From assembly GCA_046095965.1 (NCBI GenBank), contig JBJTJO010000123.1, positions 1 through 37,926 on the forward strand: a DNA stretch of 37,926 nt. The letters run 5' to 3'. A model generated the notes under the pieces. It had not been told where the DNA came from, searched no databases, and saw only the letters and a list, made by a program, of their open reading frames with translations. This DNA is from Planctomycetaceae bacterium. GTDB lineage: Bacteria > Planctomycetota > Planctomycetia > Pirellulales > UBA1268. How positions within the stretch are numbered: position 1 is the stretch's first letter; the number at the start of each line of letters is the position of its first letter. A program made the position numbers and the translations under genes. Of this stretch, positions 1 through 37,926 are shown in pieces.

Positions 1-656
1 CCCCCCGACCCAGCCCCCGCGGAGCCGTCCCCGCTCGGTTCCCGCTCGATGGCCAGCGCGAGCGCGCGGCAGACGGGATCGCCGAGGTGTTTGCCTTGGG
101 CGTCGATCTCGGGCTCCACGACCCACTCCGTGAACACGAGCCAGACGCAGGGTGGACCGCCGGCGGCCGCCCCGGCCTGCACGAGTGTCGCCGCGGCCAA
201 GAGGCCCTCGGCGAAGGCGCCCGCGCCGCCGCCGACGCCCAGGTGCGGCCCATGCATGCCGAGGGCGACGCTCACCGCACCGGCCACGGAGTGCAGGGAG
301 CACTGCGGCACGACGTGCGGCGACACGCTCAGGCCGCCACCCGTGGCGAGGTTCGCGAGCGTCCGGGCCGCGCTGAGCCGGCCGATCTGGCAGGAGGCGG
401 ACACGACGGCGTGGCCGGCGATGTCGGCAACGCCACCGCCGCGCGCCACCAGCGCCCGGAGCACGGCATGCATGCCCACCACCGTGTGCTCATCGGCGTG
501 CCGCAGGAACCGCGGCGGCAGCGGGGGAGACCCGGGAGGGCCGGTCTCGTCGCGGAGCGCGGCGAGCTGCGACAGCGGCGCCTCCACCAGGGCGTGACCC
601 GCGATCCAGCAGGCGACCGGCGGCTCGGCACGAGGGTGCGGCTGTGGATCGTTCAT
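1..656 (-). CDS. beta-ketoacyl-ACP synthase-like protein, 5' part only (continues past the left edge)
   Basis: Absent from the supplied ORF track because there is no stop inside the window. Hand translation of the minus strand from the ATG at 656 gives MNDPQPHPRAEPPVACWIAGHALVEAPLSQLAALRDETG...HAVVSASCQIGRLSAARTLANLATGGGLSVSPHVVPQCSLHSVAGAVSVALGMHGPHLGVGGGAGAFAEGLLAAATLVQAG... There is no in-frame stop down to nt 1, and GC3 bias is strong. VSPHVVPQCSLHSVAGAVSVALGMHGPHLGVGGGAG lines up by eye with the FabF segment [38 protein letters not shown], with Gly where the nucleophilic Cys is expected. The gene starts 41 nt downstream of the ACP gene. Confidence 0.5.
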   Translation of the reverse strand, partial: MNDPQPHPRAEPPVACWIAGHALVEAPLSQLAALRDETGPPGSPPLPPRFLRHADEHTVVGMHAVLRALVARGGGVADIAGHAVVSASCQIGRLSAARTLANLATGGGLSVSPHVVPQCSLHSVAGAVSVALGMHGPHLGVGGGAGAFAEGLLAAATLVQAGAAAGGPPCVWLVFTEWVVEPEIDAQGKHLGDPVCRALALAIEREPSGDGSAGAGSG

Positions 657-697
657 GGCGGCGGTCGGACACGGGGACTGACGCGCCGGCAGGGGCG

Positions 698-964
698 TCA
701 GGCCGCGTTCTTGTCGGACTTGGCGGCGATCTTCTTCTCGAGCACGTCGAGCATGTCGCCGACCGAGTGGATCTTCTCGAGCAGTTCGGTCTCGATCTGA
801 ATCTCGAAGCGGCTTTCGATGTGGAGCATGAGGCCGGCCATGTCGAGCGAGTCGAGGTTCAAGCCCTCGCGCAGGGTGGTCGCGTCCGTGAGGTCCGTGT
901 AGGTCTCGCCCGTCTCCTTCTCGAGGAGCTCGAGGACGACTTTCGACAGTTCCGTCCGATCCAT
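698..964 (-). CDS. acyl carrier protein
   Basis: Uses the inner ATG (codon 117 of ORF 698..1312). The 88-aa product MDRTELSKVVLELLEKETGETYTDLTDATTLREGLNLDSLDMAGLMLHIESRF... has ACP size and helix pattern, with the DSL phosphopantetheinyl-serine motif. GGAG lies about 10 nt upstream. The upstream 116 codons of the ORF are Arg/Gly/Pro-rich junk. Confidence 0.9.
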   Translation of the reverse strand: MDRTELSKVVLELLEKETGETYTDLTDATTLREGLNLDSLDMAGLMLHIESRFEIQIETELLEKIHSVGDMLDVLEKKIAAKSDKNAA

Positions 965-1241
965 GGCGGCAACAACTCCGGGGGTGCGTGGGCTTCGACC
1001 CCTGCGCCCATGTCTGGCGCGGCCGGGAGCGTAGCGAAGGGGCCCGTGCGGGCGAAGGGCAAACCCGGGTAGGATAGCGTGTGCCCGAAAAATCCCCCAT
1101 GCCCGCGAATTCCCCTTGTTTCGGCCCCGTCGGGTCCGAAAGTACGCCGGCTGGCCCGGCCCACCACCGCTCCGGCGAGGACCCACTCCGGGCCCATGGT
1201 ATGGGGGGAACCCGGGCGATTTCGCCAGCGGACCCCGCCGC

Positions 1242-1679
1242 ATGACCACGACCGCCCCCTCGCCACCGACTTTCCGCCACTGGCCGGCCCGACTGCTGGG
1301 CGCGCTTGCCACCGGCTACGCGGGCCTGCTCGTCTGGGCGACCCACCATCCGAAGCCCCAGGATTTCCTGGGCCGGCATCCGCCGTCGGACAAGTTCCTC
1401 CACGTCGCGGCCTACGCGATCCTCGGCGCGCTCGTGGCGGCGACGCTCGCCGCCGCGGGCCGGCTCTCGCCACGGATCGGGCTCCGGGCCGGGGCCGCGC
1501 TCGCCGCATTCGGGATCCTTGACGAGGTCACACAGCCGCTGCCGTGGTTCCGCCGGACGGCCGACCCGCTCGACTGGGTCTTCGACCTCGCGGGGATCGT
1601 CCTGGGCATCGCGGCGGTCGCGGCGGTCGCGGCCGTGGCCCGCCGGCTGCGCGCCGGACGCTGGGCAGGCCCTCAGTAA
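1242..1679 (+). CDS. VanZ-like membrane protein
   Basis: Uses the inner ATG at 1242 of ORF 1116..1679. The 145-aa product has four hydrophobic segments. [11 protein letters not shown] and [31 protein letters not shown] match the VanZ-family pattern (DE..Q....R....D...N/D..G). Its end overlaps the convergent uxs gene by 7 nt. Confidence 0.6.
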
Positions 1680-2647
1680 TTCGGCGTCGGCGCGCGATAG
1701 TCGGCCAGGTTCACCGACTGAAACCACTCGATCGTCTTCGCCAGCCCCTCGCGCAGGGGCACCTTCGGCTCCCAGCCGAGCCGCGTTTTCGCGAGCGTGA
1801 TGTCGGGCCGGCGCCGCTCGGGGTCGTCCACCGGCAGCGGCTTCTCGACGAGCTTCGACTTCGAGCCCGTGAGCTCGAGCGTGAGCTCCGCGAGCTGCCG
1901 GATCGTGAACTCGCCCGGATTGCCGATGTTGACCGGACCGACGAAGTCGTCCGGACCGTCCATCATCCGGATCATCCCCTCGACGAGGTCGTCGCGGTAA
2001 CAGAAGCTGCGGGTCTGGGCGCCCGTGCCGAAGATCGTGATCGGCTCGCCGAGGAGGGCCTGGCGGATGAAGTTCGAGACCACGCGGCCGTCGTAGGGAT
2101 GCATCCGCGGGCCGTAGGTGTTGAAGATGCGCACGACGCGGACGTTGACCCGGTTGACGCGGTGGTAGTCCATGAACAGGGTCTCGGCGGCCCGCTTGCC
2201 CTCGTCGTAGCACGCGCGCGGGCCGATGGGGTTGACCGCGCCGCGGTAGGTCTCAGGCTGCGGATGCACCTCGGGGTCGCCGTAGACCTCGCTCGTCGAG
2301 GCCTGGAGCACCTTCGCCCGGCAGCGGCGGGCCATGCCGAGCACGTTGATCGCCCCCAGCACGCTCGTCTTCATCGTCTTGATCGGGTTGAACTGGTAGT
2401 GCCCGGGGGACGCGGGGCAGGCGAGGTTGTAGATCTCGTCCACCTCGAGCCAGAGCGGGTGGACGACGTCGTGCCGGATGAGCTCGAAGTTCGGCTTGCC
2501 CAGGAGGTGGGCGACGTTCGACTTCTGGCTGGTGAAGAAGTTGTCGATGCAGACCACGTCATGGCCCGCGGCCACGAGCCGCTCGCAGAGGTGGCTGCCG
2601 AGGAACCCGGCGCCGCCGGTGACGAGGATGCGCTTGAGTGAGGGCAT
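1673..2647 (-). CDS. uxs: UDP-glucuronate decarboxylase (UDP-xylose synthase), extended SDR
   Basis: 324 aa. [18 protein letters not shown] is the Rossmann motif and YDEGKRAAE is the catalytic Yxxx[11 protein letters not shown] and the overall layout are typical of UXS-type decarboxylases. Confidence 0.9.
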
Positions 2648-2767
2648 GGGACGGTCCGCGGATCGACGAGCGGCTGCGGTCGGACGCTTTCAGGAGCCCC
2701 GGCCGAGTGGTAGTGTACCGATCGGGAACGCCGCTGCACGCGTCCCGTCCGCGTGGTGATCCTCGTC

Positions 2768-3703
2768 ATGTCCGATCGCGTCGATCGCCGCACCGCCCTC
2801 AGGACCGCCGCGGCCACCGGGGCCGCGGCCCTGGCCATGCCCGCCACGTTCATACCCCCAGCCCAAGGAGCCGTCGCCGTGAAGGGTCGCATCAAGCAGT
2901 CACTCGTGTTCTGGTGCTACCACATTGCCGGCGACAAGTGGGACCTCGAGAAGACCTGCCAGGTCGCCAAGGACCTCGGCTGTGGCTCGATCGAGCTCAC
3001 GGAGCCTTCCCAGTGGCCGACGCTCAAGAAGCACGGCCTCACCTGCGCCATCGCCCCCAACGGCATGCCGGGCGCGCCCTTCATGAAGGGGCTCAACAAC
3101 CCGCGCTACCAGGACGAGGTGATCGCGCGGACGACCGAGATGATCGACGCCTGCGCGGCCGCGGGCGTGCCCGCGGTGATCGCCTTCACCGGCTACCGGT
3201 GGCGCGACGCCGAGGATCCGAAGAGCGGCGAGATTCCGGCGGCCGAGGGGGCGGCCAACTGCGTGGCGGCGCTCAAAAAACTCGCGCCGCACGCCGAGAA
3301 GCAGGGCGTCACCATCTGCCTCGAGCACCTCAACACCCGCGACGACACGCACCCGATGAAGGGTCACCCGGGCTACCAGGGGGACGACATCGACTACGTC
3401 GCGAACATCATCCGGTCGGCCGGCTCGCCGCGCGTGAAGCTGCTCTTCGACTTCTACCACGTGCAGGTGATGAACGGCGACCTGATCCGGCGGGTCGAGC
3501 AGTGCAAGGACGTGATCGGCCACATCCACGTCGCGGGCAATCCCGGCCGCGGCGAACTCGACGAGGCGCAGGAGATCAACTATCCGCCGCTGATGCGGAA
3601 GCTCCTCGACATGGGCTACACCGGCTGGGTGGGACAGGAATTCATCCCCACGCGGGACGCCCTGGCAGGACTGAAGCAGGCGGTCTCGCTCTGCGACGTG
3701 TGA
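2768..3703 (+). CDS. hydroxypyruvate-isomerase-like / sugar phosphate isomerase-epimerase (xylose isomerase-like TIM barrel) with a Tat signal
   Basis: Uses the inner ATG at 2768 (the track ORF begins at a GTG at 2753). The N-terminus MSDRVDRRTALRTAAATGAAALAMPA is a twin-arginine signal. CLEHLN, GHIHVAGNPGR.ELD and GWVGQEF are typical of Hyi/AP-endonuclease-2 TIM-barrel proteins. Confidence 0.8.
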   Translation: MSDRVDRRTALRTAAATGAAALAMPATFIPPAQGAVAVKGRIKQSLVFWCYHIAGDKWDLEKTCQVAKDLGCGSIELTEPSQWPTLKKHGLTCAIAPNGMPGAPFMKGLNNPRYQDEVIARTTEMIDACAAAGVPAVIAFTGYRWRDAEDPKSGEIPAAEGAANCVAALKKLAPHAEKQGVTICLEHLNTRDDTHPMKGHPGYQGDDIDYVANIIRSAGSPRVKLLFDFYHVQVMNGDLIRRVEQCKDVIGHIHVAGNPGRGELDEAQEINYPPLMRKLLDMGYTGWVGQEFIPTRDALAGLKQAVSLCDV

Positions 3704-3704
3704 C

Positions 3705-4967
3705 TCACGGCCGCGCGAGGATGATCCGCACGTCGCACACGTTCGTGCCCGTGGGGCCGGTGACGACGAGGCCGCCCGCGGCCGCGAGGAGCGGGTAGGC
3801 GTCGCGCCGGGCCCGGGCCCCCGCGACGTCGAGGCCCGCCGCGGCGATCGCTGCGGCCACTCCGGCGTCGATGCAGCCACCCGCCGCCGTGGTCGGGCCA
3901 TCCTCGCCGTCGGTGCCGAGGCTCTCGATGAGCAGCCCATCCGGCCAGCCGCCGCGAGTCTGGAGGGCCTCGAGCGCCGCGACCACGGTCTGCTGGTTGC
4001 GGCCGCCGACCCCGTGATCGTCCGGCAGCACCACGGTCGATTCGCCCCCCTCGACGCGCGCGCGGGGCCGGCCGTCCCGCCGCGCCGCCGTCAGGAGGCC
4101 GATGCCCTCCGCGGCGAGCCGGCGCCCCACGTCGTCGGCGGCCGCCTGCGTCGGCGAATCCGGCAGCGCGTGCCGCTCGAGCACGTCGTAGCCGAGCGTT
4201 CGCGCGTGCCGCGCCGCCGCATCGACGGCCGTGGCGTTCGTGCCCACGACGACATGCCGCACGACGCAGCCGGAGGGCGTCGTCCAGGCTCCGGCCGGCG
4301 CCGTCGGCACGCCCGGCATGCACGGCCCGGAGGCGATCACGTCGAGATCGCCCCCGATCACGTCGGAGAGCACGAGCACGAGGAGCCGTCCGGCCCGGCA
4401 CGCCCGCGCGAGGCCGCCCATCTTCACCGCGCTCAACTCGCGGCGGGCGGCGTTGAGCGCGGCGATGTCGGCGCCGGATGCCGCAAGCCGCTGCGTGAGC
4501 GCGCTGATGTCGGCGAGGGCGACGCCCGCACGGGGCGCCTCGAGGAGCGCCGACCCGCCCCCGCTGACGACGGCGATCGCGAGGTCCCGCGGCCCGAGCG
4601 CGGCGAGCATGTCGAGTATCTCGCGGGTGGCCCGCTCGACCGCGGCCGTCGGCAGGTTCGCGCGCCCGGGCCGCGTCGCGCGGACCTCGATCCGGGTGAG
4701 GCTCACCTGCGTCCCCTCCGGCACGCTGACGAGCCCGCTCACCCGGTGACGCTCGAGACGCAAGGCCCCGAACGCCGCTGCGACGCCCGCCGCCATGCCC
4801 GCGGCCGCCTTGCCCGCCCCGACCACGACGACCCGCTCGATGCCCCCGAGGTCGAGCACTCCCGGGACCGACAGGGCGGCCGCCACGAGCGATGCGGGGT
4901 CGCACGCGGCGATGGCGGCGTTGCGAATCGCGGTGGCGTCGGCCCGGAGTGCCGTCGGGTCGCCCAT
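3705..4967 (-). CDS. glycerate 2-kinase / hydroxypyruvate reductase family (DUF4147-MOFRL, TtuD-type)
   Basis: Uses the inner ATG at 4967 (codon 165 of ORF 3705..5459). VVVGAGKAAAGMA, VSGGGSALLE and SLGTDGEDGPTTAAGG are family motifs. Its start overlaps the stop of the upstream gene (TGATG). It is convergent with the isomerase gene, with 1 nt between the stops. Confidence 0.8.
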   Translation of the reverse strand: MGDPTALRADATAIRNAAIAACDPASLVAAALSVPGVLDLGGIERVVVVGAGKAAAGMAAGVAAAFGALRLERHRVSGLVSVPEGTQVSLTRIEVRATRPGRANLPTAAVERATREILDMLAALGPRDLAIAVVSGGGSALLEAPRAGVALADISALTQRLAASGADIAALNAARRELSAVKMGGLARACRAGRLLVLVLSDVIGGDLDVIASGPCMPGVPTAPAGAWTTPSGCVVRHVVVGTNATAVDAAARHARTLGYDVLERHALPDSPTQAAADDVGRRLAAEGIGLLTAARRDGRPRARVEGGESTVVLPDDHGVGGRNQQTVVAALEALQTRGGWPDGLLIESLGTDGEDGPTTAAGGCIDAGVAAAIAAAGLDVAGARARRDAYPLLAAAGGLVVTGPTGTNVCDVRIILARP

Positions 4968-5821
4968 CACTCGGCCGTGTCCGCGGGAAACCGCTTCGGG
5001 TCGAACCGCGCGAGGTCGATGCCGCCGCGCGCCTCCTCCTCGAGGAGCCTGACCCGCATCTCGAGCCGCTCGAGCCGGCGGGCGAGCAGGGCCGGCGACT
5101 CCTCCGGCGGCGCCGGCCGCGGCGGCCGCGGCACGGCCGGGTAGCCGAGCTGCCGCTGCAGCGCCGCGAAGAAGAAGAGCGGGTCCTTGCCGCGGTTGGC
5201 CCGCGCGATCCGCCCCTCCTTCTCGCCGAACAAGATCGCGCGATCGGGCGTCGGCGGCTCGCGGCCCGCGAGCAGGGCCTCGCGCTTCTCGAGCCGCCAG
5301 TACTCCGGGCTGCGGACCGCCACGAGGTCGGCGAGATCGACGAGGCCCACCTGCCGGGCGACGGTGCCGATCCACGACCGCCATTCGGCGTCGAAGAGCG
5401 GGTCGGCGGCGACGGCGGCGAGACCCCGGGCCCAGTCGAGCCGGTTGCGCGACAGGCACTCGAAGCGGTAGAGGAAGAGGCCCTGCGGCGTGGCCCCCTC
5501 GGCGCGATAACCCGCCTCGCGCTCGAGGATCGCCAGCGCCGTGCGCATGTCGAAGCGTCCCCCCTCCTCCTCGGCGGCCGCGATCACGAACGTCTGGAAG
5601 GCCGTGAAGTAGTGGGGGATGCGGGCCATCGCCGTGGACAGCGTGCCCACGAGCTTGAGTTCGCCGACGAGGTAGTCCACCGCCATCGGCAGCTTCGTCG
5701 TCGCCAGGACCTCCTGGGCGATCGCGGCGAGCGCCTCCTGCGCGGCGATTCCGGCGGTGACCCGCTCCGCGAGCGCCCGGAAGAGGTGGGCCTGCTCGAT
5801 GTATTCCTCACGGTCGAGCAT
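4967..5821 (-). CDS. conserved-looking hypothetical protein (284 aa), translationally coupled to glycerate kinase
   Basis: Uses the inner ATG at 5821 (codon 34 of ORF 4967..5920). MLDREEYIEQAHLFRALAERV... has balanced, helix-rich composition, and the C-terminus has a Pro-rich linker followed by LERLEMRVRLLEEEARGG. GC3 bias is strong. I recognise no family. Confidence 0.6.
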   Translation of the reverse strand: MLDREEYIEQAHLFRALAERVTAGIAAQEALAAIAQEVLATTKLPMAVDYLVGELKLVGTLSTAMARIPHYFTAFQTFVIAAAEEEGGRFDMRTALAILEREAGYRAEGATPQGLFLYRFECLSRNRLDWARGLAAVAADPLFDAEWRSWIGTVARQVGLVDLADLVAVRSPEYWRLEKREALLAGREPPTPDRAILFGEKEGRIARANRGKDPLFFFAALQRQLGYPAVPRPPRPAPPEESPALLARRLERLEMRVRLLEEEARGGIDLARFDPKRFPADTAE

Positions 5822-5958
5822 CGGTCGCACCGGTCGGGACGGACGTGACGTGGCCTGCCCGGGGGCCGGGCCGCCGGCCCCGGGGAACCGCATCCTATAA
5901 TTCGGGCGGAGCGGCCGCATGGCGTCCGCCCCGGTTCGGAACCGCAGGGATCCCGCGC

Positions 5959-7167
5959 ATGCCCGCCCGCTTCTCCACGATCGAGGCCGCCGTCGCCGAC
6001 ATCCGCCGCGGAAAGGTCGTGATCGTGGTCGATGCCGAGGACCGCGAGAACGAGGGGGACTTCGTCTGCGCGGCCGACAAGGCCACGCCGGAAGTCGTGA
6101 ACTTCATGATCACCCACGGCCGCGGGCAGGTCTGCATGTCGATCCTGCCCGACGTGGCCCGGCGGCTCGACCTGCCGCCGATGGTGCAGGCCAACTCGAC
6201 GCCGCTCGGCACGGCCTTCACCGTGCCGGTGGACCACCGCACCGCCCGCACCGGCATCACCGCGGCCGAGCGGGCCACCGCCATCGCCGCGATCCTCGAC
6301 CCCGAGAGCCGGCCCGGCGACTTCGTGCGGCCGGGCCATCTCTTCCCGCTCCTGGCCAAGGAGGGGGGCGTGCTCCGCCGCGCCGGCCACACCGAGGCGG
6401 CCGTCGATCTCGCCCGGCTCGCGGGCGCACCGCCGGCCGGGGTGCTCTGCGAGATCCTCGACGAGGCGGGCAACCGCGCCGACCGCGCGGCACTCTTCGC
6501 GCTCGCCCGCGAGCACGGGCTCGAGATCATCTCCATCGAGCAGCTCATCCGCCACCGACGGAACCGGGAGAAGCTCGTCGAGCGGATCGCCGAGGCCGAC
6601 CTGCCGACCAGGTGGGGCCGCTTCCGCGTCATGGCCTACGGCGTGAAATACGAGGCGCAGCAGCCGATCGTGCTCGTGATGGGCGACGTGACCGGCGTGG
6701 TGGCACCGCTCGTGCGCCTCCACTCGTCGTGCTTCACGGGCGACCTGCTCGACAGCCTGCGCTGCGACTGCGGCGACCAACTCCACCTCGCGCTCGACAT
6801 GATCGGCCGCGAGGGGACGGGGGTGCTCGTCTACCTCCCGCAGGAGGGGCGCGGCATCGGCCTCGTGGAGAAGATCCGGGCCTACGCGCTGCAGGACCAG
6901 GGACTCGACACCGTGGAGGCCAACCTCGCGCTCGGCTTCAAGGCCGACGCCCGCGACTATGGCGTGGGCATCCAGCTGCTCAAGGACCTGGGACTCAGGC
7001 GGGTGCGGCTGCTCACGAACAACCCCAAGAAGACCGACGCCTTCATCTACGGCGGCTTCGATCTCGAGGTCGTGGACCAGGTGCCGATCCTGCCGCCCGT
7101 GCACGAGTTCAATGAGCGCTACCTGGCCACGAAGCGCGAGAAGCTCGGCCACCGGTTTCCGCAATGA
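5959..7167 (+). CDS. ribBA: bifunctional 3,4-dihydroxy-2-butanone-4-phosphate synthase / GTP cyclohydrolase II
   Basis: Uses the inner ATG at 5959 (codon 39 of ORF 5845..7167). DAEDRENEGDFV and GHTEAAVDLARLAG are DHBP synthase motifs. RLHSSCFTGDLLDSLRCDCGDQL and QEGRGIGL are GTP cyclohydrolase II motifs. Confidence 0.95.
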   Translation: MPARFSTIEAAVADIRRGKVVIVVDAEDRENEGDFVCAADKATPEVVNFMITHGRGQVCMSILPDVARRLDLPPMVQANSTPLGTAFTVPVDHRTARTGITAAERATAIAAILDPESRPGDFVRPGHLFPLLAKEGGVLRRAGHTEAAVDLARLAGAPPAGVLCEILDEAGNRADRAALFALAREHGLEIISIEQLIRHRRNREKLVERIAEADLPTRWGRFRVMAYGVKYEAQQPIVLVMGDVTGVVAPLVRLHSSCFTGDLLDSLRCDCGDQLHLALDMIGREGTGVLVYLPQEGRGIGLVEKIRAYALQDQGLDTVEANLALGFKADARDYGVGIQLLKDLGLRRVRLLTNNPKKTDAFIYGGFDLEVVDQVPILPPVHEFNERYLATKREKLGHRFPQ

Positions 7168-7247
7168 TCGGCAGCCGGGCCCGGACGGTTGACCCGGCCG
7201 CGCGGGGCCCCGTAGCATCGCCGAACGACGGCCGCAGGGAGAAGCGC

Positions 7248-9182
7248 ATGCGTGCAGGGAACTCCGCGATCCCGCTCGTGCTCGTCGCGGTCGCCGCCAT
7301 GACCGGCTGCCGCCGCGGGACGGCCGAGCCCGCGCTGCCTCCGCCCGAGGCGACCGGAGTGGGGGCCGCCGCGGGCGCGGTGCCGCCCGAGCGCGGCCGA
7401 GTCGCGTTCGCCCGCCCGGAGTCGCTCGCCGCGCTCGAGCGGCAGGTGACGTGGGTCGATCGGCCGGTCCGCGACCCGCGCGAGCCCCGTTCCCCGGACG
7501 AGGCGTCCGAGCCGACGGCCGTCGCCGAGGCGCTCGCGATCCCCAACGACTCGCCCCAGGACAACGCCCGCCTCCTGGCCGCGCTGTTCCACCCGCCGGA
7601 GCCCGGGGCCCGGGCCAACGTGGACCGCGTCCGTCGTCACCTGGCCGCCGAGGTCGCCAGCCTCAACCCCGTGCTCGCCGAGACGACGGGTGAGTTCGAC
7701 GTCGCGGAACTCACCGGCGTCGGCCTGTTCGGATTCGACCGGGAGCTCTCCCCCTTCGCCAACGCCGACACCGTGCGGAGTTGGCAGTCGAGCGCCGACG
7801 GCCTCATCGACAAGGTCGTGCTGCGGGACGATCTGACCTGGAGCGACGGCATTCCGATCACGGCCCACGACGTGGCCTTCACCTGGCAGGTCATCATCGA
7901 CCGGAGGGTGCCGGCCCGCGCCTTTCGCGACGGTGCCGCGCGGATTCGCGGCGTGCATGCCTACGACGATCGGACCGTCGTCTTCTTCCGCGCGGAGCCG
8001 CTGGCGACGAACGCCGGGGACATCGACTTCCCGGTGCTGCCGCGCCACCGGTATGCCGACTCGTGGGAGCGCGACCCCACGCTCGCGTCGAGCGCCGAGC
8101 ACGCCGCGCTCGAGGCCCGGCCGGTCACCGGGGGCCCCTACGAGGTCGCGTCGCGGGACGCGGGACGCGAGATCGTGCTCCGGCGCCGGGCCGGTTGGTC
8201 CACCGTGCGCGGCCGGCGGGTCCGCGAGGCCGCGCCCTTCGCGGAAATCCGGTTCCTGGTCGTCGAGGATCCCGACGCGGCGCTCGAGGCGCTCGAGGCC
8301 GGCGACCTCGACGAGGCGTTGCTCACGCCGCGGCAATGGGCGACCGGCACCACGCACCCCGAATTCTCCGACCGCCTCACCAAGGTGATGGCCCCGACAT
8401 GGCGCAGCTATCAGATCGCCTGGAACCTCGACGCGCCGGTGTTCGCGGACCGGCGGGTGCGCCGGGCCATGGGCTACGCCATCGACCATTCCCGCCTGCT
8501 CGACACCCTCTGCCACGGGCTCGCCGCGCCGGCGAGCGGCGCCTTTCCCCCGGGCTCGTGGCCGAACGCCCGCCGACGGTTCGAGCCGTACCGCCAGGAT
8601 CTCGACAACGCCGAGGCGCTCCTCGACGAGGCCGGCTGGGGCGACCACGACGGCGACCGCGTGCGCGACCGGGAAATCGCGGGCCGTCGCGTGCCGTTCG
8701 AGTTCACGATCCTCTGCGACCACCGGCCGTTCCAGGTGGCGATCTGCACGCTGGTGCGGGACTGCCTGGCCCGCGTCGGCGTGAACTGTGTCGTGGACGC
8801 CGTCGAGCCCGGCGTGCTGCGGGAGAGGCTCGCGGGGCGGCAGTTCGACGCGTGCCTCGTCTCCTGGGTCGGCGGCGTCGATCCCGATGCCGCCGAGAGC
8901 CTCTGGGGGAGCACCGGCGCCCGCAACCACTGCGGCTACGCCAACGCCGACGTCGATCGCCTGTTCGTCGAGGGCCGCCGGGAGCGCGATCGGGACCGGC
9001 GGGCCGTGACGTACGCCCGTATCGAGGACCTCCTCGCCGAGGACCAGCCCTGCACGTGGCTGTTCTGGCTGCAGGAGTCCCGCGCCCTCGCGAAGCGGGT
9101 CGCGAGCGACGCCTTCGACCTCCGTGGAGCCGCCCACTGGGCACCGGGTCTGACGAGCCTGCGGCAGCTCACCCTGGATTGA
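7248..9182 (+). CDS. ABC transporter substrate-binding lipoprotein, family 5 (peptide/nickel type)
   Basis: Start at ATG 7248, preceded by AGGGAGAAG. MRAGNSAIPLVLVAVAAMTGC is a lipoprotein signal with a lipobox Cys. The body (WSDGIPITAHDVAFTW, VTGGPYEV, FLVVEDPDAALEALEAGDLD, VRRAMGYAIDH) follows the SBP_bac_5 pattern. An alternative ATG at 7164 (ATGA overlap with ribBA) would add 28 non-signal-like residues. Confidence 0.85.
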   Translation: MRAGNSAIPLVLVAVAAMTGCRRGTAEPALPPPEATGVGAAAGAVPPERGRVAFARPESLAALERQVTWVDRPVRDPREPRSPDEASEPTAVAEALAIPNDSPQDNARLLAALFHPPEPGARANVDRVRRHLAAEVASLNPVLAETTGEFDVAELTGVGLFGFDRELSPFANADTVRSWQSSADGLIDKVVLRDDLTWSDGIPITAHDVAFTWQVIIDRRVPARAFRDGAARIRGVHAYDDRTVVFFRAEPLATNAGDIDFPVLPRHRYADSWERDPTLASSAEHAALEARPVTGGPYEVASRDAGREIVLRRRAGWSTVRGRRVREAAPFAEIRFLVVEDPDAALEALEAGDLDEALLTPRQWATGTTHPEFSDRLTKVMAPTWRSYQIAWNLDAPVFADRRVRRAMGYAIDHSRLLDTLCHGLAAPASGAFPPGSWPNARRRFEPYRQDLDNAEALLDEAGWGDHDGDRVRDREIAGRRVPFEFTILCDHRPFQVAICTLVRDCLARVGVNCVVDAVEPGVLRERLAGRQFDACLVSWVGGVDPDAAESLWGSTGARNHCGYANADVDRLFVEGRRERDRDRRAVTYARIEDLLAEDQPCTWLFWLQESRALAKRVASDAFDLRGAAHWAPGLTSLRQLTLD

Positions 9183-9261
9183 TCCATAGCGCCGGCGGGC
9201 TGATCCCCGGCCGGGGCCCATGTATGATGGAACGGCATTCGCCGGGGTCGCGGAGTCGCCC

Positions 9262-9981
9262 ATGATCGAGCCTCACGGTCAGCGGAAACGGAGCCTCCTC
9301 CGCGTCGCGGTGGCGGTCGCACTGGTCGGTGCGGGGGTCGGCCGGGCCGCCGATCCGCCCGCGATCGGCGGCGGCCTGGTGCCGACGCCGCGGAAGACCC
9401 GCGAGGAGCGCGTGCGCGAGTGGGACCTGAACTCCGACGGCAAGATCGACCAGGGCGAGGCCGAAGTCGCGTCGTCGCGCATGCGGCGGGAGCGCGCGGA
9501 GTTGCGGCTGAACTCCGGCATCGATCCGTTGACGGGCCTGCCGCGAGGCGAGTCGCTGATCTTCACGGATCCCGGCGACGCCGACCTGGCCGTCGAGCCG
9601 GTCGTGCCCGAGGACGAGCCGGCCGATGAGCCCGAACCCGACGAGCGGCCCGCGCTTCCGCGCACCCGCGTCCCCCGGTCCACGCTCCCCGATCCCGGTG
9701 GCGCGGCGGCCAAACCCAAGACCGGTGGTTCCAGGGCCGCCGCGGACCTCAAGCGGCAGCCGATGACGGGCGGCGTGAAGGCCGGCGGCCTGCCGGCCCG
9801 CGCCGGCTACGGGACCGGCGTGCCGGCCGCGCCGCTCAATGCGGGACTGCCCATCCCGCCGAAGTCGCGGGCGGCCGCCGTGCCGCCCGCGGCGGCCCGC
9901 GGTGGCCTCGTGCCGACGCCCCGCGCGGCGGCACCCGCGCCGCGGCCGGCCCGGTCGCGCGACATGTACGACCCCTACTGA
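9262..9981 (+). CDS. secreted Pro/Ala-rich protein with one canonical EF-hand loop
   Basis: Uses the inner ATG at 9262. The signal peptide is RKRSLLRVAVAVALVGAGVGRA. DLNSDGKIDQGE (9424..9459) fits the 12-residue EF-hand loop at positions 1, 3, 5, 9 and 12. The remainder is low complexity. The motif GGLVPTPR occurs near both ends. Confidence 0.6.
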   Translation: MIEPHGQRKRSLLRVAVAVALVGAGVGRAADPPAIGGGLVPTPRKTREERVREWDLNSDGKIDQGEAEVASSRMRRERAELRLNSGIDPLTGLPRGESLIFTDPGDADLAVEPVVPEDEPADEPEPDERPALPRTRVPRSTLPDPGGAAAKPKTGGSRAAADLKRQPMTGGVKAGGLPARAGYGTGVPAAPLNAGLPIPPKSRAAAVPPAAARGGLVPTPRAAAPAPRPARSRDMYDPY

Positions 9982-10016
9982 TCACGCCGCGGCGATCGTC
10001 ACGCCGGGAACGCATC

Positions 10017-12575
10017 ATGCCTTCACCACGCTCACGGGCCATCCGTTTCATTCTCGTGCGGCCGTTCGTCGCGGCCATGCTCGTCTGCGTCGCGCCGGGC
10101 GCGGACGCCGAGGGTCCGGCCCTGCCCGACGCCACGGCCCACGAGAGCGTGCTCGTCTCGGGCGTGGTCGATTCGTTCGCGGCGACCCGCGCCGCGGTGG
10201 CCCGCGCGCGGGAGACCAGCGGCCGCGACTACCGCGTGGTCGTGGTCGATTCGGCCGGCGATGCCGGCGATGCCCGAGGCCTGCTTGACCGCCTCACGGC
10301 CCGCTGGCGGACGCAGGCGGAGGGGGCATTCGACCCCGCGACCGACGCCACGATCGTCCTGGCCGTGAACGAGCGCAAACTGGCGATGGATGTGCCCTGG
10401 GCCCTCGAGGCGGCCGCGGGGCTCGACGTGCCGACGCTCGAGCAGGAACTGATCGCGAACACGTTCGTGCCCCGCGCGCGGGACGGCCTCCTCGACGAGG
10501 GGCTCGCGGCGCTCGTCGATGGCACCGAGCGGTGGGTGCGCGAGCGGGCCGACGAGAAGCTCGCCCGCGCGGAGGCGGACCGCGTGTTCCGTACGCGAAC
10601 ACTGCCGCTGGGCCTCGCCGCGGCGGCCGGAACCGCGGCCCTCGTGTTCCTCGCCGCCCGGCGGGTGCGGCACGCGCGGCGGCTCGCCGCGGCCCGGGCG
10701 AAGCTCGCGGCCTTCAAGGCCGACGTGGTGGCGCTCTCCGACATGCTCGACGCGCAACAGGAGCGGCACCGGATGCTGCCGCACGCCGACCCCGACTTCA
10801 CGACGCCGATGGAGGGGCTCACGCGGTCCGCCTACGACGGCGTCCAGGAGGCGATCGCCCGCTACCGCGAGCGGTGGCTCGGGCTCATGGATGTGTGGGA
10901 GCGCGCCCAGGCGAAGGTCGATTCGGAGTGGTTCCTGGGCACCGCCGCGGCCGACGAGGCGGTCAGACTCCTCGAGTCCGCCGAGGCGCGGCCGCCGCTC
11001 GACGAGGTCGCCGGCGCCTGCCGCGGTCCGCTCGACGCCCTCGAGACGGCCCACGAGGAGGCCCGAGCGCTCCGCGACTCGGTTGCCGCCGACGCGGCGG
11101 CCGTGACGGCTCGCGTCGAGGGGCTGGCCCACCGCGGTCGCTCGGGCGCACCCTACCAGGCGCGGCTCAACGCCACCGCCCGCGGCAGCGCGCGGGCGGT
11201 CGCCGTCCTCGAGCACGACCCGGTGGCGGCCCGCGGCACCCTCGAGGAGGCCGCGGCCACCCTGGCGGCCGCGCGCGAGCACGTCGAGGGGGTCGAGGCC
11301 GGCGACGACCGGCGGCAGCGGGCCCTGGCCCAGGCAGACGGCGTCGCGGCCCAGGTCGCCGCCCGCCGCGCGGAGGGCTGGTTGCTCACCGAGCCGGGCG
11401 CCGACCCCGATGACCGACTCGCCGCCGCGCGTCACGAGTGCGGCCTGGCTGCACAGCTCCTCGACGCCGGCGACGTCCCCGCCGCGACGGCGAGCGTCGA
11501 GCGGGCCGAGCAGGCGAGTGCCGCCGCGGCCGCGCTCCTCGAGAGCATCATCGCGGCCCGCGCGCGGGTGGAGGAGCTCCTGCCCCCCGCGGCCGCGCGG
11601 CTCGATGCCCTCGCGGCCGGCCGCGCCGCCGCCGCGGCCGCGACCGCGCACCTCGAACGGACGTACGCGGAGAGCAGTTGGTCCGACGTCGCCGACAACG
11701 TGGCCCGGATCGACGAGGGCCTCGCACGAACCAAGGCACTCCTGCTCGAGGCCCGGGCGGCGGGCGAGCCGGCGCGACAGCACTACTTTCGCGGCGTGGC
11801 GCTCGTGGAGGAGGCGGGTCGGCAGGAGGACTGGGTGTCCGGGTGCCAGGACGCCCTCGCCGAGCGCCGCGCGCGGCTCGACGAGCTCCGGACCTCCTTG
11901 CCGGTCCACCGCGACGCGGTGGCCGGCCGCGTCGTGGAGCTCGCGCGGCAACTCGACCGGCAGCGGACCGACCGGGCCCGCGCCAACGAACGTTGCCGGG
12001 AGGCTGCGCGGCTGCTCGAGACGGCCGACGCCGGGCTGGCCGCGCCGCAGCCCGAGCTGCTCCAGGCGGAGAAGCTCGTCGCGGCGGCGGACGCGGCGGC
12101 GGCACGCGGGGCCGACCTCGCCGCGGAGGACGACCGGCTCGCCCAGCAGGCGGTCCGGGAGATCGAGGAGAGTGGCGCCGTCGTGCGGCGCGCCGCGGCG
12201 TGGTACGGGGAGGGCGTGCAGGCCGACCTGCGGGCCGCCCGGCAGATGCTCGACACGGCCGAGGCGCAGCTCGGCCGGCAGCGCTACGAGGATGCGATCA
12301 AGACCGCCGGCGAGGCCACGCTCACCGCACAGGCCGCCTACGCGACCGCGACCGCCGAGGCCGAGCGCCGCCGCATCCGCCGGCAGCAGGAGATCCAGCG
12401 GCGGCGGATGGAGGACTCGTTCGCCAGGTCGGCCGGCGGAGCCGGACCGTGGGTGATCACGCTCCCCGGGGGGCGCTACAGCGGCCCGGATCCCTGGCGA
12501 TCGGTGACCCAGTCGGCGCCGCCGCGCTCCGCCGGCACGAGCTGGTCCCGTGACATCGCGCAGGTGGGCTGGTAA
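10017..12575 (+). CDS. TPM-like domain, single TM helix and long alpha-helical (EzrA/spectrin-repeat-like) membrane protein, 852 aa
   Basis: The ATG at 10017 is followed by the signal sequence AIRFILVRPFVAAMLVCVAPGADA. The exported domain (YRVVVVDSAGD, TIVLAVNERKLAMDVPWALEAAAGL, FVPRARDGLLDEGLAALV) resembles the TPM (TLP18.3/Psb32/MOLO-1) pattern. The TM helix LPLGLAAAAGTAALVFLAA is followed by RRVRHARR. About 620 aa of Ala/Arg/Glu-rich helical sequence follow. GC3 bias is strong, and the 1242-aa antisense ORF is a shadow. Confidence 0.7.
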   Translation: MPSPRSRAIRFILVRPFVAAMLVCVAPGADAEGPALPDATAHESVLVSGVVDSFAATRAAVARARETSGRDYRVVVVDSAGDAGDARGLLDRLTARWRTQAEGAFDPATDATIVLAVNERKLAMDVPWALEAAAGLDVPTLEQELIANTFVPRARDGLLDEGLAALVDGTERWVRERADEKLARAEADRVFRTRTLPLGLAAAAGTAALVFLAARRVRHARRLAAARAKLAAFKADVVALSDMLDAQQERHRMLPHADPDFTTPMEGLTRSAYDGVQEAIARYRERWLGLMDVWERAQAKVDSEWFLGTAAADEAVRLLESAEARPPLDEVAGACRGPLDALETAHEEARALRDSVAADAAAVTARVEGLAHRGRSGAPYQARLNATARGSARAVAVLEHDPVAARGTLEEAAATLAAAREHVEGVEAGDDRRQRALAQADGVAAQVAARRAEGWLLTEPGADPDDRLAAARHECGLAAQLLDAGDVPAATASVERAEQASAAAAALLESIIAARARVEELLPPAAARLDALAAGRAAAAAATAHLERTYAESSWSDVADNVARIDEGLARTKALLLEARAAGEPARQHYFRGVALVEEAGRQEDWVSGCQDALAERRARLDELRTSLPVHRDAVAGRVVELARQLDRQRTDRARANERCREAARLLETADAGLAAPQPELLQAEKLVAAADAAAARGADLAAEDDRLAQQAVREIEESGAVVRRAAAWYGEGVQADLRAARQMLDTAEAQLGRQRYEDAIKTAGEATLTAQAAYATATAEAERRRIRRQQEIQRRRMEDSFARSAGGAGPWVITLPGGRYSGPDPWRSVTQSAPPRSAGTSWSRDIAQVGW

Positions 12576-12590
12576 CGGAACCTGGGCGGA

Positions 12591-12624
12591 CTGCGGACGA
12601 CGCCGGACCCTGCGTCGTCCGCAG
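12591..12624 (+). terminator. GC-rich hairpin (13-bp perfect stem, 8-nt loop) 16 nt after the stop of the 852-aa gene
   Basis: ctgcggacgacgc (12591..12603) and gcgtcgtccgcag (12612..12624) are exact reverse complements. No U-tract follows, as is common in high-GC genomes. Confidence 0.4.
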
Positions 12625-12737
12625 AGGCGGCGCGACTCGAACCGGCCGAAGCGGCACGACCTGCAAGGTCCGCGGCCGGCCGCCGATACCTCCTTCACCG
12701 CCGCGATGCCCGCGGCGTTGCCCAGGGGATATCCACG

Positions 12738-13934
12738 ATGCTCGCTCGCCACGCCTTCAGGGCCTTCCTCGCGCTCGTCGTCGCCACCGCGGTCGCGACC
12801 TCCGCCAGCGCGGACACCGACCTGCCGCCCACCGCCGACACGGCCTTCACGGAGGGCGACGGCGAAGATGCCGTGCCGGCACCCGAGCCTGCGGAGCCGG
12901 TGTCGCGGGCCGAGGCCGAGGCGCCGGCGGTCGTGCCCGCGCGGCCGGCGGCGACGGCGAAGCCGGCCGCAGTCCGCCGCGGTGCGGCGGCCGCGGGCGA
13001 GACCGCCAAGAAGACGCCGGCGAAGCCGGTCCTCGTGCCCGGAACGGGGTCGCTCGTGAAGGGCGGGGGCGACGACTTCGAGGATCCCAACTGGCAGTGG
13101 TACTACAACCATCCGAAGAGCTCGGAGGAGATGGACAAGAAGACCCGCGCGCCGATGGGCCGCAGCCGCGACGGCAGCTGGTTCGAGGGCCCGAAGCGCG
13201 GCACGCCCGACGTCGTCAAGCGGATCGAACTGCCGGCGCCCGGGCTCGAGGGGAGCGCGCACGGCATGCTCTTCTCCACCCGCCAGGCCGGCATCCCGAA
13301 CCGGCTCACGGGGCAGATGCAGCAGGACGACCTCGTCTTCAACCTGACGCGGGCCACCGGCGGCCAGGGCATCACCGTGGCGGACAGCCCGAGCGTCGTC
13401 GTCCGCGTCTACCTGCCCCCGTTCGAGCAGTGGGAGAAGCGGACCGGCCCCTCGTTCGGCTTCCGGGCGGGCTGCTACACCCACGCGACCATCACCGCCG
13501 ACGACCATCCCCGGGAGGGCAAGTGGGGCCTCGAGGAGTACTGGCCCGGCATGTTCATCTGCTTCGAGAGCGGCCAGGACGGCCGCCACAAGCAGGACGC
13601 GGCGTACCTGCGGATCCGCGGCGGACGCAATGGCGGCGAGATCATGGGGCCGCGGATCACCGAGCTCGGCTGGTGGACCCTGGGGCTCTCCTTCTCGCCC
13701 GACGGAATGGTGCACTACTTCGCCAGCCCGGGAGTGGACCCGCTGACGATGGACGACCACATCACGTCGCAGTTCCCCTACGGCTACCGCACCGAGTGGT
13801 TCAAGACCTACTTCTTCAACGTCTGTGCCCGGGACGACGGCAAGACCTGGAGCACGCCGTGGGTCGTGGACGACCCGAAGGTCTACTTCGTCAGGCGGTC
13901 CGAGATGGCGACGACGCCGTCGCGGAAGCGGTGA
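12738..13934 (+). CDS. secreted hypothetical protein (398 aa)
   Basis: The ATG at 12738 has AGGGGA 8 nt upstream. The signal peptide is MLARHAFRAFLALVVATAVATSASA. An Ala/Pro-rich linker is followed by a Trp/Tyr/Gly-rich, probably beta-rich domain (DPNWQWYYNHP, YWPGMFICFESG, GWWTLGLSFSPDGMVHYF, WSTPWVVDDPKVYF). I recognise no family. Confidence 0.65.
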   Translation: MLARHAFRAFLALVVATAVATSASADTDLPPTADTAFTEGDGEDAVPAPEPAEPVSRAEAEAPAVVPARPAATAKPAAVRRGAAAAGETAKKTPAKPVLVPGTGSLVKGGGDDFEDPNWQWYYNHPKSSEEMDKKTRAPMGRSRDGSWFEGPKRGTPDVVKRIELPAPGLEGSAHGMLFSTRQAGIPNRLTGQMQQDDLVFNLTRATGGQGITVADSPSVVVRVYLPPFEQWEKRTGPSFGFRAGCYTHATITADDHPREGKWGLEEYWPGMFICFESGQDGRHKQDAAYLRIRGGRNGGEIMGPRITELGWWTLGLSFSPDGMVHYFASPGVDPLTMDDHITSQFPYGYRTEWFKTYFFNVCARDDGKTWSTPWVVDDPKVYFVRRSEMATTPSRKR

Positions 13935-14859
13935 GCCGCCAGATCCCGGCGAGCAGGCTGCCGATCACGGAGTGGGTGACCGCGGAGATCGCGCAGGGCA
14001 CCGCCGCGGGCGCCACCCCGGCGGTCGCGGGGAAGGCGATCGTCTTCGCGAGGACGACCCCGAGCCCCGAGTTCTGCATGCCCACCTCGATCGAGATCGT
14101 GCGGGCGATCCGCCGGTCGTAGCCCAGCGCCCGCGCGACGAGGTGCCCGAGGGCGAAGCCCGCCGCATGGAGCAGGCCGACGGCGAGCAGGAGCCGCGGA
14201 CCGCTCGCCCGCACGGCGGCAGCGTTCTGGGCGATCGCGGACCCGCAGATCAGCGCGATCGTGAGCACGCTGACGAGCGGCGCCGCGGGAGCCACCCCGA
14301 GCACGACCCGGGGCGCGAGGCGATTCAGCGCCACGCCCGCGGCGACCGGCAGCACGACGACCGTCAGCGTGGCGAGCAGCATGTCGATCGCCGACACGTC
14401 CACCCACCGTTCGGCGAGCCACTTCGTGAGCAGGGGCGTGAGGACCACGCCGCCGACGGTGGAGCAGGCGGTCATCACGACCGACAGCGGCACGTCGCCA
14501 CGCGCGATGTAGGTGACGACGTTCGAGGCGGTGCCGCCGGGGCAGCAGCCGACGAGGATCACGCCCGCCGCGAAGGCCGGCTCCAGGTCGAGCAGCGTCG
14601 CCACGCCCCAGCCCGCGGCCGGCATGATCAGGAACTGTGCGACGAAGCCCGCCGCCACCGTCGCGGGGTGCGCGGCGACGCCGCGGAAGTCGGCGGGCGT
14701 GAGCGTGAGCCCCATGCCGAGCATGACAAGGCCGAGGCCGCGGCTGATCCACGGCTCCCGAAACCAGCTGAAGCACGCCGGCTCCACGAGGGCCAGCCCG
14801 CAGGCGGCGAGCACCCAGAGCGGAAACGCGTTCGCCGCCAGATCGAGCGCCCGGCGCAT
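13891..14859 (-). CDS. bile acid:sodium symporter (BASS/SBF) family transporter
   Basis: Uses the inner ATG at 14859 (codon 155 of ORF 13891..15321). It is polytopic, and GVILVGCCPGGTASNVVTYIARGD and IEVGMQNSGLG are BASS signature regions. Its start overlaps the stop of the upstream lipoprotein gene (TGATG). Confidence 0.85.
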   Translation of the reverse strand: MRRALDLAANAFPLWVLAACGLALVEPACFSWFREPWISRGLGLVMLGMGLTLTPADFRGVAAHPATVAAGFVAQFLIMPAAGWGVATLLDLEPAFAAGVILVGCCPGGTASNVVTYIARGDVPLSVVMTACSTVGGVVLTPLLTKWLAERWVDVSAIDMLLATLTVVVLPVAAGVALNRLAPRVVLGVAPAAPLVSVLTIALICGSAIAQNAAAVRASGPRLLLAVGLLHAAGFALGHLVARALGYDRRIARTISIEVGMQNSGLGVVLAKTIAFPATAGVAPAAVPCAISAVTHSVIGSLLAGIWRLTASATASSPSRTA

Positions 14860-16172
14860 CACTCCGCCGCCGGGGCACCCAGCCGCGCGGTGCGCACGAA
14901 CCGGCAGGCCGGCGGCAGGAGGCCCGCCAGCGCGTCGGAGTCGCATGTCATCGACAGCCCGTCGGCGCCGGCGGCCGAGACGGTGCAGGTGCAGGCGGCG
15001 CCCTCGTCGCGGCCGCGGCCCTCGACGCGGACCGTCCACGGGCCGCCCTCGGCCGCGCGGGTCCAGGTGGCCTCGGCGAAGCGGCCGCTCGACGTGAAGA
15101 GCCACGAGCGGATGGTGCCGCGGTCGGCGTCCCAGCCGATGATCTCGGTGAGCTCGCGGGCCGAGGCGTCGCCGGGGGGCAGGAGCCCGGGGGCGGCCGC
15201 GTGGGCCCGCGGCTCGGCGGCGGCGTCGGGCGTCACCGCGTGGGTCCGCACGAGGAACGCCCGGCCGGCGCTCCAGAAGCACTGCGTGCCGGCGGTCACG
15301 CCGGCGCCCGAGTCCTCCCACGTGCCCACGAGCCAGGCGAGATCGTCGAGGGGACGACGGGCCGCCGCGGCGGCTTCCGGCGCAGCCGCCTCGCGGACGC
15401 TCTCGAGGAGCCAGCGCCCCCCCTCGCGCACCACCACGGCGCTGAAGCGGCTCCCGGCGGGCAGGCCGTCGGTGAACGCCACCCGCGTGACGCCGTCCAC
15501 GACCGCCACGTCGTCGCGGATCGGGCGGATCGCGGTGACATCGATGTCGATGGTCGCGGCGTCGTCCTCGGCGAAGAGCGTGGCGAACACGGCGCGGACC
15601 GATTCGCGGCCGGCCGTGACCTCGCCGCTGTCGAGATCGACCGACTCGCCGGCCGGGGTCCAGTGCGCCGCGAGCGCGGCGGCGTCGTGCTGGTTGAACG
15701 CGCGCAGATAGCTCCGCAGCATGTCGCGAATCTCACCGGCGGCGGGACCGGCGGCCGGCCGCGGCGCGGGGGGCACCGCGAGCGGAGCCGGCGCGGCGAC
15801 GAGCGCCGGCGGCGCGGTCGGTGCCGGCGCGGGCAACGCGAGCCCGGCAGGAGGCGCGCCGGCCAGTTTCGGCGGCAGGCGGAACGGCCGGGGTTTGCTC
15901 ACGACCTCGGGCACAGGACGGATCGTGCGGCTGCGGACGTCGCGCGACCCGGGATTGGCGGACGTCGTGACCACGACGAGTTCGGGTTCCGCCGCCGGCA
16001 TGCGACCGCGGACTGCGGTCGGCTCCTGGCCGGTCGAGCAGCCGACGACCAGGGCGAGCGGAGCGAGAACCGCGGCCGCGCTCACGCGGCTCGCACGGCG
16101 ATCATGACGTCCACGGCACACGGGCGAAGCCTCCACGGGATGCGACGAGGGACAAGCGTTGTGACGCACCAA
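14859..16172 (-). CDS. lipoprotein with two NTF2-like (SnoaL/DUF4440-type) domains
   Basis: The lipobox is LALVVGCS. A Pro/Ala-rich linker is followed by IRDMLRSYLRAFNQHDAAALAAHWTPAGESVD (SnoaL/DUF4440 pattern) and a second domain, DDLAWLVGTWED...GRAFLVRT. The start is uncertain: ATG at 16172, or GTG at 16085, which would leave a normal-length signal peptide. Confidence 0.6.
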   Translation of the reverse strand: MVRHNACPSSHPVEASPVCRGRHDRRASRVSAAAVLAPLALVVGCSTGQEPTAVRGRMPAAEPELVVVTTSANPGSRDVRSRTIRPVPEVVSKPRPFRLPPKLAGAPPAGLALPAPAPTAPPALVAAPAPLAVPPAPRPAAGPAAGEIRDMLRSYLRAFNQHDAAALAAHWTPAGESVDLDSGEVTAGRESVRAVFATLFAEDDAATIDIDVTAIRPIRDDVAVVDGVTRVAFTDGLPAGSRFSAVVVREGGRWLLESVREAAAPEAAAAARRPLDDLAWLVGTWEDSGAGVTAGTQCFWSAGRAFLVRTHAVTPDAAAEPRAHAAAPGLLPPGDASARELTEIIGWDADRGTIRSWLFTSSGRFAEATWTRAAEGGPWTVRVEGRGRDEGAACTCTVSAAGADGLSMTCDSDALAGLLPPACRFVRTARLGAPAAE

Positions 16173-16224
16173 CTGTGCAGCAGCGTACCCGCTCCCGCGG
16201 CTTCCGCCCAGCCGGCCCAGGGCC

Positions 16225-17784
16225 TCACTCCTTGCCGGAGGTGATGGCCGGAAAGTCGTCGGTGCGGAACGGCGTCAACGGCAGCCCGGCGCCCGAGTAC
16301 AGGTTGCACACGGGGTTGTCGGCCCAGGCGTAGCGGACCGCGACCGGCTGCGGCACCGCGTCGCTCCAGACCTCGATGCGTCCATCCTGGCGGATCGTCG
16401 CCTTCGCGGGGACGAACGTCCGATCCTCGCCGGCGATCGTGAAGCCGATCGGCTCGTTGACGTCGAACGGCCGCCAGCCGCCGGCCACGTGGTCGAAGGC
16501 GAGGACGACCTTCGCGCCCTCCTTCTCCATGCCCGTGTAACGCGGGCTGCGGCACTCGATGCCGGGCACCTTGTAGGTCTCGGCGAGCGCCCAGCGGGCG
16601 AGCCGCGTCGCGACACCCTGCTTGTTCCTCGGGTGGATGTCCTTTCCTTCGCCGAGGTTGATGATCACGGCCTCGCCCGTGTTGGGCAGGGCCTTCATCG
16701 TCAACGTCTGCGCCTCGCGGAGTTCGGCCCACTCGCTCTCGGCCGGCTCGGCCTTCTCCGCCTTGTAGTCGGCGAGCTGCACCCAGTAGAAGGGAAAGTC
16801 GCCGAGCCCCCACTCCTCGCGCCACGACGCGATCAGGAACGGGAACAGCGTGCGGTACTGCCACGCGCGGCCGGCGTTCGACTCCCCCTGGTACCAGATC
16901 ACGCCGCGGATCCCGTAGCCGATCGACGGGGAGAGCACGCCCGCGTGGATGTTGCCGGGGCGCTGGTTCCCCTTGAGCCCGCCCTCGTCGGGCTTCTTCG
17001 GCTGCTCGGGGGCCGGCTTGCCCTCGGCCTTCGCCTTCTCGACGGCGGCCTTCCACTCCTCGAGCTTCGCCGGGAACCCGGCGATCGCCGCCGCGATGTC
17101 GGCCTCCTGCTTCACCCACCGCTCGTGGAGCGCCTTGAGCGACTCGTGCGCGGCGAGCTTGTCGCGCCGCACCCAGGCCTCGGCGGCGCTGCCGCCCCAG
17201 GCGTTGTCGATGAGCCCCACCGGCACGCCGAGCGTCTGGTGGAGCTGCCGGCCGAAGAAGTAGCCCACCGCGGAGAAGTCGCCGACGGTCTCGGGCGAGC
17301 AGACCTGCCACTTCCCGTTGAAGTTCCACTGCGGCTCCTGCACGCCGACCTGCGGCACCGACACGAGGCGGATCCGCGGGAACTTCGCGGCCGCCTTCTC
17401 GATGTCGGGATCGTTCACCTGGTTCACGCTCCACTGCATGTTCGACTGCCCGGAGCAGACCCAGACCTCGCCCACGAGGACGTCCTGGAACGAGACCTCG
17501 TTCTTCCCCTTCACCGCGAGCACGTGCGGGCCGCCGTACTCGGCCACGGGATCGAGGAACACGTGCCACGCGCCGTCCGGGCCGGCGGTCGTCGCGTGAC
17601 TCTGGCCGGCGAAGGTGACGGTCACGGCCTCGCCCGGCTCGGCCCTGCCCCAGACTTTGTTTTTGATGCCCTGCTGGAGCACCATGTGGTCGCCGAACAT
17701 GTTGTTGAGCGACACGTCGGCACGGGCGGCCACGGCGGCCAGGAGGGCGACGAGGCAGGCGGTGGGCGGACGCAGGCGGCGCAT
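16225..17784 (-). CDS. sialate O-acetylesterase-like (SASA/SGNH) carbohydrate esterase
   Basis: Uses the inner ATG at 17784 (codon 70 of ORF 16225..17991). The signal peptide is MRRLRPPTACLVALLAAVAARA. FGDHMVLQQ, GEVWVCSGQSNMQW, GLIDNAWGGS and GVIWYQGESN are typical of this esterase family. Confidence 0.85.
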   Translation of the reverse strand: MRRLRPPTACLVALLAAVAARADVSLNNMFGDHMVLQQGIKNKVWGRAEPGEAVTVTFAGQSHATTAGPDGAWHVFLDPVAEYGGPHVLAVKGKNEVSFQDVLVGEVWVCSGQSNMQWSVNQVNDPDIEKAAAKFPRIRLVSVPQVGVQEPQWNFNGKWQVCSPETVGDFSAVGYFFGRQLHQTLGVPVGLIDNAWGGSAAEAWVRRDKLAAHESLKALHERWVKQEADIAAAIAGFPAKLEEWKAAVEKAKAEGKPAPEQPKKPDEGGLKGNQRPGNIHAGVLSPSIGYGIRGVIWYQGESNAGRAWQYRTLFPFLIASWREEWGLGDFPFYWVQLADYKAEKAEPAESEWAELREAQTLTMKALPNTGEAVIINLGEGKDIHPRNKQGVATRLARWALAETYKVPGIECRSPRYTGMEKEGAKVVLAFDHVAGGWRPFDVNEPIGFTIAGEDRTFVPAKATIRQDGRIEVWSDAVPQPVAVRYAWADNPVCNLYSGAGLPLTPFRTDDFPAITSGKE

Positions 17785-18011
17785 GGGCGAGGCTCCGGGA
17801 GGGGGAATTCCCGGGCGAGCATAGCCGCGCGATGGTGCCCACGGAACGTGCCGGACACGGCCCGGTCTCGCCGGCTCGGCCGGCCTCGACCCTGGGACGG
17901 CGGAATCCGGACTCGACCGATCGGCCCCGCGCGCCGGACGATGACGGCAGCCGGGGACGGTCCCGCGACCCCGGGCCGGTTTCCGCCCCACCCCGCCCGG
18001 AGCATCGCGTC

Positions 18012-18917
18012 ATGGACGAGCCCGCCGCCTGCTCCCCACCGGCCGCCACCGGGGTCGAGCGCTGGATCCGCGCCGCCACCCACGGCGCATGGCTCCCCTT
18101 CCTGCCCGCGGGTTGTCGCGAGCCGCTGGCCCGCGCGACGCTCGTGGCGCTCGTCGCCGCGGCGACCCTCGCGCTCGTCGCCCCGGCGGTGGACGCCCGC
18201 GGCGAGGCGTGGATCGAGCGCGCGTTCACGCGCACGCTGGGCGCGCTGGCGGCCACCCGCGGCCTCGACAGCGCGATCTCGCTGGCGCAGAGCTCTGAGG
18301 TGAGCTTCAGTTTCGGCCCCGGCGGCAGCCTCGGCATCGGCCAGGCGCTCGATCCGGTCAACGATCTCGTGGAGCAGTACGCCGCGCTCCTGCTGACGAG
18401 CACGACGGCGCTCGGGGTGCAGAGGCTGGGGCTGCAGGTGACCAAGGCGCTCGGCTGGCGACTGTTCCTGCCGGCGCTCGTGGCGTTCCTCGCCGCCGTG
18501 CCGTGTGGCAGCGCGACCCGCCACACGCTCCTCGCCTGGGGCCGGCGGCTGTTCGGGCTCGCGCTCTTCGCGCGGCTCGCGCTGCCGGCGGCGGGCGCGA
18601 TCGACGCCTGGGTCTCCGACCGGTTCCTGGAGTCGAACTACCAGGCGGCCGCCGAGCAGGTCACCGCCACCACGCAGCACATCGAGCAGGCCGAGGCAAC
18701 CGAGGCGGACCGCCCCTGGTACGAGCGCTACAACCCGCTCGACGCGATCGGTGACCGGGCCCGGAAGCTCTACGAGACCCTCTCCGCCGTGGGCGAGTCG
18801 ATCGTGAACCTCGCCATCTACTTCACCGTGTCCACGATCGTGCTGCCGCTCGGGACGCTCTGGCTCCTGTCCCGGGCCACCGGCGCCGTGTTCGCGCCGC
18901 CGGCGCGCGGGCGGTGA
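18012..18917 (+). CDS. hypothetical membrane protein (301 aa)
   Basis: Uses the inner ATG at 18012 (codon 61 of ORF 17832..18917). It has about four hydrophobic segments (LVALVAAATLALVAP, ALLLTSTTALGV, WRLFLPALVAFLAAV, IVNLAIYFTVSTIVLPLGTLWLL) and good GC3 bias. I recognise no family. Confidence 0.55.
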   Translation: MDEPAACSPPAATGVERWIRAATHGAWLPFLPAGCREPLARATLVALVAAATLALVAPAVDARGEAWIERAFTRTLGALAATRGLDSAISLAQSSEVSFSFGPGGSLGIGQALDPVNDLVEQYAALLLTSTTALGVQRLGLQVTKALGWRLFLPALVAFLAAVPCGSATRHTLLAWGRRLFGLALFARLALPAAGAIDAWVSDRFLESNYQAAAEQVTATTQHIEQAEATEADRPWYERYNPLDAIGDRARKLYETLSAVGESIVNLAIYFTVSTIVLPLGTLWLLSRATGAVFAPPARGR

Positions 18918-18950
18918 GCGGCCGCCGGCACACGCACGTTGATCCGGCCG

Positions 18951-20198
18951 CTACCAGCTGGCCTCGAGGCCGAGCGACGCGCCGTGCAGGAAGACGGTGT
19001 CCTTGGCGACACCCGTGCCGCTCGTCACCGAGTCGTTCGTGAAGTCCCACTGGCTCGCGGCCGGGGCCACGCCCGTCAGCCAGAGGAGCGTGTAGCCCGC
19101 ACGCACGCCCCAGTGGTCGCCGAGGCGGCGGACGATGGTGGCGTTCAAGTCGCCGATCATGCCCACGCCCATGGTCGAGGCCTTGCGCGGGTCTCGGATC
19201 TGTTCGAGGTCGGCGGGCGCGAGGATGGCGCTCTGCGCCTGCGACAGGACGCTGGCCATGAGGCCCGCCTTCGCCCAGCCCTCGACGGCCCAAGGGCCCC
19301 ACTCGATCCGCCGGCGGTGCCCGATCTGCGGGCCGAAGAGCTGCGACGACGTCGTCACGCGGTACGAGGTCGTATTGGACACTGGGGCCGGGGGCGGCGG
19401 AGTTGACCACGCCGTTACCTCGAGGTTCGCCGACTCGTCGAGGTACGCATAGCGGAGGCCGACGAGCCACTCCGCCGTCGGCACCATGCCGACCCGCCGC
19501 CACGGCAGCGGGTCGTGGCGCTGGCAGCCGTCGTGCGTGCGGGTGGTGAACAGGTTGCACTCGGCGGAGTTGAGCGTGGAGTTGAGCACCGGCCGGATGG
19601 CCGTCGCGGAACCGAATCCGGTATGTGTCTCCGTGTCGATGCCGAGCACGCCGGGTACCGCGAGGTCGCCGGCCGGCGAGACCGCGAGCGCCTCGGCATG
19701 CATGCCCGACACCCCGAGGTAGCCCACCTCGAAGCCCAGGCAGTCCCGCTTCCGCCAGGTCTGGAAGATCCGCCCGCCGGGACTCATCGGATACCGGACG
19801 TTGCCGGACCCGATCACCGTCGCGCCGGGGGTGTCGGTGAACGCACCGGAGACCGCGAGCGGGCCCACGCTGTTCTCGCGGTCGATGAACAGGGCATCGA
19901 CGGTCGTGAAGGTCTCCCATGCGGCGGGCGCGCACGGCTGGCACGTCACGCCACCGCCAGGCCGGAACGCGACACTCGCCTCGGGCATCTCCTCGACCAC
20001 GAAGGCGTCCGCGACCGGTGGCGGCTGCGCCGGCCCGGCATCCGTGGCACTTCCGTCCGTCGGGATCACGACCGGTGCGGCCGCCTCGTCGCCGCCCTCG
20101 CCGATCACGATCGGAACGGCATCGGGGCCGGCCCGGGCGCCGCTCGGCGCAGCGACGGCCCCGCACATCCACGCCGCGATCAGCACCCTCGTCAGCAT
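18951..20198 (-). CDS. putative outer-membrane beta-barrel protein (BBP7/DUF1551-like)
   Basis: Uses the inner ATG at 20198. The signal peptide is MLTRVLIAAWMCGAVAAPSGARA. Alternating beta-strand-like segments (LGFEVGYLGV, WLVGLRYAYLDE, WGVRAGYTLLWL) end in the aromatic terminus GLEASW, which is typical of OM barrels. The family assignment comes from overall resemblance only. Confidence 0.6.
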   Translation of the reverse strand: MLTRVLIAAWMCGAVAAPSGARAGPDAVPIVIGEGGDEAAAPVVIPTDGSATDAGPAQPPPVADAFVVEEMPEASVAFRPGGGVTCQPCAPAAWETFTTVDALFIDRENSVGPLAVSGAFTDTPGATVIGSGNVRYPMSPGGRIFQTWRKRDCLGFEVGYLGVSGMHAEALAVSPAGDLAVPGVLGIDTETHTGFGSATAIRPVLNSTLNSAECNLFTTRTHDGCQRHDPLPWRRVGMVPTAEWLVGLRYAYLDESANLEVTAWSTPPPPAPVSNTTSYRVTTSSQLFGPQIGHRRRIEWGPWAVEGWAKAGLMASVLSQAQSAILAPADLEQIRDPRKASTMGVGMIGDLNATIVRRLGDHWGVRAGYTLLWLTGVAPAASQWDFTNDSVTSGTGVAKDTVFLHGASLGLEASW

Positions 20199-20372
20199 CG
20201 CGCTTCCCCAACGGTCCCCGGGAGAAAGCCGTTCCTGGCCTTGCTCCACCGCGACGACCGGTACGGTCCCTACGACAGGAGCGATCGGTATCCGGGGCAG
20301 GGTCCTTGAGAATCGTCACGGTCGCCTTCCCGGCGGCGACAGGCGGGGCAAGCTGGGCGAGCGGGGCTGGCA

Positions 20373-21623
20373 TCAGCCCGCCGCGACGGCATCCTCGGCG
20401 AGCATGGCGGCCATCGGCGGCCAGAGTCGGTCGATCTCGGGATTGAAGATGTCGCCGATGAGCACGTCGGTGATCAGGGCCTTCAGGTCGCCGTGCCGAC
20501 GGACGAACGCGCCGAAGTTGAGGCCGTCGTAGAAGGCACAAACGAGTTTCCGCATCCGCTCGAGACCCTCGACGTAGCCCGGGCCCCAGATGCCCAGACG
20601 CTCGCCCGACGTGTCCCCCGCCGCGAGGCCGGCCACGATCGCGTCGCCGGCCAGGGCGCCGCTCGTCAGTGCCAACAGGATGCCCGACGAATAGAGCGGG
20701 TCGAGGAAGCCGAACGCGTCCCCGACGAGCACCCAGCCGTCGCCGGCCACCCGGCGCGAGCGGTAGGAGTATTCCTTCGCCACGCGGAACGGGCCCACCC
20801 GTTCGGCATCGGCGATCCGCGGCTGCACGCCGGGGCATCGCGCCACCTCGTCGAAGTAGATCGCCTCCGGATCGCGACCCCGGTCGCGGAACAGGTGATC
20901 GAAGGGCGCCACGATGCCGACGCTCGTGACGTCGTCGGCCAAGGGGATGAACCAGAACCAGCCCGCCTTGCCCTGCGTCTGGAGCACGAGCGTGGCGCCG
21001 GCATCGCGGCCGGACTCCCGACGGGCGCCCTTCCAGTAGGTCCAGACCGCCGCCTTCTTGAGGACCGGATCCCACTCGCGCAAACCCAGCCGGTCCTGGA
21101 TCAGGCAACCCTGGCCGGCCGCGTCCACCACCACCCGCGCCCGGACGACCTGCTCCCGGCCCGTGTCGTCCACCATCCGCACGCCGACCGCGCGGCTCCC
21201 CTCGAAGAGCACCTCGAGCACGCGCACCCCCTCGCGGACAATGGCGCCGCGCTCGCGGGCGGTGTCGAGCATCATCCGGTCAAACTCGGCGCGCGTGACC
21301 TGCCAGGTCTGCGAGCTCTCGTGCGGCTTGTAATCGGCGAAGTAAAAAGGCTCCGAGAGCCGGCCGTGCTCGTTGACGAACTGCACGGAATGTTTCTCGA
21401 CGAACCGGCTGCCGCGGAGTTTCGCGAGCAGTCCGAGCCGCTCGAGCACCCAGAACGTCTCCGGGATCAGCGACTCGCCGATGTGGTACCGCGGGAAGCG
21501 GTCGCGCTCGAGCACGAGAACCCGCCGGCCGGCGGCGGCGACGACGCCGGCGACGGTGGCCCCCGAGGGACCGCCACCGATCACGATGACGTCGGGTTCG
21601 CCCGCGTCCGACAAGCCCACCAT
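20373..21623 (-). CDS. FAD-dependent oxidoreductase, flavin-dependent halogenase-like
   Basis: The ATG at 21623 has GGAGGAG 6 nt upstream (the track ORF begins at a GTG at 21644). DVIVIGGGPSGA is the GxGxxG motif. GWFWFIPL (WFWFIP at 20943..20960) matches the WxWxIP halogenase motif. GDAFGFLDPLYSSG is also present. Confidence 0.8.
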   Translation of the reverse strand: MVGLSDAGEPDVIVIGGGPSGATVAGVVAAAGRRVLVLERDRFPRYHIGESLIPETFWVLERLGLLAKLRGSRFVEKHSVQFVNEHGRLSEPFYFADYKPHESSQTWQVTRAEFDRMMLDTARERGAIVREGVRVLEVLFEGSRAVGVRMVDDTGREQVVRARVVVDAAGQGCLIQDRLGLREWDPVLKKAAVWTYWKGARRESGRDAGATLVLQTQGKAGWFWFIPLADDVTSVGIVAPFDHLFRDRGRDPEAIYFDEVARCPGVQPRIADAERVGPFRVAKEYSYRSRRVAGDGWVLVGDAFGFLDPLYSSGILLALTSGALAGDAIVAGLAAGDTSGERLGIWGPGYVEGLERMRKLVCAFYDGLNFGAFVRRHGDLKALITDVLIGDIFNPEIDRLWPPMAAMLAEDAVAAG

Positions 21624-21697
21624 GCTCGCTCCTCCAGACCGCACGGCCCGGGCTTCACGACCACCCGCTCCTCGGCATCCGTCAGGCTAGGCCGCTC

Positions 21698-21726
21698 CCC
21701 CGGGCCCGGCAACCCGGGACCCGGGG
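21698..21726 (-). terminator. GC hairpin (7 + 5 bp, one bulged A, 4-nt loop) 26 nt downstream of the small basic protein gene
   Basis: 21698..21704 pairs with 21720..21726, and 21705..21709 pairs with 21714..21718. No U-tract follows. It lies between two same-strand genes. Confidence 0.35.
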
Positions 21727-21751
21727 CACGACGGACTCCCGCCGGTTCGTG

Positions 21752-22114
21752 TCAGCCCTCGAAGTGCTGCACGGCCTGGATCGCCGCCAGGGCCCGCTCG
21801 GCACCGCCGAACTGGCCGATCACCTTCTTGGCGATGACGAGATCCTCGACCGAGATGCCGGACTTCTTCCCCTTGGCCGCCGGCTTCCCCGCGCCGGCCG
21901 CCGCCTTCGCCACCTTCCGCCGCCGGCGGGGCCGGAAGCCCATGGCCTTGAGCACCATGCTCACCTGCGGCGACGAGACCACGACGCCCTGCTTCTTGAG
22001 CACGGCGATGATCGCCACCGGCCGGGGCTTCTCCCCCTTCTCCTTCATCGTCCGCGCGACCTTGCGGATTTCCTCGGATTTGTTCGTGCCCTTGACCTCT
22101 TTCTTCTCGACCAT
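21752..22114 (-). CDS. small basic protein (120 aa) with a Lys/Ala-rich, histone-H1-like central linker
   Basis: Uses the inner ATG at 22114 (last 120 codons of ORF 21752..22969), with GAGGAG 12 nt upstream. The product is MVEKKEVKGTNKSEEIRKVARTMKEKGEKPRPVAIIAVLKKQGVVVSSPQVSMVLKAMGF, then RPRRRRKVAKAAAGAGKPAAKGKKSG, then ISVEDLVIAKKVIGQFGGAERALAAIQAVQHFEG. Lys is encoded mainly by AAG, consistent with native codon usage. Confidence 0.6.
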   Translation of the reverse strand: MVEKKEVKGTNKSEEIRKVARTMKEKGEKPRPVAIIAVLKKQGVVVSSPQVSMVLKAMGFRPRRRRKVAKAAAGAGKPAAKGKKSGISVEDLVIAKKVIGQFGGAERALAAIQAVQHFEG

Positions 22115-22134
22115 CGGTATGCCCGGCTCCTCGC

Positions 22135-22185
22135 TGATATAACAGGAAAGTAAATCAAACTCACAAAAGTATAAGTCGAATCGGT
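22135..22185 (-). promoter_or_regulatory. AT-rich island, candidate promoter/leader of the small basic protein gene
   Basis: The plus strand reads tgatataacaggaaagtaaatcaaactcacaaaagtataagtcgaatc. This is the only stretch of its length in the window with clearly low GC. The minus strand carries TTGTGA, TTGATT and TATATC hexamers 25-60 nt upstream of the ATG, but I cannot fix exact -35/-10 boxes. Confidence 0.4.
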
Positions 22186-22239
22186 GGCGGGACAACCGGA
22201 CCGCTCGACGGGGCGGGCCGGGGCCACCCGCGTGCCGAT

Positions 22240-22995
22240 TCACGCGGGCGCGACGAGCGGACCGAGCAGTTTCGCCGCCGCGATCGCGAGCACGAGGGCC
22301 ATGAGTCCCTCGATCGTGCGCACCGGCAACCGCACGGCGCCGAGGTGCGCGCCCACGGCGCCGCCGACGCCCACGGCGGCGATCGCGGGCAGGCTCAGCG
22401 GCGGGATCGTGCCCCCGGCGACGAGCCGGCCCGCGAGGCCGGCGAGCGAATTGACGAGGATGAACGCCGCCGAGGTGGCCGCGACCTCCCGGACCGGCGC
22501 CGCCCGGAGGGCCAGCAGGGCCGGCGTGAGGAACACCCCGCCCCCCACGCCGGTCAGCCCCGAGAGCAGGCCGATCGCGCCGCCGAGGGCACCGAGCGCG
22601 CCGGGGCGCGGCGCGACGTCCGCGCCTGAATCGGCCACGGCCGCGGGCGCCGCCGCGTGCGTGGCTAGCCGCGCGGCCGAGACGGCGAGCACGGCCCCGA
22701 GCAGCGCCTCGAAGACGACCGGGTGCAGGCCGATCGCGCCGCCGGCGAACGCGGCCGGCACGCTCGCCGCCGCGAGCGGCACGAGCAGGCCGCGCCGCAG
22801 GTGCCCCGCCCGCGCGAACTGCACGGTCGCGATCGTGGCCACGCAGACGTTGAGCACGAGGGCCGTCGGCCGCACGACGTCCGGACCCAGGCCGGCCAGC
22901 GTCAGCACCGCGATGTAGCCGGTCGCTCCCGCGTGCCCCACGCTGGCGTAGAGCAGGGCCACGGCGCAAAGCGCCAGCGGCAGCCAGGCGGTCAT
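22240..22995 (-). CDS. TauE/SafE (DUF81) family sulfite/anion exporter-like membrane protein
   Basis: Uses the inner ATG at 22995 (last 251 codons of ORF 22240..23478). It is polytopic and Gly/Ala-rich, with two repeated halves (GATGYIAVLTLAG and LTGVGGGVFLTPALL), typical of TauE/SafE. An ATGA overlap joins it to the upstream DUF2237 gene. Confidence 0.8.
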   Translation of the reverse strand: MTAWLPLALCAVALLYASVGHAGATGYIAVLTLAGLGPDVVRPTALVLNVCVATIATVQFARAGHLRRGLLVPLAAASVPAAFAGGAIGLHPVVFEALLGAVLAVSAARLATHAAAPAAVADSGADVAPRPGALGALGGAIGLLSGLTGVGGGVFLTPALLALRAAPVREVAATSAAFILVNSLAGLAGRLVAGGTIPPLSLPAIAAVGVGGAVGAHLGAVRLPVRTIEGLMALVLAIAAAKLLGPLVAPA

Positions 22996-23399
22996 GGGGT
23001 GGCGACCGCGTGCCGGCGCAGGAGGTCGAGCGACACGACGGCGAGGGTCCGCTCGTGCGTGGCCTCGAGCACGACCGGCGGGGCGCGGCCGGCCTCGGCG
23101 GCCTCCCGCCACCGCGCCGCGCAGAGGCACCAGCGGTCGCCCGCCACGAGCCCCGGAAAGTCCCACTCGGGCCGCGGCGTGACGAGGTCGTTGCCCGCCG
23201 CCACCGTGAACTCGAGGAAGTCGCTCGTCATCACCGCGCAGACGGTGTGCATGCCGGCGTCGTCGGCGCTCGTGCGGCAGCAGCCGTCGCGGAAGAAGCC
23301 GGTGAGCGGGTCGCGCGAGCAGGCGACGAGCGGACCGCCGAGCACGTTGCGTTCGCCGGCCCCGCGGGCGGGATCGTGCGGACGGTCGAAGGCGATCAT
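22992..23399 (-). CDS. DUF2237 family Cys-rich protein (135 aa)
   Basis: Only the last 135 codons of the 1169-aa ORF 22992..26501 are used, starting at the ATG at 23399. PLTGFFRDGCC, GMHTVCAVMT..FLEF, GNDLVTPRPE..FPGLVAGDRWCLCAARW and PPVVLEATH match the DUF2237 pattern as I remember it. Confidence 0.8.
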   Translation of the reverse strand: MIAFDRPHDPARGAGERNVLGGPLVACSRDPLTGFFRDGCCRTSADDAGMHTVCAVMTSDFLEFTVAAGNDLVTPRPEWDFPGLVAGDRWCLCAARWREAAEAGRAPPVVLEATHERTLAVVSLDLLRRHAVATP

Positions 23400-23422
23400 C
23401 GTGGGATTTCCGGCGGAGCGCA

Positions 23423-23436
23423 CCCGCGGCCGCGGG
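23423..23436. promoter_or_regulatory. perfect 14-bp palindrome cccgcggccgcggg in the divergent DUF2237 / miaE intergenic region
   Basis: It is exactly self-complementary and centred 24-37 nt upstream of the DUF2237 start. GC-only palindromes of this kind can arise by chance at this GC content. Confidence 0.2.
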
Positions 23437-23525
23437 CGCCGCCCGGGTATCATGCCCGGCGCGGCGGACGCCACGCAAGCGGCCGCCGCGAGCCCTTCCC
23501 GACGCCCCGGCATGGGCGACCGCCG

Positions 23526-24101
23526 ATGCTCAGCCTCCAGTCCCCCACCGCCCCCCGCTGGCTCGCGCAGGTCGATGCCGGCCTCGACGACATCCTCGTC
23601 GATCACGCGCACTGCGAAAAGAAGGCCGCCGGCGTGGCGATGAACCTGCTCTTCTCCTACGTGGACCACGTCGATCTCGCCCGGGCGATGACCGAGATCG
23701 TCAACGAGGAGCTCGAGCACTTCCGGCTCGTCCTCGACCTGCTGGAGCGCCGGGGCATCCCGTTCCGCAAGCTCGCCCCGAGTTCCTACGGGGCCCGCCT
23801 CCACGAACGGATCCGCCGCGCGGAGCCGGGCCGGGCCGTCGATCGGCTGCTCGTCGCGGGGCTCATCGAGGCCCGCAGCTGCGAGCGGTTCAGCGTTCTC
23901 GCCGACCACGTGTCCGACCCGGAGCTCCGCGGCTTCTACCGCGGCCTCTTCGAGTCCGAGGCCCGCCACCACGCGACCTACGTCCGCCTGGCCTGCAACT
24001 TCGCCCCGGAGCCGGCCGTCCGCGAGCGGCTCCATTCGCTCGCCGCCGAGGAGGCCGCGATCATCGCCGCGGGCGATCCGGTCCCCAGGATGCACAGCTA
24101 G
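23526..24101 (+). CDS. miaE: tRNA-(ms2io6A37)-hydroxylase (non-heme diiron)
   Basis: Uses the inner ATG at 23526 (codon 173 of ORF 23010..24101). LVDHAHCEKKAA, EELEHF, IEARSCERF and ESEARHH are the MiaE ferritin-like diiron ligand motifs. Confidence 0.85.
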   Translation: MLSLQSPTAPRWLAQVDAGLDDILVDHAHCEKKAAGVAMNLLFSYVDHVDLARAMTEIVNEELEHFRLVLDLLERRGIPFRKLAPSSYGARLHERIRRAEPGRAVDRLLVAGLIEARSCERFSVLADHVSDPELRGFYRGLFESEARHHATYVRLACNFAPEPAVRERLHSLAAEEAAIIAAGDPVPRMHS

Positions 24102-24110
24102 GCTCCATCC

Positions 24111-26048
24111 ATGGCCGCACCCGCGACGCACCCGCACGGCCGCCGGTTCCCGCTCCAGGAAACGATCGCCGGCGGGGCGCTCGTGGCCCTCGCGGCCTGG
24201 GCCGCGCTGACCTGGAGCGGCCGCGGTGCGGCGCCTGTCGATCTCGGGCCGCTCGATCCGGGCCGCTGGTTTCCGGGCCGGTCGCTCACGGTCGGGGACC
24301 TCCCGCTCGTGGCGATACTCGTCCTCGGCGGCATCCCGCTCGTCTGGGATCTGCTCACGAAGCTCCTCGGCGGCACGTTCGGGTCGGACCTGCTGGCAGG
24401 CATCTCGATCGTCACGAGCGTCGTCCTCGGCGAGTACCTCGCCGGCGTGCTCGTCGTGCTCATGCTCTCGGGGGGCGAGGCGCTCGAGGCCCGTGCGGTC
24501 AGCCGCGCGGGCGCCGTGCTCGAGGCCCTGGCGCGCCGGATGCCCACGCTCGCCCACAAGAAGACCGCCAGCGGGCTTGACGACGTGGCGCTCGACGCAG
24601 TGGCCGTCGGCGACGTGCTCGTCGTGCTGCCGCACGAGATCTGCCCGGTGGACGGCACGGTCGTCTCCGGCCGGGGATCGATGGACGAGAGCTACCTGAC
24701 CGGTGAGCCCTACCGGATGGCGAAGGCGCCCGGGTCGGCCGTGCTCTCCGGCGCGATCAACGGCCAGGCCGCGCTCGAGGTCCGCACCGAGCGGGTGGCC
24801 GGCGACAGCCGGTACGCCAAGATCATGGAGGTGTTGCGGACGAGCGAGGAGCGCCGGCCGCGGCTCCGCCGCCTCGCCGACGCGCTCGGTGCCCTCTACA
24901 CGCCGCTGGCGGTGGCGATCGCCGCGGCGGCCTGGTTCGCGAGCGGCGAAGCGCGCCGCTTCCTGGCCGTGCTCGTCGTGGCCACGCCCTGCCCGCTGCT
25001 GATCGCCATCCCGGTGGCGATTATCGGCGCGGTGTCGCTGGCGGCCCGCCGCGGCATCGTGATCCGCGACCCCGCGATCCTCGAGCGGCTGGCCACCTGC
25101 CGCACCGCGATCTTCGACAAGACCGGCACGCTCACCTACGGCACGCCGCGGCTGACCGAGCTCGTGACCGTCGGATCCCTGGGCGAGGCCGACGTCGTGG
25201 CGCTCGCCGCGAGCCTCGAGGCCTACTCGAAGCACCCGCTCGCCGCGGCGGTCGTCCAGGCCGCGGCCGACCGCTCGGTGCGGCTCTTGGAGGTGGAGAA
25301 CCTCGCCGAGAAGCCGGGCCAGGGGCTGGTCGGCAAGGTCAAGCGGCTCAATGGCGGCGCGGAGACGCACGAGGTGGCCATCACGAGCCGGCAGAAGCTC
25401 GGGGCCGCGGGGGACGCGCTGCCGGCCGCCGCCGGTGGTCTCGAGTGCGTCGTGGTCGTGGACGGCGTGCCGGAGGCGCTGCTCCGCTTCCGCGACTCGC
25501 CCCGGGCCGACGGCCGCTCGTTCGTGCGCCACCTCGCACCCGCGCACCACCTCACGCGGGTGATGCTCGTCTCCGGTGACCGCGAGAGCGAGGTCCGCTG
25601 GCTCGCGAACGTGGTCGGCATCACGGAGGTCCACGCCGGCATCCAGCCCGAGGGGAAGCTCAGGATCGTGGAGGCGGCAACCGCCGAGGCGCCGACCGTG
25701 TTCGTCGGCGACGGCATCAACGACGCCCCGGCGCTCGCCGCCGCGACCGTGGGCATCGCCATGGGCACGGCGAGCGACGTGACGAGCGAGGCCGCCGGCG
25801 CCGTGGTCATGGACTCGGCGCTCGAGCGGGTCGACGAGCTCTTCCACATCGGCGCGCGGATGCGGTCGATCGCCCTGCAGAGCGCGATCGGCGGCATGGC
25901 CGCGAGCGTCTGCGGCATGGCGGCCGCGGCCGCGGGGATCCTGCCGCCGGCGTGGGGCGCGCTCGCCCAGGAGGCGATCGACGTGGTCGCCGTGCTCAAC
26001 GCGCTCCGCGTGGCCTGGCGGCCGGGCGACCTCACGGACTACCGCTGA
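24111..26048 (+). CDS. heavy-metal P1B-type ATPase with a TPCP transmembrane motif (P1B-5-like) and no N-terminal metal-binding domain
   Basis: 645 aa. Core motifs are LTGEP, DKTGTLT, SKHPLA and [11 protein letters not shown]. The TM metal site reads [11 protein letters not shown] (TPCP at 24984..24995) rather than CPC/SPC/CPH. The last TM region contains QEAID. There is no CxxC/HMA domain and no hemerythrin extension. Confidence 0.9.
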
Positions 26049-26809
26049 CCGGGGAACGACATGCGCCGCCTGCACGCCGCCTGCCTGGCCTGGACACCCG
26101 CCGCAGCGGCGGATCCCGCGAGCCAGAGCGTCGCGCCGGCGACCGCGCCGGCCACGATGCCGGCCGGTCCCGCGGGCACGCCGGCCGCGGCACAGGTCGC
26201 GGCCGTCGCCGCGAGGCCCGCGGCCTCGCCCGCCCGCCGGCTCGACCGTTCGTCGGCGCCACGCTGGTGCGACCGCCACTCGGCGACGAGGGCCGCCGCC
26301 TCGCCCACGAGCGCCGCGGGCACGAGCGTCCGCAGCCCCATGCGGACCGTGGCGCCGGCGACCGTGCGGATCGCGACCCGCCCGGCGGCCCCGGCGGCGA
26401 CCCGCGCCGACACCGCCGCCGTGACGCGGCCCGCGACCGACACGACCCGCGCGACGACGAGATCGACCTGGCGGCTCGCCCGCCGGCCGGTCGCGCACCA
26501 CGTGGCGAAGTGCTCGCAGTTGTCGATGACGGGGCAGTAGCCGTCGCGACCCACGTGCCCGAACGCCCGGGCCACGATCGCGTCGGGCGCGAACGCCGCC
26601 GCCGGCTCCGTCACGGCGCGGACGGGCCGCCCCGCCGCGAACTCGGCACGACTCGTCCGCTCGACCCGGCCGCCGCCGAAGGGGTTGCGAAAGTCGTCGG
26701 GTCGCGCGTGCACGACGGTGCCGTCGCCCACGTCGATGCCGTGGTGCGAATACGTGACGGTCGATCCCGCCACCCGCCGCTCGACCGCCAGCCGATCACC
26801 GCGCGCCAT
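26039..26809 (-). CDS. LRAT/PLAAT-like NlpC/P60-superfamily thiol acyltransferase/phospholipase homolog with a hydrophobic C-terminal region
   Basis: The ATG at 26809 has GGAGGA 5 nt upstream. [15 protein letters not shown] supplies the His of the catalytic pair, and NCEHFATWC (NCEHF at 26507..26521) is the hallmark LRAT-family Cys motif. The C-terminal 120 aa are Ala/Gly/Val-rich hydrophobic segments. The 3' end overlaps the convergent ATPase gene by 10 nt. Confidence 0.75.
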
Positions 26810-26873
26810 GCCCGTCCTCCACGAGCATCATACGCAGCCGCCACCAACCACGTTCGCCACGATCCCCCTTCCG

Positions 26874-26910
26874 CACCCTCACCCCAACCCTCTCCCAGAG
26901 GGAGAGGGAG
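26874..26910. repeat. REP-like palindromic element (caccctcaccccaaCCCTCTCCCagaGGGAGAGGGag)
   Basis: A perfect 9-bp inverted repeat with a 3-nt loop lies at 26888..26908, in the 118-nt gap between the nupC stop and the LRAT-like start. The sequence class (translated in shadow ORFs as PNPLPEGEGE / PSPRGRGR) is one I recall as a dispersed intergenic repeat in many GC-rich genomes. Only one copy is present in this window. Confidence 0.45.
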
Positions 26911-26927
26911 AAGAAGCAATCGCCGCC

Positions 26928-28160
26928 TCACGGCAGCATCACCCCGGCGATCGCGGCGGAGAGGGCCGTGGCGAGCGTCGAGATGACGAGCATCTTCACG
27001 CCCAGCCGCGCGAGGTCGTCCTGCCGCTCGGGCACGAGGGCGCCGATGCCGCCGATCTGGATGCCGATGCTCGAGATGTTGGCGAAACTGCACATCGCGA
27101 TCGTGGCCAGCGCGACGCCCTTCGGGGAGAGCGACTCCTTGAGGGCGCCCATGTCGAAGTAGGCGATGAGCTCGTTGAGCACCGTGCGCGTGCCGAGCAG
27201 GCCTCCCACTGCGGTGCAGTCGGCCCAGGGCACGCCGATGAGCCAGGCGACCGGCGCGAAGACCAGGCCGAGGAGCCGCTGCAGCGAACACTCCGGCCAG
27301 CCGAGGAGGCCGCCGACCCAGCCCAGGGCCAGGTTCGCGAGGGCCACCAGCGCGATGAACGAGATGAGGATGGCCGCCACGTTCGCCGCCAGGAGCATCC
27401 CCTCGCGGGTCCCGCGGGCCGCGGCGGCGAGCACGTTGCCGTCGAGCCGCTCGTTCGACACGTGCAGCGTGCCGAGCGTCTCGGGCACGCCCTCCTCGGG
27501 GATGAAGATCTTCGTGAGGTAGATCGTGGCCGGAAAGCTCATGAGGATCGCGGTGAGCAGGTCCCGCGACGCACAGCCCGCGGCCATGTAGGCGCCGAGG
27601 ATGCCCCCCGACACCAGGCCCATGCCGCTGACCATGACGACGGCGAGCTCGGACCGCGTCAGCCGGGCGAGGTAGGGGCGGATGACGAGCGGCGCCTCGG
27701 TCTGCCCGAGGAAGATGCTGGCGGCGGCGTTGAGCGTCTCCGCGCCGCTCGACCCGAGCACCTTGGCCGTCACCCAGGCGAACGCCCGCACCACGACCTG
27801 CATGACCCCGAGGTGGTAGAGCACCGCGAACAGCGCGGCCACGAACACGATCGTGGGCAGCACGCGGAAGGCGAACACGAAGCCCGCGGGGCCGGCAGGA
27901 TCGACGAGCTTGTCGCCGAACACGAACCGCGCGCCGGTCGCGGCGCAGGCGAGCACGCTCTCCACCCACTGCGCGGCCCAGTCGAGCGCCGATCGCCCCG
28001 CCTCGAACCGCAGGAGCAGGAACCCGAACAGGCACTGGAGACCCAGGCCGCCGAGCACCATCCGCGGCGAGATCCGCCGGCGGTCCTCGGAAAACAGGTA
28101 CGCGGTGGCGAGGATGGCGGCGACACCGAGGAGTCCCTGCCAGCGGCCGAGGTCGGGCAT
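26928..28160 (-). CDS. nupC: concentrative nucleoside transporter (NupC/CNT family)
   Basis: 410 aa and polytopic. GARFVFG, FAFRVLPTIVFVAAL, ASIFLGQTEAPLVIRPYL, LTRSEL and MCSFANISSIGIQIGGIG are characteristic CNT motifs. Confidence 0.9.
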   Translation of the reverse strand: MPDLGRWQGLLGVAAILATAYLFSEDRRRISPRMVLGGLGLQCLFGFLLLRFEAGRSALDWAAQWVESVLACAATGARFVFGDKLVDPAGPAGFVFAFRVLPTIVFVAALFAVLYHLGVMQVVVRAFAWVTAKVLGSSGAETLNAAASIFLGQTEAPLVIRPYLARLTRSELAVVMVSGMGLVSGGILGAYMAAGCASRDLLTAILMSFPATIYLTKIFIPEEGVPETLGTLHVSNERLDGNVLAAAARGTREGMLLAANVAAILISFIALVALANLALGWVGGLLGWPECSLQRLLGLVFAPVAWLIGVPWADCTAVGGLLGTRTVLNELIAYFDMGALKESLSPKGVALATIAMCSFANISSIGIQIGGIGALVPERQDDLARLGVKMLVISTLATALSAAIAGVMLP

Positions 28161-29518
28161 CGGTGCGTTCCTGCGTGGGGATGTGCCCGCGGTGAAGCGG
28201 AAGAGGACGAGAGGCGTTCGAGCACGCGCGGGGCGGGGGGGGGCGGCTCGGGGCCGTTCTCGAGGGCCGCGGCGAGCAGTTGCGGGACGGCGGGCACCGC
28301 GGCGGCGTGCTCGGGGTTGAAGCGCAACTCGGCGATCGCGGCGCCGGCGGCGACCGGCTCGCCCACCTTCGCGTGCAGGATGATGCCCGCGGCGGGGTCG
28401 ATGCGATCGGCCACCGTGCGGCGGCCGGCACCCAGAAGCATCGACGCCTGGCCGACCGGCCAGGCGCGGAGCCGCGTCACGAAGCCGACGCGCGGCGCCC
28501 GGACCGATTCTGACCGCGTCGCCCGTGGCAGCACGCCCTCGGGATCGTCACACACCCGCGGATCGCCCCCCTGCGCCGCCACCACGCGGCGGAACCGCTC
28601 GAGGGCCGAGCCATCGGCGAGCGCGCGGAGGCAGCGGCCGAGCGCCGCCTCGCGGTCGGCGGCCACGCCGGCGGCCACGAGCATCTCGGCGGCGAGTTCG
28701 AGCGACACTTCCATGAGGTCGGCCGGCCCGCGGCCCTGCAGGCACTCGACGCTCTCGAGGACTTCGAGCGCGTTGCCCACCGTGCGGCCCAGCGGCGCGT
28801 CCATGCTCGTGATCAGGGCCCGCACGGGCGTGCCGAGCCGGCGGCCGATCGAGGTCATGCTCTCGGCGAGGGCCCGGGCGTCGTCGCGCCGCGCCATGAA
28901 CGCGCCGTCGCCGGTCTTCACGTCGAGCACGAGGGCGTCGATCCCCTCGGCGAGTTTCTTGGAGAGGATCGAGGCCGTGATGAGCGGGATGCTCTCGACG
29001 GTCGCCGTGGCGTCGCGGAGGGCGTAGAGCACGCGGTCGGCCGGCGCGATCTCGGCCGTCTGACCGGCGAGCACGAGGCCGCAGTCGCGGGCGATCCGGC
29101 GGTAGGAGGCGAGGTCCACGTCCACGGAAAAACCCGGAATGCTCTCGAGCTTGTCGAGCGTGCCGCCGGTATGGCCGAGGCCGCGGCCCGAGACCATCGG
29201 CACCGTCGCCCCGCAGGCGGCCACGATCGGCGCGAGCACCAGGCTCGTCTTGTCCCCCACGCCGCCGGTCGAGTGCTTGTCCACCTTGGGGCCGGGGATG
29301 TCGGCGAGGTCGATCACCGTGCCCGAGTGGAGCATCGCATCGACGAGGGCCGCGGTCTCTCCCGGCGTCATGCCCCGCCAGACGATCGCCATGCAGAGGG
29401 CCGACCACTGGTAATCGGGCACGGCGCCCGAGCCGATGCCATCCACGAGGAAGCGGATCTCCGCGGCGGTGAGCGCGGCGCCGTCGCGCTTCCGGCGGAT
29501 GAGATCGACCGCTCGCAT
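27770..29518 (-). CDS. deoA: thymidine / pyrimidine-nucleoside phosphorylase; the homologous part ends near 28210, but the ORF reads on about 146 codons into nupC
   Basis: IRRKRDG..L, KHSTGGVGDKTSL, VSGRGLGHTGGTLDKLESIPG and SILSKK are family motifs. The recognisable domain is about 436 aa (29518..~28211), the normal length for this family. The next in-frame stop is at 27770, 391 nt inside nupC, and the tail is Ser/Arg/Cys/Pro-rich junk-like sequence. Confidence 0.85.
   Translation of the reverse strand: MRAVDLIRRKRDGAALTAAEIRFLVDGIGSGAVPDYQWSALCMAIVWRGMTPGETAALVDAMLHSGTVIDLADIPGPKVDKHSTGGVGDKTSLVLAPIVAACGATVPMVSGRGLGHTGGTLDKLESIPGFSVDVDLASYRRIARDCGLVLAGQTAEIAPADRVLYALRDATATVESIPLITASILSKKLAEGIDALVLDVKTGDGAFMARRDDARALAESMTSIGRRLGTPVRALITSMDAPLGRTVGNALEVLESVECLQGRGPADLMEVSLELAAEMLVAAGVAADREAALGRCLRALADGSALERFRRVVAAQGGDPRVCDDPEGVLPRATRSESVRAPRVGFVTRLRAWPVGQASMLLGAGRRTVADRIDPAAGIILHAKVGEPVAAGAAIAELRFNPEHAAAVPAVPQLLAAALENGPEPPPPAPRVLERLSSSSASPRAHPHAGTHRCPTSAAGRDSSVSPPSSPPRTCFPRTAGGSRRGWCSAAWVSSACSGSCSCGSRRGDRRSTGPRSGWRACSPAPRPARGSCSATSSSILPAPRASCSPSACCPRSCSWPRCSRCSTTSGSCRSWCGRSPG
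28235..28243. repeat. G9 homopolymer (C9 on the coding strand) at the end of the thymidine phosphorylase domain
   Basis: It was read directly from the sequence and encodes the PPP of EPPPPAP. This tract is prone to indel errors and slippage. Confidence 0.9.
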
Positions 29519-29548
29519 CGAGTCGCTCCCGTGGGCCCCGGGCCCGGA

Positions 29549-30184
29549 TCAGTGGCGGGCCGCCGTGCCGAACTGCCGGTCGCCGGCGTCGCCGAGGCCA
29601 GGCACGATGAAGCCCGAGTCGTCGAGCCCCTCGTCGAGCGCGGCCACGTGGATCGTCACGCCGGGCATGCCCCGCTCGAGCGTCGCCACACCCTGGGGGC
29701 TCGCGATCAGGGCCACGAACACGATCCGCCTCACGCCGGCCGCGCGGAGGATCTCGCAGGTGCGGACGGCCGAGCCGCCGGTGGCGAGCATGGGGTCCAC
29801 GACGATCGCGACCTCCGCGTCCACGTCGGCGGGCAGCTTGTTGTAGTACTCCCGCGGCTCGAGCGTCTGCTCGTCACGAAACAGCCCCACGTGCCAGACC
29901 TCGGCGTCGGGGATCATTTCGAGGAGGCCGTCGGCCATGCCCAGGCCGGCGCGGAGGATCGGCACGATCGCGATCCGGTCCTCGACGCGGCGGCCGGCCG
30001 CCTCGCCGAGCGGCGTCGCGGCCCGGACCTCGCGGGCGGGCAGGTCGCGGGTCGCCTCGTAGCCGAGCAGCCGGGTGAGTTGCCGCACGACGCGGCGGAA
30101 CTCCGCCGGCTTCGTCGCGGGATCGCGAAGCGCGACCACGTGGTGCGCGACCAGCGGATGCGCGGAGACGTGGACGCCGGCCAT
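29549..30184 (-). CDS. upp: uracil phosphoribosyltransferase
   Basis: Uses the inner ATG at 30184 (codon 12 of ORF 29549..30217). ILRAGLGM, the PRPP loop VVDPMLATGGS, and the C-terminal GLGDAGDR are Upp signatures. Confidence 0.9.
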   Translation of the reverse strand: MAGVHVSAHPLVAHHVVALRDPATKPAEFRRVVRQLTRLLGYEATRDLPAREVRAATPLGEAAGRRVEDRIAIVPILRAGLGMADGLLEMIPDAEVWHVGLFRDEQTLEPREYYNKLPADVDAEVAIVVDPMLATGGSAVRTCEILRAAGVRRIVFVALIASPQGVATLERGMPGVTIHVAALDEGLDDSGFIVPGLGDAGDRQFGTAARH

Positions 30185-30192
30185 GGCTGCTT

Positions 30193-30245
30193 CCCCGGAA
30201 CGAATCGACGCGATCATATCCCGTCCCCGGCGAATGTCGACCGCG
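30193..30245. promoter_or_regulatory. imperfect direct repeat (ccccgg..cgaat..cgac..cg, two copies) in the divergent upp / cdd promoter region
   Basis: The copies are ccccggaacgaatcgacgcg (30193..30212) and ccccggcgaatgtcgaccgcg (30225..30245), separated by atcatatcccgt. This is a possible regulator binding site; nothing further can be shown from the sequence. Confidence 0.2.
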
Positions 30246-30268
30246 CGGCGTCACGGTAGACTCTCGTC

Positions 30269-30715
30269 ATGTCCCATCAAGCCGGGGAATCCGAGGCGGT
30301 CGATCCGCTCGTCGCGGCGGCGCGGAAGGCCGCCGACAACGCCCATGCCCCGTATTCCGGCTGGCACGTGGGCGCGGCGGCCGTCTTCGCCGGTGCCAGC
30401 GGGCCGCCGTTCGTGGGCGCGAACGTCGAGAACGGCTCCTACGGCCTCACGCTCTGCGCCGAGCGGACGGCGATCTCGGCGGGCGTCGTGGCCGGCCACC
30501 GCCGGCTCGTGCGGCTCGCGCTCACCTGCACCGACGCCGCGGGGCAACGGGTCACCGGCATCGTGCCCTGCGGCGCGTGCCTGCAGGTGATCGCGGAGTT
30601 CGGCACGCCCGACACCGCGATCGTGATCGACGGCGGCGGCACGTTCCGCCTCGCCGACTTCCTGCCCCGGCCCTTCGGCACGGGCGTCGACGTGCCCCGC
30701 CGGGCGCCGTCCTGA
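30269..30715 (+). CDS. cdd: cytidine deaminase
   Basis: 148 aa. The zinc ligand motifs are CAER (LCAERTA) and PCGACLQ. Size and layout fit a homotetrameric-type Cdd. Confidence 0.9.
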   Translation: MSHQAGESEAVDPLVAAARKAADNAHAPYSGWHVGAAAVFAGASGPPFVGANVENGSYGLTLCAERTAISAGVVAGHRRLVRLALTCTDAAGQRVTGIVPCGACLQVIAEFGTPDTAIVIDGGGTFRLADFLPRPFGTGVDVPRRAPS

Positions 30716-30721
30716 CCCGCC

Positions 30722-31960
30722 TCAGCGGCCCACGTCGAGGCAGATGAGCGTCGCGTCGTCGCGGAGGTAGAGGCGGCCGCCCGCGAGGGCGGGCAGGGCC
30801 CGCACCGTGCCGGAAAGCGGCCTGCACCGCGCGAGCACCTCGAGCCGCTTGGGGTCGGGCCGGACGAGGAGCACCTCGCCGTCGGTCTTCGCCACCACGA
30901 GCTTGCCGTCGGCGACGACGAGCGTGCCGTACGCGTCGAGCCGCTCGCGCCAGGCTTCGCGCCCGGTCGCCGCCTCCACGCAGACGAACTCCGCCGGCGG
31001 CACGTCGTCGCGGCCGTCCAAGCAATAGAGATGGTCTCCCACGAGCACCGGCGTGCAGTACTGGCTGGCGAGCGGGCCCTCGCCCTGCCAGGCGGGCTTC
31101 GCGGCCGCCCGGTCGAAGGCGGCGCAGACGCAGCCGATCCCGTAGGCGCTCGTGACGAGGACGCGGTCTCCGCCGATCACGACGGGCGACGCCCCATTGA
31201 CCGTCGGCCCCCGCTGGCCGAAGGGAAACTGCCAGGCCACGTCGCCCGTGACCGGATCGAGAAGCAGGCACGAGAGCCGGGTGACCATGAGCACGTGCGG
31301 CCGACCGGCGACCTCGAGAGCCACCGGCGCCGAGTAGCTCGCCGCCTCGGCCGTGCGCTGCCAGAGCGTGGCCCCCGTGTCGAGCGCGCAGGCGACGATG
31401 CCGGCGTCGCCCCGGCCGCCGACGTTCACGATCACGCGATCGCCCATGACGAGCGGCGTGGAGCCCGCGCCGAAGTAGCCCTCCGGCGCCGCGAACTCGC
31501 GGTGGGTCTCCCGCGACCAGCGTCGCGTGCCGGTCGCGAGATCGTGCGCCGCGAGCACGCCCTGGGCGCCGAACGTGATCACGGTGCCCGCGTGGACGAC
31601 CGGCGTGCAGAGCGGCCCGTCCCCACCGCCGACCTGCGGCCGGAACCGCGTCGGCTGGTCCGCCTGCCACAGGGTCTTGCCCGTCGCCGCGTCGAGCGCC
31701 TCGACGATCTCGCGGTCGCCCTCGCGGTGGAAGAGGATCGCCCGCCCGCCGACCACCGCCACGCCCGCGTACCCCGCGCCGACCGGCCGCTTCCAGATCA
31801 CCGCCGGGCCGGCGGCCGGCCAGGTGTCGGCGAGTTGCTCGTCGGCCGCCGCGGCGCCGGTCCGCGCGGGCCCGAGGATCTGCGGCCAGTCACCGCCGCG
31901 GACGGCCGCCGCCGTGAGGGCGACCCAGAGCCACGCCGCCCCGGCCGCGCGGTTCGTCAT
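30722..31960 (-). CDS. secreted PQQ-like (BamB-type) beta-propeller repeat protein
   Basis: Uses the inner ATG at 31960 (last 412 codons of ORF 30722..33391). The signal peptide is AAWLWVALTAAAV. Repeated blocks of the form ...ALDAATGKTLWQ, AHDLATGTRRWS, ALDTGATLWQ, LLDPVTGDVAWQ, VEAATGREAWR are typical of PQQ-like propeller blades. An ATGA overlap joins it to the kinase gene. Confidence 0.8.
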   Translation of the reverse strand: MTNRAAGAAWLWVALTAAAVRGGDWPQILGPARTGAAAADEQLADTWPAAGPAVIWKRPVGAGYAGVAVVGGRAILFHREGDREIVEALDAATGKTLWQADQPTRFRPQVGGGDGPLCTPVVHAGTVITFGAQGVLAAHDLATGTRRWSRETHREFAAPEGYFGAGSTPLVMGDRVIVNVGGRGDAGIVACALDTGATLWQRTAEAASYSAPVALEVAGRPHVLMVTRLSCLLLDPVTGDVAWQFPFGQRGPTVNGASPVVIGGDRVLVTSAYGIGCVCAAFDRAAAKPAWQGEGPLASQYCTPVLVGDHLYCLDGRDDVPPAEFVCVEAATGREAWRERLDAYGTLVVADGKLVVAKTDGEVLLVRPDPKRLEVLARCRPLSGTVRALPALAGGRLYLRDDATLICLDVGR

Positions 31961-33678
31961 GTCGCCTGTCCGCGCTGGCGGAAATACTTGTAGCCCGGCA
32001 CCATGAAGCAGACGGCGCTCACGAGGCCGAAGATCACGTGCTGCCACGCGGGCACGAGGCACATGACGAGCGCCGTGGCGAAGAGCACCGCCGCCTGGAT
32101 GTAGAAGGCCCCGGAGAGGATGCCGGCCTTGGCGAGGAACACCGTGCCCGCCAGGAGCGCGAGCACCGGCGAGAGCGTGAGCACCGGCAACCCCAGGAGC
32201 GCCTCGACGCCGAACAGGAGCACGCTCGCCACCACGCTCGCGCCCCAGACGTGGGCCACCTGCCGCTCGACGGCCGTGACCGGCCCGGTGCGATGCCGCA
32301 GCGCCCAGAAGATCGGCGCCCAGAGCGCGAGGCCGCCGCCCCAGAGCACGAGGTAGGGCCAGCGCTCCGCGACCCCCTGCCAGGCGAGCACGTCGGTCGT
32401 CACGCACAGGCCGAGGATCACGACCGAGTGCCACATCCAGAGCAGGCCCCAGTTCTCGAGCACGACGGCGTGGTGCGTCTCGCGGAAGAGTCGCGCGACC
32501 ACGTCCCCGAGGCCACCGCGGCGGGCGGCGACCGGCTCGCCGGCGAGGAACGCGCGGAGGTCGGCCGCGAGCGCCGCGGCCGAGGCGTAGCGGAGGTCGG
32601 CCGGCTTCTGCAGGCTCTTCAGCGCGATGAGCTCGAGGTCGCGATCCACGCCGGGGGCGAGCGACCGCGGCAGCGGCGGGTCGCTCTCGAGCACCGCGAG
32701 GAGCGTGTCCATGGCGCCGCCGGCCTGAAAGGGCGGCCGGCCGGTGAGCATCTGGTAGAGGATCGCGCCCAGGCTCCAGACGTCGCTCGCCGGGCCGACG
32801 TCGCCGCGGCTGCCGGCCGCCTGCTCGGGCGACATGTAACAGGGCGTTCCGAGGATGGCGCCGGTGTGCGTGACGGACATCTCGTCCTCGAGCCGCTTGG
32901 CGAGGCCGAAGTCGGAGACCCGCGGCGCGCCCGTCGCGTCGATGAGGATGTTGGAGGGCTTCAAATCCCGGTGGAGCACGCCGCGGTCGTGGGCGGCCTG
33001 CACCGCGTCGGCGACCTGCGCCAGGAGCCCGGCTGCCTCCCGCGGCGGCAGCGGACCGGCGGCCAGCCGCTTCGACAGCGTCGTCCCCTCGACGAGCTGC
33101 ATGCTGTAGAAGGGGTGGCCGTCGTGCTCGCCGACCTCGAAGATCGACACGATCCCGGCGTGGTCGAGGCGGGCCGCGGCCTCGGCCTCGCTGCGGAAGC
33201 GGGCGAGGTCGGCCGGCGTGGCGAGGTCGCGGCGGAGGAGCATCTTCACGGCCACCGTGCGGCCGAGGCTCTTCTGGGTCGCGCGGTAGACGACGCCCAT
33301 GCCGCCCCGGCCGATCTCCTCGACGAGCTCGTAGTCGCCGAACGCGAGGGGGAGCGGGGCGGACCCCGGCACGAAGCCGCCGCCCCCCCACGAGTCCGCG
33401 ACCGGCCCGACCGCCACCGGTCCGGAGCGGTGATCACCGGCCGCGACCAGGATCGTGGACCGCTCCGCGACGGCGTCGGCCACCGACATCGCGGCGAACA
33501 CCTCGCGCAGTTCGCCGGCGAGGTCGGGATGATCGCCCGCGAGCCGCTCGAGCGCGGCCTGCGCCGCCGGACCGCGGATCTCCGAGAGCGATTCCACGAG
33601 CGCCGCCAGCCGCTCCTCGCGGTCGGGCTCGAGCGGCGCGGTGCCGGCCGGCGGCCGGGTGATCGTCGGTGGGGTCAT
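31957..33678 (-). CDS. Ser/Thr protein kinase with a C-terminal 6-TM domain
   Basis: IGRGGMGVVYRA, AVKML, HRDLKPSNILI, SDFGLAK and GTPCYMSPEQ form a Hanks-type catalytic core. Six hydrophobic helices follow (LLWMWHSVVILGLCV ... VIFGLVSAVCFMVPG). Confidence 0.9.
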   Translation of the reverse strand: MTPPTITRPPAGTAPLEPDREERLAALVESLSEIRGPAAQAALERLAGDHPDLAGELREVFAAMSVADAVAERSTILVAAGDHRSGPVAVGPVADSWGGGGFVPGSAPLPLAFGDYELVEEIGRGGMGVVYRATQKSLGRTVAVKMLLRRDLATPADLARFRSEAEAAARLDHAGIVSIFEVGEHDGHPFYSMQLVEGTTLSKRLAAGPLPPREAAGLLAQVADAVQAAHDRGVLHRDLKPSNILIDATGAPRVSDFGLAKRLEDEMSVTHTGAILGTPCYMSPEQAAGSRGDVGPASDVWSLGAILYQMLTGRPPFQAGGAMDTLLAVLESDPPLPRSLAPGVDRDLELIALKSLQKPADLRYASAAALAADLRAFLAGEPVAARRGGLGDVVARLFRETHHAVVLENWGLLWMWHSVVILGLCVTTDVLAWQGVAERWPYLVLWGGGLALWAPIFWALRHRTGPVTAVERQVAHVWGASVVASVLLFGVEALLGLPVLTLSPVLALLAGTVFLAKAGILSGAFYIQAAVLFATALVMCLVPAWQHVIFGLVSAVCFMVPGYKYFRQRGQAT

Positions 33679-33736
33679 GGCACGTGTTCTGGCGGTGGAC
33701 GCAGCAGCATGCTAGGCGCCGCGCCGGCGGCGGACA

Positions 33737-34381
33737 TCACGCCTCCGGCTGGAGCAGGCTCCGCAGCCGGCGCATGGCCCGCAGGTAGCGCATCCCGGCC
33801 GCGGGCGTGGAGATCCCCAGGGCGTCCGCCGCCTCGGCGGTGGACAGGTGCTCGAAGTGCTTGAGGAGCACGATCCGCCGGTCGGGTTCGTCGAGCGCAT
33901 CGACGGCGGCGGCGAACCGCCGTTCGAGTTCGTGCCAGGTCGCGGCGGCGGCCGGGGTGAGTTCGCGGTCGGTCAGATCGGCCGCCGGGCCGGCCCGGGA
34001 GTCGTCGGAGTCGGCGCCGCCGAGCGGCACCTCGCGGTCGAGGCTGCGGACGCCCGCCACGCGATGCCGCCGGTGGGCGTCGATGAGCCGGTCGCGGGCC
34101 ATGTGCCGCAGCCACAGTCCGAACGGCATCGTGGGGTTGGCGAGGTAGTCGCGGAGCCGCCGGTTGGCCTCGACGAGCACGTCCTGGACGATGTCGCTCG
34201 CATCGACCCGGCGCTGCACAACGCGGTCCATCCGGCGGTCGATGAGCCGCCGGATGGCGTCGCGGTGGCGGGCCAGGAGGCGGTCGATGGCGGAGCCGTC
34301 GCCACGCCGCACCTGGTCCAAGAGGGCCACCGTCGGGGACGGATCCCCGGCGCCGCGTCCGGGGTCGGCGGTGCTGGTCAT
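33737..34381 (-). CDS. ECF-type RNA polymerase sigma-70 family factor
   Basis: Uses the inner ATG at 34381 (codon 56 of ORF 33737..34546). Region 2 is DASDIVQDVLVEANRRL ... FGLWLRHMARDRLIDAHR. Region 4 is LDEPDRRIVLLKHFEHLSTAEAADALGISTPAAGMRYLRAMRRL. No anti-sigma gene is adjacent; the next gene, 58 nt downstream, is the kinase. Confidence 0.85.
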   Translation of the reverse strand: MTSTADPGRGAGDPSPTVALLDQVRRGDGSAIDRLLARHRDAIRRLIDRRMDRVVQRRVDASDIVQDVLVEANRRLRDYLANPTMPFGLWLRHMARDRLIDAHRRHRVAGVRSLDREVPLGGADSDDSRAGPAADLTDRELTPAAAATWHELERRFAAAVDALDEPDRRIVLLKHFEHLSTAEAADALGISTPAAGMRYLRAMRRLRSLLQPEA

Positions 34382-34480
34382 GGGGTCGGATTGGCCGGTG
34401 GTGCGAGACCTCCATCGTACCAACGTGTCGCCCCGGCGCGGTGGTGACGGTCGGGGTGGGATTTTCGACGGCGCCCGGGC

Positions 34481-34510
34481 CACGGCCAAAAATTTTCGCG
34501 TTTCCTCACG
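34481..34510 (-). promoter_or_regulatory. candidate ECF-type promoter (minus strand: TGAGGAAAC-N15-CGTG) about 100 nt upstream of the sigma gene
   Basis: The minus strand reads cgTGAGGAAACgcgaaaatttttggcCGTG. An AAC...CGT pair at about this spacing resembles ECF promoters, and the spacer is unusually AT-rich for this genome. The resemblance is weak. Confidence 0.2.
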
Positions 34511-34620
34511 CGCCGGCGTTTTGCCCGCGCGCCCGGCGTGATCCATAATCGACGGCGGTCATCGGACGGACCGCTGTCGCCGCGACAGGACGCGGCCCCC
34601 CCGGCGATCGGATCGCTCCA

Positions 34621-36279
34621 GTGACTGGCGTCTCGCTCCCGACGTCGTTTCGCCTGCGGCTCTGCGCCGCGGCCACCCTCGCCCTGGCGGCGGTCACGGG
34701 CCGCCCCGCCGCGGCCCAGTCCCACGCCGACGACCTCGCCGTCCGCGCCGAGTCGCTCGCCCTCGAGGGCCGCTGGGCGGATCTCGTCAGCATCTGCGAG
34801 ACGGCCGCCCGCAAGGGGGCGCTGGCGCCCGCGCTCCGGGAGCGCTACGACCTCGCCAAACTCCACTGCGACGTCGCCCGTCGGCACGCCGAACCGGCTT
34901 TCCGTCGGCAGGTCGCCGACCTCTCCGAGGCCGACGCCCGCCGCGTCTACGGCGAGGTGCTGGGGCGGATCGGCTCGCACCACGTCGAGACCCCCGACTT
35001 CGCCCGGCTCGCGGCCCGGGGCCGCCGGGCCGTCGATGTCGCCCTCGACGAGCCGGCCTTCGTGGCGCTCCACGCGCCGCAGGCCACGGCGGATCGCCGG
35101 GCGCTCTACGCGGACCAGGTCGCCCGGATCGCCGCCGCGCGGCCCGTCGCCACGCAGGCCGACGCCGAGGCCAGTGCCGCCTGGATCGCCCGGGCGGCCC
35201 ACTCGCTCCTCGGCGTGGCCCCCGCCGTGACACTCCTGGAGATGTCCGCGGCCGCCGTCGGGGGTCTCGACGAGTACTCCGCGTTCCTCACGAACGGTCA
35301 GCTCGACGACCTCCACGCGCAGATCGATGGGCGGTTCGTCGGTCTCGGCGTGGAGCTCAAGACCGCGGCCGACGGCCTGCTTGTGGTGCACGTGATCCCC
35401 GGCAGCCCCGCGGAGCGGTCGGGCATCCGCGCCGGCGACCACCTCGTGGGGGTCGGGGGCCGGCAGATCGGCGGCCTGGGCGTGGACGAGGCCGCGCAGC
35501 TCCTCCAGGGCCCCGAGGGATCGCTCGTCACGCTCGCCATCCTCCGCGGTCCCGGCCCCGCGCGGGCCGTCACCGTCCGCCGCGAGCACGTGGATGTGCC
35601 GAGCATCGAGCAGGCCCGCGTCCTCGATCCGGCCTCCGGCGTCGCGACGCTCAAGCTCACGTCGTTCCAGAAGGGCACGGCCGCCGAGCTCGACGCCGCG
35701 CTCAAGCGGCTCGACGCGGCCGGCATGCGGGCGCTGGTCATCGACCTGCGTGGCAACCCCGGCGGCCTGCTCGCGGCCGGCGTGGACGTGGCCGACCTGT
35801 TCCTCGAACGCGGCCTGATCGTCGCCACCCGGGGCCGCAGCCCGGAGGAGGACTTCAACTACTCCGCGGGCCGGCCCGGCACCTGGCGGATGCCGCTCGT
35901 CGTGCTCATCGACGGCGACTCGGCGAGCTCGAGCGAGATCTTCGCTGGCGCGATCCGCGACCACGGCCGCGGCACGATCGTGGGAGCCCGCAGCTACGGC
36001 AAGGGCACGATCCAGGGCATCTTCCCGCTGCAGGCCGCGGGCGTCGGCATGCGGCTGACGACGGCGAAGTTCTTCTCGCCCCGCGGCCTCCCCTACAGCG
36101 GCGTCGGCGTGACGCCCGACGTGCCGCTGCAGATCACGGCCCGGCCGGCGGCTGACGGGTCGTTCGCGGAACCCGCCGGTGACCCGGCCCTCGACGCGGC
36201 CGCCGAGGTGGCCCGCCGGGCTCTCGTGCCCCGGCCGGTCGCCACGCAGCCCGGCGCCCGGACCACGGCCGCGCGGTAG
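34621..36279 (+). CDS. S41 family C-terminal processing (tail-specific) peptidase with PDZ domain
   Basis: The start is a GTG at 34621 (uncertain). The signal peptide is LRLCAAATLALAAVTGRPAAA. The PDZ domain contains GLGVEL...VIPGSPAERSGIRAGDHLV. S41 catalytic motifs are DLRGNPGGLL, DGDSASSSEIFAGA and SYGKGTIQ. Confidence 0.9.
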   Translation: MTGVSLPTSFRLRLCAAATLALAAVTGRPAAAQSHADDLAVRAESLALEGRWADLVSICETAARKGALAPALRERYDLAKLHCDVARRHAEPAFRRQVADLSEADARRVYGEVLGRIGSHHVETPDFARLAARGRRAVDVALDEPAFVALHAPQATADRRALYADQVARIAAARPVATQADAEASAAWIARAAHSLLGVAPAVTLLEMSAAAVGGLDEYSAFLTNGQLDDLHAQIDGRFVGLGVELKTAADGLLVVHVIPGSPAERSGIRAGDHLVGVGGRQIGGLGVDEAAQLLQGPEGSLVTLAILRGPGPARAVTVRREHVDVPSIEQARVLDPASGVATLKLTSFQKGTAAELDAALKRLDAAGMRALVIDLRGNPGGLLAAGVDVADLFLERGLIVATRGRSPEEDFNYSAGRPGTWRMPLVVLIDGDSASSSEIFAGAIRDHGRGTIVGARSYGKGTIQGIFPLQAAGVGMRLTTAKFFSPRGLPYSGVGVTPDVPLQITARPAADGSFAEPAGDPALDAAAEVARRALVPRPVATQPGARTTAAR

Positions 36280-36557
36280 CGGCGGGCCGGGGCTCCACGG
36301 GCGGATCGCGGCGGTCCCTTGAACGGGGCCCGCCGCACCGGTACCCTCCCCTTTGTCGATCGTTCGCGCGTGTCCGCCGTTGAAAACTTTCTTCTGGCTG
36401 CGGCGGCCACCGGGGACGGGTGAGGCGGCATCCGTGCCGCCGGGTCCCGTCCTCGCATGCGACTCGCGTGGGCCTGGCGGATCCCGCGCGGCGAGCGGTC
36501 GAGCCGTGCAGCCATCGTCCGCATCCACGCCCCAGGAACCCCAGGAAGGACCTCGCC

Positions 36558-37926
36558 ATGACATCCGCCCGCTCGAGCGCCATCGCCGCCATCAACAGCT
36601 ACAAGTCCAAGGGCACGAGTTGGAACTTCCGCGAGACGCCCACGAGCGAGATCTTCGGCTCCAACGTCTTCAGCGACGCGGTCATGAAGGACCGGCTGCC
36701 GAAGAGCGTCTACAAGGCGCTGCAGGCCACGATCAAGCAGGGCAAGCCGATCGACCCCTCGATCGCCGACGCCGTCGCTCTCGCGATGAAGGACTGGGCG
36801 ATCGAGAAGGGCGCCACGCACTACGCCCACGTCTTCTACCCGCTCACGGGCCTGACCGCCGAGAAGCACGACAGCTTCCTCACGCCCACCGGCGACGGCG
36901 ACGCGATCGCCGAGTTCTCGGGCAAGGAGCTGATCCAGGGCGAGCCCGACGCCTCGAGCTTCCCGTCGGGCGGCCTCCGCGCCACGTTCGAGGCCCGCGG
37001 CTACACCGCCTGGGATCCGACGAGCCCGGCCTATATCCTCGAGAACCCCAACGGCACCACGCTCTGCATCCCCACGGCCTTCTGCTCGTGGACCGGCGAG
37101 GCGCTCGACAAGAAGACGCCGCTGTTGCGCTCGATGCAGGCGGTGGACAAGCAGGCCCGGCGCGTGCTCGCGCTCTTCGGGCACAAGGACGTGGGCCAGG
37201 TGATGGCCTCGGCCGGCCCCGAGCAGGAATACTTCCTCATCGACCGAAACTTCTTCTTCGCCCGGCCCGACCTGACGATGACCGGCCGGACGCTGTTCGG
37301 CGCCAAGCCGCCGAAGGGCCAGGAGTTCGAGGACCAGTACTTCGGCGCGATTCCCGAGCGGGTGCTGGCCTGCATGATGGAAGGCGAGCGGGAACTGTTC
37401 AAGCTCGGCGTGCCGGTCAAGACTCGGCACAACGAGGTGGCGCCCAGCCAGTACGAGATCGCGCCCATCTATGAGAACGCCAACATCGCCACCGATCACC
37501 AGCACGCGATCATGCAGACGCTGACGCGGGTGGCCCAGAAGTACGGCATGGCCTGCCTGCTGCACGAGAAGCCCTTCGCGGGCATCAACGGCTCCGGCAA
37601 GCACGTCAACTGGTCGCTGGGCTGCAAGCTCGGCAACCTGCTCGAGCCGGGCGAGACGCCGCACGCCAACATGCAGTTCCTCGTCTTCTGCGCCGCCGTG
37701 AGCCGCGCGGTCCACAAGCACGGCGACCTGCTGCGGGCCGTCGTCGCCTCCAGCGGCAACGACCACCGGCTCGGCGCCAACGAGGCGCCTCCGGCGATCA
37801 TCTCGATCTTCCTCGGCGAGCAGCTCTCCGACGTGTTCGAGCAGATCGAGAAGGGCAAGGCGACGAGCTCCAAGTCGTCGGGCACGCTGTCGGTCGGCGT
37901 CGACACGCTGCCGCCGCTGCCCAAGC
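36558..37926 (+). CDS. glnN: glutamine synthetase type III, 5' part (continues past the right edge)
   Basis: Absent from the supplied ORF track because there is no stop inside the window. The ATG at 36558 has AGGAAGGA 8 nt upstream. The hand translation [40 protein letters not shown]...[20 protein letters not shown]...[29 protein letters not shown]...EQEYFLIDR...[19 protein letters not shown]...[19 protein letters not shown]...[21 protein letters not shown] closely follows the GSIII sequence pattern known from Bacteroides. Confidence 0.85.

Follow-up and report, generated by a model that had tools for sequence, protein, structure and literature searches.

The window analyzed here (the whole stretch of 37,926 nucleotides taken from a contig of a Planctomycetaceae bacterium) carries, on the forward strand at positions 10017 to 12575, an open reading frame that begins with ATG and encodes a protein of 852 amino acids. 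The GC content at codon positions 1, 2 and 3 of this frame is 0.83, 0.59 and 0.90, respectively, a coding signature that fits a 74% GC genome (GC3 0.90). More than 420 homologues, 840 to 880 aa in length and 58-79% identical, can be aligned with the product end to end. Long spurious frames are plentiful in high-GC windows, and one of 1242 aa overlaps the gene on the opposite strand; this was set aside as a high-GC artefact. The possibility that the frame at 10017-12575 is likewise a chance ORF, or an Ala/Arg-rich low-complexity translation of 74% GC DNA, is refuted by the third-position GC content, by hundreds of homologues that match over their full length and are conserved position by position, and by a confident AlphaFold model. 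The ORF is a genuine, conserved planctomycete gene. Also encoded in the window are a BBP7 porin and a PF07638 sigma factor, both from families typical of planctomycetes.

The protein is composed, in order, of a signal peptide, an exported TPM domain, a single transmembrane (TM) helix, the basic stretch RRVRHARR, about 590 residues of helices and a tail ending in Trp (all coordinates below are on the forward strand). In the signal peptide (residues 1-31; 10017-10109), an Arg-rich n-region precedes a hydrophobic core at residues 8-26, which constitutes the hydropathy maximum (2.11), and an A-D-A↓E cleavage-type motif follows; across 31 homologues, A31 never varies and the consensus reads ADE. 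The TPM domain (approximately residues 40-175; 10134-10541) is joined to the membrane by a periplasmic stalk helix in the AlphaFold model (residues 159-193; 10491-10595), which terminates in the conserved sequence FRTRTLPLG. The sole internal hydrophobic segment (hydropathy 1.96) provides the TM helix (residues 196-214; 10602-10658), and AlphaFold draws one continuous helix, residues 203-252, that leaves the membrane and enters the cytoplasmic domain. The RRVRHARR patch comes next (residues 215-222; 10659-10682). Net charge amounts to +8 in the 21 residues following the TM helix as compared to +3 in the 15 residues preceding it; the patch is thus predicted by the positive-inside rule to set the topology, with the N-terminus outside and the C-terminus inside. 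Two hydrophobic segments, at 8-26 and 196-214, with the charge of +8 behind the second, point to an extracytoplasmic location of the TPM domain, topology and signal peptide both being called from hydropathy and the positive-inside rule only. The signal peptide, the single TM helix and the positive patch had all been proposed in a first-pass annotation of this DNA, and all three were found as described.

Beyond the membrane lies a helical-bundle domain (residues 223-805; 10683-12431), hereafter the rod. It is the best-conserved part of the family and contains invariant loop motifs. The most conserved motif of the family in a 37-member alignment, ERHRMLPHxDPDFxTPMxGxT…RYRERWLxLMDVW (residues 249-294; 10761-10898), forms a loop plus a helix directly beneath the membrane; its residues H251, G267 and T269 are invariant among the 37 diverse members. 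The C-terminal tail (residues 806-852; 12432-12572), of the form GAGPWVITLPGG…GPDPWR…SRDIAQVGW, is kept in 31 out of 31 homologues, with W852 invariant, and is modelled with low confidence (pLDDT below 50 at residues 826-852).

Residues ~40-175 are a TPM domain by sequence and by fold. The Pfam TPM_phosphatase profile (PF04536) aligns its positions 16-123, out of 125, with residues 57-171 (E=9.9e-5); the score of 22.8 bits passes the gathering threshold of 22.1 bits marginally. The profile also matches 27 of the 31 homologues (best E=4.7e-7) and reaches 35 bits in distant relatives. Within the domain, the sequence GRDYRVVVVD is conserved at residues 69-78. A Foldseek search with the model retrieved BA41 (5anp; E=5.4e-4, target-normalised TM-score 0.75, rmsd 3.0 Å) together with 2kw7, 3pvh (TLP18.3), 8c7i (Psb32), 2kpt (cg2496), 4oa3 and 8ovc (AscF), all with probabilities of 0.99-1.00. 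The TPM-like pattern read by eye at residues ~40-190 is therefore borne out by both types of search.

The TPM domain places the protein next to the YgcG-type TPM proteins (PF04536; COG1512; E. coli YgcG, B. subtilis YdjH, Psb32/TLP18.3, BA41/BA42), with which it has in common the export of a TPM fold by a signal peptide and the anchoring in the membrane. Its marginal score sets it somewhat apart from them, and so does the arrangement past the membrane: in typical members the TM helix is directly followed by a Gly-rich tail, unlike in the 852-aa protein. The Trp at the end of the tail is also found in E. coli YgcG, whose C-terminus reads …GGGGASGRW. This residue, W852 in the present protein, terminates 64 of 64 TPM-bearing representatives, which identifies the tail as YgcG-type, whereas 19 of 26 TPM-less ones end otherwise. 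Distant TPM-bearing relatives terminate in a Gly/Ser-rich …SQxSW; in the clade of the 852-aa protein the tail is not Gly/Ser-rich throughout. The strict association of a Trp-ended cytoplasmic tail with a periplasmic TPM domain (64/64) suggests cooperation across the membrane between both ends of YgcG-type proteins, of which we found no description in the literature searched.

Long TPM proteins are not unprecedented, with YdjH-type proteins, Rv2345 (~660 aa) and Cg2496 as examples. YdjH-type proteins have been described as a TPM domain plus a long coiled coil (PMC11237479). Rv2345 and Cg2496 are actinobacterial TPM-domain membrane proteins once proposed to be ZipA-like (PMC3989709), a division role that was never validated; acid phosphatase activity has been reported for Rv2345 (cited in PMC13456599). 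Like the 852-aa protein, both export their TPM domain and are predicted to span the membrane, and the TPM domain of 2KPT matches our model, the comparison covering this domain. The first-pass annotation had considered the fusion of a TPM domain to a large cytoplasmic domain an unusual architecture. Length as such has these precedents. The combination of TPM with an EzrA-like domain has no assigned function, relatives being named "hypothetical protein", "TPM domain-containing protein" or "YgcG" at the source, and we found no report of it in the literature searched, nor any work there joining TPM with EzrA or with Planctomycetes.

The region past the TM helix, rich in Ala, Arg and Glu as noted from the start and in Leu as well, is not a disordered low-complexity segment: a domain-only AlphaFold model consists of helical bundles with a mean pLDDT of 90.2. 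Long helices (37-63 residues) alternate with shorter ones (11-31 residues). This alternation is what remains of the "recurring blocks" perceived on first reading, three of which had been quoted (residues 481-499, 548-569 and 753-767). Pairwise profile comparison of seven segments of the rod revealed no significant internal sequence repeats (best probability 27, score 23), so that the recurrence is structural and does not extend to sequence.

Sequence searches of NCBIfam and the PDB were largely unproductive. In NCBIfam, the 852-aa protein gave only noise (SMC, 5.6 bits), with no curated family covering the rod; the single protein retrieved nothing useful from PDB sequences, and a clade profile missed 4UXV, the B. 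subtilis EzrA structure. The only PDB sequence match was a de novo designed protein (E=0.18). Like the rods of spectrin, alpha-actinin, vinculin and talin, the domain is predicted to form a linear array of antiparallel helical bundles; unlike a relative of these proteins, it shows no sequence signal to them, and Foldseek matches to vinculin and talin were discarded for want of a real superposition (rmsd above 45 Å, probability 0.04-0.35).

A different picture emerged from comparisons with EzrA, the resemblance to which had been guessed from sequence texture. The 852-aa protein itself has no match to the Pfam EzrA profile (PF06160; gathering threshold 39.6 bits). Matches at E<=0.1 are present in 18 of the 31 close homologues, with E-values as low as 5e-6; all are sub-threshold (19.6-25.4 bits) and they run collinearly, from protein residues ~340-620 onto profile positions ~117-400. 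The profile also appears in distant members of the family, P0129 (scanned) and P0121 and P0397 (precomputed annotations). When a diverse family profile was aligned with the EzrA profile by hhalign, residues 219-760 paired with EzrA 12-528 over 505 collinear columns (score 44.6, E=3e-4, probability 40%), while the reversed profile and 20 block-shuffled ones scored 15-27.5 in short alignments. A second profile, which leaves out the clade of the 852-aa protein, again gave ~500 collinear columns, from right behind the TM helix to the C-terminal end, with a score of 34.9 against 21.0±2.7 for controls (maximum 27.4). The hhalign probability in these two alignments is just 10-40%; the similarity lies above chance and short of what is usually taken as proof. 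The signal needs diverse members, since a narrow clade profile scored 18.8 (not significant). An HMM that we built from Bacillaceae EzrA only gave a weak result in the same direction, with at least 10 bits in 12 of 237 real family members and in 1 of the reversed sequences (maxima 20.3 and 13.8 bits, respectively).

Several short motifs occupy equivalent positions in the two families, namely M-x-G-x-T, R-E-x-W, E-G-[WY]-x-L and Y-E-x-A-[IL]; in the hhalign alignment, PM-E-G-L-T and R-E-R-W fall on the EzrA-invariant M-T-G-Q-T and W-R-E-E-W. At the level of fold, S. aureus EzrA (4uy3, a two-repeat fragment) was the only helical Foldseek match to the rod that combined high probability with a credible superposition (probability 0.93, TM-score 0.60, rmsd 6.3 Å), though with E=1.2; full-length EzrA (4UXV) was not among the matches.

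EzrA consists of triple-helical bundles of ~100 aa; long uninterrupted helices connect them, the whole bends into a semicircle, and the TM helix extends into repeat 1 (PMC4243239). The predicted layout of the 852-aa protein resembles this in its helix pattern. As in B. subtilis (4UXV) and S. aureus (4UY3) EzrA, where one TM helix leads into a cytoplasmic domain of ~60 kDa, its single TM helix is continuous with the cytoplasmic helical domain (helix 203-252, then ~590 residues), and the helix pattern of the modelled rod fits consecutive antiparallel bundles connected by long helices. The rod would accommodate approximately 6 repeats (~590 aa), as compared to 5 plus a four-helix bundle in EzrA (~540 aa). 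Differences are the exported TPM domain and stalk added before the TM helix, the Trp-ended tail added after the rod, the scores under the Pfam cut-off and the absence of the QNR patch of EzrA (B. subtilis residues 505-511): IQ(Y/F)GNR(Y/F)RS aligns with RRAAAWYGEGVQAD, which has no conserved Q-N-R. Altogether, these data support a remote similarity of the rod to EzrA, below family membership; homology of the two is moderately supported.

These results bear on an alternative explanation, in which the protein is an ordinary YgcG/YdjH-type TPM protein, devoted to upkeep or assembly of a membrane complex or to envelope stress, with the rod acting as a spacer or an oligomerising coiled coil and its likeness to EzrA being convergent. 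The YgcG-type TPM domain and tail, the sub-threshold value of every EzrA score and the lack of internal sequence repeats are all in keeping with such a protein. Against it, the alignment with EzrA is collinear from end to end and withstands reversal, shuffling and a change of profile; the strong conservation of the rod, with its invariant loop motifs, argues against a mere spacer. We consider this explanation rather unlikely, also in view of the composition of the family.

The family comprises 503 representatives at 50% identity. All named matches are planctomycete metagenome-assembled genomes, labelled Pirellulales or Planctomycetaceae; the cluster entries of distant members bear no organism names. 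A word-indexed search with the distant profile yielded only 8 proteins. Some variants are without the TPM domain and tail and consist of an N-terminal TM helix and the rod only, in 620-660 aa, which is the exact topology of EzrA; examples are P0164, P0174, P0187 and P0198. Their overall layout equals that of EzrA (562 aa) at a similar length. A rod that occurs alone in this way is not what one would expect of a spacer in a TPM protein. At the other extreme, relatives of 1100-1260 aa have ~250 extra helical residues at the position of the stalk.

The TPM-less variants are equally relevant to a second alternative, a transmembrane sensor that would recognize a small ligand, such as a nucleotide, phosphate or metal, through its TPM domain and relay the signal along the rod to a cytoplasmic effector. 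The layout, an exported domain, one TM helix and a long helical cytoplasmic part, is receptor-like, and characterized TPM proteins vary in activity, some binding metals or nucleotides or showing phosphatase activity (PMC13456599). However, Pfam and NCBIfam revealed no output domain in the 852-aa protein, be it HAMP, MCP-signal, kinase, GGDEF or another, the contexts examined show no consistently neighboring response regulator or kinase, and the rod is kept where the putative sensing domain is missing. A sensor role appears very improbable to us.

Gene context was compared at two levels. Within the clade, synteny extends over more than 10 kb (ribBA, SBP_bac_5, a 253-aa gene, the gene under study, a 398-aa gene, SnoaL, SASA), and the context is uninformative for this very reason. 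In distant members the immediately upstream genes that were compared are mutually unrelated (EF-hand-like; PD40-type beta-propeller repeats; LRR plus coiled coil), and no Pfam family recurs among the remaining neighbors. A model invoking an operon partner was dropped, as no gene partner is conserved across the classes of the family; context therefore gives no functional clue. None of the contexts examined includes a pspA or lemA neighbor, in which the 852-aa protein's gene departs from those of YgcG-type proteins and which again speaks against an ordinary TPM protein.

EzrA has been characterized in Firmicutes as a partner of FtsZ, its defining partner. Planctomycetota, the host phylum of the 852-aa protein, are not known to possess ftsZ. 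One may envisage that the protein is a dedicated part of an FtsZ-independent division or budding machinery, an EzrA descendant that, at the division site, would organize a different partner from the cytoskeleton or from peptidoglycan synthesis. The topology, the remote homology and the fold-level similarity to EzrA would fit this role, as would the breadth of a family whose named matches are all planctomycete. In addition, one TPM-less member (L087) adjoins genes with PG_binding_1 and Peptidase_S11 (D-Ala-D-Ala carboxypeptidase-type) domains, and actinobacterial TPM membrane proteins had been flagged as division candidates (PMC3989709). On the other hand, the patch related to FtsZ is missing and no division or cell-wall gene is consistently linked in the contexts examined. 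Searches of the literature on EzrA and Planctomycetes, on planctomycete budding and coiled-coil proteins, and on EzrA homologues returned no planctomycete EzrA relative. We regard a dedicated division role as improbable. The same low expectation attaches to its bolder form, in which all rod proteins, whether or not they bear the TPM head, would be the planctomycete counterpart of EzrA, a membrane-anchored arch organizing FtsZ-independent division or budding, with the TPM head and the Trp tail coupling it to periplasmic peptidoglycan or envelope remodelling.

The reading that we favor, and to which we give about an even chance, is that of a bitopic inner-membrane scaffold of an uncultured, high-GC planctomycete, linking periplasm and cytoplasm and made of a YgcG-type TPM protein and a rod remotely related to EzrA. 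A predicted cleavable signal peptide exports the TPM domain, which in the periplasm is carried by a short stalk helix. A single TM helix leads on into the cytoplasmic rod of ~590 residues, modelled as consecutive antiparallel bundles and probably related, at a distance, to the spectrin-like domain that EzrA has in the cytoplasm of Firmicutes. [quoted passage not shown] Held at the membrane in the manner of EzrA, the rod would offer its conserved loop motifs to partners in the cytoplasm or close to the membrane, which cannot include FtsZ if the phylum is devoid of it. The TPM domain, for its part, would act on a component of an envelope or membrane complex by binding it, maturing it or possibly dephosphorylating it, in line with proposals made for other TPM proteins. 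The scaffold role is proposed by analogy, and the protein probably serves the organization of the membrane or envelope, be it in growth, budding or complex assembly.

In conclusion, a large uncharacterized family combines the topology of EzrA and a remotely related rod in a phylum not known to possess FtsZ. If the homology is true, membrane arches of the EzrA type would be older and more versatile than thought, and workable without FtsZ. The family provides planctomycete cell biologists with a concrete, conserved candidate.

The 852-aa open reading frame (10017..12575, +; ATG start) lies in a window whose GC content is about 74% and where long ORFs occur in all frames, including an overlapping one of 1242 aa on the opposite strand. 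GC at codon positions 1/2/3 of the 852-aa frame is 0.83/0.59/0.90, and the coding signature of the genome is seen in this frame only. Of the candidates scored, 421 proteins are homologues at E≤1e-3; the 120 listed are 839-887 aa long, with 58-79% identity at 95-100% query coverage. In an alignment of 31 of them, mean column identity is 70% and conservation is position-specific over the whole length. Altogether, the coding signature, the hundreds of homologues and the full-length conservation show that the ORF is a real gene.

Hydropathy analysis identified two hydrophobic segments, at residues 8-26 and 196-214. The first is preceded by several Arg residues and followed by Ala31, which is invariant and sits in the motif A-D-A|E, a signal-peptide-like arrangement that agrees with the first-pass annotation. 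The second is directly followed by RRVRHARR (residues 215-222), and net charge around it goes from +3 before to +8 after, which bears out the single TM helix and positive patch described initially. From these segments, the charge asymmetry and the positive-inside rule, the N-terminal part is predicted to be exported and the C-terminal part to be cytoplasmic. Assignment of the exported domain to the TPM family also held. Although the Pfam TPM_phosphatase match on residues 57-171 is marginal (22.8 bits vs a cut-off of 22.1), the same model is found in 27 of the 31 homologues and scores up to 35 bits in distant relatives. Furthermore, a full-length AlphaFold2 model (mean pLDDT 84.3) matches BA41 in Foldseek (E=5e-4, target TM-score 0.75), along with the solved TPM domains of PG_0361, TLP18.3, Psb32, cg2496 and BA42 and that of the mycobacterial supercomplex subunit AscF. 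In the model, helix 159-193 bridges the TPM domain and the membrane.

The TM segment is modelled inside a continuous helix (203-252) that extends into the cytoplasm, where, as far as residue 805, helices of 37-63 residues alternate with others of 11-31 residues. Residues 222-812 modelled alone reach a mean pLDDT of 90.2, and disordered low complexity is therefore rejected for this cytoplasmic rod. The "recurring blocks" initially reported here were located at residues 481-499, 548-569 and 753-767; their recurrence did not hold at the sequence level, as profile comparison of seven segments gave no significant internal repeats. Repetition in the rod is structural only.

The likeness of the rod to EzrA, originally proposed from sequence texture, was examined with profiles. 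The Pfam EzrA model (PF06160) does not match the protein itself; it is found at E≤0.1 in 18 of the 31 close homologues (best E=5.4e-6), in collinear matches pairing protein positions ~340-620 with profile positions ~117-400, all of whose scores (19.6-25.4 bits) lie below the 39.6-bit cut-off. Weak signal is also present in distant members, namely P0129, which was scanned, and P0121 and P0397, from precomputed annotations. We then aligned 25 EzrA homologues, collected after the B. subtilis sequence had been verified against PDB entry 4UXV, and compared them by hhalign to a profile of 37 diverse members of the family. A single alignment of 505 collinear columns was obtained (score 44.6, E=3e-4, probability 40%), running from residue 219, just past the TM helix, to 760, and from 12 to 528 in EzrA (numbering within the 545-residue crystallised construct). 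Control scores were much lower and their alignments short, with about 20 for each of the two reversed profiles and 17-27.5 for 20 EzrA profiles shuffled in blocks. The collinear alignment was reproduced (481 columns, score 34.9) with a profile of family members lacking the protein's own clade, for which 30 shuffles gave 21.0±2.7 (maximum 27.4). Motifs invariant in the family fall onto EzrA-invariant ones: PM-x-G-x-T onto NMTGQT, RYRERW onto KWREEW, AEGWLL onto E-x-G-Y-x-L, and QRYEDAI…A-x-E-A onto Y-x-Y-x-x-A-L-E-x-A-A. A profile restricted to the clade gave no significant hhalign match to EzrA, PDB sequence searches with the protein or the clade profile did not retrieve EzrA, and a Bacillaceae-only EzrA HMM scored at most 20 bits on family members. 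The C-terminal QNR patch of EzrA is not conserved in the family.

Structural comparison pointed in the same direction as the collinear alignments. For the rod-only model, Foldseek gives its highest probability (0.93) to 4UY3, a fragment of S. aureus EzrA, which is also the only helical match that superposes physically (target TM-score 0.60, rmsd 6.3 Å over 217 columns, E-value 1.2); vinculin and similar matches, with rmsd above 45 Å, were discarded. Full-length EzrA (4UXV) was not returned. The modelled helix pattern, and a TM helix continuous with the first cytoplasmic helix, agree with how EzrA has been described (PMC4243239). We consider it very likely that the rod resembles EzrA in fold and topology, and probable that it is a true remote homologue. 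The initial proposal stands as far as the sub-threshold collinear Pfam matches, the hhalign scores above controls and the 4UY3 superposition carry it; with scores below 39.6 bits and the QNR patch absent, the rod is not established as a member of the EzrA family, whether by the Pfam definition or by FtsZ-related features.

Searched exhaustively with a profile, 1.84 billion representatives yielded 503 proteins at E≤1e-3 (144 at E≤1e-30) with three architectures. The type found here (about 850-980 aa) comprises signal peptide, TPM domain, TM helix and rod. A second (1100-1260 aa) has about 250 extra coiled-coil residues, periplasmic, between TPM domain and TM helix; in P0128, P0143 and P0152 this extension moves the TPM head much farther out from the inner membrane. 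The third (620-660 aa) consists of an N-terminal TM helix and the rod only, which is exactly EzrA's layout. That the protein is an ordinary TPM maintenance protein whose helical region is an inert spacer appears doubtful, given that the rod is strongly conserved and exists independently of TPM. Named matches are all MAGs, many from lakes, labelled Planctomycetota, Planctomycetia, Pirellulales or Planctomycetaceae apart from a few under 'Candidatus Kuenenia', Planctomicrobium or 'Chitinophagaceae', of which at least the third label is probably an error of binning or labelling. MAG JBEIQP01 carries full-length members, 59% identical to the protein, at two separate loci (L024 and L031), which may be paralogues or reflect a mixed bin. 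Elsewhere in the window are a BBP7 beta-barrel porin gene (18951-20249, -) and a Ser/Thr protein kinase gene adjoining a PF07638-type ECF sigma factor gene (31957-34546, -); BBP7 and PF07638, which we take to be planctomycete-typical families, are consistent with the phylum assignment. One distant member adjoins a gene for SBP_bac_10, presumably a family expanded in planctomycetes.

The rod is followed by a tail (residues 806-852; 12432-12572, +; GAGPWVIxLPGG…GPDPWR…SRDIAQVGW) conserved in sequence and modelled with low confidence. Among proteins P0121-P0270, Trp is the final residue of each of the 64 representatives that have both a TPM domain and a complete rod, usually within …SQxSW (…AQVGW here), whereas 19 of the 26 without detectable TPM end otherwise; of the remaining seven, several are N-terminally truncated by match start and the rest may be. 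The cytoplasmic Trp tail is thus a strict companion of the periplasmic TPM domain. The C-terminus of E. coli YgcG, a canonical TPM protein, reads …GGGGSSGGGGASGRW and has the terminal Trp in common. [quoted passage not shown] Among known proteins, the rod is closest to EzrA, and the head and tail are closest to YgcG-type TPM proteins.

Gene order in the clade is kept over >10 kb (ribBA, SBP_bac_5, a 253-aa EF-hand-like gene, the TPM-rod gene, a 398-aa exported protein, SnoaL, SASA), which reflects relatedness and not necessarily function. The 398-aa protein (12738-13934, +), about 160 nt downstream, matched nothing in Pfam, NCBIfam or the PDB; of 80 related loci, 65 also have it downstream, with identities of 60-86% (67-86% for full-length matches), a conservation about equal to that of the TPM-rod protein or slightly higher. 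The 253-aa protein (9220-9981, +), 36 nt upstream, combines a hydrophobic segment near its N-terminus with an EF-hand-like loop (DLNSDGKIDQGE) and an extended Pro/Ala-rich tail, and matches no family; 40 of the 80 loci have it upstream, most aligning over only about 50 residues. Among distant members, the genes compared that directly precede the TPM-rod family member are mutually unrelated, and no Pfam family recurs among other neighbours. The gene behaves like an independent unit, and context therefore offers no functional clue. In L082 (169-4154) and L087 (3940-8914), a TPM-less member lies downstream of a conserved gene for a 280-aa protein with LRR and Lys/Ala-rich coiled coil, itself divergent from mlaE. 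L087 has a 182-aa gene between the two, its mlaE belongs to an MlaE/ABC-ATPase/MlaD cluster, and genes with PG_binding_1 and Peptidase_S11 domains lie just downstream of the TPM-less member.

EzrA forms an arch anchored in the membrane, near which it binds proteins of the cytoskeleton and of cell-wall synthesis (PMC4243239), and TPM domains act at the outer face of the membrane when membrane complexes are assembled or repaired, some with phosphatase activity (PMC11237479, PMC13456599). By analogy with both, the protein would most likely be a scaffold linking periplasm and cytoplasm, whose conserved cytoplasmic loops would recruit partners other than FtsZ. A dedicated role in division or budding, though attractive, seems unlikely; a sensor is less likely still, no output domain having been found with Pfam or NCBIfam. 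Long TPM proteins have precedent in the YdjH type, described with a long coiled coil (PMC11237479); a ZipA-like nature was at one time suggested for the actinobacterial TPM membrane proteins Rv2345 and Cg2496 (PMC3989709). Our literature search returned no paper linking TPM with EzrA or describing an EzrA relative in planctomycetes, and no curated family in Pfam or NCBIfam covers the rod. In conclusion, the architecture is solid and the EzrA homology of its rod moderately supported, an arrangement that is intriguing given the phylum in which it occurs.

Follow-up and report, generated by a model that had tools for sequence, protein, structure and literature searches.

Organisation of the operon

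Within the window (the whole stretch of 37,926 nucleotides that was analysed) lies a minus-strand operon of three genes, which encode an ECF sigma factor, a Hanks-type kinase with six transmembrane (TM) helices and a BamB-like eight-bladed propeller with a predicted Sec export signal. The genes and their immediate neighbours are:

30269-30715 (+): cytidine deaminase, downstream of the operon and convergent with it
30722-31960 (-): propeller gene, ATG at 31960-31958, stop ending at 30722, 412 aa
31957-33678 (-): Hanks kinase gene, ATG at 33678, stop at 31957-31959, 573 aa
33737-34381 (-): ECF sigma factor gene, ATG at 34381, stop ending at 33737, 214 aa
34621-36279 (+): S41/PDZ peptidase (Peptidase_S41 and PDZ), upstream of the operon and divergent from it

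The sigma and kinase genes are separated by a gap of 58 nt, and the TGA of the kinase and the ATG of the propeller share an ATGA in a start/stop overlap. An earlier sequence-only reading of this DNA had described three linked minus-strand genes with these junctions, and its coordinates were confirmed. All three genes are considered real because each has hundreds of homologues at 65-95% identity. The mechanically called ORF of the sigma factor extends to an ATG at 34546; as this codon falls within the -10 box conserved in the divergent promoter, and coding conservation is absent from 34546 to 34381, the better start is 34381. Beyond the S41/PDZ peptidase lies a type III glutamine synthetase and, past the cytidine deaminase, upp, a pyrimidine nucleoside phosphorylase and a nucleoside transporter. 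Profile matches revealed no anti-sigma domain in the flanking genes, the kinase N-terminus or the TM domain, in agreement with the earlier observation that the sigma factor has no anti-sigma neighbour.

Sigma factor

The sigma factor matches Sigma70_r2, Sigma70_r4_2 and Sigma70_ECF in Pfam, and its best NCBIfam model is TIGR02984 (Planctomycetaceae-specific subfamily 1), at 177 bits against a cut-off of 183.75. Its homologues comprise 79 close orthologues at 67-89% identity and 35 distant proteins at 45-64%, and their genes lie nearly always immediately 5' of a six-TM kinase gene. Region 2.2 carries the following motif:

34193-34204 (-): D60-A61-S62-D63, with both Asp kept and Ser replacing the Glu of DAED

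The surrounding RVDASDIVQDV is invariant across the 79 close orthologues; the 35 distant homologues have D[VA]SD, with GVSD in three, and Ser62 is invariant in all 114. A Ser is the proposed phospho-acceptor in ECF59/ECF60 (review, PMC8103513), and by analogy Ser62 is the leading candidate phospho-acceptor here. In alignment, DASD falls opposite D-V-D-D of CnrH and E-A-Q-D of sigma-H (PDB 6in7), an anti-sigma-regulated ECF sigma factor. Since D60 and D63 are retained and the position of Ser62 is occupied by Gln in sigma-H and by Asp in CnrH, a Ser at this site does not by itself imply a phospho-switch. Alternative candidate sites are the conserved Ser/Thr residues S113, S128, T142 and T148 of the linker between regions 2 and 4. 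The retention of both Asp also suggests that the unphosphorylated sigma factor is probably not fully inactive, unlike EcfP of ECF43.

Kinase

The kinase is composed of three parts:

33334-33678 (-): N-terminal extension, residues 1-115, helical at ~18-70 and followed by a Gly/Pro-rich linker
32524-33333 (-): Hanks-type catalytic domain, residues 116-385, with a Pkinase match at 116-322 (E 2.9e-48)
31960-32523 (-): membrane domain, residues 386-573, a juxtamembrane helix and six TM helices joined by loops of <=8 residues

The extension, which had been put at ~95 aa, measures ~115 aa ahead of the kinase domain. It has no Pfam match even at E<=10 and shares the pattern L..L.E.L...P.L..ELRE.F with homologues at 43-52% identity; we infer that it may dock the sigma factor. 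All catalytic motifs are intact (K145, E164, HRDLKPSN at 236-243, DFG at 256-258, SPE at 283-285, D299 and R363), with little or no variation at their residues across 18 diverse homologues. The kinase domain also gives weak APH (phosphotransferase) matches in Pfam.

The presence of six C-terminal TM helices, noted from the letters alone, was upheld by both hydropathy and an AlphaFold model of residues 385-573 (pLDDT 89.9) that shows one juxtamembrane helix and six long helices. This bundle, with almost no loops, is the only non-cytoplasmic part of the kinase. The domain has no Pfam match and no fold match in the PDB (best Foldseek E = 1), and its family is small: there are 349 representatives at the 50% identity level, in which it nearly always follows a kinase. 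Conserved motifs within it are RETHHAxVLENWG, VERQxAHxW, LGLPxLTLxP, KAGILSGxFY and PGLKY; given an inferred N-in topology, LGLPxLTLxP lies on the periplasmic face and the other conserved polar motifs on the cytoplasmic side.

Propeller protein

The earlier description of a PQQ-like propeller with a signal peptide agrees with a PQQ_2 match (E 4.7e-34) and with a Sec-type leader seen in 41 orthologues:

31892-31960 (-): signal peptide, Sec-type, residues 1-23 (MTNRAAGAAWLWVALTAAAVRGG / DWPQ)

In these orthologues a variable leader, basic in its n-region and hydrophobic in its core, runs up to an invariant (D/E)WPQILGP, and a conserved lipobox Cys is absent. The AF2 model (pLDDT 81.7) is eight-bladed, with the leader modelled as a low-confidence helix, and its best Foldseek matches are to BamB (E 6e-18, TM 0.75, 18% identity). 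The protein is thus predicted to be Sec-exported and non-lipidated. Orthology to BamB was considered and rejected on the grounds of the 18% identity, a TIGR03300 score of 63 bits against a cut-off of 285, the lack of a lipobox Cys and a distribution limited to part of one clade. The automatic JGI name "BamB" borne by relatives of the propeller is a fold-level label. The propeller evolves faster than its neighbours (63-87% identity vs 73-90% for the sigma factor and kinase).

Conservation of the gene linkages

Among 78 close species-level loci, the sigma gene lies no further than 5 kb from the kinase gene in every one and directly 5' of it in 71. The same arrangement is found in 34 of 41 distant loci, in which the kinase is 48-60% identical, often with 4-nt overlaps. 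The conserved unit is therefore one of two genes, sigma factor and kinase.

The propeller gene is present 3' of the kinase in 23 of the 71 close species-level loci that could be assessed and missing in 48. Loci that bear it fall in two neighbouring kinase clades with secondary absences inside them; in three such cases (L015, L019 and L024) a cytidine deaminase gene lies ~50 nt or less from the 3' end of the kinase gene. Among the distant loci the gene 3' of the kinase is heterogeneous and is never the propeller; a PQQ_2 gene occurs within 8 kb in only four and adjoins the kinase in none. Where the propeller is present its start and the kinase stop overlap or abut (gap <=3 nt) in 14 of 23 loci, and every propeller orthologue found, down to 66% identity, sits immediately 3' of this kinase, whatever gene comes next. 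Kinases with and without a propeller are 75-90% identical, and a comparison of the two sets revealed no propeller-specific signature in the periplasmic loops. Neither the 349 representatives of the membrane-domain family nor 120 propeller homologues include a kinase-propeller fusion. The propeller is confined to a lineage and is not a general third component. The kinase/propeller pairing described in the sequence-only reading recurs in about a third of the close loci and never in the distant ones: the linkage is not conserved across the family and is conserved within the sub-lineage of the window.

Predicted promoters and the divergent peptidase

Two putative promoter regions lie between the sigma and peptidase genes:

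34414-34429 (-): motif GACACGTTGGTACGAT 5' of the sigma gene, read as an extended -10 (TGn-TAnnAT) with the hexamer TACGAT at 34419-34414
34521-34620 (+): sigma-70-type promoter of the S41 gene, TTGCCC-17-CATAAT at 34521-34549, and its leader, from sequence match and conservation

A TGGTAnnAT occurs <=250 nt 5' of the sigma gene in 68 of 77 close loci, where shuffled sequences give an expectation of 0.6, and in none of 34 distant loci. A housekeeping-type promoter of this extended -10 form appears to drive the operon, and no conserved autoregulated promoter of ECF type is evident for it. The S41 promoter, the only sigma-70-type match in 4.3 kb, is conserved as TTGACC-17-CATAAT, and its GATTATG core recurs in 70 of 73 loci. 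It is followed by a conserved leader of ~65 nt with two hairpins, whose pairs show a few compensatory changes; it has no match in Rfam. The S41/PDZ (Ctp-like) peptidase is present in every close locus of sufficient reach, stays beside the sigma gene in five loci in which the kinase is inverted, and is absent from distant loci. This periplasmic peptidase is best regarded as conserved context, its membership of the pathway being at most possible.

ECF group assignment

Judged by published description, the sigma/kinase pair best matches ECF59 subgroup s1, with ECF217 and ECF61 as close alternatives. Casas-Pastor et al. (supplementary text of bioRxiv 10.1101/2019.12.11.873521) describe ECF59s1 as a group of Planctomycetes that lacks an anti-sigma factor and has a kinase of six TM helices at +1 and a longer linker; the promoter feature predicted there is "TC in -35". 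ECF43, by comparison, is a purely proteobacterial group in the 2021 classification, with kinases of one TM helix and periplasmic TPR and with sigma factors that have uncharged S/T residues in place of the DAED motif. The earlier reading had placed the pair in ECF43 as a group common in Planctomycetes, a placement that has to give way to ECF59s1 as the best fit. [quoted passage not shown] The pairing of a sigma factor with a six-helix membrane Ser/Thr kinase is already catalogued in planctomycetes.

Models for the function of the locus

We consider it probable, largely by analogy, that the locus is an ECF59s1-like two-gene core of sigma factor and kinase, in which the sigma factor is controlled by phosphorylation and the propeller is an optional accessory. 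The six-helix domain, embedded in the bilayer, would sense there a condition of the membrane or envelope and so activate the cytoplasmic kinase, which would phosphorylate the sigma factor, with Ser62 as the leading candidate site, and this would tune binding to the RNA polymerase core and hence the regulon. [quoted passage not shown] In the sub-lineage of the window the operon has gained a propeller gene at its 3' end, often in translational coupling with the kinase. The product may act in the periplasm as a modulator or co-sensor of this kinase with almost no loops, or may be an envelope protein that is expressed alongside it. Membership of ECF43 itself, in which the sigma factor would be inactive for want of an acidic DAED until phosphorylation of a Thr restored the charge, as in EcfP/PknT, is highly improbable: it would account for the kinase at +1, the lack of an anti-sigma factor and the Sigma70_ECF match, but was rejected in view of a DASD with both Asp and without Thr, a six-TM kinase without TPR, the confinement of ECF43 to Proteobacteria, the Planctomycetota labels of all relatives and the planctomycete-specific nature of the best NCBIfam model. 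We also regard as improbable, if less so, that the kinase is a disguised anti-sigma factor whose N-terminal helices sequester the sigma factor at the membrane, the switch being release rather than phosphorylation. The N-terminal helical segment is indeed conserved in sigma-linked six-TM kinases, PknS has a comparable 83-aa N-terminal extension of unknown role (PMC13147305), and a sigma factor that keeps both Asp of DxxD may bind core intrinsically and need restraint. However, the region comprises only about three short helices and matches no anti-sigma family (zf-HC2, RskA and others) at E<=10, and the strict conservation of the catalytic residues implies that kinase activity is under selection.

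In a three-component model, which we regard as rather unlikely, the secreted propeller would sense a ligand and bind the six-TM kinase on its periplasmic side, and the two would form a split receptor kinase that controls the sigma factor. This model would supply an extracytoplasmic domain to a kinase that has none, where other sigma-linked kinases carry one (TPR in ECF43, a fused WD40 propeller in ECF62), and it is consistent with the junctions that overlap or abut, with the restriction of orthologues to this one position before differing genes and with the conserved LGLPxLTLxP on the periplasmic face. The suggestion that the propeller is the ligand-sensing partner of the kinase nevertheless fared poorly, given the many loci without a propeller, including those with secondary absences, the close similarity of kinases with and without one, the lack of a loop signature or of any fusion, loops of at most 8 residues with the conserved polar motifs otherwise on the cytoplasmic side, and the failure of the few distant PQQ_2 genes to adjoin the kinase. 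It is a little easier to envisage, though still less than an even prospect, that the propeller is cargo, either an envelope protein on a shared transcript or an output of the sigma factor. A patchy, lineage-restricted distribution with clean losses, the absence of co-variation with the kinase and the faster divergence of the propeller all point this way, and BamB-like propellers are generic scaffolds for protein-protein interaction. Against it stand the exclusive position of the orthologues, with translational coupling in varied downstream contexts, and the promoter: because this looks housekeeping-type rather than sigma-dependent, the propeller would share the expression of the regulators instead of responding to them. 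A two-gene core with an optional accessory, the reading that we prefer, leaves room for either role.

Comparison with known systems

The closest known system is ECF59s1 (ECFSTK1 of Jogler et al. 2012; re-described by Casas-Pastor et al. 2021), which like the locus is found only in Planctomycetes, with a kinase at +1 and no anti-sigma factor, a six-TM kinase with weak APH matches on its kinase domain, a sigma linker ~6-10 aa longer than usual and a Ser in the DAED-like motif as proposed acceptor. In the published context tetratricopeptide repeats are the sole further conserved neighbour, whereas the locus has a propeller and an S41 protease; no PQQ/BamB-like propeller is mentioned there, in keeping with the earlier remark that the propeller lies outside the published model.

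EcfP/PknT of Vibrio parahaemolyticus and EcfK/PknS of Xanthomonas citri share with the locus the lack of an anti-sigma factor, a membrane Hanks kinase with an N-terminal extension and co-transcription; phosphorylation of the sigma factor in region 2.2 and/or the linker is demonstrated in those systems and inferred here. ECF43 sigma factors have uncharged QTTA/STTA for DxxD, with a Thr acceptor, where this one has DASD; ECF43 kinases have one TM helix and periplasmic TPR, where this one has six and no periplasmic domain; and the former are proteobacterial, the latter from Planctomycetota. In ECF62-linked kinases a WD40 propeller is fused to the kinase, in contrast to the separate secreted propeller of the locus.

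Fused extracytoplasmic propellers are also known from receptor Ser/Thr kinases such as M. tuberculosis PknD (NHL) and Streptomyces AfsK (PQQ repeats). Like the locus, these tie a beta-propeller to a bacterial Hanks kinase as presumed sensor, but there it follows a single TM helix, whereas the C-terminus of the present kinase is cytoplasmic after six. The propeller itself resembles BamB (YfgL), an outer-membrane protein assembly factor that is also eight-bladed, of PQQ_2 type and ~390 residues long. RseB, encoded in the rpoE-rseA-rseB operon, is a soluble periplasmic protein that is co-transcribed with an ECF sigma factor and a membrane regulator, modulates signalling and is missing in many lineages. 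Although RseB has another fold, binds the periplasmic domain of an anti-sigma factor and belongs to a logic of proteolysis rather than phosphorylation, it shows that a periplasmic accessory can be optional, as is proposed for the propeller of this locus.

Operon anatomy and neighbouring genes

The three minus-strand genes, encoding an ECF sigma factor, a kinase and a propeller protein (sigma, kinase and propeller hereafter), were placed by reading the minus strand over 30650-34620 together with the ORF list:

34381 (ATG) to 33737 (end of stop), minus strand: sigma, 214 amino acids, 58 nt from the kinase gene
33678 (ATG) to 31959-31957 (TGA), minus strand: kinase, 573 amino acids, with an ATGA overlap with the propeller gene
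31960-31958 (ATG) to 30722 (end of stop), minus strand: propeller, 412 amino acids

An earlier sequence-only reading had described three tightly linked genes with a 58-nt gap and then an ATGA overlap, and this operon is confirmed in its coordinates, domains and junctions. Upstream and divergent from it lies an S41/PDZ peptidase gene (S41) followed by a type III glutamine synthetase gene, and downstream and convergent is a cytidine deaminase gene followed by pyrimidine-salvage genes. The S41 product (34621-36279, plus strand) is Ctp-like and putatively periplasmic, and the glutamine synthetase gene runs on the plus strand from ~36558 to the window end. The salvage cluster (26928-30715) adjoins the operon and comprises a nucleoside transporter, a pyrimidine nucleoside phosphorylase, upp and the convergent cytidine deaminase, the 3' end of which is 7 nt from the propeller stop; in several relatives the deaminase and propeller 3' ends overlap by ~10-25 nt. 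No tRNAs were found across the window. Of the sequencing runs listed, those containing the operon sequence were freshwater, aquaculture and groundwater DNA metagenomes only, with no RNA run among them to serve as transcript evidence.

The absence of an anti-sigma neighbour had also been claimed, and this holds: Pfam and NCBIfam searches of the flanking genes, the kinase N-terminus and the transmembrane (TM) domain revealed no anti-sigma domain in or around the operon.

The sigma factor

Sigma carries the Pfam domains Sigma70_r2, Sigma70_r4_2 and Sigma70_ECF, and among NCBIfam models it scores best with the planctomycete-specific TIGR02984 (177 bits, slightly below the cut-off of 183.75). The motif of region 2.2 is D60-A-S62-D63, within a stretch (RVDASDIVQDV) that is invariant in 79 close orthologues. 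In 35 distant homologues the motif reads D[VA]SD, or GVSD in three, and the Ser is again invariant. By alignment the counterpart of Ser62 is Gln in sigma-H (PDB 6in7), an ECF sigma regulated by an anti-sigma factor, and Asp in CnrH. The linker of sigma is ~8 residues longer than that of CnrH (PDB 4cxf), an approximate figure from a single pairwise alignment, and contains the conserved residues S113, S128, T142 and T148.

A longer sigma ORF (33737-34546, minus strand) was rejected on two grounds: its ATG, at 34546, falls within the -10 box conserved in the divergent S41 promoter, and the sequence from there to 34381 shows no coding conservation. Public gene calls use this ATG and so lengthen the ORF to 248-263 amino acids (for example 2382-3152 in L001, one of the homologous loci in other assemblies), and the extra N-terminal stretch varies in length out of frame and is unconserved as protein.

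The kinase and its six-TM domain

The kinase was predicted to be of the Hanks type, with an N-terminal extension of ~95 amino acids and six C-terminal TM helices. The catalytic assignment is secure: Pfam places Pkinase at residues 116-322, and all of the motifs by which a Hanks kinase is judged are intact, namely the Gly-rich loop (G123-V130), the VAxK Lys (K145), the alpha-C Glu (E164), HRDxKxxN (H236-N243), DFG (D256-G258), APE/SPE (S283-E285), the subdomain IX Asp (D299) and the subdomain XI Arg (R363). The extension exists, but its size is about 115 residues. One helical segment within it is conserved throughout the family, and comparison with known families, anti-sigma-like domains included, gave noise hits only. 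It is plausible that this N-terminus docks sigma; that it is instead a cryptic anti-sigma domain is a minor alternative.

Hydropathy and an AlphaFold model (pLDDT 89.9) agree on a juxtamembrane helix and six TM helices at residues 385-573, as predicted. The loops between the helices are at most about 8 residues long, which leaves the kinase without an extracytoplasmic domain. The six-TM domain defines a family of 349 representatives at 50% identity (E<=1e-3), in which it is nearly always C-terminal to a kinase. It had no Pfam hit at E<=10, and a Foldseek search of PDB folds gave no match (best E = 1, TM 0.42, to a designed helical barrel). If the kinase domain is cytoplasmic, most of the conserved polar motifs (RETHHAxVLENWG, R461, VERQxAHxW and KAGILSGxFY) map in the model to cytoplasmic helix ends, and LGLPxLTLxP is the only listed conserved motif that faces the periplasm. 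This predominance of polar motifs on the cytoplasmic side points to the modelled six-helix bundle itself as the sensor, with sensing inside the membrane.

In two loci, L083 (6299-11803) and L084 (7099-8531), gene calls divide the six-TM kinase into a kinase domain and a TM protein of 176-195 amino acids. Both come from long-read-style assemblies, and a frameshift artefact is more probable here than a TM protein that exists on its own. In L083 a PQQ_2 gene, likewise split, lies 1.9 kb downstream, beyond two opposite-strand phosphatase genes.

Conservation of the locus

The kinase is 78-92% identical over its full length in the best 120 protein clusters. A scan of species-representative genomes with the six-TM domain gave at least 575 matches, and the best 80 of these (74-95% identical), together with L001 from a separate look-up, form the close set. 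The best 80 loci are nearly all from freshwater Planctomycetota MAGs, labelled Planctomycetota, Planctomycetia, Pirellulales or Planctomycetaceae, with the rest labelled Ca. Kuenenia, Chitinophagaceae or 'uncultured bacterium'. Several loci (L006, L020, L024, L025, L027, L038, L064 and others) carry the labels 'Candidatus Kuenenia', 'Chitinophagaceae' or 'Planctomicrobium piriforme', which look mis-assigned because the sequences are 80-87% identical to Pirellulales-labelled MAGs, with ~74% G+C.

In 78 close loci the sequence extends far enough to show the gene immediately upstream of the kinase, and in 71 of them that gene is sigma. In five others (L038, L040, L042, L068 and L071) the kinase gene alone is inverted, and the divergent S41/sigma pair is intact despite this; in a further two an insertion separates sigma from the kinase. 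The divergent S41 gene is present in every close locus whose sequence extends far enough, and it and the glutamine synthetase gene are syntenic with sigma and kinase throughout the close clade.

A distant set of 80 further loci was obtained from a metagenome scan seeded by distant TM domains; a word-indexed profile search with such domains returned 28 proteins, mostly fragmentary. Among the 80 further loci, those with a kinase 48-60% identical to that of the window include 41 that could be assessed, and in 34 of these sigma (45-64% identical) is still directly upstream, frequently overlapping the kinase gene by 4 nt. S41 is missing from these distant loci. They share no conserved third gene after the kinase, that place being taken by MIOX, GH97, aminotransferase, UvrD, thioredoxin-like protein and other genes, and a PQQ_2 homologue (27-33% identical) occurs within 8 kb in four of them but is never adjacent. 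From the synteny we conclude that sigma plus kinase is the ancient unit, with S41 a neighbour at the level of the clade and the propeller an addition at the level of a sub-clade.

The sigma-S41 intergenic region

The 239 nt between sigma and S41 contain two conserved elements, one facing each gene:

34521-34549, plus strand: sigma-70-type promoter of S41, TTGCCC-17-CATAAT in the window and TTGACC-17-CATAAT in relatives
within 34521-34620, plus strand: S41 leader of ~65 nt, conserved in the corresponding region of L001-L082
34429-34414, minus strand: sigma-ward element GACACGTTGGTA(C/G)GAT, which reads as an extended -10 (TGn-TAnnAT)

The S41 promoter is the only sigma-70-type hit in 4.3 kb; it is preceded by an A/T run and its GATTATG core is present in 70 of 73 loci. 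The leader has two hairpins (GCGGTC...GACCGC and GCCGCG...CGCGGC) with compensatory change in 3 of 10 base pairs, so that covariation is limited, and a conserved AACGGATTGC stands just ahead of the S41 GTG start. Rfam gave no family in this region or in the entire window.

Of 77 close loci, 68 carry the extended -10 element, where chance alone would give 0.6; the 34 distant loci have no copy of it. A semi-conserved ACGACCGTCACCACC (~34440-34460, minus strand) lies 8-10 nt upstream of it and is restricted to the clade of the window and its neighbours, being found also in L017, L027, L035, L041, L061 and L079; a regulator site and a -35-like element are both possible readings of it. A search upstream of sigma for an ECF-type autoregulated promoter found the extended -10 as the only strongly conserved element. 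Judged by their sequences, neither intergenic element appears to resemble an ECF-type promoter, and the idea that sigma drives its own operon or S41 is unsupported.

The propeller

The third product was described as a PQQ-like propeller with a signal peptide, and both parts of this description were upheld. Pfam identifies PQQ_2 (E 4.7e-34), and the N-terminus is a Sec-type signal peptide in which a variable leader is followed, in 41 orthologues, by an invariant (D/E)WPQILGP. The structural model is 8-bladed (pLDDT 81.7, pTM 0.84) and the 25 best Foldseek hits to it are without exception BamB (best E 6e-18, TM ~0.75 and up to 0.77, 18% identity). The propeller thus shares the 8-bladed fold of BamB but not its lipobox or equivalog-level score: no lipobox Cys after the leader is conserved in the 41 orthologues and TIGR03300 gives 63.2 bits where 285.2 are required. 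With its patchy distribution in addition, the protein was rejected as a BamB orthologue. It was likewise rejected as a PQQ-dependent dehydrogenase, on 37.7 bits against 480 for TIGR03075 and on its length of 412 amino acids, as compared with about 550-700 and cofactor-binding insertions in those enzymes; PDB matches span 1-2 blades only.

The propeller gene directly follows the kinase in 23 of 71 close loci that could be assessed, and the propeller-bearing loci fall into two neighbouring clades on the kinase tree. Orthologues down to 66% identity (the propeller loci P0384, P0341 and P0413) are all directly 3' of the kinase, a position unaffected by what comes next, which may be cytidine deaminase or a DUF1501/PSCyt/PSD1 cluster. 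The gap between the genes is at most 3 nt in 14 of the 23 loci by our own ORF calls. Within its own lineage, then, the propeller travels with the kinase. Inside the two propeller-bearing clades, secondary absences are seen in L015, L019 and L024, where cytidine deaminase lies within ~50 nt of the kinase 3' end. No kinase-propeller fusion was found among the 349 TM-domain representatives, longer family members or the 120 best propeller homologues, and the periplasmic loops of the kinase showed no signature that co-varies with propeller presence.

The sequence-only reading had proposed the propeller as a linked third component and ligand-sensing partner of the kinase. The linkage stands, in that orthologues occur only at the kinase 3' end; its generality does not, since most loci have no propeller. 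A true co-sensor or modulator of the kinase would account for this exclusive position and for the translational coupling, would supply a kinase that has no periplasmic domain of its own, and would have parallels in other sigma-linked kinases that bear TPR or a fused WD40 propeller. Two thirds of the orthologous loci nevertheless manage with an unchanged kinase and no propeller, the secondary losses are clean, and neither loop signature nor fusion betrays a contact, so that we consider this role rather unlikely. The same observations bear on whether the propeller is co-expressed cargo only, which is possible although we hold it with some doubt. Positional exclusivity and coupling, set against the losses and the absence of fusions, lead us to treat the propeller as an optional accessory of the sigma-kinase module in the lineage of the window.

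A more elaborate proposal is that the loop-less six-TM kinase recruited the secreted BamB-like propeller as a periplasmic ligand-binding subunit, giving a split receptor kinase that phosphorylates sigma at Ser62. This is speculative and we think it improbable. If true, it would be the first three-component kinase-ECF pathway, present in one freshwater planctomycete lineage, and the divergent S41/PDZ protease could be responsible for processing or releasing the propeller or its ligand.

Proposed mechanism and significance

The sigma-kinase operon is strictly conserved, and the Ser within the core-binding motif is invariant. EcfP/PknT and EcfK/PknS provide an analogy, on which the kinase would phosphorylate sigma at Ser62 and/or at S113, S128, T142 and T148 of the linker, and this phosphorylation would tune binding to the RNA polymerase core. 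As both Asp residues of the motif are kept and Gln or Asp occupies the Ser62 position in other sigmas, sigma may be basally active, with a switch that could be graded instead of all-or-none.

Control of ECF sigmas by kinases is a recently established mode of transcriptional regulation, demonstrated so far in two proteobacterial ECF43 pairs alone, EcfP/PknT and EcfK/PknS (PMC8999054, PMC13147305); the planctomycete groups ECF59, 61, 62 and 217 are still predictions. The present locus, a member of an unusually conserved and abundant freshwater Planctomycetota sub-family, offers a test case for whether sigma phosphorylation reaches beyond ECF43 with the acidic core-binding motif retained. It combines an invariant Ser within an otherwise intact DxxD, an intramembrane sensor domain with no known fold relative, and naturally occurring forms that either have or lack a co-translated periplasmic propeller. 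The locus overturns nothing and does not represent a new type of system; its value lies in a corrected classification, in candidate phosphosites and in natural plus/minus-propeller controls.

Comparison with ECF43 and ECF59

The earlier interpretation was correct in seeing a kinase-linked ECF sigma without an anti-sigma factor, but its assignment to ECF43, and its view of the propeller as a general third component, did not survive. In ECF43 sigmas the acidic DAED/DxxD of region 2.2 is replaced by an uncharged QTTA/STTA, the Thr of which is phosphorylated (PMC8999054, PMC13147305), and in the 2021 classification the group is restricted to Proteobacteria, with kinases that have one TM helix and a periplasmic TPR domain (Casas-Pastor et al., supplementary text of bioRxiv 10.1101/2019.12.11.873521). 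In contrast, the window sigma has DASD, the kinase at +1 has six TM helices and no TPR, and the relatives are nearly all Planctomycetota-labelled, in agreement with the planctomycete-specific TIGR02984 match.

ECF59 is described as confined to Planctomycetes, with a kinase at +1, a longer linker (~6-10 amino acids) and weak phosphotransferase-domain hits (Casas-Pastor et al.); it has no anti-sigma factor and the kinases of subgroup ECF59s1 have six TM helices (Casas-Pastor et al., supplementary text). Ser has been proposed as the phospho-acceptor in ECF59 and ECF60 (review, PMC8103513). The window locus shares the planctomycete range, the kinase at +1 without an anti-sigma factor, the six-TM architecture (by hydropathy and the AF2 model), approximately the linker length, the weak APH hits of the kinase and a Ser at or beside the DAED-like motif, S62 being invariant in 79 + 35 homologues. 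Since three defining features of ECF43 fail and every ECF59s1 feature tested is found, the pair is not ECF43 and belongs to a catalogued, experimentally untouched group. It is ECF59s1-like by published descriptions, with ECF217 or ECF61 as formally possible alternatives. The published account of ECF59s1 mentions neither a propeller nor an S41 protease; both are present here, as lineage-level additions to an otherwise recognisable ECF59s1-like pair.
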